In this document: positions 1 to 64,000 of the stretch, piece by piece
Layout of the letters: each line of letters opens with the position of its first letter
Position numbering within the stretch: position 1 is the stretch's first letter
DNA from: Vicugna vicugna
Lineage: Eukaryota
Length of the DNA: 64,000 nucleotides
NCBI GenBank assembly: GCA_013265495.1
Contig: MU058037.1
Location: 1,861,498-1,925,497 of the forward strand
Direction of reading: 5' to 3'
Notes under the pieces: generated by a model
What the model saw: only the letters and a program-made list of their open reading frames with translations
Database searches by the model: none
Told to the model about the DNA's origin: nothing
Position numbers and translations under genes: made by a program

Positions 1-149
1 ACAGAGGCCTTTTTTAAATTCTAGCAAACCTGATCCCAGGCACTTGCCAGCAAAGTCTTAGTCTTGTTAACTGATACTGGTAATGAAGTGCATCTGAAAC
101 CAAGCTTCTTATAAGCAAAAGGTATCTCCATTTTCAGATCAAGTTCTTT

Positions 150-650
150 TCTTTTTTTAGGATAATTTTTTCCTGATTATAATCAAGACATGTGTCTGTT
201 GTGGAAAGTTTGGAAAATACATGAAAGAATAGGGAAGGAAGTAACATTACTCAAAAGTCAATTCCTACAGATAACCAGTGTTAAACTTGTACCGTATTTT
301 CTTTCAAAGTTGAGATTTTACTCTGCACATAATTTTTAAAACATTATAACCATATTCATTTAAAGTAATATTTTAAAGTATTATTTTAATGAATGTATAT
401 TAGCCCATTGTGTGAATACACTAATTATTTTAGTTTGCTGTAATTTATTTATTAATTCACTCAATATTGGACATTGTACACTTAGGTTTCCAATTATTCA
501 GAATGATAAATAACCCTGTCAAAATATTCATTGGTCTCTATAATTATTTTAATAGGTTAGGTATCCATGTTCATCTTTTAAGTTCTTAACAGCCTCTCAG
601 ATTGCTTTCCAAGAAAACTGTAATACACTCACCTGCTAATTTTATAGGTG
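150..650 (-). mobile_element. Ancient L1 (L1ME-like) 3' fragment
   Basis: Degenerate antisense L1 3' UTR motifs (ttggacatt...ttaggtttcc, gccattgtgtgaata, cagattgctttccaagaaa); boundaries approximate. Confidence 0.55.
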
Positions 651-1194
651 AAAAATTAGATCTTTCTATTCCACTTCTTTTTAATTAAAATTTGGCTAGT
701 ATAGAGACCATTCTGGATGCAAATCAAGAAAACAAGAGTAGAAGGAGTGGTGGCTTTGACTCTCTTTATGGTCCAGCCATAGGGGAAGGACAGTGCCCGT
801 GGCTTCCACTTCCATCTTCTCTGAGGTCTTGCCTGGTGGTTGAGGAGCCGCAAGGAGAGACCTCTCTATAAGAATACTTCTTAGAGTGTAATAAAACCAC
901 AATTCATATTTTATTAGCACTCTTCAGTTTATTAAGTTCCTTCACATTTATTGTTATAGTAGATTCTCAAACATCCTTTCTAAGGATGGTGTTCTTATGG
1001 AGATACATGGGTCCCTATGCTCTCAGGTTGCTAGAGTCCTCCATTTCCCCTAGCTTTTCTGGCCGTAGAAGTATTCTAGGCTGGCATGTGATAGATTAAC
1101 GGCTCGAAATTAAACTCCTTTCTGTTATTTTAATACTCTTTATGTTGTTACAGTCCTCTCTGTTATTCTTGCTGTTGTACCACAGTTCCTATTG

Positions 1195-1356
1195 CAAAGG
1201 CAGATGTATGGAAAAGAATTTAAGCTTCAGGGCCTCTCAATTGCATAGGTATTTTTGAAGGCCCTGTACTCAATTCTGTATTTGTAGTTTTGCCACCTTT
1301 TTAAAAAAAAGCCCCCCCAAAATGTGTAGGCTCCAAAAAATCTGGATCCACCCCTG
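1195..1356 (-). mobile_element. MER53-like hAT MITE
   Basis: Reverse strand begins CAGGGGTGGATCCAGATTTTTTGGAGCC and contains GGCCCTGAAGCTTAA, as in the MER53 consensus. Confidence 0.7.
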
Positions 1357-1923
1357 CTCCATAGATAGTAGGACCCTAAGAGCATAAATATAACTGCCAG
1401 GGGTTCTGGGGTAGGAGAAAGTGGTTAGAAACTTTCAGTTTGGGCTGGAGAGGGCAAAATATTGCTAGAGTATGGGCTGTAAAACTGATAATGCCAAATC
1501 TTTAAGCGCCTCCCAAATGTCTCTCTCAGGCAACAGACGCAATCATTTTCTTCAGAAGAATCCTGTGTCATTGGCCTCCTCAGGGACAAAGCTTAGCTGA
1601 TAACTGATTAGCATCGAGTCAGGACCCAGGGACCTTGGAGGCAAGGTGGGCAGAGGAGAGGCATTGCCCAAGTTGAGGACCTTGTAGAGAGGGCACAGTT
1701 GAGGCCAGATTGAGCTGATGTAAAAGTAAATGGATCTTGGTGTTTATAAGTTTGGGGAGGCACAGTACGCACAATGGGGGCCACTTATCTCAAATTATGA
1801 ATAAATTAGACATTGTATTAAAGACTTTAAACCCAACATATGATGAGTTACCTATCTTGTCTTGCCTGAATTGGCTTAGTTTCACCTCTGACTGGGCTTC
1901 CATCTGTGGTCAGGTCTATCAGT

Positions 1924-2417
1924 AAGGAGTTCTCACACTTTTTTGTGCCATGAGCCCCTTTGACATATGATGAAGCCTATGAATTGAAACCTCTTCTCAG
2001 AATAATGGTTTTAAATGTGTAAAATAAATTATGCACGATTGCAGAGGAAACCAGTTATACTGAAATATGGTTATCAAAATACTTATGAAACAAGTCTGTG
2101 ATATAGTGAGATAGTGTTTCTTTATTAAGCTTTTAAAATCCAAGATCCAGTAGTTAGTCTGCAAACTGTCGTAATTTCAATGTAGTGATGAGCATAAACA
2201 ATGTTTAGATGTCTGCATCAATTGTAATGTGATATGAAAATGTCTCTGATTCCTATTGATGGTGAAGTCACAGGTACAGCTAATGCTAGTGTGGTTTTTT
2301 GCCTACATTCATATTTGAAGGAAATCCTCAATTTCACTTAGAGGTTTGTGAAAATAAAAACGTAAATTTTCTCCCACTTATGTTCACAAAACCCTGAATT
2401 TTATCCACAGATCTCTA
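1924..2417 (+). mobile_element. Charlie4a-like hAT DNA transposon fossil
   Basis: ttttttgtgccatgagcccctttg...gaagcctatg...cttctcagaataatg...ggaaaccagttatactgaaata matches the Charlie4 5' end; ~500 bp. Confidence 0.7.
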
Positions 2418-2480
2418 CTGGTCAGTACAGATGCGATCTCACATTTTTAGTTGCTTGGGGTAGATATAAAAGCTATTATA

Positions 2481-2610
2481 GAGGCGAGGGTATAGCTCAG
2501 TGGTAGAGTGCATGCCTAGCACGCACGAGGTCCTGGGTTCAATCCCTAGTACCTCCATTAAAACAAACAAACAAACTTGATCCCCCCCCCAACAAAAAAT
2601 AAAAATAAAG
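2481..2610 (+). mobile_element. Camelid tRNA-derived SINE (Vic-1 type)
   Basis: GAGGGTATAGCTCAGTGGTAGAG (A box)...GGTTCAATCCC (B box), (AAAC)n, C-run, A-rich tail; TSD TAAAAGCTATTAT at 2467-2479 and 2611-2623. Confidence 0.92.
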
Positions 2611-2617
2611 TAAAAGC

Positions 2618-3001
2618 TATTATGGGCTGAACTGTGTCTCCTTCAAATTCATATGTTGGCATTCTCATCTCTAGTACCTCAGAATGTGACTATATTTGGA
2701 GACAGAGCCTTTAAAAAGGTAGTTAAGGTAAAAAGAAATCATATGGGTGAGCCATAATCCAACATGACTGGTGTCCTTGAAGAGAAGATTAGGAGACGCA
2801 CACATACACGGAGAAAATCACTTGAAGACACAGGGACAAGACGGCCATGTATAAGCTGAGGAGAGAGATCTCAGAAGACACCAACACTGCTGACACCTCG
2901 ACCTCAGGCTTCTGGCGTCCAGAGTTGTGAGAAAGTAACTTCTGCTATTTAAGCCATGGAGACTGCGGACCTTTGTTATGTAGCCCTAGCGGACTGATAC
3001 A
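2618..3001 (+). mobile_element. MLT1B-like MaLR solo LTR
   Basis: tattatgggctgaactgtgtc...tacctcagaatgtgac...gaagacacagggacaagacggcc...tagccctagcggactgataca; ~385 bp. Confidence 0.85.
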
Positions 3002-3589
3002 TCCTCTGAGCGCCCCCCTGGGTAGAAGAACTACGTCATTCTCCCCGGTGAGGAGGGGTAGGGGGCTCGGAGTTTCCCAGGGAGGCAGAGCACGTGTGAA
3101 GACCTAAAGTCCAGAGAGGGCATGTAGCTCCATGTAGTGGATGCATGGAGTAAGGAAGGTAATCAATTAAAAGATAGTATCCAGATTAATAAACATCTTG
3201 ATTGACTGAAAGATAATATTTAACAGTAGTAGTAATGCTGAAATTATGACTTTGTAAAGCACTTTATGGCATTCCAAACTTATTCACATATATTAACTTT
3301 CTGACCCTAAGTCAACTGTTGGAGATCAGTAGTACAACCAATCTTATTATTATACAGATGAGGACATTGAAGTTCTCCAAAGTTAGGTTCTAGTGTGATT
3401 CAGAAAACAGACTCCATAATTATACAGTGAAAGAAAACTTGATTAATATTAATAGTAGTTGCTATGAAGTAAAAGTTAGTTTTTATGGAGTAAAAACTGA
3501 CAGAGCTAATCACAGATTCTCAGTATGAAACGGACTCTAAGATAGTCATCCAAGTTTAGGATGCATTAACGGCAGTATAATGTCTAGAT

Positions 3590-3793
3590 CTACACTGTCC
3601 ATATTGGTAGCTTTTGGCTTCATATGGCTAATTAAATTTAAAATAACTAAAAATAAGTTAAATGTTCACTTCCTGAGAAACATCAGCCACATTTCTAGTG
3701 TTCAATAGCCATATGTGGCTAGTGGCTACTGTATTAGACAGTGCAGACATAGAACATTTCTGTCATCACAGGAAGTTCTACTGGATAGCACTG
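3590..3793 (+). mobile_element. MER3 hAT-Charlie MITE
   Basis: gccacatttctagtgttcaatagccatatgtggctagtggctactgtattagacagtgcag core; degenerate TIRs; 8-bp TSD GTCTAGAT/TTCTGGAT. Confidence 0.85.
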
Positions 3794-3839
3794 TTCTGGA
3801 TCAAAGTAATAGTCCAGTGAGTAGTCAGATAATATTTGG

Positions 3840-3883
3840 TATAATATTACATGGTAACTAATATAATATTACATGGTAACTAA
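3840..3883. repeat. Perfect 22-bp tandem duplication
   Basis: TATAATATTACATGGTAACTAA x2. Confidence 0.95.
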
Positions 3884-4106
3884 TTATCTTCACATATAAT
3901 TTTTGAAGATATAATTTATTGGTCTTCTACTATGAGGAACTGAGTCTGATTCTGGTGCTTAATGTATAATATCTGTAATTGTCTCAACAACTTGGCAAGA
4001 TGATCTTTTTGCTCCATTTTGTATATGAGAAAAATAAGGTCAACTAGTTAGTAAGAGATAGAGATAGGACTTGAACCCATAGCTATTCCACTAAATGCTG
4101 TTTTCT

Positions 4107-4146
4107 TTTTTTTTTTTAATTTTTTTGGTGGTGGGGGAGGTGATTA
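4107..4146 (-). mobile_element. Severely 5'-truncated retrotransposon insertion (probable SINE tail)
   Basis: Poly-T plus GGTGGTGGGGGAGGTGATTA between exact 14-bp TSDs AAATGCTGTTTTCT (4093-4106, 4147-4160). Confidence 0.75.
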
Positions 4147-5361
4147 AAATGCTGTTTTCTACTATCACATCATATGGAAAAACAGTCCAGTTTATTCCAC
4201 AATGTTATGGAGGGTGGACTTGTAATCAGTGGTGGAAATTGCAGGAAGGCTGATTTTAGTTCATCTAAGGAAGAACTTTATAACAATAACAGTGATTCAA
4301 CAATGAATTTTGGAACCTTGGGTGAGGGTCTCTGAAAGTATTTGGGCTGAGAACCATAAGCTGTTGGAAAGAAGACCTTTTTTTAAAATCTAGTTTGAGG
4401 GTTAGACTAGATGATCCTAAGATTTCTTCCAACTCTAACGGTCTATATAATAGTTGAATAACATTACATAATGAGATTTGTAATCATTTAATGTAATCAT
4501 TTAATGCCCTTCAATTGGCAAGGAGTAGATTTTTTTGCCAAAAACTATTTTCAAAGCAATATCAAAATATTCATTTGCGCTTTTTATCTAAAATGTTTTA
4601 TTGTCCATTTATCCTCATAGGTCATAGTATAAAATTGGCTAAATTTTAACATATTCTTTTAGATTAAAAAGTGAAAAATGAAGTTGAAACATCAAGGAAA
4701 GTTAGGTTCACATAAATGATCTTGAAGAAAATACTAAAAATTTTGAGGTGAACTGAGGAATAAGAAAAGAATAGCTTTAACATATTTTCAACAATTAGAG
4801 ATTTCAGATTCTGAAACAGTACAATATTATTGAAATTCAAGAATAGCTATATAGATGTCAAACTTTCCCCACACTTTCTATATCTGTCAGAGGTAGAAGT
4901 ATCCCTATGTTGCTTTTATTTTATTGTTTAATAAACCTTATATTAATGTACAATTACATACAGAAATGTGCACAAATCACAAGTCCATATGTGTACAATT
5001 GCATGAATTTTCAGAGTGGACACAGTCATCATATTACCTGCACCACAGAAGGCCCTGCCATGTTCCCTTCCAATCAAAACCCCTTCCCCTCACCTATAAT
5101 AGACTAGTTTTACCTGTTTATAAACTGTATACATGGAATCATACACAATGTCCTCTTTTGCCTCTGGCTTCCTTCACTCAACATTACGTTGATGAGAGTC
5201 ATTCATGTGGTTATGTGTAGTTTTAGTTTGCTCACTTTCAAAGCTATACAGTATTTCATTGTGTGAATGTACCCCAATATGTTTATCTATTATATGCATG
5301 ATGGACATTAGGGTTATTTCTAGTTGAGGATATTAAGACTAGTGTTGCTATAAGCATACTT

Positions 5362-6010
5362 TTTTCTCTTTTTAAATTAATTTTTTATTGTGGTAAAATA
5401 AACATAACAAAATTGTTATGATCATTTTAGCCAGTTTAAGTGTATTTTCTTCACAATGTTGTACAAACATCACCACTATCCATTTCCAGAAATTTTCCAT
5501 TATTCCAAACAGAAACTCTGCACAGACAGACCTATTTTATTACACTTCATTTTATTGTGGTTTGCAGATACTGTGTTTTTTACAAATTGAAGATTTGTAG
5601 CAACCATGTGTCAAGCAAGTCTTATTGGTGCCATTTTTCTAATAGCATTACTTTTTAATTAAGGTATGTACTTTTTTGGATATAATGCTATTGCACACTT
5701 AAAAGACTAGTGAAACATGACTTTTATATGCACTGGAAAACCAAAACATTATTGTGACTCACCTTATTGTGATATTTGCTTTATTGTGTGGTCTGGAAAT
5801 GAGCCTGTAATATCTTCGAGGTATGCCCATACTCATTAAACAATAACTCCCCACTCCTTCCTCCTCCCAGCCTCTTATAACCTTTACTCTACTTTCTGTC
5901 TCTATAAATTTGCCTACTCTAGGTACCTTTGTCCTTTTGTGACTAGCTTCTTTCACTTAGCACTTTTTAAAGGTTCGTCCATGTGGTAGCATGTGTCAGA
6001 AAACCATTCC
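5362..6010 (-). mobile_element. L1MB-like 3' end nested in older L1
   Basis: T-rich tail then ttattgtggtaaaata...caccactatccatttccagaa...; TSD TAAGCAT(A/T)CTT at 5351-5361 and 6011-6021. Confidence 0.8.
5523..5829. mobile_element. Internally deleted Tigger1 (non-autonomous, Tigger1a-like)
   Basis: Both ends resemble the CAGGCATACCTC TIR (cagacagacct.../...gaggtatgccca); inserted at the TA of the L1 motif gaaactctgTAcccattaaac. Confidence 0.85.
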
Positions 6011-6226
6011 TAAGCATTCTTGTACACATCTTTTGGTGAACATGTATTCATTTCTGTTGGGTTCTACCTAGGAATGGGATTGCTGGGTCATCTAGTCCAA
6101 CATTTTTCCAAGGCTAGTGTGATCTGCTACACTTCTCCAGACTTTCTCTCCCTTATCCCTTGTTTTTGTCCCTTGTGTTCCGTCCACAATCATGGCAATG
6201 TTGCTGCAATATGAAAAATTCTTGCT

Positions 6227-6275
6227 ATTACTCCATCTCCTCTTCAACCTGTTGTTGAAGAGGAGATGGAGTAAT
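6227..6275. repeat. Perfect 22-bp inverted repeat with 5-nt loop
   Basis: ATTACTCCATCTCCTCTTCAAC (6227-6248) / CTGTT / GTTGAAGAGGAGATGGAGTAAT (6254-6275). Confidence 0.97.
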
Positions 6276-6278
6276 GTA

Positions 6279-6314
6279 TCCAGAGAAAGCCTACCAGACT
6301 ACTTCAATGGAGTC
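6279..6314 (+). repeat. Exact 36-bp dispersed copy of 7110-7145
   Basis: TCCAGAGAAAGCCTACCAGACTACTTCAATGGAGTC is identical at both positions. Confidence 0.97.
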
Positions 6315-6349
6315 CAACAACATTGTTGTTGTTGCTGTCAATATTCTTC

Positions 6350-6600
6350 TTCATATATACTCAGTTGAACAAAAAATAATAAAGTGAACGCTGTACACCC
6401 ATTACCCAGTTCAAGAAATAGAACGTTAGTAGTGTCTAGGAAACCCCTATATGCTCCTCCCTAATCACATCCTCCTCCTTCCCCTCACAGAGATAACTAC
6501 TATCTTGAATTTTGTGCTAGTTATTCCCTCACTTTTCTCTATATTTTGCCACCTATATATCCCCAAACAATCTATTGTTTGGTTTCACCTATTTTTGAAC
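6350..6600 (-). mobile_element. L1ME-like 3' fragment
   Basis: acccagttcaagaaatagaacgtt...cagagataactactatcttgaattttgtg. Confidence 0.6.
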
Positions 6601-6602
6601 AA

Positions 6603-6853
6603 GACAGGGGAGCTGGAGTATTTCTAGTTTTGTACCTGTCAGTCATTACTTAAGGACTGCCCCTAAAGGACATCAGTTTCCAGGCTCTGCCAGTAGTCGG
6701 TGGACATAGGCAAAGAGGAGGGGCTCTGGCAACCTAAGGGCAGACCTCAGACCAAGAGATGCAGGTGCTGGCTGTTGGGATGGAAAGCACACTGGGGGTC
6801 AATGTGCATAAAAATGGTAAAGGAATGAAGTGGATATAGGTGGAGTCTGCTCT
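6603..6853 (-). mobile_element. LTR33-like ERVL LTR fragment
   Basis: ggagctggagtattt...gtcagtcatt...agagatgcaggtgctggctgttgg...aaatggtaaagg...gatataggtgg. Confidence 0.65.
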
Positions 6854-6934
6854 GGCTATTGACTATAATAGCTTCCTAAGTGAACCTTCCTGCATTGGTT
6901 TCTTTCCCATACAATCCATTTTCCAGTCACAATT

Positions 6935-7290
6935 ACTCATTCATTCAAATACTCTACAAATGTTTATTGAATACTTATGACATGCCAGGCATACTCTCTG
7001 CCTGGTGGATCTTATAGTTTAGCAGGGTAGACAGACTCTAGAGAAACAATTACAAGTGGGATCACAGTATTAAATAGGAAGTAAGATCAGGGTATTATGG
7101 GAACATATGTCCAGAGAAAGCCTACCAGACTACTTCAATGGAGTCTTGGAGGAGTTGTCTAAAAAAAAAGAGCAAAAGAAGGGGACAGAATGGGTGGGGG
7201 GAGGGATGAGGGTGAAAGGAGGGCACTCGAGGCAGAGGGGACCTTCTGTGCCAAATTTCAGAGTTGAAAGAGAGGATTTCAAAGAACAGA
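6935..7290 (-). mobile_element. L2 3' fragment
   Basis: cattcattcaa...aaatgtttattgaatacttatgacatgccaggc (L2 3' end), then tattatgggaaca...gaggcagagggga. Confidence 0.7.
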
Positions 7291-8648
7291 AAGTACTAAG
7301 TTCAAAGCCATGGTTGTCTGGAGGAACACTTCTCAAAAATTATGTCACAAATAAAACATTATGAATTGGTTTGTGGCTAAAATAAGGTTCGAGAAATAAT
7401 TGGGAAGTTTGGGCCTTCAGAGATCTGAATTAGGAGAAGGGAACAGATGCATCAACTTGAGCAATGTTTGAGAAACTTCGTTGCCTGTTGAATTAGAAAA
7501 AGCATAATCAATGGAACTAGCACTCTGTATTTATTGGGCTGATTTTTGTCCATATTTAAATCTTTATGTTTTGGCCGGTACCTGAAATGTGGCCTGTCCA
7601 AAAGCAGGAAAGAAGAATTACTGAATTAATTATTTAGGGCTCTGGTCACGATTCTAATCATTTCTAATCATTTCTTGATGTGAAACCACAACTTCTTCCT
7701 CTGTTAGAATCATCATTATCTGTCATTGAATGCACCTGGCTTTCAACATGAATGTATGGATTTCACATATTTTATGTGCAAATCAGGGATGGAGGCTCAT
7801 GTAAATTTTAATATACTAAATTTCATGTCAAAATAAATATTCTTGCTTAAATTTCAAATGCACATCTGTGTATGATCTCAGTAGCAACCCAAAGTTCCTC
7901 ACTCCTTTGACCCAGTCAGTTTGGACAATCCCCAGCTCTGGGTAAACCTCCTTATCCATTTTTTCACCTTCTCAAAACTCCCAAGTATTGTTTGAGAAAG
8001 TCATGTAACCCTAATGATTAATTATATTTGAAATTACTTTTATATGATCTCAGGTGAAAGCTATTTAATTCCTTTGTTTTGATTTATTCCCTTCCTTATA
8101 CTCATTTTTCCAACCCCACCTTTTCACTTCCTCAAGCTCCCCCCTCCATTACTTTGCCACTACCTATCTCAGCCTCTCTGACAAAAAAAATTATATATAT
8201 ATGTATGTATATCTTTTCTTCCTTTATTAAAGGAAAAAGTGTCCTTTTCCTTTCTAAAAGTTACCTTTCTCTCCTCTTGAATACTAGACTCCTTCTTTTC
8301 CAGGACCCCAACCCTCTTCCTTTTATCTGCAAGTCTCACATCCCATTGGCCTTTTTCTCTCAGATGTTCTCATTGCTTTCATCCTTCCAAAGCACCTTCT
8401 CAACCTCCAGGTCTCCCGAGTGGCTATCTATCAACCTTCCTTCACCTCCATAGTTATTACTCTAAGAACAGTCTACCTTTGTTTTCTCTGTGTCCACTTC
8501 CAATTCACTTTTTAACCCACTTGAAACTCGTGGCACTCAAACTTGGTTCCCCTATCAATACTTCCCATCAGCACTTGCTGCCTCTGTAGCCTAATTTCCT
8601 GCTCATTCTTCAACCCATTTCACTTCTCTGCTGAAATAGGACCTACGA

Positions 8649-8824
8649 CACTGGTTCTCGACCTTGGCTACACATTGGAACCACTTGGGAAGATTTTAAA
8701 AGTCCCGATCCCCAGGCTGCACCTCAGGGCACTGACATTGAAAACTCTGGGGTGGGACCCAGACATTAGCAGTTTCCATATCTCCACTGATGTTTCCAAT
8801 GTGCAGCCAGAGTTGAGAACCGTG
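8649..8824. mobile_element. MER5B-like hAT MITE
   Basis: cactggttctcgaccttggctacacattggaaccacttggg...tgtgcagccagagttgagaacc; TIRs present. Confidence 0.8.
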
Positions 8825-8879
8825 GCACTTAGCCTTACCGCCGGCTCCTGTGTCAAAATCCTTTCCTAAAGCTCCTGGT

Positions 8880-9090
8880 AGGGAGGCAGTGTGATGTTGG
8901 AATCAGACAAATCTGACTTTGAATCCTGGTCACACAACTCATTATTTTTGTAACTTTCAGAAAGTTATTTAATTAATGTTTCTGCATCTCATTTTCCTCA
9001 CCTATAAAGTTAGGATAGCAATACTTAATTTTTGTAAAAATTAAATGGGTTAGTTTATGCAAGATACTTGGCACATGGTAGGCCCTCAGG
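8880..9090 (+). mobile_element. MIR SINE
   Basis: ggaatcagacaaatctgactttgaatcctgg...ctcattttcctcacctataaa core. Confidence 0.7.
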
Positions 9091-9329
9091 ATATGTGCTC
9101 TCTACAGCTCTCTGACTCCTCCTTCCCTTCTCCCACATGTGCTGAGTGTTCCATCCTCCCACCAAAACAATGCTATTTCCTGCCTCCGTCTTTTCTCTGT
9201 TTTTCTGTATTTTCTCCTTTAGTTTTAATTTTCAGTCCTAATCAAATGATTTTCCTATTTCGCTTTCTAGGCCCACTTTCCTCCTGCACTGTGTGCTCCT
9301 TTTCCAAGCCTTTGTCAGACATCTTCTGA

Positions 9330-9857
9330 TGTATTTCTTTAGTACCCAGGGTTCTTACTTTGCAAACCACAGAAACTGACTCTTATGGATTTAACCAGGA
9401 AAACAACTTATTGAAAAGATGTTGGCTCTCTCCCAGCATCCCTGGGAAGATTAGAAAACCAGGTTGGAAAACAGGCACGATTGTAGAGAGGTTTCATACC
9501 TGGGACTCTGGCCAAAATCACTCAGCAGATTCAGAGTGAAGAAAGCACTGCTGAATGCTGGATACTGCAGCTTCTAATGGACACTGGATCCTGCCACTGC
9601 CATCACCTCCAAAAGAATTCTCCCCTGGACTTGCATTTTTGCATCACTAACTCCAGATTCAAACCCCAAGACAGGCATGTCTGTTTGGCCAAAGCTAGGC
9701 TCAACTGTACCCAAGCAGCAAGAGAGGCAGGAAAGCAAATATTTGGCTTTTTATACTTCTGTAGTGGGCATTGGGCTCTACCTTCTAACAAGACTTACAC
9801 AGCGGGGAAAGTCCCCAGTATGGGATGGGCACTCAAAAAAGGCAAATGCCTACTACA
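9330..9857 (-). mobile_element. MLT1K/L-like MaLR LTR
   Basis: cagggttctt...tgcaaaccacagaaactgactct...ttattgaaaagat...ggcaaatgcctactaca. Confidence 0.65.
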
Positions 9858-10504
9858 GTGTCCTATAAATACCTCAAACTTAACATGCCCCAACCAATCT
9901 GTATTCCACTTCACCCTCACTCCTCCCACCCCCTGCTCAAACTGGGCTTGCCATTTGGTTTCTTTATTCACTTAATGATATCACAGCTCTGATATTTCTT
10001 GAGCAATTTCCAGACTCTGGATTTGCTTTTCTTCTTCTTCAGGTTAGATCCCTACTCCTTCAACCTTCTACATTTATATCTACTTGCTTCAAATGTACAT
10101 GATGAAGCTTTGTCATTTTTTAAGACTCATCTCAGAAATCACCTCCTCCATGGGCCTTCTCTGATCCTTTAATCAGGATGACTTTCTCTTTCCTTTGTGC
10201 TCCCACAGCACTAAAATTTAGTTGCTTATATATGGCTCTACCTTACTATGCTGTTAACTCTGAATTAAGGATACATTCTATTTATCTTTGCCTCCCCATC
10301 ACTTAAACCTAATGCCTTGTACATAGTAAGTCACTCAAATTATGATTTGTTAGTGGAAATGCTTCATGCTAAAGCTCTTCCCCGTCATAGATAATTATGC
10401 TTATCACCACATCAAAGACATAATTGAGTATAAGCTGCATTGTTGTTTTATGTGCTAAATAAAATAAATTTTTTAAATTGCCAATAAAACCATGATATGA
10501 TACA

Positions 10505-10857
10505 TGGTTGACTGTAAGATGCATCCTGATTTTTTTTTAACATTTTTTATTGATTTATAATCATTTTACAATGTTGTGTCAAATTCCAGTGTTCAGCACA
10601 ATTTTTCAGTCATTCATGGACATATACACACTCATTGTCACAATTTTTTCTCTGTGAGTTATCATAACATTTTGTGTATATTTCCCTGTGCTATACAGTG
10701 TAATCTTGTTTATCTATTCTACAATTTTAAAATCCCAGTCTATCCCTTCCCACCCTCCACCCCCCTGGTAACCACAAGTCTGTATTCTCTGTCTGTCCTG
10801 ATTTTTTAGATGTAAAATGTTTTAAAAAATTGCACCTTAGAATTTATGAAATACAGT
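10505..10857 (-). mobile_element. TcMar-Tc2 (MER104/Kanga-like) terminal fragment interrupted by L1
   Basis: Reverse strand reads TACTGTATTTCATAAATTCTAAGGTGCA...AAATCAGGA|TGCATCTTACAGTC once the L1 is removed. Confidence 0.6.
10536..10795 (-). mobile_element. Young camelid-type L1 3' end (5'-truncated)
   Basis: ttttttaacattttttattgatttataatcattttacaatgttgtgtc...ggtaaccacaagtctgtattctctgtctg; TSD TCCTGATTTTTT at 10524-10535 and 10796-10807. Confidence 0.85.
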
Positions 10858-12681
10858 AGTTATTGTGGTTTAATGGTTTAATAGCAGTATAATTTATTCT
10901 ATGAAGCCATTAGTTATGGATAATTTGCCATATATTTAAAACAGAAATAATTATTTTGGGTTAGATTCTCAAAACCCTATAGCATGGATACTTACACTAA
11001 TCCACTGATGCTTCATTTATTTTTGATGCTTATGCATTTGACAAATGTCTTCTCTGTTGTCAGAGGTATTTTCTTTAAGTATTATGGTATTTACGGTATT
11101 ATGGTATTCTTCAGGTATATGGCTTGGGTCTAAAATTTATGAGGTTACATTTCAATTACATGATTTGAATGTCAGAGTCCTGACATTTGAGAAGGTGGCT
11201 ATTTCACTTGTCTTTGTTTCTTCCTGCGCTCTCTAATCTGATGTTCTGGGAGGAGCTTGGGGAAGAAGTGCAGGGCTCATGACTCCTGACCTGGTGTAAG
11301 GGGTGGGCAGCCATAAGGAAGGGAGTCTCTGTAGTAATGGCAAGATGCAGGGACATTCTGGCGTGGGCAAGTTTCCTAGGAGAAATCACCTCACCAAGAA
11401 ATCCACAAAGAGTACATATATTGTTTTCTAGGTAAAAAGAAAATGTTGTCCAGAGTGAAATCTGTTGCTTCTGACTCTGATTGGCTTAGCTTGCTCTCGA
11501 TCATGCCTCTGACAGCCCCAATTGCATGTGGATGATAAGAGCTACGCAGATATTTCAGCTCAATTTATCAAGAGCACTGAAACAGGAAAGAGATGAATGA
11601 ATGGTGATAAATTCATTAAAATGTTTTTTAAAATATCCTACTGCTTGCTGTGTAGTTTTGCTTCAAAAATTATGGGCAAATGGAAATATTTTCAATCTAA
11701 TGTTCTCTTTTTCTTTTTCCTTCCTCCCTCCCCACCCCAAGGCCAAATCTAATGGAGTCTACTTTTCCGCTGTGTAAATAAGGCAGTGTCCTGCCCAGAG
11801 TTCCTCTCCTCCAGAGATGGGTAAGGGAATTTATCAGTCTTGTGTCCATCCCATCCCCCATTCCTCCCACGCGGATACTTAAAATAACTGCAGAGTCATT
11901 GTACCAGAGGCTCCCTCAGCCAGCAGTTTCATAACAAAACAAGTGGGAAACGGGCTCTTCTGGGTGAAACCGAAGCTTCGCTGCTTATGTTTTGTTCAAC
12001 CACAGCCATTTTGTCATTTAAAAAACCTGAGGCTACTTTGAAGCTTGGTTCCCTTGAAGGTTTCTGTGAATGTGTTCAGTGGGTATATTAGCAAAAGCTC
12101 ATTTAGCCAAAATGCCATATATGTTTTGGGAAGCAAAGAAAGCCTTTTTTTGTTTGTTTTTAAGACAAATGTTCCCTGAAAATATTGACATTTTATTTCA
12201 TTATTTAAATTCGACTGCAAGCGTCTGGACCCTCAGACCAGTATTTATTTTGCTTGCCTTCCCCTTCGCTAGAAAGAGAAAACATTAAAGATCACTCTCC
12301 ACACTTTCACGAGCAGCTTTCACAAGGGTAATAGCTGTTGACATCTGTTTAAATTTGGGAGTAATTTGTTCCTTACATAACAGAATATTTCAGAAAGCAC
12401 CAGAGCACAGGAGAGAGTGCGCTTGTCAAAAACAAGGCTTTTAGTATGGGAATAAATTATTTAAATCGCATTGCTTTCCAAAGCCCAGAGGACAAAGCTA
12501 AGGAGGTGGGGGCCTGGGGAATGAATGAAATTTAAGGTCTCTGGGCTTCAGTTAGAAAACATCTTGGGTGCAATCTGTTATTTTAAGAGCATTAGACTCT
12601 GATTTATGGTTAACACAGAAGGGGTCATGTGATTTGATATTTTTCAGTCCTGTGACTGCAATGTCTTCAAAGTCTATAGAC

Positions 12682-12865
12682 CAGTTTCTCCGGTATGGTT
12701 CTGGACTAGCAGCATAAGTATCACCTGGGAGCTTGTTAGAAATGCGAATTCTCAGCCCCTACCTGGACCTGATGAATCAAAACTCTGGAGATGGGGCCTG
12801 GCAGTCTGTATTTTAACAAGGCCTCCAGGGGATTCTGATGAATGCTGAAATTTGAGAACTACTGG
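12682..12865. mobile_element. MER5A hAT MITE
   Basis: cagcataagtatcacctgggagcttgttagaaatgc...ttttaacaag...tttgagaactactg. Confidence 0.85.
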
Positions 12866-13209
12866 TCTAAGACAATGGTCTTAGCTGAGTAATTTTCCTA
12901 AAGAATATATCTTTTCTCACCCATATTGATAATTTGAAATTGGCTTACCAGGTAGATAATCTTGTCGATTCCCATCAAATGCATCTACAAACAAGTACCA
13001 CTTGAGAGTAGTCAAGTGCATGAAGTTTAAGTGATCCTTATTTGCAGACAATAGAAAGCCTACTTACTGTTTTGTTATACATCATTCTAACACTGGTCCG
13101 TATCACAAATAAATTATTTGGGAAGCCCAAGGCAAGCACACCAGTCACAATCTTCAGCATCCTGGAGGATGGAGGCCTTCCTCAAATTTAGCCACTCCCA
13201 CACATATAG

Positions 13210-13527
13210 TTTATCTTCCAGTGTCTGTGCCTTTGCATATTACTGTTCCCCTTGCCTGGAATACCATTCTGCCTTTCTAACCTGTCCTACCTTTTCTCCT
13301 TCAGTCCTGAGGAGGCCTTTCCTTAGCCCCTAAACTGGCACCTGGTCCTTCGCTGGTTCATAACTTCTAACATCACACAGTTATATAATTATTTTCTTGT
13401 CTCTCTATGCAGTAGTTTAGATACCACTTGAGTGAAGAGTTGTCTTTAATAACTGTATGCTTTAGTACCTAGCATAGTACCTGGCTCACATTGGGGCTTA
13501 ATAACATTCTGAATAAATGAATGAATT
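13210..13527 (+). mobile_element. L2 3' fragment
   Basis: gcctttgcatattactgttccccttgcctggaat...cctagcatagtacctggc...tgaataaatgaatgaa. Confidence 0.7.
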
Positions 13528-14477
13528 AAAAACCCCTTGCCCAATGTACAGGCAACTTGCCAGTTCTCAGAAAGAAATTAAAATATTAACTGTAATCTCA
13601 GATATCACCCTTGTGGAGTAATCTCTCTTCTCCTTTAGTTTTAGTTCGTTAAAGAATAAAACAGAACAGGGATTATATCAGCAGTGCACTGTGTTTTATA
13701 TAGAATATTCAAAAGATATGAATGAGGGGTTAATATCTTCCTGGGAGAGCTAATTTCAAAGGGCTTTATTATTTTTTTGAAGAACTGTCACACCCTGTTG
13801 TTTAATTTTATAGAACTGTATTCATCTACCTCAGGCTAAATGTGCCTATCAGGAATATTTCACAATTTTAAACAGCGAGAAAGGTAATGAATGTTTCAAA
13901 AGGAAGTTGAAGACAGAGATATCGTGCCAATACCTAGTAAGATAATTGAATGGATGAAGGATTAGTGCTTATTGTTTGGTAGCTAGATAAAATGCAGGAA
14001 AAAGCACAGTAGTCTAATAGAGGCAAAATGAAAAGAATAAGCACAGTTAGATGAAACAAATTAATGAAATGATGTGAATAAGCGATGAGGGCCAGGAGTC
14101 ACTGACTATGCTATTTGCCCGCTAAATATGTTGGGGAAAAAACTGCTGTGGTGAATACTTAGAAATAATTTGCACAGTAAGTTCCAAAATATTCACGACT
14201 TGGTACTTCATTTCGGTTTTTTTTGGTCCTTCAGTTCTAGTGGATTAGACAATTTTCTCCTCATCTGATATGTATCCAAATGAGTGTAGAACTAATTGGC
14301 AAAATGGACATTTTTTTCCAGGATGCTGAACACAAATACTAATGGGTAGGAAGAATTGGCAACCCCATCTCTGAGGTCGTTTTGGAAAATTTTGCTCTTA
14401 AGCCCAAGACTAGATTTAGAAGATTGCCTATTGTCCTTCCCTTAAAGAATAGTCTTGGTTTAAAAGATGGCATGCAG

Positions 14478-14616
14478 GGGGAGGGTATAGCTCAGTGGTA
14501 GAGCACATGACTAGCATGCATGAGGTCCTGGGTTCAATCTCCAGTACCTCCTCTAAAAAAAAATAAATAAGTTACCCCCCCAAAAAACAAAGAATTGAAA
14601 AGAGAAAATAAATAAA
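14478..14616 (+). mobile_element. Camelid tRNA-derived SINE (Vic-1 type)
   Basis: GGGGAGGGTATAGCTCAGTGGTAGAGC...GGTTCAATCTCCAGTACCTCC, C-run, A-rich tail; exact 17-bp TSD TAAAAGATGGCATGCAG at 14461-14477 and 14617-14633. Confidence 0.95.
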
Positions 14617-16394
14617 TAAAAGATGGCATGCAGATGAGGCAGTCTGGATGGTACAGTGCTAACTCATGTAGGGAATAAAATTATTTGATCTTACTACTCC
14701 CAGCTCTTTATTGTCAATATTCTTGTGTGGTAAGCCTGGAAAAGCAAAGAAAAGCCAAGAAAAGTATTAGACGGGAAGGGGAAAGTTCTTGTGTGAATGC
14801 TTAATATTAAAGCTTGGACTCAGAAGTCTAAGAATGATTCAGGTACTCTATTGTGTACGACATTGCTCAGGAAACTTGTCCTGTTTATTAAAAGACAGAG
14901 TTTTCTTATCCTATCCCTGCTGAGAAGCAAAAGAATTCCTTAACTCTTTACATAAGAACTAGAGAAAAGGACAATTTTATCAAAGACTGGTTACTAATTT
15001 GGAAATCAATATGTCAAATCAGGACATTTCATTAAGTAGAAGATGGCAGATATTAGCTTTAGCTGGATTTCATCATCAACCAGTCATTGCCACCACATTT
15101 CTTCCCCATTATTTGTGCCTACCTACTCTTGGTAAATCAGGATGCAAACCTGCTCATGAAAGTCAAGAGTCACTGTGTGCTCACCACTGTCATCTCCCAC
15201 ACTCTGACCTAGACATACTAGGGATTAGGGGTTGAAATTAAGCACACTATGTTTGACCTGGGTCCTAATATAATGTTTTGAAACAGAAACAAAGTTTTAC
15301 ATATGGAGTTGAGGTCCATGTTTTAGTTATCAAGGTAGAGGTGGTAGAAAGAGTAGATTCATACTTTCAGGGTTAGAGAGATGAGATTTTACTTACATTT
15401 GATTGCTGTAAATGTTATCTCATCAAAAAATTGCTACCAAGAACGTGTAAAATAAAAAGCTTGTTTATGAAAGTGTGTAAAATCAAATGGGTTTATTATT
15501 TAGGATTTGCTCTCACCAAAACACAAAAGCTCAATGACTTTAAGGAAATTAGAATTTGACTTATTCCATAGTCTAACCTGCCTGGTACACTATAAATGCA
15601 TTTTCTTTGACAGGTTTATTCCTTCAGCTGTTTTGAGTTTAATTGGGGTCCTCTGTATAAACTACAGACAGCTTTGGGAAATGTGGCTGTTATTTATAGA
15701 ACACCACAAGCCTACACTGTACTTTCAATAGAGCTTAAATTGGACTGAATCTCTCTCATGCTATCAGCTCTGGATTCTTTTCGGAGGAAGGGATAAAACT
15801 CACTGCAATTTTTTTTGCCCCTGTGTTTGTAATATTAGAAAATAAAAAGAAGTTTTAAAATGCATTATGATTTAATGAAAGAAGTGGGAGAAAAAGAAAG
15901 GAAACAAGATAGAATAATGGAGTTTTGAGCTTTTTTTCTAAGAAAATGCAGTACGACTAAATTACACCAGAATAAAATTGTTACAACAGACTCCTGTGTG
16001 AGATATTCACAGAGAAAACTGGAGATTAGAGAACAGCCAGATGCCCAGCTATGAGAGTGCTTCCTTTTGGAGAATTTGCAAGGCCAAGGGAAAAACTCGA
16101 GTTACATGGAGATGTGGGATATGTTTTGGGGGATGGGGGCTGAAAGGTCTATGAAAAACAAGGAGACGGCATTAGGCTGTGGGAACATCAGGAAAATAAG
16201 ACACGGCGGAGCCACAAGTGGGCGAGGAGAAAAAGAGAAGCGTGAAGAGGAAAGCACCAAGGGAAGAGGTGGGTGAGAAGGAGGAGGTAATGATGAAACT
16301 TACCCACAGACTACATTTGTGACTACAGAGGCATTTTAATCATCAGTACAGGGGAACATTCTCTGCAGGGACAGAGACAAGGTAGCGTGTGCTT

Positions 16395-16421
16395 CACACA
16401 CACACACACACACACACACAC
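16395..16421. repeat. (CA)13 microsatellite
   Basis: Direct reading. Confidence 0.95.
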
Positions 16422-18796
16422 GCCGTGGATGGCGGCACATCTCTAATTAGAAAGCTCTAGTTGGAAAAGCTCCATGTATGCCTGGATGGGACTGTCAGGC
16501 AGGGCTGGAATGAGCTGAGAAGCAGAAAGGAACTGAAAACCACCAGGCCTGAAGCCTCCGCTCTGTTATGGCAAAGAGTTTCCTTGATCCCCATTGAAAA
16601 AGTTTTGACAAGCCTCTAAATATTGTTCCATTTTTCAAGAGTATCTGGGAAATACTGTAATAAAACCACTGTAACTAATCCATCTGATATGAGGCTCCAG
16701 AGAAACCTCAACAAGTGTCCATTTGGGAGAAAATGAAGATTAAAAACTATGCTCAAGGTCTTAATTAAACATTATGTTAATTTTATGAATTTTCGGTTTT
16801 AAATATGAAACCACTGGACTTGTGATGATAACCAACTTGGGGAAACACTGTACTTTGCTTCCTATGAAGTAAGATGACTATTATACCTCTTTTTCCATTA
16901 CCTCCCTCAACCCCTAAATAGGCATGCATGTTACATTGAGGAGGCTCCTGGCATTCTGCACAGCCTTATATTTGAGTAGAGGAACTTTCAACACAGGCTT
17001 TGGAGGAGGAAATCTCATAAGCTTGGCCTATATATCATTACTAAAGATTGGACCTGGAGTTTATCACAATTATTTGTTCACTTTCTCCTTCCCTCCCTCC
17101 CTCCCTCAATTCCTTCCCCAGACCTACAGAATCAGAATCTCCAGTGGTACATTCCAGGGATTTGGATTTTGTAAACAATCCTGTAAACCTGATGCAGTCA
17201 GGCCAGCACTGGTTTTGTGAACATTCTTAGAGGTTTCCAAATGTTCCCAGAGATTTCAAAACAGTACCTGCCTTCTGTGTAGGTAGCTGAGTAATCATAG
17301 GTGATTTTAAGGACAGGAGGAAGAGCATTCCTGCCTCCAAATATCTTATATATATTTGGGTTGATTTTTAAAATACATTTGGCAGTGGACGAGATCTTTC
17401 TATTCACATCAGGGTAAAGAGGTTTCTTTCTTTCTTTCTTTTTTTAGTATGTCTAAGGTGTAAATAATACATACAAGATAATTTAGTAAAAACAGTTGAG
17501 TTGGGGAGAGTAAGAAAGCACCCGAGGTACAACAATGGAGAAAGGGAGTGTCATCTCCCAGAGAAAATAGGCAGATTTTAGTACACTCTTCACAGTCCTG
17601 CTAAGGGTGGAGCATATTCAAAACCCAACAGTTTACCTATTTTTAAATAGAAGAAGGATGTTAGAATAAGGGTAAGACACATGGGAAAGTTAACAGTAAG
17701 GACACTTTGCTGCTAGTTGAGATAAGTCTAACAATTTTCTAAGACCTTAACAGAAAACCAGGAAAGCAAAATTCTAAAGATGTCCCCCTCCAAGATGTCT
17801 ATCTTGGACATGGCACAAATGCCCAGCACGCAACCGCATGATGAATAAAAGATGAATTTGTTGTAAAAGGCTTAGAGATAGATGACATTTACATAATGAT
17901 GTAAATTTGTACATAATGATGGAGAGTAGTTCATTTTTTTTGAAAGCTGATAATGCCAACACTTACGAAAGAAGTAGTTTCATGTTAATTTTGAGTTCTT
18001 GAAATTTGGACAGTTTTTTCAAAGGAAAAAGACATACTTTCTACTCTTAGAAGGATCACAGAATTAGACAGCAGTCATGTTCCTTTTTTCCCAAGATCTG
18101 GGTGCTTTTCATCATTGCCAAACCCTAAAATTGAAAATCCCATAAAAATGAATTTTAATATTTTACTGCAAATTGCTATGCCATAGATGAATTCCAATTA
18201 GCCTTCTTTTTCTACTTTATAATTAGGAAATAGAGCTGGGTTGGGGGGAGAAGGGGGACATAATTCTGGGCAGTGGCCAGGGAAAAAAGTGTAAAAAATT
18301 ATATTGAGCACATATTTACATAGTTTTACCATCTGTCTTCAATGGCTTAATCTAGCCTTGCTTCAAGAAGGGGGTCTATGTCAGATAACTCAAAAGTGTT
18401 TCCAAAGTTTTGGTTCTCTCTTAATCAGGTACTTTACACAATTAAACACTGAAAAAATTGGAATAAACAAGACTTGGGGAGGATTGGGTAGCTCTCTTCG
18501 GATGTGCAAAGTTGGCAAGTGGAAGAAGAAATAGCTTTGCTTTAGAGGACTGAGCTACAATGAAAAGTTTAAAGTTACATGAAAGAGAGGCTCTACCCGA
18601 TACCAATAAGAAATAATAAGTACAATAGATTGTCGTGCTGATACTCAGCTCTCTTTTCCTGGAATTCTATAGGCAGAGTCTGATGGCTGTCTGTCGATGA
18701 TATTGTAGAAAACTGCAGTGGGTGGAAGAATGAACTGGGTGACCTTTCAGATTACTTCTGAACTAAGGCTGGAAGGAAGGTGGGGGAATGTGGTAT

Positions 18797-19155
18797 TGTC
18801 TTAGGCTGGGTTGCACCGGAAGTAGACTTTCAGGCAAGGTTTTAAATGCAGGTGGTTTATTGAGAAGGTGATCCCAGGAAGTATCAGCAGTGGGGTGGGG
18901 ATGTGAGTATTTCTGGGGACTTCTGGAACACATTTCCGAATTGTACTACCCAAAGAGTAAGAAAGCAGGGGTTTCTATCCTTCATTCTCATCGCTTCTGG
19001 CTGAAGACTGCTCTTTGGGAGGTTAAATCCCCAGCACTCCTGTTCTGCCCTGTGCAGGTGGAGAATCATGAGTCCTTGCAGTAGAATGCTGTGGGCGAGC
19101 ATGGAGTAGTTGACAAGTGCAAAGGGTATGACTGGGGCATGACAGAATCTGCTGT
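18797..19155 (-). mobile_element. LTR33-like ERVL solo LTR
   Basis: tgtcttaggctgggttg...ggtttattgagaaggtgatcccaggaag...gggtatgactggggcatgacagaatctgct. Confidence 0.7.
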
Positions 19156-19164
19156 AGTTGTAGA

Positions 19165-19385
19165 GCTCTGGCTATGGAGTTAGGCTGATCTGGACTTGGT
19201 GTTTACCTCTCCTTATTAGTGCTATGACTTTAGACAACTTATTTAGCCTCTCTGGGTCTGTTCCTTATCAAAAAGTCAGAGATGACGCAGATGCCACACA
19301 GTGTGATTGTTGAAATTCAATAAAGTAGTGAACTTAAAGCGCTTAACACATAGAAGGATCTAAAAACGGTAGCTTTTGTTACTAT
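19165..19385 (+). mobile_element. MIR SINE
   Basis: gctatggagttaggctgatctgg...tatgactttagacaacttatttagcctctctgggtctg. Confidence 0.65.
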
Positions 19386-20551
19386 AAGAATAAATCTTGC
19401 TTCTCAGATCTCAGATGAGCTCAATCCAAAAATAGTAAGACATTAAAATCTTAAATGCTGGCAAAAGACTTTACAGGTAATACAAATGCTAAAGTAAAAA
19501 AGTTTAAACTACCATAGAATTTAATCAGAAATTATTTTTCTTTCTTAGGTAGCAACTAACAATTACATAATATTTATTGACTATCAAGTAAATGTCTGGC
19601 ACTACTAAATTCACAATGAACATAAAATGCCTATTTGTTCTTCAAGATTTGCCTTAAGCAGCTTTTTCTGTAGGCTACCACCTTTGTAGCTGTGAAGGAT
19701 AGAATTATTTTACAGCTAGACTGAGACACTGACGGATACTGACTCTTGGCCACGATAACCGCAGTGGGCTAACTAATGATTCATTAAAATGCTGTTTAAA
19801 GTTTGAAACTCCCCTGGCAGCACCTGGGGTTGGTTTAATTTTTTTCTTTCAGTTTTCTTGAGATATAGTTGACATATAACATTGTATAACAATGATTTGA
19901 TAGACGTATATATTGTGAAATGATTACCACAGTAAGTTTAGTTAATATCTATCACCTTACATAGTTACAATTTCTTCCTTATAATAAGAACTTTTAAGAT
20001 CTATTCTCTTAGCAGTTTTCAAATATGCCATACAGTATTTTTAACTACAGTCACCATGCTGTCTGTACATTACATCCCCAGAACTTATTTATCTTATATC
20101 TGGAAGTTTATACTTTCCACCACCTTCACTCATCCACCCTTCCCCAGCTCCCCGCCTCTGGCAGCCTTCAATCTGTTCTCTGTTTCTATGAGATCAGTTT
20201 TATTAGATTCTATATAAAAGTGAGATAATACAGCATTTAATACAGTATTTCTCTTTTTCTGGCTTATTTCACTTAACATAGTGCCCTCAAGGCTCATCCA
20301 TATTGTTGCAAATGACAGGATTTCCTTTTTTTAATGGCTGAGTAATATTCTCTATATATTCTATATGTATGTATGTCATTATCCATTCATGTGGATGGTC
20401 ACTTAGGCTGTTTCTATGTCTTGGCTATTGTAAATAAATGCTGCAGTGAACACAGGGGTGCAAATAACTCTTCAAAATAGTGATGTCATTTCCTTTGTAT
20501 ATATACCCAGAAGTGGTAGAATTGCTACATCATAAGGTAGTCCTATTTTTA

Positions 20552-21053
20552 TCTTTAAAAATTATTTATTTATTATCTGTTTATTTTTTAGAGAAGTCTG
20601 TGCCTTTATTGGCCAAGCTAGTCAAGAGGGATGAAGCTGGAGGAGTGGGTGGCCCTGATGCCCGGGTGGCTTGTGCTTCAGCAGCTTGTAGGTGATTGAG
20701 AACTCACCCACGTAGTGGCCAATCATGATTTCCACCTGGTTGAAGGTCTTGCAGTTGTAGACGCCCACCGTCTCGGACAGGATGATTATTTCCCACAGGT
20801 GCATTTCACAACCTCAGGCTTCTCCGTGGGCGGTGCCTCCATCTTGGTCTTGCTCAGACACTTCAGCAGTGAGTGCTCCTTCCTGCTGGCCCAACTTAGC
20901 TACTGCCAGGGCCGGGTGCTATACAACTGCATCAGCTGCTTATAGGAGTTGCCCAGCTGCTGGTCGACGTCCACAAGTGAGGTAGGTGAACTCGTGGAAG
21001 ATCTGTTTGTTTTGCTCCACTTCTACCACCTTGTCAGTTTTGAGGAAAGGTTA
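20552..21053 (-). pseudogene. RPS15: Processed pseudogene of 40S ribosomal protein S15
   Basis: Minus-strand peptides [76 protein letters not shown] match RPS15; no introns; ATG>GTG at 21029-21027; stop at 20620-20618; AATAAA at 20610-20605; A-rich tail; TSD GTAGTCCTATTTTTA at 20537-20551 and 21054-21068; in-frame TAG and several frameshifts. Confidence 0.96.
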
Positions 21054-22074
21054 GTAGTCCTATTTTTAATTTTGTGAGGAGCTTCTGTACTGTTTTCCAT
21101 AGTGCTGCACCAATTTACATTTCCACCAACAGGGCACAAGGGTTCCCTTTTCTCCGCATCCTTGCCAACATTTATCTCTAATCTTTTTGCTAATAGCCAT
21201 TCTAACAGGTGTGAAGTCCTATCTTATTGTGGTTTTGATTTGCATTTCTCTGATGATTAGTGACGCTGAGTACATTTTCACGTGCCTGCTGGTCATCTGT
21301 GTGTCTTCTTTGGAAGAATGTATATTTGGATTCTTTGCCCATTTTTAAATTGGATTACTTGAGTTTTTGCTATTGAGTTATATGAGTCCCTTATATATAC
21401 TTGGATATTAACTGCTTATCAGATGTGTGGTTTGCAAATATTTTCTCCCATTCTGTAAGTTGCCTTTTCATTTTGTTGTTTCCTTTGTTGTGCAGAAGCT
21501 TTTTAGTTTTATATGGTCACACTTGTTTATTTCTTATTTTGCTGCTTGTGCTTTAGGCGTCATATACAATAAATCATTGCCAAGACCAGTGTCAAGAAGC
21601 TTCTCCCCTATATTTTCTTCTAGGAGTTTCATGGTTTCTGGTCTTACATTTAAGTCAAAGGTATTTCCAGTTAATTTTTGTGAGTGGTGTAAGGTAAGGA
21701 TCTAGTTGGGGCTTTTTTGTTTGTTTGGTTTTTGTTTGTTTGTTTTTTTGGTGTGTGAATACCCTATTGCCCAGCACTCGTTATTAAAGAGACTGCCTTT
21801 CTCCCACTGAGTCCATTGAATATTCTTGGTTTCCTTGTCAAAAATTAGTTACTTGTGTATGCAAGGGTTTATTTCTGGGCTCTCAATTCTGTTCCACTGA
21901 TATGTCTTTTTATGCCAATACTACACTATTTTTATTATTATACCTTTGTAATGTAGTTTGAAATCAGGAAGTGTGATGCCTCCAACTTTGGTCTTCTTTC
22001 TCAGGATTGCTTTGTCTATTCAGAGTCTTTTGTGGCTCCAAACAAATTTTAGCATTGTTTTTTCTATTTTTGTT

Positions 22075-22114
22075 AAAAGAGAGAAAGAGAGAAAGAGAGA
22101 AAGAAAGAAAGAAA
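22075..22114. repeat. (AG)n/(AAAG)n microsatellite inside L1
   Basis: Direct reading. Confidence 0.9.
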
Positions 22115-22944
22115 GTGCACACTTGGAATCTTTATAGAGATTACATTCAATCTATAGATAGCTTTGTATAGTATGGGCAGTTTAACAGTATTAATTCTTC
22201 CAGTCCATAAACATAGGATATCATTCAATTTATTTGTGACTTCTTTAGTTTCTTTCATCAGTACCTTACAGTTTTCAGTGTGGAGATAGTTCATCAACTT
22301 GGTTAGATTTATTCCTAAGGATTTTATTGTTTTTGATGCTACTGTAAATGGGATTGGTTCTCTTTTCTTTTTCAGATAATTCATTGTTAGTGTATAGAAA
22401 CACTACTGATTTGGGGGTATGTTGATTTTGTATCCTGCGGTTTCACTCAGTTTGTTGATTAGATCTAACAGGTTTTTTTTGGCAGCATCTTGAGGATTTT
22501 CTATTTATAAAATCGTGTAATCTGCAGATGGATAAAATTTTACTTCTTCCCTTATAATTCTTATGCCTTTTATTTATTTTTATTGCCTGATTGCTCTGGC
22601 TAGGACTTCCAGTACTATGTTGAATAGGAGTGGTAAGAGTGGGTACCCTTGTTTTATTTCTGAGCTAGGACCAGTTTATTGATGTTTTACACCTGGTGTA
22701 GCCAGGCAGAGAGTCTAGTTTGGTTGTATGATTGGAAGGTCATGGAAGAATCTGCTGGAAACTTTTAGGGAGCTCTCCCTAAACAGAGATTCATTGTCTT
22801 TCACACCCTTGGGTGGAAGACCTTGGGGAGCTGCGCTTGGAAGTCTCTTGAGATGTCTGTGAATGTGTTTAATTATCTGGTCCTATTGTAGTCCTTGAGG
22901 GAGTACTGATCCTACCAGGCTGTGTTTGGCTATCTACCTATATG

Positions 22945-23085
22945 TCTTCCCCACTAGACGTGAGAGTTTCTTAGGGCAAGAACCCTGTGTGCATATTGTT
23001 TGCTATTGTATCCTTCATACTGATAACATTGCATGGAACACCATGAATAGGCAAAAATATATTTTGGATAAAATGAGTGAATGAA
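22945..23085 (+). mobile_element. L2 3' end
   Basis: tcttccccactagacgtgagagtttcttagggcaagaacc...aaatgagtgaatgaa. Confidence 0.7.
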
Positions 23086-23999
23086 AATGTGATACAAAGT
23101 AGTAGTTGATATCATAGAAAAGGCTAGATGTTTATTAACTTAAATCCACAAACATTTATTTAATGCCTTTTATGGGTAAAACATTATGGTAATTGTTTTT
23201 AATATGTTCTTTTTCAAATATTCTATATAGATTCTCATAGTAAGCATGGTTTATTTATAGTCTGTATTTAATAATTCCAATATATAGAGTCATAGGTCTA
23301 TTTCTGTTGTTTGTTGATTCTGCATGTGTTCTTTTCCCTTTGTGTGCCTAATTGTCCTTGAGTATTTGCTGGTCATTGTACCTCAAAATAACATGTAGGA
23401 ATAGTTTAAGTCATAGGATGAAAGAAACTTTCTTCAGAAAGAACTTGCATTTGTTTCTCCCAAAAGCCTGGAGTTACTACCAGTCTAGGTTTACCTTAAT
23501 CCAAGTTCAATTATTAAAGTCCTTGGAGCACAAAGGTAACATTCCAGGCTGAAAGACAACTTACCCCTTCCTAGAGGATGTAGCATTTTGAGGTCATAGC
23601 TTTTTGTGGGGAGAGTCTCCTAATAGACCTCCCATCTTCTTCGGGCCTTAGGCTTTGATCTCTATGCTCTTAATCTTGTGAGACCATCAGAATAAACATT
23701 TTTATTTTATGGAAGTATCCAGTGCCCTCAGAGTAAAAGTGGCTTCCTTGTGCACTTAACTTTCTGGATTCCTGATTTATTTTCTTTCTGTTGTGAGCTA
23801 TTTTTGCTTTGTAAAAGAGTTTTTTAAAAACCTTCATTCAATATTTTTAGTTGGTTTCCTCTGGAGGGTTGCTCAGTATAAGCAAGTCTCCCATTACTGG
23901 AATTTAGAAATCTTTCTCAAGAAAACGATGTAGTTATGAAAGACCTTGTAAATAGTCACTGTGGAAGATAGAGGTGAAACCAAATAATTATAGTACAGG

Positions 24000-24262
24000 G
24001 CCTGCTAATCTTTCTGCCATCATCTCCTACAGTTTTACTTCACTCAAGTCACATGAACCTCTTATTCTTCCTCAAACATACCAATCTTAGTCCTGCCTCA
24101 GGGCTTTGGACTTGGTATTTCTTCTGTCTAGAACCCTCTTCTCTCAGATCTTTGGATAGCTTATGCCTGCTTGTAAGGGCCAATTCCTGTTGTTGCTCCT
24201 CCTTCCCGACATTAGAAGAAGCTTATTTTTTACTGTTTTACACTTATTACCATCTCTACTAC
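24000..24262 (+). mobile_element. L2 fragment
   Basis: ttcctcaaacatacc...cctgcctcagggctttggacttgg...tgtctagaaccctctt. Confidence 0.65.
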
Positions 24263-24709
24263 TGAGTGGGGAGAAAATGAAAGGACATAAACCTCAAATT
24301 AATTGATTTTAGTGAGATTAATAGGGCTGATGAGAAAAAGTAGTGGTAGAGGAAATTAAAACTAACATTTGAAATTTAAAACTTTTTAGATTTTCTTTGA
24401 TCAAGTAAAAAGGGATTTGACCCTGGTGCTACCACTATTTCTTAAGGTGGATTCAGTTTCCTCTTTTGCAAAATAAGTGGGTTGGATTTCTAGGTACATT
24501 TTCAACTCTAAAACTGCTTTATTAAACAATTTATATTATTTCTTAATGATCCAGGCTGGATAACATCAAGTGTTTTCAGTGGTTTCAGAATCTAAAAATC
24601 CATTTCCATGGAAAGCTTCCTTCAGGTATTTATATCTTAGGACTATATAACAACCCTGAGATGTTGAGTTCACAGGCTTCAGGACTTCTGGAACATTCTC
24701 AGTCAGATA

Positions 24710-25300
24710 TTTAAAGAGGAGTGCATATTTCAATCACCTAAGGGATTTTTTTCAAAATGCACATGCTTGGGCCCTGCCCATTCCAGACCTACTGAATGAG
24801 ATTTCCATAGTGTCAGGCTGGGTTCTCCAGAAACAGATGCTGAAATGGAGTTTTGAGTGCAGGATGTTTATCAGGGATTCATACCTGTGAAGGGAAGGTA
24901 TAGGAAATAGGATTGGGCAGAAGGAAATTGGCAGCAGCAGTGCAGGTCAGACAAACCTCAGCCAAGATAGCAGGGAGCTCTAGAGTGTGTACTGCCTTTG
25001 TGTCCCACATTGAGCTAAAATGGCCATTATACCTCTGCCTTACTCAGCCACTACAGGCAGGCTGCCCTGGGAAGAATGTGACCTAGGGTTAAAGGTCTGT
25101 CTGCAGCTGAGACAGACCATGAAGGAGCTGACTACTAGAGGCTGTCTGCCAACTGTGCTTCCTATGCCTGGGTGGCAAGCCCTTCCCTGAAGTGGAATCT
25201 GGGCAGTTCGTCTCCCACGCCAAGGATAAGGCCTAGGAGCATGGGTGATTTGATAAAGGTCACATGTAATTTTGATCCAGACTTCTGGTTCAAAACCATT
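24710..25300. mobile_element. MER5-family MITE split by an LTR
   Basis: caatcacctaaggg...ccagacctactgaatgagattt (left half) and ggcctagg...ggttcaaaaccattg (right half). Confidence 0.6.
24808..25222 (-). mobile_element. LTR16-family ERVL solo LTR
   Basis: caggctgggttctccagaaacagatgctga...gcagctgagacagaccatgaaggagctgac...ccttccctgaagtggaatctgggc. Confidence 0.75.
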
Positions 25301-26296
25301 GTTCTAAATGATTTCATGTCATTTTATAGGAAAGGTCATTAGGAAAGATGCTCCAGAAATCTCTCCCATTCTAGACAAATATAAAACAAGATGAAAAACC
25401 TCTAATGCATTCCTAATTCAAATCACAGAGAATTCTTAGTAACTAAGTTCAGTAACTTGAATTGAAAACAGAAGCGAAACAAAATGAATGTGGGAATATG
25501 AAGAATGCTTCTGTCACCACATTTGGTGCCAGCTGAAGGTTCTATAAAATCCTTGGAGACAGAGGTCAAAGCTACCGTCCCAGTACAAGCTGCACGTTAA
25601 AGGGATTGTTGGCTTCACCTTCGAGGTTCCCACAGTGAAGAAGTTTGCTTCTGAAAATTAGCTTGTTGACTGACTCCTTGAAGGTACCCTTTTGGAAACC
25701 AGCTGTCACTGATAATAGTGTTGGCAGATACTGTGGTGACTTCTGACAACCCATGCTTTCCCTTCTTCTTTCCTAATGTAGACTGTTGTCTGTGATGTGG
25801 GCATAGACTTACATACTGCTTTCAATTTTTCAGAGAATAAATTTGACTGTGTGGAAATATTTTTAGACTTTTATAGGAACTAATGAATTCATCTGTCTTC
25901 TTACCACTTCTCCTCTCTCCATCTCTCTCTTCTTTTCCTGTGTTTATTTTATATGAGTTCATACATTTTTCTGTTTGTGTTTTCATTATGGAAACATGGG
26001 CTATTAGGATAAAGTTTATTTACAATTGTAGTGTCTTCAATTATTTTGAAGTGTTTGTTGCATTGCAAGAAAGGCCTTTGCAAAGTCAATCAGTATTAGA
26101 CAGTGTTGCTAATATAATACAGTGATATCTGAGTACTTAATCATTGTTAAGTATTTGTTGCAAATGAAGCTATTGAATGAAGACAAGGATAATATAAAGT
26201 TGTTCCCGTCAATGAATCAGAAGTATAGAACTTCTCTGAAGGGTTTAGTTTCAACTTCACTTTTATAACAGTTACTATTCTTTTCTGACATACTTC

Positions 26297-26639
26297 TTAT
26301 TGAAGTATAGTTGACTTACACTATTATATTAGTTTCAGGTGTACAACATAGTAGTTCAATATTTTTGTAGGTTACGTTCCCTACAAAGTTATTATAAAAT
26401 ATTGACTATATTCCCTGTGCTGTACATTACATCCTTGTAACTTATTTTTTTATACCTAGTAATTTGTACCTCCTAATCCCCTTTGCCTATTCCGCCCCTC
26501 CCCTCACCCGTCTGGTAACCACTGGTTTGTTCTCTGTGAGTCTGTTTCTGTTTTGTCATATTTGTTCATTTTATATTTTAAATTCCATGCTTAGTGAAAT
26601 AAATCAGAGAAAGACAAATATTATATGTTTTCACTTATA
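26297..26639 (-). mobile_element. L1 3' end with 5' inversion (twin priming)
   Basis: Antisense 3' UTR 26297-26587, then sense-oriented atgcttagtgaaataaatcagagaaagacaaatattatatg...cacttata; flanks TCTGACAT at 26284-26291 and 26640-26647. Confidence 0.8.
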
Positions 26640-26869
26640 TCTGACATGTTTTTGCCCTTTTTTTTCCTCAAGTACTCTACACATTCATCTTAAAGGTAAT
26701 TTCATTTAAGTCTTAAGATGATAATATCTATATTCAATTCATGAGTGCCTCCAAATTCATGTACTCTATGGCTAGTTTAGTTATGGTAAGTAAAGTGAAA
26801 TCATTCTGACCACATTCTGCCTTCAAATAAGCCTTTTTATGGTTAGTAAAATTGGTTTTGCTGGTTAAG

Positions 26870-27790
26870 AGAAAGTATTGGTAAATATTCACTTGTTCTC
26901 CAAATGAGGGGAGATTTACAAGGATGAAAGCTATGTGAAAAAAATTATAAAGGAAAATAAATTTGACTGCATGAAAATTCCAAATTTCTACACAATGACA
27001 ATGAAAATCCACCATAAATTTAAATTAATGATAAAATACAAGTGCAAAAATATAATAAAGAACTAATGTGTTTTAATATATAAAAATGTTAATAAAACTA
27101 TGAGAGACACCAACTGTCCAGTAGACAATATGGACTATGGTCATGAACAAATCATGAAAGAGAAAAAAGTAACCCACAAACGGCCAATATATTTATGTGT
27201 GAAATGATAAACTGCATTAAAAAAAAAGAATGATAAGGTAATGAGATAATGATTTTGATCATGAAATTAGAGAAGAATGATCCAAGGTAATACTCCAAGT
27301 AGTCACTGGTGCTCTTGGAAGGGCATAGTCACACACTGCTCATGGGAGGATACACTGGGACAATCCTTTTGTAAAACAATTTTGCGAATGTGCTGAGAAT
27401 CTGAAATATGTCCCTACCCTTTCATTGAGGCATTTAACTTCTAAGAGTCTCTCCTAAGGAAACAATTGGATAGCCAGGCAAAGTTTTACAAAAGAAGATT
27501 TGTAATGGTATTGTTTATGATAGCAAAAATTTGGGAAATATCTTAAATGCCTAAGGATGTTGAAATTGTGACACATAATGGATTATTACATAGCCATTAA
27601 TAATCATGTTTCCAAATAATCCCAGTTATGTTAATTAGAACTAATATAAACAGAGAAAATTGCTCAGAATTTAATTTACCAAAATGTTAACTTCCTGTGA
27701 CTTAATTGTGAGTGATTTTTTTTAACACTCTTCTGTTTTCAGCAAGGAACATGTATTATTTCTGTCATCAAAAATGTTATTTAAATTAAA
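26870..27790 (+). mobile_element. Ancient L1 (L1ME-like) ORF2 end / 3' region
   Basis: atttgactgcatgaaaatt...cacactgctcatgggag...atggattattacatagccattaa. Confidence 0.6.
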
Positions 27791-29489
27791 CTTATGAATA
27801 CTTTAAAAATCTTGTAAAATTTATCACAATTCATCCTGCCAGACTGAACAAGCTTTCAGAATTCTGCTCCATGTTTTGCATTCTCCGCACCCCTACCCTC
27901 TGCTTTTTTTCTTTTCTTTGTGACTCAACCCTACCCCAAAAAAGCAGGTTGGTTCTCTTGTTGGGTAGAATATGCAGACCATTCTGTGGAGAGATGGTGG
28001 GATGTTAATGACTTACAATGTGGAAAACAGGGGAGCTTTCTTTCTTAAACACAGAAAATCCTGTGATGAGGTTCGTTTGATATCTGTACTAATTACACTC
28101 AAAGTAGTATTTCAGATCAGGCTGTGGAAGCTCATTCAAAACCTGATCATTTGCCCCAGTGTAGCTAGACTAGTTCAGGTGACTGAAGTCTCCCAAATCC
28201 TTACTGTATACTATTTCTGGATGTCCCATAGAAAATAGTCCAGGTTCCATGTTATCCACTCCATTCCATTTTCAAATGGGTCTGCGTTGCCAGTGCTTGT
28301 TGATGAAGAATTTGTCAAAGTTTGTTGTTTCAGTATTCTGTAGCAAAGAATACCAGTATGTTAGTCTCCAGAGCACCAGCAACTGAATGATAAACAATTC
28401 AAGTGTGTGGAAAGGCTTGCCGGGGTGGTAGCTTCTGCTTCTCCTTGGGGAACTCATTAAAAGCCTGAAAATGGTTGACAGTCTCTTAGAGCCTGGCTAC
28501 ACTAGCACTTCAACAACACTGAAATTTGTTCCCCCAATTCTCAGTCATCTGGGAAATGCCCTTTTGTGGAAATCTTCTACTAAGTAGACTCACCTTTCCA
28601 TTGGTGTGTTGTGATATTTAACTCTAATTCTTCTAACCGAACTGTTATAATAGATCTAGTTAGAGGCTGGATATAGCCCCCAAATCAGTGTTGAGTTCAA
28701 GAAAATAGGCTGGAGTCAGACATACCAAATACAGGATTCTAGGGAAAGCAGAAGCCACAAGTAAGATAATTACAAAAACACCTTACATTTATTGAGTGCT
28801 CAAAATGGTACCGTGCTAATATCTTTACATACATTATCTCATTCAAGTCTCCTAAACATCCTTAGAGAGAGAAGCTATAACGATCCCTATTTTACAAATG
28901 ATAAAGTTTGAACCCTAGTGATTTGATGCTCGAGGCTCTGCCCTTAACCATGAGATGAAAGAAAAATATATTTGAGAATGTAGAACCTGTGCTTGCCAAT
29001 CCAAGTTCAACAACTTCAGATTCCAGTCTTCAGAGAGTTTCTGGAAGTGTTACATTTTAGGTTCATAGACTTGAGCAGGCTGGTTACCTTCACTGGAAGG
29101 GAGAATCATGTATAAAAGACTCAAATGCTTGGCTATTCCTGCTGGTACTCCTCTACCTGCCGTGGCCAGCTGATCACCTCTGTGTCTAACCTGAATGTAT
29201 TTTACACAGCAGAGCAGTGGGAGACTCGGAGAAATGCAAAGGAAAATCCTTTCCCCACCATCCAAGCCTTCTAATACAAAATAGACCTAACCATTTTTCC
29301 TTTCAGTTCATCTAAGATGATCCCTAACATTCCTTGTGTATCTTTGAAATCATATGAATGTATGAAAATTCTTGCACTGAATGAAATCAAGTTCTTTGCC
29401 CTTGGGAGCTTGAAACTACATGTTTCAAAAGCCTAGAGAGTGTTTTGAGAGTAGTTAGAGCCAATTCGTAAGGTACTTGGTAGTTGCCC

Positions 29490-29690
29490 AGCACGCACAT
29501 TAATAAGTGCTTTACATAGTTTCATGTTTAATCCTCAAAACAACCCTACTAAACAGATGTGATCATCCCACATTTTACACATAAGGGACCTGAGACTTAG
29601 GGAGATTAAGTAACTTGTCCAAGGTCCCACGGCTAGCAAATTGGAGCTTGGGTCTCTTTGATTCTGAAGTCTCAATTTGGGACAACTATA
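29490..29690 (-). mobile_element. MIR SINE
   Basis: tttaatcctcaaaacaaccct...ctgagacttagggagattaagtaacttgtccaaggtc. Confidence 0.75.
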
Positions 29691-29697
29691 CCTACTT

Positions 29698-29864
29698 CAA
29701 GGCTCCTCAAACTTTAATGTGTGTAGGAAACACCAGAGAATCTTGTTAAAATGTAGATGTTTTGCTTTAGTAGGTCTTGAGTAGGGCTTCAGATTCTGTA
29801 CTTCTAACAAGTTCCCTGCTGTGGCTGATGCTTCTGGTCTTGGGACCGTCACTTGAATAGCAAG
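29698..29864. mobile_element. MER5A1-like MITE
   Basis: ctcaaactttaatgtg...cttgttaaaatgtagat...tctaacaagttccc...cacttgaatagcaag. Confidence 0.7.
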
Positions 29865-31149
29865 TCTTCACCTCTTCCCCGTAAAGGGAAAGTCCAGACT
29901 TTTGGTAATTTACTACTTCAGGTTAGAGGTGAACAAGGGAACTTTTCCTAATTTGTCATTGTGAATAAAAGGAAATATTAATATAAAAACAGCAGTAGCT
30001 GAACAAGTCAAACACTATTCTAAGCACTTTACATGTCATATCCTGTTTAATCCACTCAACAACCCTTAGAGGTAGATAATGTTACTATCGCCTTTTACAG
30101 ATGGGGAAAATGGATCACAGAGTAATCAATGGATATATTTTGTTCCCTAACCTCTTCTTGCTCTTCCCCATTCACATATTTTCTCAATTCCTGAAATTCC
30201 TTAGAGATTCATTCCCTTGTTTCCATTCAAAAAGCAATCCCCTGAAGGAAGGTAATACACTGCTTTTCATTTATTTATACTTTAGTCTCTTTTTTCTAAT
30301 GGAAGAGTAGGGAGGAAACAAAGTACAAAATATATGAGGACCTTGAGTTCCAAAAGAAGGGAAACAAAAAAGGGAAAAGAGAGACTGAGTCTCTAATGAA
30401 GCTTGGCACTACTTGCTTTCCAGGTTACAGTATGAGCCCTGATGGCTTCACCCACACGTATTCCAAAGCTGAAGCCATTGGTTGTTTTAGGATAAGAAAT
30501 AAAATTAAGTTGTGGATTTATTAGCTATGCAGAGATCACCATGGAGACAACCAAAAGAACTCTTACCATGGAGACCTCTCCCTACCCCTCTCTGCCTGAA
30601 ATGATCAGTACATCACATAAACAGACACAGAAATAAATTTGGGAGGGAAGACTACAAAGCAAGCAGGCTGGAGTCCCGGAAGGACTGGTGTTAGGGTGAA
30701 TTAACAATCCAGAGAAAATGTCTAAGGTTGCTGTTCCAAAGTCACATGTTTCTGGGTGCTGTGTAGTTTCTTCAGGGAAGAAGAGAAATTTCCAGAGCTT
30801 AGTTTATGTCAGCATGGCCTGATTGAAGGAGAGTCAACTTAGAAACCACTGTACCAACTCTAACCCTGTAGTACAAGGAAAGAACCTCTAATGAGGCTCT
30901 TCTGACTACAAGGGCATCACCATGGCAGTACGACTCCTGGTCCACTCCCCTGTGTCATCAACATAATGGTGAAATAAAAAAAACATGAGGAGACAGAAAC
31001 CTTGGTAATGTGGATTTTTGTCAAGCAGCTCTGACCCCAAATAAGTGTCCTCTCAGAGAATAGACTCTACAACATGCAGCAATTTGTCTTCAGTGGATAC
31101 TTAACAAACATTTTCTGGTTTTTGTGTAAAGAGAGCATGGAAATAATTT

Positions 31150-31578
31150 TATCATAGGTGTAGCTCTCCAGGAAACAGACTTTGAGATGAAGTTCAACAT
31201 GCAAAATATTTATTAGAGAGTGCCTGGGGGCACTAAGGGAAGGGGGCAGGGCTTGGAAAGAGGGAGAAGTTAAGATGCAAAGCAGGCCCAACACCAGCCA
31301 TGGTATCCCTTACAGATAGCCCTGAAACTAGGACGGCCCTTCAGAGTTGTTCCAGGTTGGGTGAAGATGGCCAGATCTTTTTACCCTTGCATTGATTCTT
31401 CATTGGATGTGGGTCATCGGGTAAAGGGAGTGATATCGGGCCAGATGGCTCTTTGCAGCTGAGGCACCCATGAAGGGGCTGACAGCTGAAGGCTGCCTGC
31501 CAACAGCGCTGCCAGCAGCTGAGCAACAAGCTCTTCACTGAAGGGAAATCAGGGTGGCACATCACAGTGTGAACCACA
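31150..31578 (-). mobile_element. LTR16C-like ERVL solo LTR
   Basis: ccaggaaacagactttgagatg...ggcccttcagagttgttcc...gaaggggctgacagctgaaggctg...gcacatcacagtgtgaaccaca. Confidence 0.8.
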
Positions 31579-32999
31579 AATAGTAGTGATTTCAAAGTAT
31601 CAAGAGCTCCAAAGTCAGATAAGTGAGATTTGACTTTTACTTCTAAATTAAGAAAACCTCTTTCTGATTTATAAACTGCTTCCTGGGGTAAATATTTCAG
31701 AGATTCTGCTAAGTATGAGAAGTCATTTCACTGATCTTAGTATTCAGAAAATTAATAAGAAGAAATGCATTTTTATCCCTTACTCTGAATAAAAACCAAA
31801 TAGATTACTCTTTCCAAGTTTTACAGTGTACATATGTGTTTAAATGTCAGTGTGTATTTTTTTCCATTCTCTTAGTGACTCAGGAAAAGGTGCAAAAAGG
31901 TTTAAATAATGAATTACTGTATGGGTAATATACTCATTCATTCATTTAGCAAATATTTACTGAGCATCCATTATATGTCACAGCACTTCACTAGCCATTG
32001 CATCTACATAATTAGTAATAATGTAGAACCTGACTGAATAATTATGCTAAAACAAACTCTGAAAGAGGAGGAATAGAGGTGGGTAGAAAACACAGGTAGG
32101 AAGGAGCATTTGCTTCTTCCAGTTTTCTTTTTCTGCTTGCCATTTGGTAAAGAAGAAATGGGCATGAGCAGTCTTAGCAGATAAAGGTAAATGAGAAAAA
32201 CAACCATCAACTTCATTTTTTAATCAATTCTTTATTACATCCCTTCTGTCATTTTGGTTCCCTTTTTTAGGTGGCTGTCCTTCTCTAGGGGGTTAATAGA
32301 CTTCATTAGGTTCTTCCACTGTTTATGGAATGCTCTTCCATAATTAACAAACTTAAATTGGCCTGGAATGATGGTTATTACTGTGCTGGATGACATCTAA
32401 CGACACCAGTAGCAGAGATTGGAGAAAAGTATATCCCTTCTTTCAGTATGGCTGTAACAATTTGGAAAGACTAAGGACTCTCATCTTTAGCAATGTGAGG
32501 ATTTTGCTGAAAGAGTTTCCTAAATTGGGAGACGGACGCCCGACAGCTTCTTGGATTAAAGAGATTAAGGGCACCATTGTCAGTTTGTGTTTACACTCTT
32601 GAGCAAGCAACTGAATTCAACAGGAAGCAAGACATCTTGAGGATATTTGTTGGTATCCCAGGGAGAAGATTTCACCCAGAGTTTGTACCAACCCAAACAG
32701 AATAAATCTTTACAAAACAGCCTCTAATAATATTTTATTTACTCCACTTCTGAATGCCATACAAAATAGATTTGCTTTCTTTCCTTAATTGACTTTCATG
32801 TACCTTTGACCCATTCTTACCAAGACATCTTTCTCCTTGGTATTTACCCTTCTTTATTTTTTATTGAAGCTTGAAAGTTATTTTAAAGTAAATCTCCTTA
32901 CCTTTGTAAAGAGTTGTAGAAAACTGGTTCAACTGGTTCTCTCCTCAAGAACTCTTGAGACACAGGTAGTAGCTGAAAATTGACTAAAACTTTAGAGTC

Positions 33000-33142
33000 T
33001 TAGACCAGCAGCATCAGTATCACCTGGGAACTTATTAGAAACGCAGTATCTCAGGTCCTGCCTCAGAACTCCTGAGTCATAATCTGCATTTTAGTAAGAT
33101 CCTAAAGTGAGTCCTGTGCACAGCAAAGTCTAGGAGGCACTG
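33000..33142. mobile_element. MER5A fragment
   Basis: gaccagcagcatcagtatcacctgggaacttattagaaa. Confidence 0.75.
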
Positions 33143-34679
33143 ATTTATAGCATTTGTCAAAAAGTCCTTCCTCTATAGCTAAATTAAAAACACAGAACAG
33201 TGAGATACTTAATTTTCTTCCCCAAGTCTCTGTTCTTGGGCTAATAACATTGTAACCAGTTTGGGATACAAAAGAATTACCAGATGAAGGACCTCTCATA
33301 ATATATAGCTCACAGAGGTCAAAGAGACCATCTAAAATGGAGTCAAACTTTTGGAAAAGCTGAAATAGAACTTTTCATGTGTTCCTTCTTCAAAGGGCTT
33401 AATTGGAGAAAAATATCTAAGAAATATATTACAGATGCAAAAATCTTTAAAACAGAACCAGAGGAAAACATTTTGGAAATGGTTTTAAAATGACTCTGAT
33501 AAAAATGTATGAAACTTGAACTGTTTCCCCATGAAAAGAGTGCAGCTGGAGGCAGCATTTACAGCTGGCAGGGAAGAAGCTTAGCTAGTCAGGGCAAACT
33601 TGCCCAATTTTACATCCATTATTATTACATTATGTTCATTTAGAGAAACATTAAATGTTCCTCTTTGTAACTTGTCTTTGCCAACTCTTTAGATATGAAA
33701 GGATATTTAGTATATCTATCAGAACATGAAATAATACTCATGAAATGTAATCTCCAAGTTGGTCAGCAGCAGCTGGCCTAACAAGTCCTGCTAAAACATT
33801 TGAGTTTCCTGTCTCCACCCTGAACTCAAGCAGGTGGCAGGTCAGCAGCAGTGGTGACAACTGGCTACTGAAGGGGGCATAAGTCCAAAATGAAGAACAT
33901 CGATCACATTCCTTGCTGTGGAGGACCAGAGACCTATTGTGCTTTTCCAACATGATCACAAGCAGTTTTTTAGGTACTGCAGGCAGGTGGAATGAAGGAC
34001 TCTTAGATGAACCATTGCCAACAACAAAAATTCTGATTACATGTAGACAGAATAACAAGTGATGCAAGTAAAGCTCAATGGAAACAATAGGTTCCAAAAC
34101 GGAGCCCTCTATTCTAAAGGATCATGCTCTCTGACCTGTGAATCAATTTTTCCTGTTTTGCTCCTTAGTAAATTGGACAGTTGTAATGTTTACTTTATAG
34201 AAGGGAGAAGGCAGGTTAGATGATTTGCTCACATTTGCACAGCTTACCAATAGAAAAGAAAGTTGAATTTGAGCTCTTTGATTGCTGTCCAATGGGCTGA
34301 TACACTTTATTATGCACATTAACACATTTGAAGCAACTTGCTCACAACTTTTTTAATGTAGAATTTAATGATCTCTTTGATGCTGTTTACCAGTTGCTTC
34401 AAATGTGTTGTTGTTTCACAAGCATTCTCCCCAGCTAGATGCCAAGTATCTTGCGGACAGGCCTGGGCATATTTTATGTGTTCAGCGAATGCTGATTGAA
34501 TAATTACCAGGGAAAGATGAAACATTTGGAACATAATGGAGCTGGGGAGAAAGATACAGCTCTCAGAAGTTGCATCCAGCCATTTAAATTGAGAGCACAA
34601 TATCATAGAATATTATATTTGGAAGGGTCCCCAGAGGTGATCTTACCTAACCTTTTACCTATCAAGGAATATCTTCTTT

Positions 34680-35021
34680 TTTATCTTCTAGGTTTATTGA
34701 GATATAATTGACATACAGCACTGTATAAATTGGAGTACAGCGTAATGATTAGACTAACATATATCATGAAATGATGACCACAGTAAGTTTAGTGAACATC
34801 CATCATCTCATATAGTTACAGTATTAAAGAAATAGAAAAAACTTTTTTCCTTGTGATGAGAACTCTCAGGATTTACTCTCTTAATGATTTTCGTATATAG
34901 CACACAGCAGTGTTAATCATACTTAACAAGTTGTACATTCCATCCCTAGCACTTATTTATCTTCCAACTGGAAGTTTGTACCCTTCGACCACCTTCAGCC
35001 AATTTGCCCTCCCTCCACCTG
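34680..35021 (-). mobile_element. L1 (L1MA9-like) 3' end
   Basis: tttattgagatataattgacatacagcactgtataa...ctggaagtttgtaccctt; TSD AGGAATA(T/C)CTTCTTT at 34665-34679 and 35022-35036. Confidence 0.85.
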
Positions 35022-35249
35022 AGGAATACCTTCTTTAGAGCTCTTCATTGGCAGCTATCTAGTTTTGCTTAAGTATCTCCACTGTTGTGGAGCTTGTCTC
35101 CAATCAGGTCTGCTGTTAGACTGATCCATTCCTTAAGTTTTTCTTTGTCAGCTGAACAATTATCTATTGAACAACTGTGTCTCAGATGGTATGCTAGCTG
35201 TCAGAAATACCAAGAAGAATAAGTCAACTTCTCTCTCGTGTAAAGCCCA

Positions 35250-35588
35250 AATGGGTGTCGCTGTTCAGTAGGCAGCTCCCTTCCAAGTGTTGTTTTATGG
35301 ATACAATCTCCTTCCATCTTGTGGCTCTGCCGTGCTCAACTTGCTGTGTCCAAATTTTCCATGCTCATTGCTGCAAACAAGAAGTGATGGAAGGGGCATG
35401 AAGGATGTGTGTGGGAGTCATTAGGAGTTAAGCCTGAAAGTGATGCACTTCACTTCTGCTCATATTCCTTTGCTAGATCTCAGTCACAGGTCTACATCTA
35501 ACATCAAGGGAGGCTGGGAAGAGTTGTCTAGCTGTAGGCCCAGAAAGAAGAAAAAGATTTGGTCATTGGCTAGCAGTTTCTGCCACAG
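35250..35588 (-). mobile_element. MLT1-family (J/K-like) LTR fragment
   Basis: ccttccatcttgtggctctgcc...cacttctgctcatattcc...aagggaggctgggaa...ctgccaca. Confidence 0.65.
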
Positions 35589-35703
35589 TTGCTCTCATTA
35601 TGCACAATTTTTAGATGAGGTGGTAATGGCACGCTCCAAAGATGATGCAGGTGTAAATAATAAGCCAGGATTCAGACTTGGGTGATCTGGCACTAGAGCT
35701 CTC

Positions 35704-35887
35704 CAGTGCTTCTTAATATGTGGCTCCCAGGCCAGTAGCATCAGCATCACCTGGGAACTTATTAGAAATGCACAAAATTGGGCCTCACCCTAGACCTACT
35801 AAATCAAAAGTGGTGAGATGGGGCCCAGCAATCTATGCTTTAACAAGGCCTTTCTGACCGTCTCATACACATGTTTGAGAACCACTG
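35704..35887. mobile_element. MER5A MITE
   Basis: cagtgcttctt...cagcatcacctgggaacttattagaaatgca...tttgagaaccactg. Confidence 0.85.
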
Positions 35888-38093
35888 CACCACACTATAG
35901 TATCTTTTATTTAAGGGCTTCCAGAGTATTTTTCTAGCTGGTCATTAATATTATTCATCATCTAGAGGGATGTCTGACAGTATTAGTGGCCAACTAGAAA
36001 AATAAACATTTAAAATTATTTTTACCTCAAATACAAAATATTATTTGTTCTGCTTTAGTTTTTTAAATAATGGTGTTTCTATTATAGCATTGCTTTAAGT
36101 GTTATTTATGCAATTGTCTATTTTCTCACACTAATTTCTAAGCATTCAAAACGCTCCTGTGTCTCCCACAGCCCCTAGTAATTTGCTTTCCAAATAGCAG
36201 ACATTCAATAACTGTCGGTGTAATTGAATGAGGAAAAAAATGTTGTACAATAATGTTTCTCATTAAATCGAAGATGTATGGAGAGCAGCTTTAGATGCTA
36301 AAGCTCTTCAGTAATATTTTCCATGACTATTAAAAACTTCACAGAAAGGACAATTTAGTATCTTCTTTGTGAATAGATAGCAAGACTTAAAAACTGCTGT
36401 TATCAGATGTGAAAATTTACAATGAGACGTTTAAAAATTATTAGTTACTTTAAAAGCCACACAGTGTTCTATTTTTCTCCCTGAAATAACTTTCTCAATT
36501 AGCTAATTTATAATGCACACACTAAAAGGCATTAAAATATAACTTTCATTATTGGATATTTCACAGGCTCTAATGGAACTTTAGAATATATCTAAAATAA
36601 TTTCTAGTGCTTCAAGTAATTATTGATTCAGCATAGAACTATTTGTCATGCAGGAGACTATTCTTGAAGAGTGATGTTTTTAGAACATTGTTTATATGGC
36701 GGTGTCTCATGTAAATTTTGCTGCTAGACGTGACTATTATCTTGTATATTTCACCACCTCCCTTCTTCTCTTCCTCCCATAAATCAGAATATTGGAAAGA
36801 TAATCAGAACACTTTACCATGCATATATGTGACAGCAAATAGTAAGAGATTTTTTCCATATCTCTGTCTTCAAGTTGAAAATCAAATTGAAGTATTTATC
36901 TATATACTGTGGATTTTACTGGTGCAGCTAAGCATTTCTTTATAACTGAATCAAATATAATTTGGTATTATTAAATGAGATGAGGTGACTCATGAGCTAT
37001 TGACCAAATTCTAGTGGTTAATTAGCAGCAGTATGCTATAACCCCCGCCCACCCACAGTCACTATTGTGGCTAAAGGAATTTTAATTAGCTATGTGAGAC
37101 CTGAGTCAAATACACCTGCAAGCTAGCTCTCTTATTTTTCAAAGCTCTCCTCCTAAGTTCTTGCTTTGGAATTTCTATTACCCAAAGGTAGTGATTACGA
37201 CTTCCTTGGGCTTTTACTACTACCTTCCTTTCTTTTGCTCCTACTTCTCTACCTACATTACCCTTTGCAAACTCAGATTGATCATAATAAATCTGATAAT
37301 GGGACCAAAGGCTTTCAGTTTCTTCATGATAACCCAAACATTCCAACCTGGCTCCATGTGAATCTGCTCAAGTTTCCCGACTAATTTGGCCCTCATTTCC
37401 AGCGGGGTTGCTAGAAAGGGCCATTTTGGAAGTTAACTTAGATTTCCAATCAGTATGCTGTTCACTCACTCCAATACTGGCTTCAAGGTAACTTCTAATG
37501 CTTTCAAAGCATTTATCTTGTATGACTTAGAACAAAGTATTTGGAATGATCTGGGGAAGACTGGAATAGGAATGAGGAGAGAAGACCTTTTCCTTCAGCT
37601 TATATTTCTGACTGTTCAAAAATACACCTAAGCTGGGATGGATACATTTGTGGGTGAATAATAAAATTAAAACATTAAAAATAGAATGAGGTCTGCCTTG
37701 AGCTTAAGGTGAGTGAGTGAATCATGTGCCCGATTAAATTAGCATTGCACAGAAGTGGAACCAGAAGGAGGGTAGAGTGTAACAGCTCTCTTCCCTCTGG
37801 GGTGACTCTTCCATCTGCACACTGCAAGCCTGCCACCAGATAGTGAATGGTGAGAGATCCTAAATGACAGGTGGCAGAAGAATACAGAAGAGTCTTATTA
37901 GCCAACTCCTACAATATATATTCTGGGTGCTGCTACTTGAGCATTTTTCCCCTTAAAGAGTGTCTATTAGCAGACATTAAACATAGAAATAATTTGCTTT
38001 ACCTCATGACCTCCTTATAGGTGGAGGGGTGCACTGAAGATACTCATGGGAAAGCATAAAGAAGTGAGGGTACAGATGTTACTTTTTGGTGGC

Positions 38094-38372
38094 TGTTATC
38101 TGAGTATTTGTGTCCCCTCAAAATTCATATGTTGAAATGCTGATGCCCAATGTGATGGTATTAGGAGATGAGGCCTTTGGGAGGTCCTTAGGTCTTGAGG
38201 ATGGAGTCTTCATGAGTGGGATTAGTGTTCTTAAAGAGAGACCCTGGAGAGATCCCTTCTACTTTCTGCACTGGCTATGAACCAGAAAGAGCTCCAACCC
38301 CACCAGAATGCAACCATGCTGGTACCTTGATCTTGGAATTCCCAACCTCCAGAACTGTGAGAAATAAATGTA
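38094..38372 (+). mobile_element. MLT1A/A0-like MaLR LTR, 3'-truncated
   Basis: tgtgtcccctcaaaattcatatgttgaaa...ccaatgtgatggtattaggag...ctccagaactgtgagaaataaat. Confidence 0.85.
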
Positions 38373-38584
38373 TGAAATAAGTTCTCTGTACTTGTGACTC
38401 TTTTTGTGTTTAGTAATATTTGTTCATTTGTTTTCTTTTTTAGATTCCACATATAGGTGAAATCATACAGTATTCCTCTTTCTTTGTCAGAGTTATTTCA
38501 CTTAGCATAATACCCTCTAAGTCCATCCATGTTGTCAAACATGGCAAGATTTCATTCTTTTTTATGGCTGGTAATATTCTATTA

Positions 38585-38623
38585 TGTGTGTTTGTGTGTG
38601 TGTATGTGTGTGTGTGTGTGTGT
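38585..38623. repeat. Imperfect (TG)n inside L1 3' UTR
   Basis: Direct reading. Confidence 0.9.
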
Positions 38624-38910
38624 ATCACTTATTTATCTATTCATCTATTGATGGATACTTAGGTTGCTTCCATATCATGGTTATTATAAATAACGCTGTG
38701 ATGAACATAGGGGTGCATATATCTTTTTGAATTAGTGTTTTTGGTTTTATTCAGGTAAATACCCAGAAATGGAATTGCTAGAACATATGGTAGTTCTATT
38801 TTTAGTTTTTTGAGGAACCACCATATGTTTTCCATGGTGGCTGCACCAGTGTACATTCCCACCAACAGTGCACCAGGGTTCCCTTTTCTCCCATCCTCAC
38901 CACTACTTGT

Positions 38911-38970
38911 TATTTGTTGTCTTTTTGATGATAGCCATTCTATTTGTTGTCTTTTTGATGATAGCCATTC
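38911..38970. repeat. Perfect 30-bp tandem duplication inside L1
   Basis: TATTTGTTGTCTTTTTGATGATAGCCATTC x2. Confidence 0.97.
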
Positions 38971-39609
38971 TGACAGGTATGAGGTGATATTTCATTGTGG
39001 GTTTGATTTGCATTTCCCTGATGACTAGTGATGTTGAGCAGCTTTTCATGTGCCTGTTGGCCATCTGTGTCTTCTTTGGAACAATGTCTATTCAGGTATT
39101 CTGCCCACTTTTAAATCAGGTTGTTTGGGGTTTTTTGATGTTGAGTTGTATGAGTTCTTTGTATATTTTGAATTTTAACTTCTTACCAGGTATATTGTTT
39201 GCAAATATCTTCTCCCATTCAGTGGGTGGCCTCTCTGTTTTGTTGACAGTTTTCTTCGCTGTAAAAAAAGCTTCTTAGTTTGATGTAGTCCCATTTGTTT
39301 ATTTTTGCTTTTGTTTCCCTTGCTTGAGGAGATGTATGCAAGAAAATTTGGCTAAGACCAATGTCAAAGAGCATACTGACTGTTTTCTTTTAAGAGTTTT
39401 ATGGTTTCAGGTCTTACTTTTGAAATATTTAATCCATTTTGAATTTATTTTTGTATATGGTATGCTGGAGTAGTCTTGTTTGATTCTTTTGCATGTAGCT
39501 ATCCAGTTTGCCCAACATATTTAGTGAAGAAGCTGTCTTTTCCCCATTGTATGTTCTTGCATCCTTTGTCATAGATTAATTGCCCATATAAGTGTGGGTC
39601 CATTTCTAG

Positions 39610-39785
39610 AGAAGCTAAGTCTTGGTAACACCTTTCAAGCACTGACTCCAACTGTGCTTGTAACCAGTCTTGCCTCTGGATCAGGCTGCTTCTCGATTTC
39701 ATTTATGTAAATCAGTAAATTCCTTTAATTCTTTTTTTTTCCCTTAAACTAGTTTGATTTGGGTATTCTGTTACAACCAAAATTG
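39610..39785 (+). mobile_element. MLT1J/L-like LTR 3' part
   Basis: aatcagtaaattcccttt-like motif...taaactagtttgatttgggtattctgttac. Confidence 0.55.
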
Positions 39786-41184
39786 CCCAGATTTGCATAG
39801 ATATGAATACCACTCAAGCATCTCCACAGTTGAAGATTGATCTGTGATTGTGTGGGGCCCACACCATTGGACATTTATTTATCTAGTAATCAATCAAGAA
39901 TAAGAACTACTTTTCAGAAAAGTTTGTTTGATAGTCAGAGTTTTAAATTATTCTACTGGCAAAACTACCAATCCATCTACTAATTGGTTTGTGAATAATT
40001 AAAAGATGGTCCAAGGTCATTACAAAACCTCAAGATAATTCCTGGTGTCTAGAGTATGCATTGTTCATGTAGTGTTATGAGATAAATGCTCTCATAATAA
40101 ATGAAAAAGAAACAGAATAATGACATTTATATAATATAGAATAAAATGGAAAATCAGAATGTGGAACTTTATGAGGAATCTCTAAAAAAAGCAACTGGGA
40201 AACATCTCAAGCATGAGGCTTTAGAATGTAGCAGTTTCATTGAGAGAAATAATTTGTGAAACAATTTGGAACTCCTCTAAAACTTTCAATCATTATTAAA
40301 ATTTTTTGGTGCTTAAGTTATTTCAACTTTAATTAAAAATTACCCTTATGTAATAGTTGATATACATGATATATGGATATAAGCTATAACCATTACAGTC
40401 ACTGTTTTTAAAGAAATGAATATTTATTTGATAAATACTGCTTTTCTGAAAATACTGTACAAACAGGTGATTTAAATTTTTTTTTGTTTTGTCCCACTGC
40501 TAAAGGATTAATTCTCAGTGGACACATATTTCAGAAACTAGTTACTGTACCTAAAATTAAATGTTAATGTTGCCCTTTCTAAGAGAGACAATAGACAGCC
40601 ATCTTAAGAAGATGGATTTCAAAGTATAAATGTCAGAAAAACTCAACAGTCCAGAAATTTTCCAAGATATCTTTTGAAGCAACTGAAATAAAAGGCCAAG
40701 CTTAAGTCTACAAAGGCCTTTCTTTCAACTTGGTAATTAAAAGAGGGAGGGAGTTTGACTGTTTTTTTTTTTTCAGCACTACTTAAATGTTGATGAAAGA
40801 ATGAGTGGATCTGGTAAATAAACCAGAACAACCCCATTCATAATGGATCAGTTATGTCCACAAGAAGTGAAGGTATGATTTCGGTAATGCTGTTAGCTTA
40901 GTTTAGGTCTGTGAAGACAGTGAAGGCAACAGTGAGTTGCAATGAGCCAGCAACATATCGAACTGTCCTGGAATCAAATGATCCAGTTGAGAATCTCAAC
41001 TCTGCTACTTCCTAGCTGCATGGCCTTGGGATGTTTACTTATTCTCTCCAAACCTGAGATTCCTGGTGTATAAAATGGGTCAAACATGCTAGTTACTATC
41101 ACTTAAGTTTTTCACATTATAATAATATTTGTTATTTGTAAAGTATTTCTCTGTGCCATGTGCTACACTACACATAACACACAC

Positions 41185-41186
<2 letters not shown>

Positions 41187-41221
<35 letters not shown>
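41187..41221. repeat. (CA)17 microsatellite
   Basis: Direct reading; interrupted CA units continue upstream. Confidence 0.95.
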
Positions 41222-41223
<2 letters not shown>

Positions 41224-41907
41224 TACCCTTAAAATTCTATGAGACTGGTATTTTAATTCCTGTTTAAAACATTATAAGATAGATAAGATGTAGAGACTGA
41301 GCCTCAGGTACGTTATTTACCTCTCTCAGGGTCACATGGCTTCTGTACAGCCAATCTTGGATTTGAACAAAAGTCTGTCTGATTCCATAGACAATGATCC
41401 TAATTTATAAAACTAAACAACCTCTATATGTTGTAATAAGAAAGAGTAATTTGGAACCTGTACTTTGAACCACATCACAATCCATAGTGTGGGGAGTACT
41501 TGCTAATTTTGCCTGTTCCTTAGACAGTTCAAGAATGTGTAAAAAAGAACTTTGTGTAAAAACCATAAACCACATACTGGCTTTGGGATGAAACTGAGAT
41601 AGACAGATCCTATAGCTGTGAAACTGCAGGGGGAACAGATTAGCTTATGCGATTTAGAGGCAGAGCTATGAGCCAACAGGAACTGCAAGATGTGGTCACG
41701 GTCAGTCAGCAGATGACGGAGCAAATTTCTACTCACTGTGGAGAAACCAAAGTCAGAAAGCACACCCAAACCCCACTGTGATGTTAGAATCTTTCTCATC
41801 TGATAACTCTAGGCAACCACTGACATTAATTGAGTTTAGCAGATAATATCAAACTTGAGCTCATGGACCCACAAAGGTCATGAAACTCTGCTCACATAGC
41901 AAATCTT

Positions 41908-42182
41908 TTTTTTTTAATTGAAGTATAATCAGTTTACAGTGTGTCAATTTCTGGTGTACAGCATAATGTTTCGGTCATACATACACACACATATATTCGT
42001 TTTCATATTCTTTTTCATTATAGGTTACTACAAAATACTGAATATAGTTCACTGAGCTATACAGTAGAAACTTCTTGTTTATCTATTTTATATATACTGG
42101 TTACTATTTGCAAATCTCAAACTCCCAATTTATCTCTTCCCACCCCGTTTCCCACCAGTAACCATAAGATTGTTTACTACGT
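41908..42182 (-). mobile_element. Lineage-specific L1 3' end (5'-truncated)
   Basis: ttttaattgaagtataatcagtttacagtgtgtcaatttctggtgtacagcata...; 17-bp TSD CTCAC(A/G)TAGCAAATCTT at 41891-41907 and 42183-42199. Confidence 0.88.
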
Positions 42183-44524
42183 CTCACGTAGCAAATCTTA
42201 ATGCTGGTGCAAGGCTGTGCTGGCTTTATTGGTTTGAGAATTTTAGAGGTGCAGATGCCTAAAGTCCCAGTTAGCCAGATTTTAGTGACTGCTCTGCTTC
42301 TGGTATCATCCTCCCTGAAATCACCAAAATACTTTCAGTTCCTCAAATGACCTTTTTTTTTTTTTTGTCCTCATGGCTTTTCACATGCTGTTCCTTTTGC
42401 CCAGAAGACCCTTTCTGTCCCTGTCCTCTAGGCAGCCCTATTTATTCTTCTAGTTGAATGCAGGTAATGTCTCTTCTATGAGGCTTTTCTTGACTTTCCC
42501 AGGCCATGTTCTGAGCATAGCACCCTGTGTGTAATGAATGTAGTAACCATTTATTCTGTGCCAGACACTATGCTAAATCCTTTGCATATATTATTTTAGG
42601 TACTCTGTATAGTAACTTTAGGAATTAAGTATTGATATCCCTGTTTTAAACAGAAAGATATTAAGGTATAGAGAGTTGCAATGACTTACCCAAGACCACA
42701 CTGCTATCAAGTAGTGAATCTCAAATTTGAACCCAAACTTAAGTGTTATCTACACCAATGCTCATCATCATGATGTTGCTCAGGTGTATGTGTTTAATGA
42801 TCTCTCTCTTCCTGTAGTCATTTTTGTATTTCCTAGGCTAAACAAACAGTAGTGCCGTATATGTATATGAAATGTTGAAGAGACTGGGATCTGTGGGGAT
42901 GGGACTGAGCAAATGCCAAAGAACAATATAATACAGCCATTAAATCCATAGTAAAAATTTAAATCATACCATCATATTTATAATCTGTAAAAGCTGATTA
43001 GGAAAAGGCTGAGAATAGATGGTCATTTCTGCTTCTTTGTTCAAATATAAATAAGGGAAATGGCTAGTATTTCTTAAAAACTACCGAATGATTGAAGTAA
43101 AAACAGTGTAAAAGGTCTGTAACAGTCATATGTCACAGCATCCATGTCCCCCACGTACATCTTGAATGGTGCATAAAGAGAAATGACTTTGGCTTCTGCC
43201 ATCTGTTCTCTGCATCAAGAATAAGTACCATGGAAGGGACTGAGAATGCATTTTATGCAAGGACTGTCACACAAAGAGCAGACATTAAGACTGAAATTGC
43301 AGCTCTCAGACTGCGGAGCTGAACAATAGTCAAAGATGGGAGAAATCCTAACAGCTGGCAAGTCAGGGAAAGGAAGATGGGGAAATGAATCTCATTGTTT
43401 ATCTAGCTTCTAAAGATGAAGTCATAAAAACCATATAACCTAATTGCAGCTCTGTTGTCATTCCAGTAGTGTCTTTTTGCACCACTCAAGTCTAGCCATC
43501 CGGGTTCCATTCTTCCCTATTTATCTTACTTATTCTTTATGATATAGTTCAAATATCACCTCCTTTGTGATGTGTCACCTCCTTGTGACATACCTGGTCC
43601 CCTAGTCAGCATTGATAACCCCACCGTTTTGCTTACAAATAACCCTATTTGTACCTCAATTTAGTAGTTCTTAGCTAGATCCAAGACCAAGTTTGAGCCT
43701 ATTAAGAGCAGAAAACAGTTCTTTCTTATCTTCTCTGCTCATGCTAACTGCCTAGCACATAGCTGAGTTCAAACTAGGCTTTCAGTGAAGGCTTGTTGAA
43801 TTGAAATACATCTGTTAATGTTGAGGAATTACTGAACTATAAATCTTTCTTGACCAAATGAATTATTCGTCTAAGGAAAAACTTTAAAGAATCAGGAAGT
43901 CTCAAATCATCTCCTTTGAGTTCTGTTTTTACTTGATAATAATTTTTTTCTGAAATTTTAGCCTTTGAATTGCATACTTTATTAGCACAAAGGACTTCCT
44001 CAGAGACAAACTCAGATATTATATATAACTTTGGCTGAGTCATACTTTAATATCCCTTCAGCTTTCTCAGTAGTCAACCTTGATTCTTTGTTAGATTTCC
44101 TGGAAAGCACCCACAGCAGCTGCTCCTGCCACTACCACTACTCATGTTGGCCAGACTATGTTTGCTGCAAGCGTCAGGGGTCTAGGCAAGTAGGTCTCTG
44201 ACTGAAGAGAGACCTCTAATGGATGAAGCAGCCAGGAGAGTAAACCTAAAATCCTGTAGTGTGTGGGAAATGGAAAAGGAGAAGTTTGGGCAGAGAAAAT
44301 GAATAATAAAACTTATGAGGAAAGAGAGAGCTCTCCACGTTAAAAGTCTTTAAATTTGTATTTATTCATTGGGTTATCCATTTTAAGCCCAAACTTAGAG
44401 GCTTTTCCTAAGGCTATTTTGTAAAATGGAAGACAACTAGAACTGTTAATATCATTGTGGCATACATGCACAGTTAAAATGACTTAACCAGCATCAGTTT
44501 TCAAAGTTACGTGCTACATAGTTA

Positions 44525-44825
44525 CACCCATTAGAATGATTTTGGCTGCAAGTAACAGAAAACCCAATTCAAAATGACTTAAACCACATGCTGTTTATTA
44601 TTTCACATAACAAAATGCCCAGAGATAGGGCATCTCTATGGTTTATTTCAATTAACCAATGATTTATTTTATTATGGACTCAAGTTCTTTATTTTCTGTA
44701 TGATAGCTCCCCTCATGGTTGTAAATGTCTGCAGTAGCTCTACCATTACCTTTTTGTACAGCTAAGTTCAGAGGCAGAAAAAAAGTACTTATATATTTTT
44801 TTTGTTAAGAAACATTTCCCAGATA
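44525..44825 (-). mobile_element. MLT1J-like LTR fragment
   Basis: tttggctgcaagtaacagaaaacccaattcaaaatgacttaaac. Confidence 0.65.
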
Positions 44826-45863
44826 TAACGTTTCCAAGCAGTAAGTGTTGGTTATCTTAGAATCTCCATTTGCTGTTTTTCTACATAGCAAATTATTGTC
44901 CAGCCTAGATGGGGTTCTATCCAAAGTATGGAAGGTGGGCCAACTGAATCTGAAGGGCTAGGTTTCCACATAGATTGATTACAAAGGACTAGCGTTTTAC
45001 ATCATACTTAAAATCCTACTATTCTACCCTCATTCCTTTCAACTTTCCTGAGAGTAGTTACATTAGAAGTGATTTCCAATGTTGGTCGCACATTCCTTTT
45101 CCTCATCTCTACATAAAAGACTATTTTGGGGTAAGAATACGTTGGAACATTACTTCAAAACCTCTTTCTCAAAATTTTCCTGCATGGAATGGCATTGTTT
45201 TTAGCAGACATTGCTCACTATTCTATCCAGATAAGAGGAAGAAGAGGCCGGAGCAGCAGTCACAAAATTTATTAGTTTCTATAGAACTAACAGCTAACTC
45301 TACCATGCCGTTTCTTTTAGTACCTCCTACTTTGAGCAGGGAAGGGAGAGGGCAGAAATACTTCTACCGACCGCACTGTTTTATTGACTGCCTCTCGTCA
45401 TTTCTTTCCTACTAGAGATATTATGTTGTGGATAACTGTGAGGGGATAATTTTACTGTTTATATGACAGTTAAGAGAGAATTGGAAACATCTTCACACTT
45501 AGAACACAGTGCACAGTTTCTTGTGAACAACATGATACTGTTTTGTTTTATGAGAGTGTATAGGTATTTTTTTAATAATGAAATTATTTGCAACCTTCAT
45601 TAGTACATTTTAAATGGTATCATTTATTAAAATACAAATAAATCATTGGGTTAAAAGTTATAATTCATGTATCCTAGGTATTCCCGAATCCCTCAGCTTT
45701 AGAGAGAACTCTCAATTTAATACTTACATAAAGTTGTTTGAGTCCACATCTCACATTGTGGGAGGCTTAGCATTTCCCAGTATCTCTAAGAGTTCGTAGG
45801 GAAGCATACATGTCTCCTAGTCATCTCTTGTTCTAATACCTATATTTCTCTGCATTCTTTATT

Positions 45864-46074
45864 AAACTCTGTCCATTAGAAATATAATAAAAGCCATATA
45901 CAGAATTTAAATTTTTCTTGTAGCCACATTAGGAAAACAAAATGAAACAAATGAAATTAATTTTAGCATTATATCTTTAAAAACCCAGATGTCCAAATAT
46001 TCCAGCATGTGGCATCAGCTATGTTTCAAGTGTTCAGTACCATGTGGCTAGTAGCTACTGTATTGGTCAGCATG
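45864..46074. mobile_element. MER33-like hAT MITE
   Basis: ctgtccattagaaatataat...tagccacatt...tgaaattaatttt...atgtggctagtagctactgtattgg. Confidence 0.7.
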
Positions 46075-48285
46075 GCTCTATATCCTCTTATCTCATTTCC
46101 AATGATGGGTCTCTTCCCTCTTTGCCAAACTCAACATGGAACAGTGACCTTTTTTCTGATTCCCCAAAGCAACCATGAACAAAGGATTTTGCCTGTACCA
46201 CACTTCAAGGCTTGGGGAGAATGGATGGTTAAATTATTACACAGCATGCCCAACTACTGGACAACTGCAAATCCCAGTTTTTCATGTCCTTCTGCCCTTT
46301 TTGTCATAAAGAATTTCTCTCTAAACATTTCTTCCCAAACTTCAACCTGCCACCAGGCTTCTAAGTAGAATATTAATGGTAAAGGATTATGGGCATGAAA
46401 GAAATTGTGTTTCAGAACGTAAGCAAAAAGAGAAATGTCAAGATCCTACCATCCTGCCCATCTCAAGGTCACATCTCGAAGAAAGCCTTTCCTGACTTTA
46501 ACAAATAAACATAAATCCTTAAGGAAACTTGGCTGAATTTTTCTCAGGATGGTCAACATATTTTGACTTGTAATAGCAACATTTGTATTTACTTAGACCC
46601 CTCCTTGTCCCCCACAGAACTTGAGGCCTTTGTTTTTAAGAAATGAATCTCCTCTTACTTGCTCATGTTTCCTTGCCAATTTTTGATAGCTCCTGACCAC
46701 TCTCTGACTTGTGCCAGCACAGGAGCTCTGATCACTCACATCCAAATTCTCTCTCTTGATTTGGAAGCTCATGACACTCTCCACTGTCAGCTTAACTAAC
46801 CAAACTGCAGTCACTACCTGGTCCAGATTAGCCTGTCTTAGTGCAGGTGTGTGTAACCAACCTGTCTGCCTCATGTCTGCACCTTCCTTCAATACCTCTG
46901 TCATTCCATCCATCTTCTTCCAGGGCATTTAGTGGGACCCAGGTTAGCTTGGTTTGAGCCATAATATGATACAACTTGGCATATTTTTAAAAATCAAAAC
47001 TATAGCTGATAAAGGCTTGAGAATAAGCTCTGACTTATATGACAAAAATCTCAAACTGGAGATGCGACACTGGTTAACTAGTGAAAACTAAATTACAAGC
47101 AAAAGGAAATATTTCAGATGGCTACAAAGCTTGGCTGTTAATAGCCCTGGAATCTAACTCTTCCCAATGCCATGTGCTACCCCACATACTTGCCCCGCAG
47201 AACATGATGAGCCATTATAGCCGTTGCTTTGGTGATAATTTTAATTACAACACACAAACATTTTGACAATAATTTACATCCTTAGATATTAAAAAATTAA
47301 AAAAATAAAAGTACACTCATGGTAAGAAGTGTTTGTGGCAAGGGTGAGAGAGATCTTTAGTATTCTTATGTAATTTGAGAATTCCCAAATCTCTTGACTT
47401 GTAAATATTATAATATGACCAAAACAATATAAAATGTTAAATTTTTTGATAATCATCAAAATAAAATGCCAAGTTTCACTGAAAATGCATCTCTTGATGA
47501 TAAGAATGGGGCTTTTTTCATTTACTCATGTGTTTAAGGGTGACTATCACTTATTGCTAGAATGAAAAGAGGTTAGCCTCAGTTCTCATCCAGTTTTACA
47601 TGTTATGTATGTAAGCATTGAGCAGGCTTGTGCACATACAGAAGTGGATGAGAAGGGGAGGAGTTTAGTTATAGCAATACCACTCAATTTTTTCAATGTC
47701 TTCTGAGTTCTATGCCAAAAATCACATGTGCTTTGCTATCAAAAACTTCTTTTAATGACTGGTCAACCAACAACTTGATGAAGTACTGTTTTCAGTTTTG
47801 CTGAAAGCACAGAATTGCAAACTGTGACTTGGCAAAGGATTTGTTATCTTCTCATTAGAACCTTTCACTTTTACAACAGTGAAATCAGTATTTTGAATTG
47901 TCACCTTGTTTAACATCAGGGAAGTTTCCACACCTGGGGCAATGCTCAATAGTTGGGTTCAGGATGATTGAGAAATAGGCTTTTCATTTTGTAAAGTAGG
48001 AGATGTATGACTCTAACAGTAAAAGTGGAAAAGGAAAAGCAGAATGATGGTAAGCACATTCTTGGTCAGACCATTTTAGGAAAGGATACACAGGAGAGTT
48101 GAAGATCTAGAAATTGATTCCTTTAAAACCATCCTTGCCCACGTTCCCATCGGATAATTTTTATGTACCTGAAGGAGTCCCCAGAACCCCCTAGTCTAAA
48201 ACCCTCTGCAGTTCCTTTGGCATTACTTAATGATATTCAGCAGGTTAATAATCATATACCACACTGGGAATTTTCTTGTATTTTT

Positions 48286-48452
48286 TGGTATATATATATA
48301 TATTTTTTTTCTGATTGAGTATAGTCAGTTTACAATGTGTTGATTTCTGGTGTACAGCATAATGCTTCAGTCATACATGAACATGCATATATTTGTTTTC
48401 ATATTCTTTTTCACCATAAATTACTACAAGATATTGAATACAGTTCCTTGTG
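48286..48452 (-). mobile_element. Lineage-specific L1 3' end with (TA)n in tail
   Basis: Same family as 41908-42182; TSD TTCTTGTATTTTT at 48273-48285 and 48453-48465. Confidence 0.85.
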
Positions 48453-49044
48453 TTCTTGTATTTTTGATTTAGAGTTTTATGTATTTAATTACTTAATTTC
48501 CCCTAAAATATTAATTCATATTTTCCTAATTAGATTATAAATTGTTTGAACATCAGGACTAGATGTTATTTATTGCCTCACCCATTGCAATACCGTTCAC
48601 AAAGCTGAAGTGTGTTTAATTGATTATTGGCGCCTGTTAACTCTGGTCTTAGCTTTATTAAAAAGTTCCTCCCCCCTTCTACCCTCCTCTTCTTCAAAAC
48701 ACACTCTTATAAAGATTGCTTATCCCTAAAAATGGTCTCTACAAAAGAAGTGGTTCAGGTCTCTGTGGTTGTAGTTGTCTGGCACTGCATTTCGATCCTG
48801 GTTAACTCCCAACGACAGACTGATGTGGCAGTCAAAGGGAAACTCAGGACTCCCGAGAGAAGTATGGCACTTTAAGTTTTGAGGTATTTGAACTGCTTGT
48901 CATGACTTACAGGTGGTCCACTACTATATTTTGAGGGTAATTTATTTAAAATGTACAAAATTTAAATTGTTACATATTCTTGAAGGATTGAAGCCTTTAT
49001 CGGTATGTGACAATATGGTGGGTATAATAAACTTCCCTTTTTAT

Positions 49045-49510
49045 CTTACATACCATCAAAATTTAAAACTTTGCTCTGTAAAAACCCTGTTAAGAGGATG
49101 AAAAGATGAGCTACAGGCTGGGAGAAAGTTCTTGCAAGCCACATCTCCAATGAAGGACTCATATCTAGAATACATAAAGAACTCTCAAAACTCAACAGTG
49201 AAAAAACATGTGATTCAATTAGAAAATGAGAAAACACATCAAAACACATTTCACTGAAAAGGATATACAGATGTTAAATAAGCATATGAAAATATGTTCA
49301 AAATCACTAGCCATTAGAGAATAAAGCCACGATGGGCTATTACTACACACCTATTGGAACAGCTAAGGTAAAAAATAGTGACAATACCAAAATGCTGGTG
49401 AGAATGTGGAGAAAATATGGGTATGTAAAATGGCATAGCCATTCTGGAAAACAATTGGACGGTTTCTTAAAAAAACTAAACATATGTTTACCATGTGACC
49501 CAGCAATCAC
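49045..49510 (+). mobile_element. L1 (L1MC/MD-like) ORF2 3' fragment
   Basis: aaaatttaaaactttgctctg...atctagaatacataaagaactctcaaaactcaac...accatgtgacccagcaat. Confidence 0.8.
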
Positions 49511-52500
49511 GGGTGTAGTGAGTGTGGTCCTTTGGAGCCCCATGTGTATCTTGGGGGTGACTTACTGCAAACTCCACTTGGAATTCTCCATACCTTGTGC
49601 AGTTGTGAAAGGAAGAAGCTCACAGTCTCCAAGGTTTGGCAAAACCCCCAAATTAAAAGCTGCCTTTGACACTCCCCTTCCTACCTGTCTCCCCCAGATT
49701 ATTGGTTTAGCTTTTTAAAATATTTTGGCTCCATTGATTCTCTACTTTTATTTGAGCTCAACAATGATGAGCTTTTCTATTTCTCCAGCATTTTAGTGTT
49801 TCAGCAGAGAGGGTAATTCATGCTATATAATCTGACATATAGCCTGAAATGGAAGTCTGCCAAATTTTCTTTTCTTATGTATGTTTTTAAACTCTTTGTT
49901 TTGTAATCTCTAGTCTTCCAGAAAAAACCACACCTATTAATCCCCACCCCCGACACACAACCCCATGAGTCACAAAATAGTGCTTTTGTTCTATTTAGTT
50001 TTGTTTTAAATACTAACAACTGTTTGTTCAAATTTTGTGCCCCTAAAAATACTTAAGCTAGATGATTTTATTTGAAGATGAAATGGATATCCATGAGCAA
50101 CATGTAGAATATCACAGTGACAATTCTAAAAAAATTTTAAAGAGGTTGATATGAGCATAAAGAGAGATTTCATGACTGGCTAATCTGAATAGAAAAACCT
50201 TTGCTAGCTTTCAAACAGGCTCAGAGCACATTTGCACAACCAACAGAAAGAGGCAACAAGGAATCTCTGGCTTCACCACAGAAGGTAAATGAGGACCGAA
50301 ATGCCATCATTTCTCTCGCTCTGGGAGAATTCTACCTGTGGTTTTTCCAGGAGACTAATCTGGAGTAAAATTTCTTACCAGGAGTATCTGGCAAATTTGT
50401 TTGCTTCCCTGAATTATTATCTAGGATAAGTCCTTGGCCTGCAGGAAGCTCTGAGGTTGAGTTTAATTGAGGCAAAATGAATTCCCATTAAGCCCTTCAA
50501 GAGGAGAGAAAACAGTTTCTTCTTAAGTAACTCAAGTTCTTGGCTTCTGTGGATATTTCTTTTCTTAAAAGAGTTAGTGGGAGTTTGATTACTGTCATGA
50601 TTTCCTCACAAAAAGGTCTCCCCTTTTTGTAAGGAAAAAAAGGAGTCTATTCATGTTTGAAAACAAAACAGACTGGGCTATCCTTCCTTTCACTTTCTTC
50701 CTTTTGCTTCAGGTACATGGCTACCTTTTGCTATCTGCTAGGAATTTGTTTAATTAATGCTAAATATTCTCTTTTCTCTGAGTTTTGGAAGGTCCTGGAA
50801 GGCTTGCCTAAGGTTCACCTGATTGGAAAATACATATTGACATTGCATAGGCCTTTCAATTGCATCACTTCTAATCACAAATCTGCTCTTGCCGAGTTCT
50901 CTTTTTCTCCTGGCACAGGTCTCTGATAGCACATAACAGAGGGCACTTTCTGGTAATTAGTGCATTCCCTCTCCGTGTGACAAAATGAGCATTTGTTCAA
51001 TAACAGACAATGATAAAAAAAAAATAGTAAGGTTTTGCAAATAGTACCTAAAGCAGAAAGGGAAGGCAAGCCTAGACCTTGAAAGAATAAATAAATGGTG
51101 GTGGAAATGTTATTTAAAACTCCAGACACCTTTAACTGGAATGGAAAATAAACTGAGACATAGTAAAAAAGAACACATTATGTAACTGGTAACATGGAAA
51201 TAAATCAGAAAATAATTATTCAAATACAAAAGGTATGAATTAAAGCTGAATAATATAATAATAATGATAAAACTCACATGTATATAGTTCTTTACAGTTT
51301 CTAAAGGATTTAGTGCACAAATTAATTTATTCAAGAGCCTAACAAATTAATGTATCTGAGATAATCACTTAGAAAACCTAGAAAAAAACAAAAATGCAAA
51401 AAGTAAAGTGGGAAAGAGTAGTTAAGTTAGAGAATCAATATAAAGAGAACTTGTGTCCTCTATCCAAATTATAACTCTGATCAAGTCATTTCAGGGCAAA
51501 ATTTCCTCCAAGCCCTCTATTACCAACAGGGTTAAGTTCAAAGTCCTTGGTGAGGCAGATGAAGGTATACAACCTAGTTTCACGTTACCATTTTAGTCTC
51601 ACCTCTAAATATCCCTCCCATCTCAAGAACTTAACATCCAGCTACACAGCTGCTCCACTGACTGATCCCACAATGGGTCATGCTTTTTCCGTTTTCTTTG
51701 TTGAGGTTTTTTTTTTTTTTAATTATAAAAAGAATATAGTCTTGCGAAAATTTCACATTGTATAGAAGAAATATATAATATGAAAGTATAAATTTACATT
51801 CCTCTCCAACATCCCCACCCAAACTAATTATCCAGAAATAACCATTTCTAGCTATCAATAGTTTATTGGTTGTTTTTTAAAGATATTTTCTATATAAATA
51901 AAATACACGTGAAATGAAAAAATGCTACAGTAACCCTAATCCTATATAATATGTATTATAGAGTATAATATACAATTCACACATAATATACATTTCATAT
52001 ATATGTGAAATATATTGTATATTTATATATAAAATATAAATATGTATCTCCTACAAGTAAAACAAAGCTTTTTTGCCTCTACCCTAAACTGATCTCATCA
52101 AAATGTCATATTCAAAAGAATCCAAATTTAACTTTCTAAACCACTGAATTCTGATGTATGCTTTTACTAAAACCTCTTGAATGGAGAATGAAGAACAGGG
52201 AATAATAACCCAGTAAATACATACACAAACAGCAAAATTTCCAAAAATTCCTGTTTAAACAGTTCTGTCACTCAAAGTCACCATGCTATCTGTCTGTCTG
52301 TCTGTCTGTCTCTCTTTTTTTTCTGTCTCTCTCCAACAACCTACAGCCCACCTATTTCTTTTTTCCCCAGGTAGCTCTATACCCTGCCTAATGTGAATCA
52401 AACTAGAGTCTCTAAGCTTCTGTAAGTTAGCATTTCCACCTATTATCTCTAAACAGCACTACAAAGACCCAGGACCTGAGATACACAAACAAATAAAAAT

Positions 52501-53184
52501 ACTCCTTAGAAGTGGGGAAAGGATTGCTGTAGGTGTGCGGGGATAGATTGTATATTTACATATGTATATGTGTGTATTCATGAGTGTGTATGCATATACT
52601 CATATAAACAATAATAATGATTACTCTACATTCTGTAACTTGGTGTTTGAGATTTTGCTTAGTAGCCTAAGTTACTACAGATACATCAGTCTTGTTTTCA
52701 TTGGTATATTACCATATGTAGAGGTACCATAATTATTTAACTTTTTCCTAATTGGTGGACATTTAGGTTGTTTTCATTTTTTCACAATTATAAACAGTGC
52801 TGCTTCATTACGAATATATTTTGGCTCTTTCTTCTTATGGAACCCTGTCCAATTTGTCCTCCTACTACTTCTATAAGAGATAGAAAAATATTTATGTTGT
52901 TTGAATTTCCATTGAAGTTCCAAAACTGAGAACAACAGGTGTTAGGTATCCCCCATTATAACATTAGGGCCAAGATACTGCCAGGACCCTTTTAGGGTCT
53001 AACAAGAGGTAGAACCTCACCCCGATGACCCCAACCAGACCATAAAGGAAGCTAAGCAATTTGAGGGGAGCTCACTAAAGAAAAGTGTTCCATAAAGGAG
53101 GGAATTTGTCAGATTTTAGTGAATTCTTGACCTAGTAAGGTTTATTAGGGAATTTTCTTTCTCTTGTGCCCTGGCCTGTTTTCA

Positions 53185-53585
53185 ACTACCAATATCTGGT
53201 ACTCTTTACCTGGATATTTTTTCTGAAGCTTGCAGATGGCTTCTCTTCCTCAGAGAAATGTTGGGAAGCTGAAAAATGTTGGGAAACTAACACCCCAGGA
53301 GCAGCCCTTAACCAGTGGCTCTTGCATTTGTGTATAAAATATTTGTTCCCTTGAACCTCATATAGAACTTTGAGGCAGATGTTTTACATCAGCTCTGAGT
53401 CTCCGTAGCCCCTGTTGCCTACTGATGTAGCTTTCTTAATAACACAGCATGTACTGAGATCCTTTCTTTCCCAGTCTTACTTCCCCTCTCCTCTCCCAGT
53501 GTTTCCTGGGATCACCTTCCAAATTAACTACTTGCGCTTGAATCCTTTTCTCGGAGTTTTTCTTAAAAGAACTCTACCTAAGACA
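53185..53585 (+). mobile_element. LTR16-family solo LTR
   Basis: caccccaggagcagcccttaacca...gtttcctgggatcaccttccaaattaactacttgc...cctaagaca. Confidence 0.7.
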
Positions 53586-54174
53586 TTGGAGTTGTCAGGA
53601 ATCTCACTCCCAATTGGATGCTTGCTGAATTGCAAAATTCACAGGCCTATAATAGCACAGAATGTGGATATTTCTTAGGAGAATTTGATGTTGGTCCCTG
53701 AAGTTTTGAGGGCATAAATTACCAAAAAGATTGTAAGCTGCCTCTCACTTGGTGACTTCCAGAAGCAAGGCACCAGTTGGAGTAATCCATGATGCCTGGA
53801 AGAAAGCTAGCAGAGAAGTTAAGAATGAAATGGAAGAAGTGCTCCCCCATCCCCACTGTAGGGCCGTGGGTCAGGCCTGAACTGGAGGAAGAGAGGGTTG
53901 ATTTGGACATGATATTACAGTTTTGATTTATACTGGCTTCAACTTAATTGAGACCTTTTAAGATTTTAAGACAATTTATGGTTACTGCTAGTGTTCTTAT
54001 AGTTGAAAGGGACTGAATTAAAAATGGCCTGACACGTCAAAAGGGAGTAGAGAACGAGATCTTGACCAAATGCTTTAAGTCATTGGATAGGGAAAAATAA
54101 TGTCATTTTCTGTTTGTATTCTCTTGAGTTCAGACTGTTTAAAAAACTAGATACATCTCCTATACCATCCTCTC

Positions 54175-54352
54175 CCACCACTAGCTAGCTAGGTGATCTT
54201 GGGCAAATTTTTAACCTCTCTACATTTCAGTTTCTTTATCTGCACAATTTAATTTTCATAGGATTGTTAGAGGATTAAATGAGAAAATGTAAGTAAAGCA
54301 CTGGTCTGATACATAGTAGATGCTCAATAAATGCTGCTAGTGTTGTTATTAT
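54175..54352 (+). mobile_element. MIR SINE
   Basis: gtgatcttgggcaaatttttaacctctct...ataggattgttagaggattaaatgag. Confidence 0.75.
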
Positions 54353-54399
54353 TCTGACTCCCTATAGTTGGTATCATCCATTGGTGTAAAGCCACCAAC

Positions 54400-55190
54400 T
54401 CATTTTTTGACCTCTCCCTCGGCCTTCTCCCATACATAACTAAGCAATTTCCTCATTCTGTCAAATCTCCCTTCATAATTACTCTCAAATCCATTGCTCC
54501 TTTTTTGTGACTACTGCCACTGAGCTAATTTTTGGCACTATTAGCCACCCAGGTTTTTACAACAACCTCTTCCTTGTTGTTCATCCCATCTCTTCCAAAC
54601 AATTTTGTAGACCAATGTCCAAATTAGTTCCCGAAAGAATGCCTTTGGTCATGGCCTCCCTTGCTCAAAAAAATTCTCCCTTCTCTACTACAGAATTAAG
54701 TTCAGGTTATTAATCTTAGTATTAAAAGCCCTGCATAACTGACCACATCTTATATTTTTAACTTTTTTCTATTACTATCCTGGGTGTATCCTTTGCTTCT
54801 ACTTACTTGAAATGTACTACTCTCTGCTTCTGCAAAACACCCCACAATTTATTGTCTTCACCCTTTGATTATGCTGTTCTGGCATTCTGGAATACCCTTC
54901 CCTCTATCTCTGATTGTCAAGAACTAGCCATCCTTTTGGCTTATGTTATAGGTCACCTATTTTATGGAGCTTTTGCTCATCCCTGCAAGTGTATGTGATA
55001 TCTTTATCCTTTGAATTGCCTCCATGAATACCTCTTCCATGGCTACATGTTGCATTCACTGTTGTGTTATGATTATTAGGCACTTTTCTTCTTCTACTAG
55101 ATTGTGAGGTCCATGAGAGGAGGAAGAAGATCTAAATCATTTGTGTATTCCTTATTGTGTTCAATCCGTGGTTTGAAGCTTCAACTTTAG
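54400..55190 (+). mobile_element. L2 fragment(s)
   Basis: tcatggcctcccttgctcaaaa...atgctgttctggcattctggaatac...ctactagattgtgaggtccatgagagg. Confidence 0.6.
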
Positions 55191-57269
55191 TGTCTGCTGT
55201 ATATAGCCTAAATTATGGTAGTCACTAAGCCAAGTGAGGTGAATTCATGTTAGACTAAATTCCTTCCTAAGGATTGTGAAGCACTTCAAACCCTTTAAGG
55301 AAAAAAGCAGACCATATGTAAACATAGACTTGGATTGGATTCTGATGAGGCTTCATCCCCAGTTTGATTCAGTTGGTCTTCACTGGGACCTCAGTATCAT
55401 TTTTTAAAAGCCCACCTCTCCCACCCACTCATAATTCTAATATGCAGTCAGGTTTGAGGTCTAGGATCAATGATCTAGGGTACATAGATATCCCAGATAA
55501 AGATATCTCACCTTTGAGTTAAAGAGAAGAACAATCAGCAAATATATAAACTATGTATACTTTTACATGGCATTTCCTAGAGTTAATTCTTTACCTATTT
55601 TAAATAACATTTCTTCTTGGTAAAACACTCACATTTGTATTTGGGAAGTATTATTCTCTTGCATGAGTCTTTACTTCTCACCAAAGAGCTTGGTTTTTTC
55701 ATTTGCTTTTAGGTAATTCATGGGGAAGTATAAACAAACACATTCAAGAGTGACTGGTTATTGTTCTTCCCTGCTTGAATATTTATCATCATCTTTGGCT
55801 TTGACATTTATTTCAACTTCATTGATAATTCTGCAGTGCCTTGCTTTCTTTTGACATTGCCATTTTAGTACCTCTTGCTATTATATATATTTTGAGGGCA
55901 TTATTGTGTGTGGAAATTCCCAACCTCACTTTCACTCTTACAAGTTTAATTGGCTGAAGTCCCTGATTTATTGAGCTTCAGCTTGGCCTAAGCTAAGGTG
56001 TTTTCCCCTGTTAGCTGCTTTCCTGAAATATGGCCTCACCTGATCCACATGTTTTCCTAGTTTGCAGGTCATGAATGTATCCTTTTGCTCAGTAACCCTA
56101 AATGTTATCCTTTGTTCTTCATCTTCAGCCTTCCCAAGCTTCTCACAGTGAATAAACTGATGCCCCTCAGCTTCATAATCATTCCATTCTATTTCTGAGC
56201 AATTTTTAGTTATATAAGTAGTGTCCATCATAGTACCAAGTGGAGAAGTAGTAGCCATAGTAGCAACAGAGCTTGGAGAAAGGCTAGATAAGTAAGCCAG
56301 ACCTGAAAGACAAAACAGAACTGGGCTTCCACATTGTTTCCCAAGGATCCTGGCCCTCAGTTGAGCCTAGAATGTGGTTCTCTCAGGAGGAACTCATGTG
56401 TGGCTCCCAGTGACCTATGTTGGCTTAACTTTAAAGTGGGCTGGGACTTCAGTCACAGAAAGTTGATGAAAGAAAAGTAGGACCAAGGCTGGAACAAGAC
56501 CTATGTGTAAAGGTGGTCTCCAGTAGGGACTAGCAATCTAAATTACAGTAGTCATTACTGCTGAGTTTGGCACAACTTTCTGTACCATGTCAGGCCTTCC
56601 TGGTTGCTCTGCTACCCATAGCCTTCACTCCCTCTCTAGCATGACCTCCTTCCACGTTCTTACTTTTGCCCACCTATTGCTTCTCCTAACCTAAAAAGCT
56701 ATAAGCCAAATAGCCTGACTTGAAGAACAACAGGGAGGAAGCCAAGATCTTACAACTTACCTCAGTTTGGGATCTCCGGGTCTAACTCAGCAGGAGCAAG
56801 GAATTTTGCCCTCCAGCTAAATGGAACACCCTCCTCCTGGAAATTTCTGGTATCTCCCCTCTTATATTTCTACAGTGGCTCTAGAGCACAGAGATGTGCC
56901 TTATCTGATTTATAGACCACACTGAAAAGTTCTAATGGAATTTAGCTCTTGGGCTCAGAAAACTTACTGTTAGGCAATTATAGCCAATTGTATAGAATCA
57001 ATACATAAACACAACTTTTTGAGAGGTTCATTTCAAATCAAGCATGTAATTAGAAGATGAAGACATGTTATATGGAATAACCAAGCATGTTCACCAAACT
57101 TAGTAATCACACCAAAACTCAAAATGTTATTGCATCAAAAGATTGCATTTTAAAATGATTTTGTGTGTTTAGGTAATGTAAAGACTTTACAAATGAACCA
57201 TTAAACACAGCACTATCGTTAAGCAGTGTTACAAATTTTGCTTAGGTATTTCAACATTAACTCCACAAA

Positions 57270-57880
57270 ATCACTTTGGAAAACTCTACTAAGGCTAAAC
57301 ACACACTTACCCTATAACCCAGAAATTTCACTCTTTGGCATACCCAGGAAAAATGAGTACATATGTCCACAAAAAGACATATGTAAGAATACTTATAAGA
57401 GCTTTATTTGTAATAGCCAAATGCTCGTCAACAGAAAAATGGATAAATAAATTGTAGTGTTTTCATACAATGGAAAACTACACAGCAGTAAAAAGAACAA
57501 GCTACTGGTACACATAACAACATGGATGAACCCCCATGTATATTATGTTGAGTGAAAGAATCCAGACATAAAGGAATACGTATGTATGATTCCATTTATA
57601 GCAAATTCAAAAAGAGGCAAACTAGCTGAGGAAGATAGAAGACCTAAAAATACTGGTTACCTGAGAGTGGGTGTGGATGGGAGTGTAAACTGGAAAGAGG
57701 AAGGAGGAAGCTTTCGAAGGTATTGGAAATATTCTATATCTTGATGTGAGCGATGGATATAGGAAGGTGAGAAGGAAGGTTGAGAGGGAGTATGTACTTA
57801 TATAGTGAAAATTACCATGCTGCACACTTAAGATTAGTGCATTTACATAGTTTACTCTTTCTTTATTATATCTCAAAGAA
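57270..57880 (+). mobile_element. L1ME/L1MC-like 3' end
   Basis: atatgtccacaaaaagacatatg...aatggataaataaattgtag...atgattccatttata...tattctatatcttgat. Confidence 0.8.
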
Positions 57881-58819
57881 AATTAACTCCAACATAGACT
57901 GTCAGAAAAACATAGAAGCAATTTTCCTTAAGCCATTTACATTCAAATGGCTAAAGCCAGATGTTTCAATGTTCAACACATGTGCATGTCTAAAATAATC
58001 ACCCTCCGGCATATCTGATTGGTTGGTATAACAAAAATGGCTGATGATTATACAGTCATTCTTTTGTTCAAGTAGCTCAAAGGCTATACATAAATTGATC
58101 TCACAATATGGGTGTTACGAACACAGTAAGTCTAATTCATAAGTAGACTTACCTTGCATCCCAGGAGGGTTAGTTTTATAAAAAAAATTTAATTTTAATA
58201 CTTAAAATCTGAATACAGGCTCCTGTTTTTATTTATTGTATTATTCTGCACAGCAGAAGTACAATGAAGATTATCATGGGCCTTAACAAAATCTTGGGAG
58301 TCAGTACAGTCTGGTGATTCACAGATTATTCCATTTCCTAGAAGAATGACCTTGGGCAATGACCTTCAATTGGGAATAATAGTTATGAGGATTAAATAAA
58401 CTAATATGTTTATAGGGCTAGAACAGTGCCTGGTACATGCTAATAAATGTTAGCTACTTTATCATTTAAAAGAAATCAGGTAGCAAGTCTAGAAAAAATT
58501 CAACTAGCATGACTTCTCCTTTCCAATACAGAGAACTCAACTTTAATGACTTCTTTTGTAAATAGGATGTATTTTTCCAAAACAGCAATATTCTCTCATG
58601 TCAAAATCCTTTTAAAAACAGAAACTATGGGTATAAGAGTATTAGGGCACATATCTTATTATGGCAGGCTGAGAAGTGAGCAGAGCTACTCTAGTTAATC
58701 TCCAGACCTGTGAGTTGGAGATGAAATGCTTTTTGTTATATACTACTGAATTTTGGGATGGTTTGTTACATAGCATTCTGTGCCAATAACTGACAAATAA
58801 TACAGCTGACATTCTAGAG

Positions 58820-59023
58820 CAAAGGTTGGCAAACTATGGCCAGTGGGTCAATTCTTGCCATGGCTTATTTTTGTATAGCTCATGAGCTAAGAATGATTTT
58901 TATATTTTTAAAAAGTAGTTTAAAAAAATAAGAGGAAGAATATGCAACAGGGATCTTATAGGGCTTGCAAAGCCTAAAATACGTACTATCCGACTGTTTT
59001 CAGAAAAAGTTTGCTTATTCCTG
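58820..59023. mobile_element. MER58 (B/C-like) hAT MITE
   Basis: ggttggcaaactatggcc...gagctaagaatg...gcaaagcctaaaata...gaaaaagtttgc; TSD TTCTAGAG/GTCTAGAG. Confidence 0.85.
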
Positions 59024-60048
59024 GTCTAGAGTAAAAGGTAAGGAAGAGAAAAGAGAAATTCTCTCCAGAGCCATGGCAAAGGAAAAGATATTTTAATGCC
59101 GACTACAACCCTGCCTGGATGGCTGTCCCCAACTAGACTTTATATGTTGTTGAGTGAGTAGAAGACCACAGCAGCTTTTGGGGAGACCATGTATGTAGAG
59201 GGACAGGAGACTGTAGGGGTGAGTGCCTCCAGGATTGTGCTTCTGTAGCCCATTGACTAAACAACTGCTGACCATGAGGAGGCAGCACTGTTCACAGGGA
59301 TAACCCAGGAAAAGACTGGCAAAACCTTAACTGGAAATAATTTCTTCCTTCAGGTCCAATAGCAATTCACAGCCTCTCGGTTTCACTATATTTAGTTAAG
59401 ACCAATTCCTAAGCCCTTCCTAGTTCTTTCCCTCCTGCAGAATTATTAATACATTCGGTATTCCTTAATCTACATTGGTAGTACTGGATTGGACAGTGGA
59501 CTCCTGGGAAAACATGATGTGAAACAGCACTCTGTGGTAGACTGGGTATGTGCTAGTATGTGCAGCTCCTGCCATTTGGGGGGTTAGCTTTGGTAGACAC
59601 TGTTGACTGAGGAGGTAAAGGCAGTAAGAAATGAACCAGAGACATTTAGTAAGCAGCATCACATTAACAGAGCCACACAACAACTGGCAACAAAAAGCAA
59701 CTACTGCCTATATCCAGATGTCCATGTTAGGTGGCAAAATAGTTCTCTATTTACTATCACTCTCTTGGTGAAGAAAGATCCTGAAAAGACATGGTCCATT
59801 AATTCTCAGTACTTATACAATATAGAGCAACATTGTTTGTGCAGATGAAATTTTGGATTCTAAGCCATCTTTCATACTTCCTCTTACCAAAATACTATGT
59901 ATAGGGGTGCAAGTGAGTGTTGCAACACTAGGTTGTTTCTTTATTAAAGAAATCTGTTATATTGATAATGTTTTATAACATTTTGTTCACATGTAATTTG
60001 AAAAGAGCCTGAAAATCAAATTCCTAATTGGGAAAGAGATTCAATGTT

Positions 60049-60050
<2 letters not shown>

Positions 60051-60094
<44 letters not shown>
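60051..60094. repeat. (GT)22 microsatellite
   Basis: Direct reading. Confidence 0.97.
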
Positions 60095-60097
<3 letters not shown>

Positions 60098-63000
60098 GTG
60101 CCTAAGAAATCAATGTCCCCTACAGAAAAGCAATGTTTTTCTGGGTCATAATTACAGCTGTTTGCCTCTCTCTCCCTGGGAGGGCTCCCATTACTGTTAG
60201 TTTATACCTCATTCTAGCCTTTGCTGATACTTGAATGTTGCCAGTACAGTATTTGAGCCTTAAATTTGTTCTGAACTTTTTTTTTTAATCTAGAGCTATA
60301 CACTTGCTATTTGGAATTGTACTTATTTTGTAAGAACAGAAGAAAACTTCAAAATAGTAACTGACCTGAAAACATTATATATTTTTAAAAAACAGAGACT
60401 GTATGGGTATAATAATGTTAGAGCAAACTTGTGTGTTTTGTCAGGTTGAGGTTGATGGCATTTACGAAAAAGCTTTAAATCTTATTCTAGGCTTGTCTCT
60501 CTAGCTCTTGTTACCTCAATTAAGTCAGCGCACTTCTGTTTTCATGTAAGCTCTAACTCAGGCCTCTGTAGGGTGATTTGATGTGTACCAAGAAAGGCCT
60601 CATTCACCCAAAATACCTCACCAACCAGGGTCCTGAAGTGGAGATAGTATTTGGGAGAAAGGAAGAAACCTTTTCTGGAGCACTAGAGACACCTCAAGGT
60701 AAACTTTTACGGTTTCTAAATTTTGACTGGAGTCAGTTTCAGGGTTTATGGGGAATGGGCATAAAAACTTGCCTTTAAACTTATTTGGAGAATAAGGCAT
60801 TGTTTGTGAGATGACTTGAGTCCTTTGGAAAGAAAGCACATTAGGGCAGGAGGAAGATTCTCAATATGCTGTCACCTTTAACATTGAGGTGGAAAGTTTT
60901 TTGTCCTGGGAGGACAGGGTGCAGCTTTCCCCAAATGTAACAAAGTAGGCTTGGCGAACCTCAAGTGGCTGTTCTGCTTCTGCAACCTCTGGGTGAATGC
61001 TGGGGAAGACATTGTGCTGTTTGGATGGGCTTCTAATGGACTCCATGAAATCACAGTTTTCAGTGACTATGTAAGTGCATTGTCATAGTAAAACATTGAG
61101 TCTATACTTGATTGGCTTCCAGGCTTTTCATATTTTAATCCAGCTTCCCATCCCCAGTCTTCATGTGATTTCATGCCATGCCATGCCATCCCATTCTATC
61201 ATATTTGTTTCCCTTTCATTTCATCCAATCCCAATTCATTCAGCTACTTTCCACAACCAATGTATATCAACTCTGTACAAAGCATTATTGGGTGCTCTGA
61301 GATGGAAGGTGAATTAGATTTTATAACAACTTAGAATCCCATTGGAGAGACCAGCTCATACATATGAAACAAATACTAAACAACACAAAACCACATGTAA
61401 TTAAGTGAGCAGTTGTGAACATACATTCAGTATTTAAGAGAAGGGAAATGTAGGCTTAGATGATCAGAGATGGCTTCAGGGAAAAGATGGGCTTGAACTC
61501 AGACCTGATGGATGAAAAGGTTTTACAAAAACAGAGGACTAGAAGGATTTTCTGAATAAGGGAGGTGATGGGTAAGGAAGCTGAGGTGGAATCATTTTGT
61601 CGCTCTCTTCATATGCTTGCCTCAGCTCATAAAATGGTATCATCTCCTCTTGTGGGAGTATTGAAGAGAATGTTTCAATTGTCCTTTACTCCTCTCACAC
61701 AGTGTTCTATGTGGGAACAGAAATTATTTACCCGAGTGGTGGGATGATTAGACTATGACAGCCTTGAGTCCGTTCTTCTCTAAAGGACAGCACTGATGGA
61801 TTAGAGATCACTGACATTTTTCTCTTGGCCCATCTGTGCTTGCTAAGATGTGAGAAAGTCCAGGTTCTCCTAAGTGTCTAGCTAAGGGTCTCCTCGGCAG
61901 ATTCAGTTCCCTTTGTGTGGGTTGCAAGGTGTGGACTTGAGGTAAAGAAGTAGCAAGTCCATTCTGGCTTCACACCTGAGCTACAGTCTCCAAGGCAGCT
62001 TCAGCAAAAGTGAAATTGGTATTTTCACCCCTGTTACATTCCTATAACCATTTAACAATTGGTTCAAAATTCAGAAGGATACAGTATGAAAAATTATCAG
62101 TTGGGACCACAATATAAGGAAGTAATGAACCTAGAATGTTCAAGGTGGGTGGAAGTGAAGGGGAGGGACAATGAAGAGAAAATACTAGCTAGCCAGAGGG
62201 CTTATGGCAGAAAAAAGGCAGTGATGTGCTGGGATAAGATGGAAAGGGTAGACCGCAGAAGGCCTTGGCTGCCAAAATACGGATGGGAATGTTCACAGCC
62301 TAGCTGCTGTAAGAGAGGTGTAAAATTAATTTCAACACAATGAGCTCAATGCTATTATAAAGATGCTTTCAAAGAATGGAAGAGGCTAATTCTGCTTGAG
62401 AAGTGTGTGAGAAGATGCAGGAGGAGGAGAGGAGGATAAGAATGGAAGGTTTACAGAGGCGGCAGTTTCCAAAATGAGGATGGTCTAGTATGTCAGCAGC
62501 ATTCCCCAACCCCCACCCCCATCTCTAATGCAGCAGCTGCTTGGCGGGCAGCAAGAGATGAGACTGAAAAGGTGGGCAGAAGAGAGGGCTAAGGAATTTG
62601 CTTTAGGTGCTGGAGACAGGAGGAGGCCCCTGGAGTTGGCTTCATTGTACAAATTCGTACACTGCAGCGCAGCAGATTTATGAACCGTGAGAATGTATCC
62701 CCCAGGGCTAGGAACAGACACACCATTTGAAACCTGACATGACCTTAGCTGGCAAGAGTTCTTGGGAGAGGAACAGAGGCTGCTTTGCTATGTGTTCTAC
62801 AGGCGGTAAGGATTTCTCCACTAACTGAGGCTTTCCTCAGAGGTGCTTGCCTGTTATTTCCTGCTGCTGGTACCAGGAGCTGCTCTAGAAAGAGCGCCAC
62901 GTCCGTGGGGAGGCTGCAGTGAAGATGCACCTTTAGCTACACAGGATGGTGGCAGGAATTGGGAAGGGGGTTGCTTCCTAGCTTCACGGCTCCAGCCACA

Positions 63001-63334
63001 GTTGGCTTACATTTTCCCTTTCTAGTGTTTTCCTAGCTCTCTTCATCTCATAGCTCATTTAGTGGGAAACATTGCTGAGAGTCCTTGAGCATTAACAAAA
63101 GCCTTTTCCTCTGGATGTTGAATCTGGAATTGATTTTATAAACCCTCAGACTTGGTGATAACCTTAAAGCATCTTTAGGGGGAGACTGGAGGGTAAAACA
63201 AGACCCCTGAGCTCTGCTCACACATCAGTTTCCTGGTGACCACTTTATTTAGCAGGGCAGTCCCGGATTCCTTATCTCACTCCCCACTCTAGTACTCATT
63301 CTCTTCCAGTAGACTCTTTAATTTATTTATGTTG

Positions 63335-63450
63335 TTAACTGTTTCTCTCTCACCTGAATATAAATTACCTGAAGACAGGGATTTCCCTGTTTTGTTCACT
63401 GTTGTATCCTCAGTACCTAGAACACTGTCTAGCACATAGGGAAAAAATTC
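63335..63450 (+). mobile_element. L2 3' end
   Basis: tttgttcactgttgtatcctcagtacctagaacactgtctagcacatag. Confidence 0.75.
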
Positions 63451-63501
63451 AACTAATATTTCTTATATTTATTTCATTTTGTGTGGAATTCCAGATAGGA
63501 G

Positions 63502-63994
63502 GTGCAGCAGGCACTGTCCCCACCTCACACCCCCTCGGCCCCATCCCTTCCGAGCCCACAAGCCGGACTTCCACTACCAGCACTCACATCTCTTTGCCTA
63601 GGGGATTTCTTTGGCCATCAGAGCCTGTTCTACTCTGCAGTATGTGATAAGCCAGAAGGGCAGAGAATTAGCAATCTCACAAGGAGCTCCCAAGTAATGG
63701 CTGACTGATGGAGCTGATGAATTTAAACCCCAGCATGCCCCCTCCTTAGTTGGCATAACTCTGAGATGCATGTTCTATACTAATTCCCAGAGTTCCTCAG
63801 TGCATTTAAACTCCAGTTGCCCACAGTGTCACTTGCTTGAAACACATGTCTTGTATTAATAGCTTTCTCTTCCTTGGCTCTCGTCACATCCCCCACTCCC
63901 TTATTAGTGTTTCCTGGGATCACCTCTCAAATAAACCATTTGCGCTCAAATTCTTGTTTCAAAGGCTGTTCCTAGGGGAACCCAAAGTAAGATA
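63502..63994 (+). mobile_element. LTR16-family solo LTR
   Basis: cataactctgagatgcatgttc...ctccagttgcccacagtg...tcctgggatcacctctcaaataaac...ggggaacccaaagtaagata. Confidence 0.8.
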
Positions 63995-64000
63995 GCAAGT

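Follow-up and report, generated by a model that had tools for sequence, protein, structure and literature searches.

Multi-template germline insertions are a described class of mutation, with dozens of complex cases per human genome (PMC8421209). In the portions of that study drawn on here, Osia et al. (2021) examine two people, find 33 such complex insertions in one and 26 in the other, and figure a human germline event in which a reverse copy and then forward copies come from three templates; the search distance of their MMBSearch is 100 bp. The excerpted text of Khodaverdian et al. (2017; PMC5728401) presents snap-back on inverted primer repeats and in-trans priming as steps of SD-MMEJ, and that of van Schendel et al. 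(2016; PMC5068794) attributes repeated priming, slips, and errors to POLQ, with about 85% of worm inserts priming within 10 bp of the break and snap-back forming a minor class. Germline break-associated insertions and structural variants within a resection range of about 2 kb are described in the available part of PMC7615360, and the short-range switches in the sections used from Walker et al. (2021; PMC7954356) are limited to 100 nt.

The locus considered here lies in a 64,000-nucleotide stretch of Vicugna vicugna DNA (the window), in which positions 6258 to 6322 are almost certainly a templated-insertion scar of some kind (Table 1). The copies, their orientation, and the distance between them can be read off directly. 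The initial annotation had described three adjoining patches, a fold-back, a 36-bp copy, and an 8-nt inverted copy, and we find all three where it placed them. Its reading of the whole as a germline multi-template insertion with a fold-back is likewise supported, for an insertion of about 65 nt of the type made by microhomology-primed template switching.

Table 1. Parts of the scar, its flanks, and its donor, in window coordinates.
Feature	Position	Strand	Remarks
Hairpin left arm	6227..6248	+	Exact inverted repeat; 0 differences in contig 5 of run X13
Left arm, putative roles of its parts	6227-6244; 6245-6248	+	Template of patch 1; partner of the 4-bp snap-back primer
Hairpin loop, 5 nt	6249..6253	+	
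TTG tract, left piece of the interrupted tract	6250..6257	+	Last 4 nt (6254-6257) are the putative snap-back primer
Patch 1, 18-nt inverted copy of 6227-6244 (fold-back synthesis)	6258..6275	+	Beyond 30 of 30 window shuffles
Linker, 3 nt, of uncertain origin	6276..6278	+	Either untemplated or carried on from donor 7107-7110, given a 2-nt slip or an indel at a later time
Patch 2, exact 36-nt direct copy of 7110-7145	6279..6314	+	36/36 identical; spacing 831
Patch 3, 8 nt, reverse complement of the TTG tract	6315..6322	+	Registers 6250-6257, 6324-6331, or 6327-6334
TTG tract, right piece of the interrupted tract	6323..6334	+	Presumed original flank
Putative donor of patch 2	7107..7145	+	7110-7145 exact; 7107-7110 possible priming site

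The exactness of the two longer patches sets them apart from chance. By direct comparison, 6254-6275 is the exact reverse complement of 6227-6248, and the resulting 22-bp stem is the sole perfect hairpin of at least 11 bp with a loop of at most 10 nt in the real 64-kb window; the longest perfect stem with such a loop reached 9 to 13 bp in 30 dinucleotide shuffles of the window. The same number of shuffles gave longest exact direct repeats within 2 kb of 13 to 16 bp, and the 36-bp repeat is, dinucleotide runs aside, the longest exact direct repeat of the window. Because the inner four base pairs of the stem (6254-6257) belong to the TTG tract, only 18 nt of the hairpin (6258-6275) need be new, and the minimal new sequence is 6258-6322, or 65 nt. 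The left arm presumably belongs to the original, ancestral flank. Patch 3 is weaker, as its reverse complement was found within 70 bp in 24 of 2,000 shuffled flank pairs. It had been paired with 6324-6331, and that reverse complementarity is real; however, patch 3 matches 6250-6257 and 6327-6334 equally well, and the register that folds is 6315-6322 with 6327-6334 (4-nt loop), not 6324-6331 (1-nt loop). Part of patch 3 may be original flank.

The initial annotation held that ATGT precedes both copies of the 36-mer, which proves to be out of register: the recipient ATGT (6274-6277) ends two bases before the second letter of the copy, whereas the donor ATGT (7107-7110) overlaps the first base of the copy, and matching them needs a 2-nt indel. 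No junction-spanning template for the linker region rose above chance (988 and 940 of 1,000 shuffles), nor did any junction-spanning match at the presumed position of the closing junction. There, a direct template for patch 3 at 6094-6102 (9 nt, which would give a 4-nt microhomology) and a 10-nt inverted match at 5453-5462 were rejected as chance-level, being equaled in 103 and 88 of 1,000 shuffles, respectively. A 7-nt word near the end of patch 1 (6267-6273) occurs also at 6307-6313 and at the donor end, 7138-7144; this shared word could have favored the choice of, or the exit from, donor 7110-7145.

We regard 7110-7145 as the likely donor on grounds of parsimony, the only signs of rearrangement being at 6258-6322, and from its setting in a stretch, 6930-7330, that appears to resemble the 3' end of an L2 element. 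In comparisons of the donor with such an element, the best window tile aligned across both donor borders but only about 3 standard deviations above the tile mean, this tile having been chosen with the donor; an unbiased test gave p = 0.23, and a profile built from three other copies gave no match at the donor.

The insert is also observed directly in independent sequencing runs. Positions 6130-6450, sampled as 28 words, were used as the query, and the 24 rows listed are ranked towards carriers. The query is carried by 20 of the 24 rows, two of which are marked as a possible source; the 18 non-source rows represent 16 samples, 9 studies, and four organism labels (A to D), 15 of them holding 27 of the 28 words and three holding 26. 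Since 89 of the 291 31-mers in the query depend on the insert, an empty genome is expected to miss about 8 to 9 words, and the probability of at most two insert-dependent words among 28 is 0.002. The four rows with a share of 0.00 are small runs (34 to 68 million letters) and constitute no evidence of absence.

Contigs, not raw reads, were aligned for one run per organism label (4 of the 18 runs: X13 for A, X7 for B, X12 for C, and X14 for D). A contig of X13 spans 6121-6314, that is, the hairpin and the copy, with 0 differences. X7 yields a stand-alone 36-base contig that is exactly 6279-6314, at a depth of 30.9 versus 18 in the flank, as expected when a sequence occurs twice without a mismatch and its copies collapse into one node of the assembly graph; a further X7 contig, 6285-7139, has 0 differences. 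The right junction is covered in all four aligned runs, patch 3 being free of listed differences. The left part (6090-6284) has no listed cover in X7, X12, and X14, a gap that the record filter makes uninformative. For X12 and X14 the left junction is supported indirectly. X13 is fully covered, and its sole difference within the query, at 6424, costs two words; X12 and X14 share this difference and are likewise two words short, so that the words of the hairpin are likely present in them too. Neither an empty allele nor a joint that skips the insert appears in the four aligned runs, which come from the carrier-ranked list, and there is no partial haplotype among these four or, by word share, among the 18 non-source rows. 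Outgroup orthologs were sought through host DNA in metagenomes, where 33 loci had an exact 18-base match; the matches extended over only 18 to 32 bases, and none of the 33 loci was orthologous.

Several smaller irregularities accompany these alignments. X12 and X14 have one unlisted difference each near a contig end, and their contigs break off within the donor copy, X12 at 7130 and X14 at 7124; these ends in 7110-7130 may reflect a drop in coverage or sequence variation at the donor or close to it. A loose end at 6121 in X13, whose loose letters are absent from the window and end in GATC, was considered as a nearby structural variant and rejected because the contigs stop exactly at GATC sites (6121-6124 and 7008-7011), a pattern that a restriction-ligation library would give. 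In all four aligned runs, further loose ends at 6763-6796 mark a small dispersed repeat piece, 33 to 34 bases long, with a likeness of about 90% to two or three loci elsewhere.

Four substitutions located 100 to 490 bp from the insert (6424, 6530, 6553, and 6809) separate three filled haplotypes, namely, the window type (X7), one with two changes (X14), and one with four (X12 and X13). These haplotypes cross the species labels: X13 (A) and X12 (C) share all four changes, and X7 (B) is identical to the window (A). The divergence of 4 in 727 bases, or 0.55% (95% range, 0.15 to 1.4%), implies that the filled haplotypes coalesce about 1.8 Myr ago (0.5 to 4.7) at a rate of 1.5e-9 per site per year, which is near the 7e-9 per 5-year generation given in the part of PMC7331169 used here. 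The 0 differences in 54 copied bases set an upper bound on age of about 18 Myr, or roughly 11 to 28 Myr at 1 to 2.5e-9 per year. These ages must be read with the caveats that diploid contigs can be mosaics, that recombination or introgression can move alleles between labels, and that X12 and X14 have the unlisted differences and early contig ends noted above. The insertion had been thought recent and possibly polymorphic. In contrast, it is carried under four organism labels and by three haplotypes that differ by up to 4 of 727 bases; because these haplotypes are up to about 0.5% apart, the scar is neither private nor very recent. It is likely about 0.5 to 5 Myr old, or older, and is probably common or fixed in this species group, although run counts cannot establish fixation, since the run list is ranked towards carriers.

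The explanation toward which we lean is that one two-ended germline break was repaired by microhomology-primed template switching (polymerase-theta-type end joining), with three switches, and left a neutral scar. The break would have fallen in or at the short TTG tract, and resection would have left a 3' single strand at each end. The left end would then have folded back on a 4-bp primer (6254-6257 on 6245-6248) and been extended by 18 nt, after which the unwound end would have annealed, via a microhomology of about 2 nt, at a site about 830 bp away on the right fragment, whose bottom strand was exposed, and 36 to 39 nt would have been copied there in direct orientation. Patch 3 would stem from another short fold-back, for which the TTG tract served as template and the right end is the simplest place, and the ends may then have been joined with 0 to 1 nt of visible microhomology. 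Afterwards the scar would have risen to high frequency, most likely by drift. In such a scheme a single event, with this order of steps, direction of copying, and enzyme, would account for all patches, and every template would be a single strand exposed by resection of one break here, the inverted patches being copied from the end's own top strand and the direct patch from the bottom strand of the opposite fragment.

Folding predictions are consistent with parts of this scheme. The strand ending at 6257 is predicted to fold to a terminal 4-bp hairpin in 72% of the ensemble, and its 3' base is paired with a predicted P of 0.83, rank 7 of 998 top-strand ends. The argument from this primer is to some extent circular, because every perfect stem has complementary bases in its innermost 4 bp. 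When 6320-6322 are taken as original flank, the right end gains a 3-bp primer and is paired with P = 0.62, compared with 0.06 without them. Patch 2 fits a left 3' end copying the resected right fragment, given its direct orientation and downstream donor. The first switch has 4 bp of microhomology and the second about 2 bp, if a 2-nt indel is allowed for; the last two have 0 to 1 bp, there being none at the exit from patch 2. Against the theta-type reading, two of the four junctions thus have no microhomology or only that expected by chance.

The same product is expected of one event at a stalled or collapsed fork (FoSTeS/MMBIR, with a replicative or translesion polymerase), in which the strand looped back, jumped 0.8 kb within the fork, and returned; we consider this rather unlikely, while giving it real weight. 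Judging by the sections of PMC5068794 cited above, POLQ would seldom copy as much as 36 to 39 nt or reach a template at 831 bp, and that distance counts against the theta-type reading as well. In the part of PMC8421209 at hand, the fork route is held responsible for complex germline MMB-TIs, which draw on up to five templates, and longer complex inserts are treated as likely distinct from TMEJ, a further point against the theta-type reading. However, a direct downstream donor needs a single-stranded template ahead of the fork or on the other arm, and two-ended resection would supply all of the templates more simply; sequence alone cannot separate a fork from a two-ended break. It is improbable that the scar accumulated stepwise, through two or three separate mutations favored by the fragility of the TTG tract or of the hairpin, with the stem formed first and a later break patched from 7110-7145, as the patches abut without intervening original sequence, all are exact, and no partial haplotype was seen among the four aligned runs or, by word share, the 18 non-source rows. 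Perfect hairpins can be break-prone, which counts in favor of such a succession. Patch 1 alone also fits a short-range template switch as outlined in the parts used of PMC7954356 and PMC10710096.

An RNA-templated or retrotransposon patch (TSIP class 1 or 2) would treat the 8-nt direct repeat that brackets the insert (6250-6257 and 6324-6331) as a target-site duplication, and class 2 TSIPs are patches at breaks according to the available text of PMC5110952. We consider this origin extremely unlikely. The repeat exceeds the 5 bp set as the minimum for a class 1 duplication but belongs to the TTG microsatellite; the insert and its junctions (6250-6334) contain neither a poly(A) nor the TTTT/A site of class 1, and DNA templates in cis are indicated by the fold-back patches and by the short distance, 831 bp, to the donor. 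An assembly or library chimera was among the findings that, according to the initial annotation, would overturn its reading. In its favor, errors of library preparation and gap filling typically take the form of fold-backs and short distant copies, and contigs alone were aligned. The chance of a chimera is nevertheless negligible: the insert is present in 18 non-source rows from 9 studies, X13 has 0 differences over the hairpin and copy, X7 shows the repeat node, and the right junction recurs in all four aligned runs. The chimera reading is in substance refuted by the independent runs and the contig cover.

The initial annotation had proposed a miRNA-like stem, an idea that we find weak. The hairpin is predicted to be stable (z about -9 to -10), with 22 perfect pairs, or 25 to 26 with wobble pairs on the + strand, around a 5-nt loop, and further enclosing pairs lie beyond multiloops. 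In the sections used of Monttinen et al. (2023; PMC10710096), a pri-miRNA stem is about 35 bp with a loop of at least 10 nt, miRNA-like template-switch stems have 30 to 55 bases, and at least 18 miRNA genes derive from over 6,000 suitable hairpins. At 22 to 26 bp and 5 nt, the present stem and loop fall short of pri-miRNA geometry, and no Rfam family matched the hairpin at gathering score, the best match, which rested on structure only, scoring 30.2 bits where the cut-off is 76. Nothing in the sequence appears to indicate a function of the scar. One could imagine a fixed scar of one meiotic-type break whose two ends folded back as hairpins and were then linked by a patch copied from resected DNA 0.8 kb away, hence a fossil of kilobase resection feeding theta-type end joining, with a stem transcribed and processed into a lineage-specific small RNA that aided its spread across four related species; we think this combination very unlikely.

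The surroundings are AT-rich (GC, 0.32 to 0.46), repeat-laden DNA of mammalian type. At gathering score, Rfam finds only two tRNA-like stretches in the window, 2486-2557 and 14481-14552. They belong to copies (2486-2600 and 14481-14590) that are 80% alike and have A-rich tails after SINE-like heads, and that may be camelid SINEs, a label not found in the text of PMC8605555 consulted. No host gene or exon for the insert was found in the 150 of 533 stop-free frames of at least 45 amino acids scanned with Pfam, which gave one match above cut-off, to Ribosomal_S19 (E = 2e-11) at 20625-20813. This piece lies in 20590-20860 on the minus strand, inside L1-like sequence 14 kb from the scar, and is followed by a polyadenylation signal and an A-rich tail; the region is likely a processed pseudogene of a small-subunit ribosomal protein, presumably RPS15. 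Exact two-copy tandem duplications of 22 and 30 bp at 3840-3884 and 38911-38971 are young-looking small insertions elsewhere in the window.

We conclude that the scar is most likely an old and ordinary product of DNA-break repair, and not a gene. It is of a kind already known, and it is older and more widespread than first supposed. It is well suited to teaching, and typing an outgroup would make it a homoplasy-free presence/absence marker for the species group. Because published scans search only about 100 bp around an insert, they miss donors at 831 bp, and a genome-wide count of mid-range donors in fixed differences could test template distance against germline resection length.

Among the known systems, the locus resembles a class 2 TSIP, as portrayed in the part of Onozawa and Aplan (2016; PMC5110952) consulted, in being a germline patch copied from elsewhere, with the donor retained and no poly(A); it differs in its local donor (0.8 kb), its composite structure with fold-backs, and the lack of any sign of an RNA step. 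The four-point model of short-range template switching, in the portions of PMC7954356 and PMC10710096 used here, accommodates patch 1 as a one-step reverse-complement copy that forms a perfect hairpin. One switch explains patch 1 only, since no fewer than three are required for the entire insert, together with a direct-orientation template farther than 100 nt away. A literature search on template-switch insertions in camelids gave no report of this locus among the matches listed, which is weak evidence that none has been published.

Shared with SD-MMEJ and TMEJ products, in the passages of the cited studies drawn on, are snap-back on a short inverted primer, here a predicted terminal hairpin of 4 bp whose primer is presumably ancestral, in-trans priming, repeated priming and dissociation, and small slips at the junctions. 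The typical templates of those products lie within tens of bases, as do those of patches 1 and 3 but not that of patch 2 (831 bp), and their inserts are shorter; the closing microhomology is not evident at the present locus. Complex MMB-TIs (class CM), as characterized in the part of PMC8421209 available, share with the scar an insert of at least 25 bp, several templates (here 18, 36, and 8 nt from three templates), a reverse and then a forward copy, with the inverted template 6227-6244 adjoining the junction, a germline origin, and presence in unrelated individuals (here 16 non-source samples in 9 studies, with all four aligned runs in agreement). The differences are that one template lies 831 bp away, beyond the 100 bp of MMBSearch, and that the host is a non-human mammal in which the insertion, with no reference allele for comparison, is apparently near fixation across four organism labels. 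From its sequence, the scar may be assigned provisionally to a product that works like a complex MMB-TI or SD-MMEJ insertion, template distance being the one typical TMEJ feature from which it departs.
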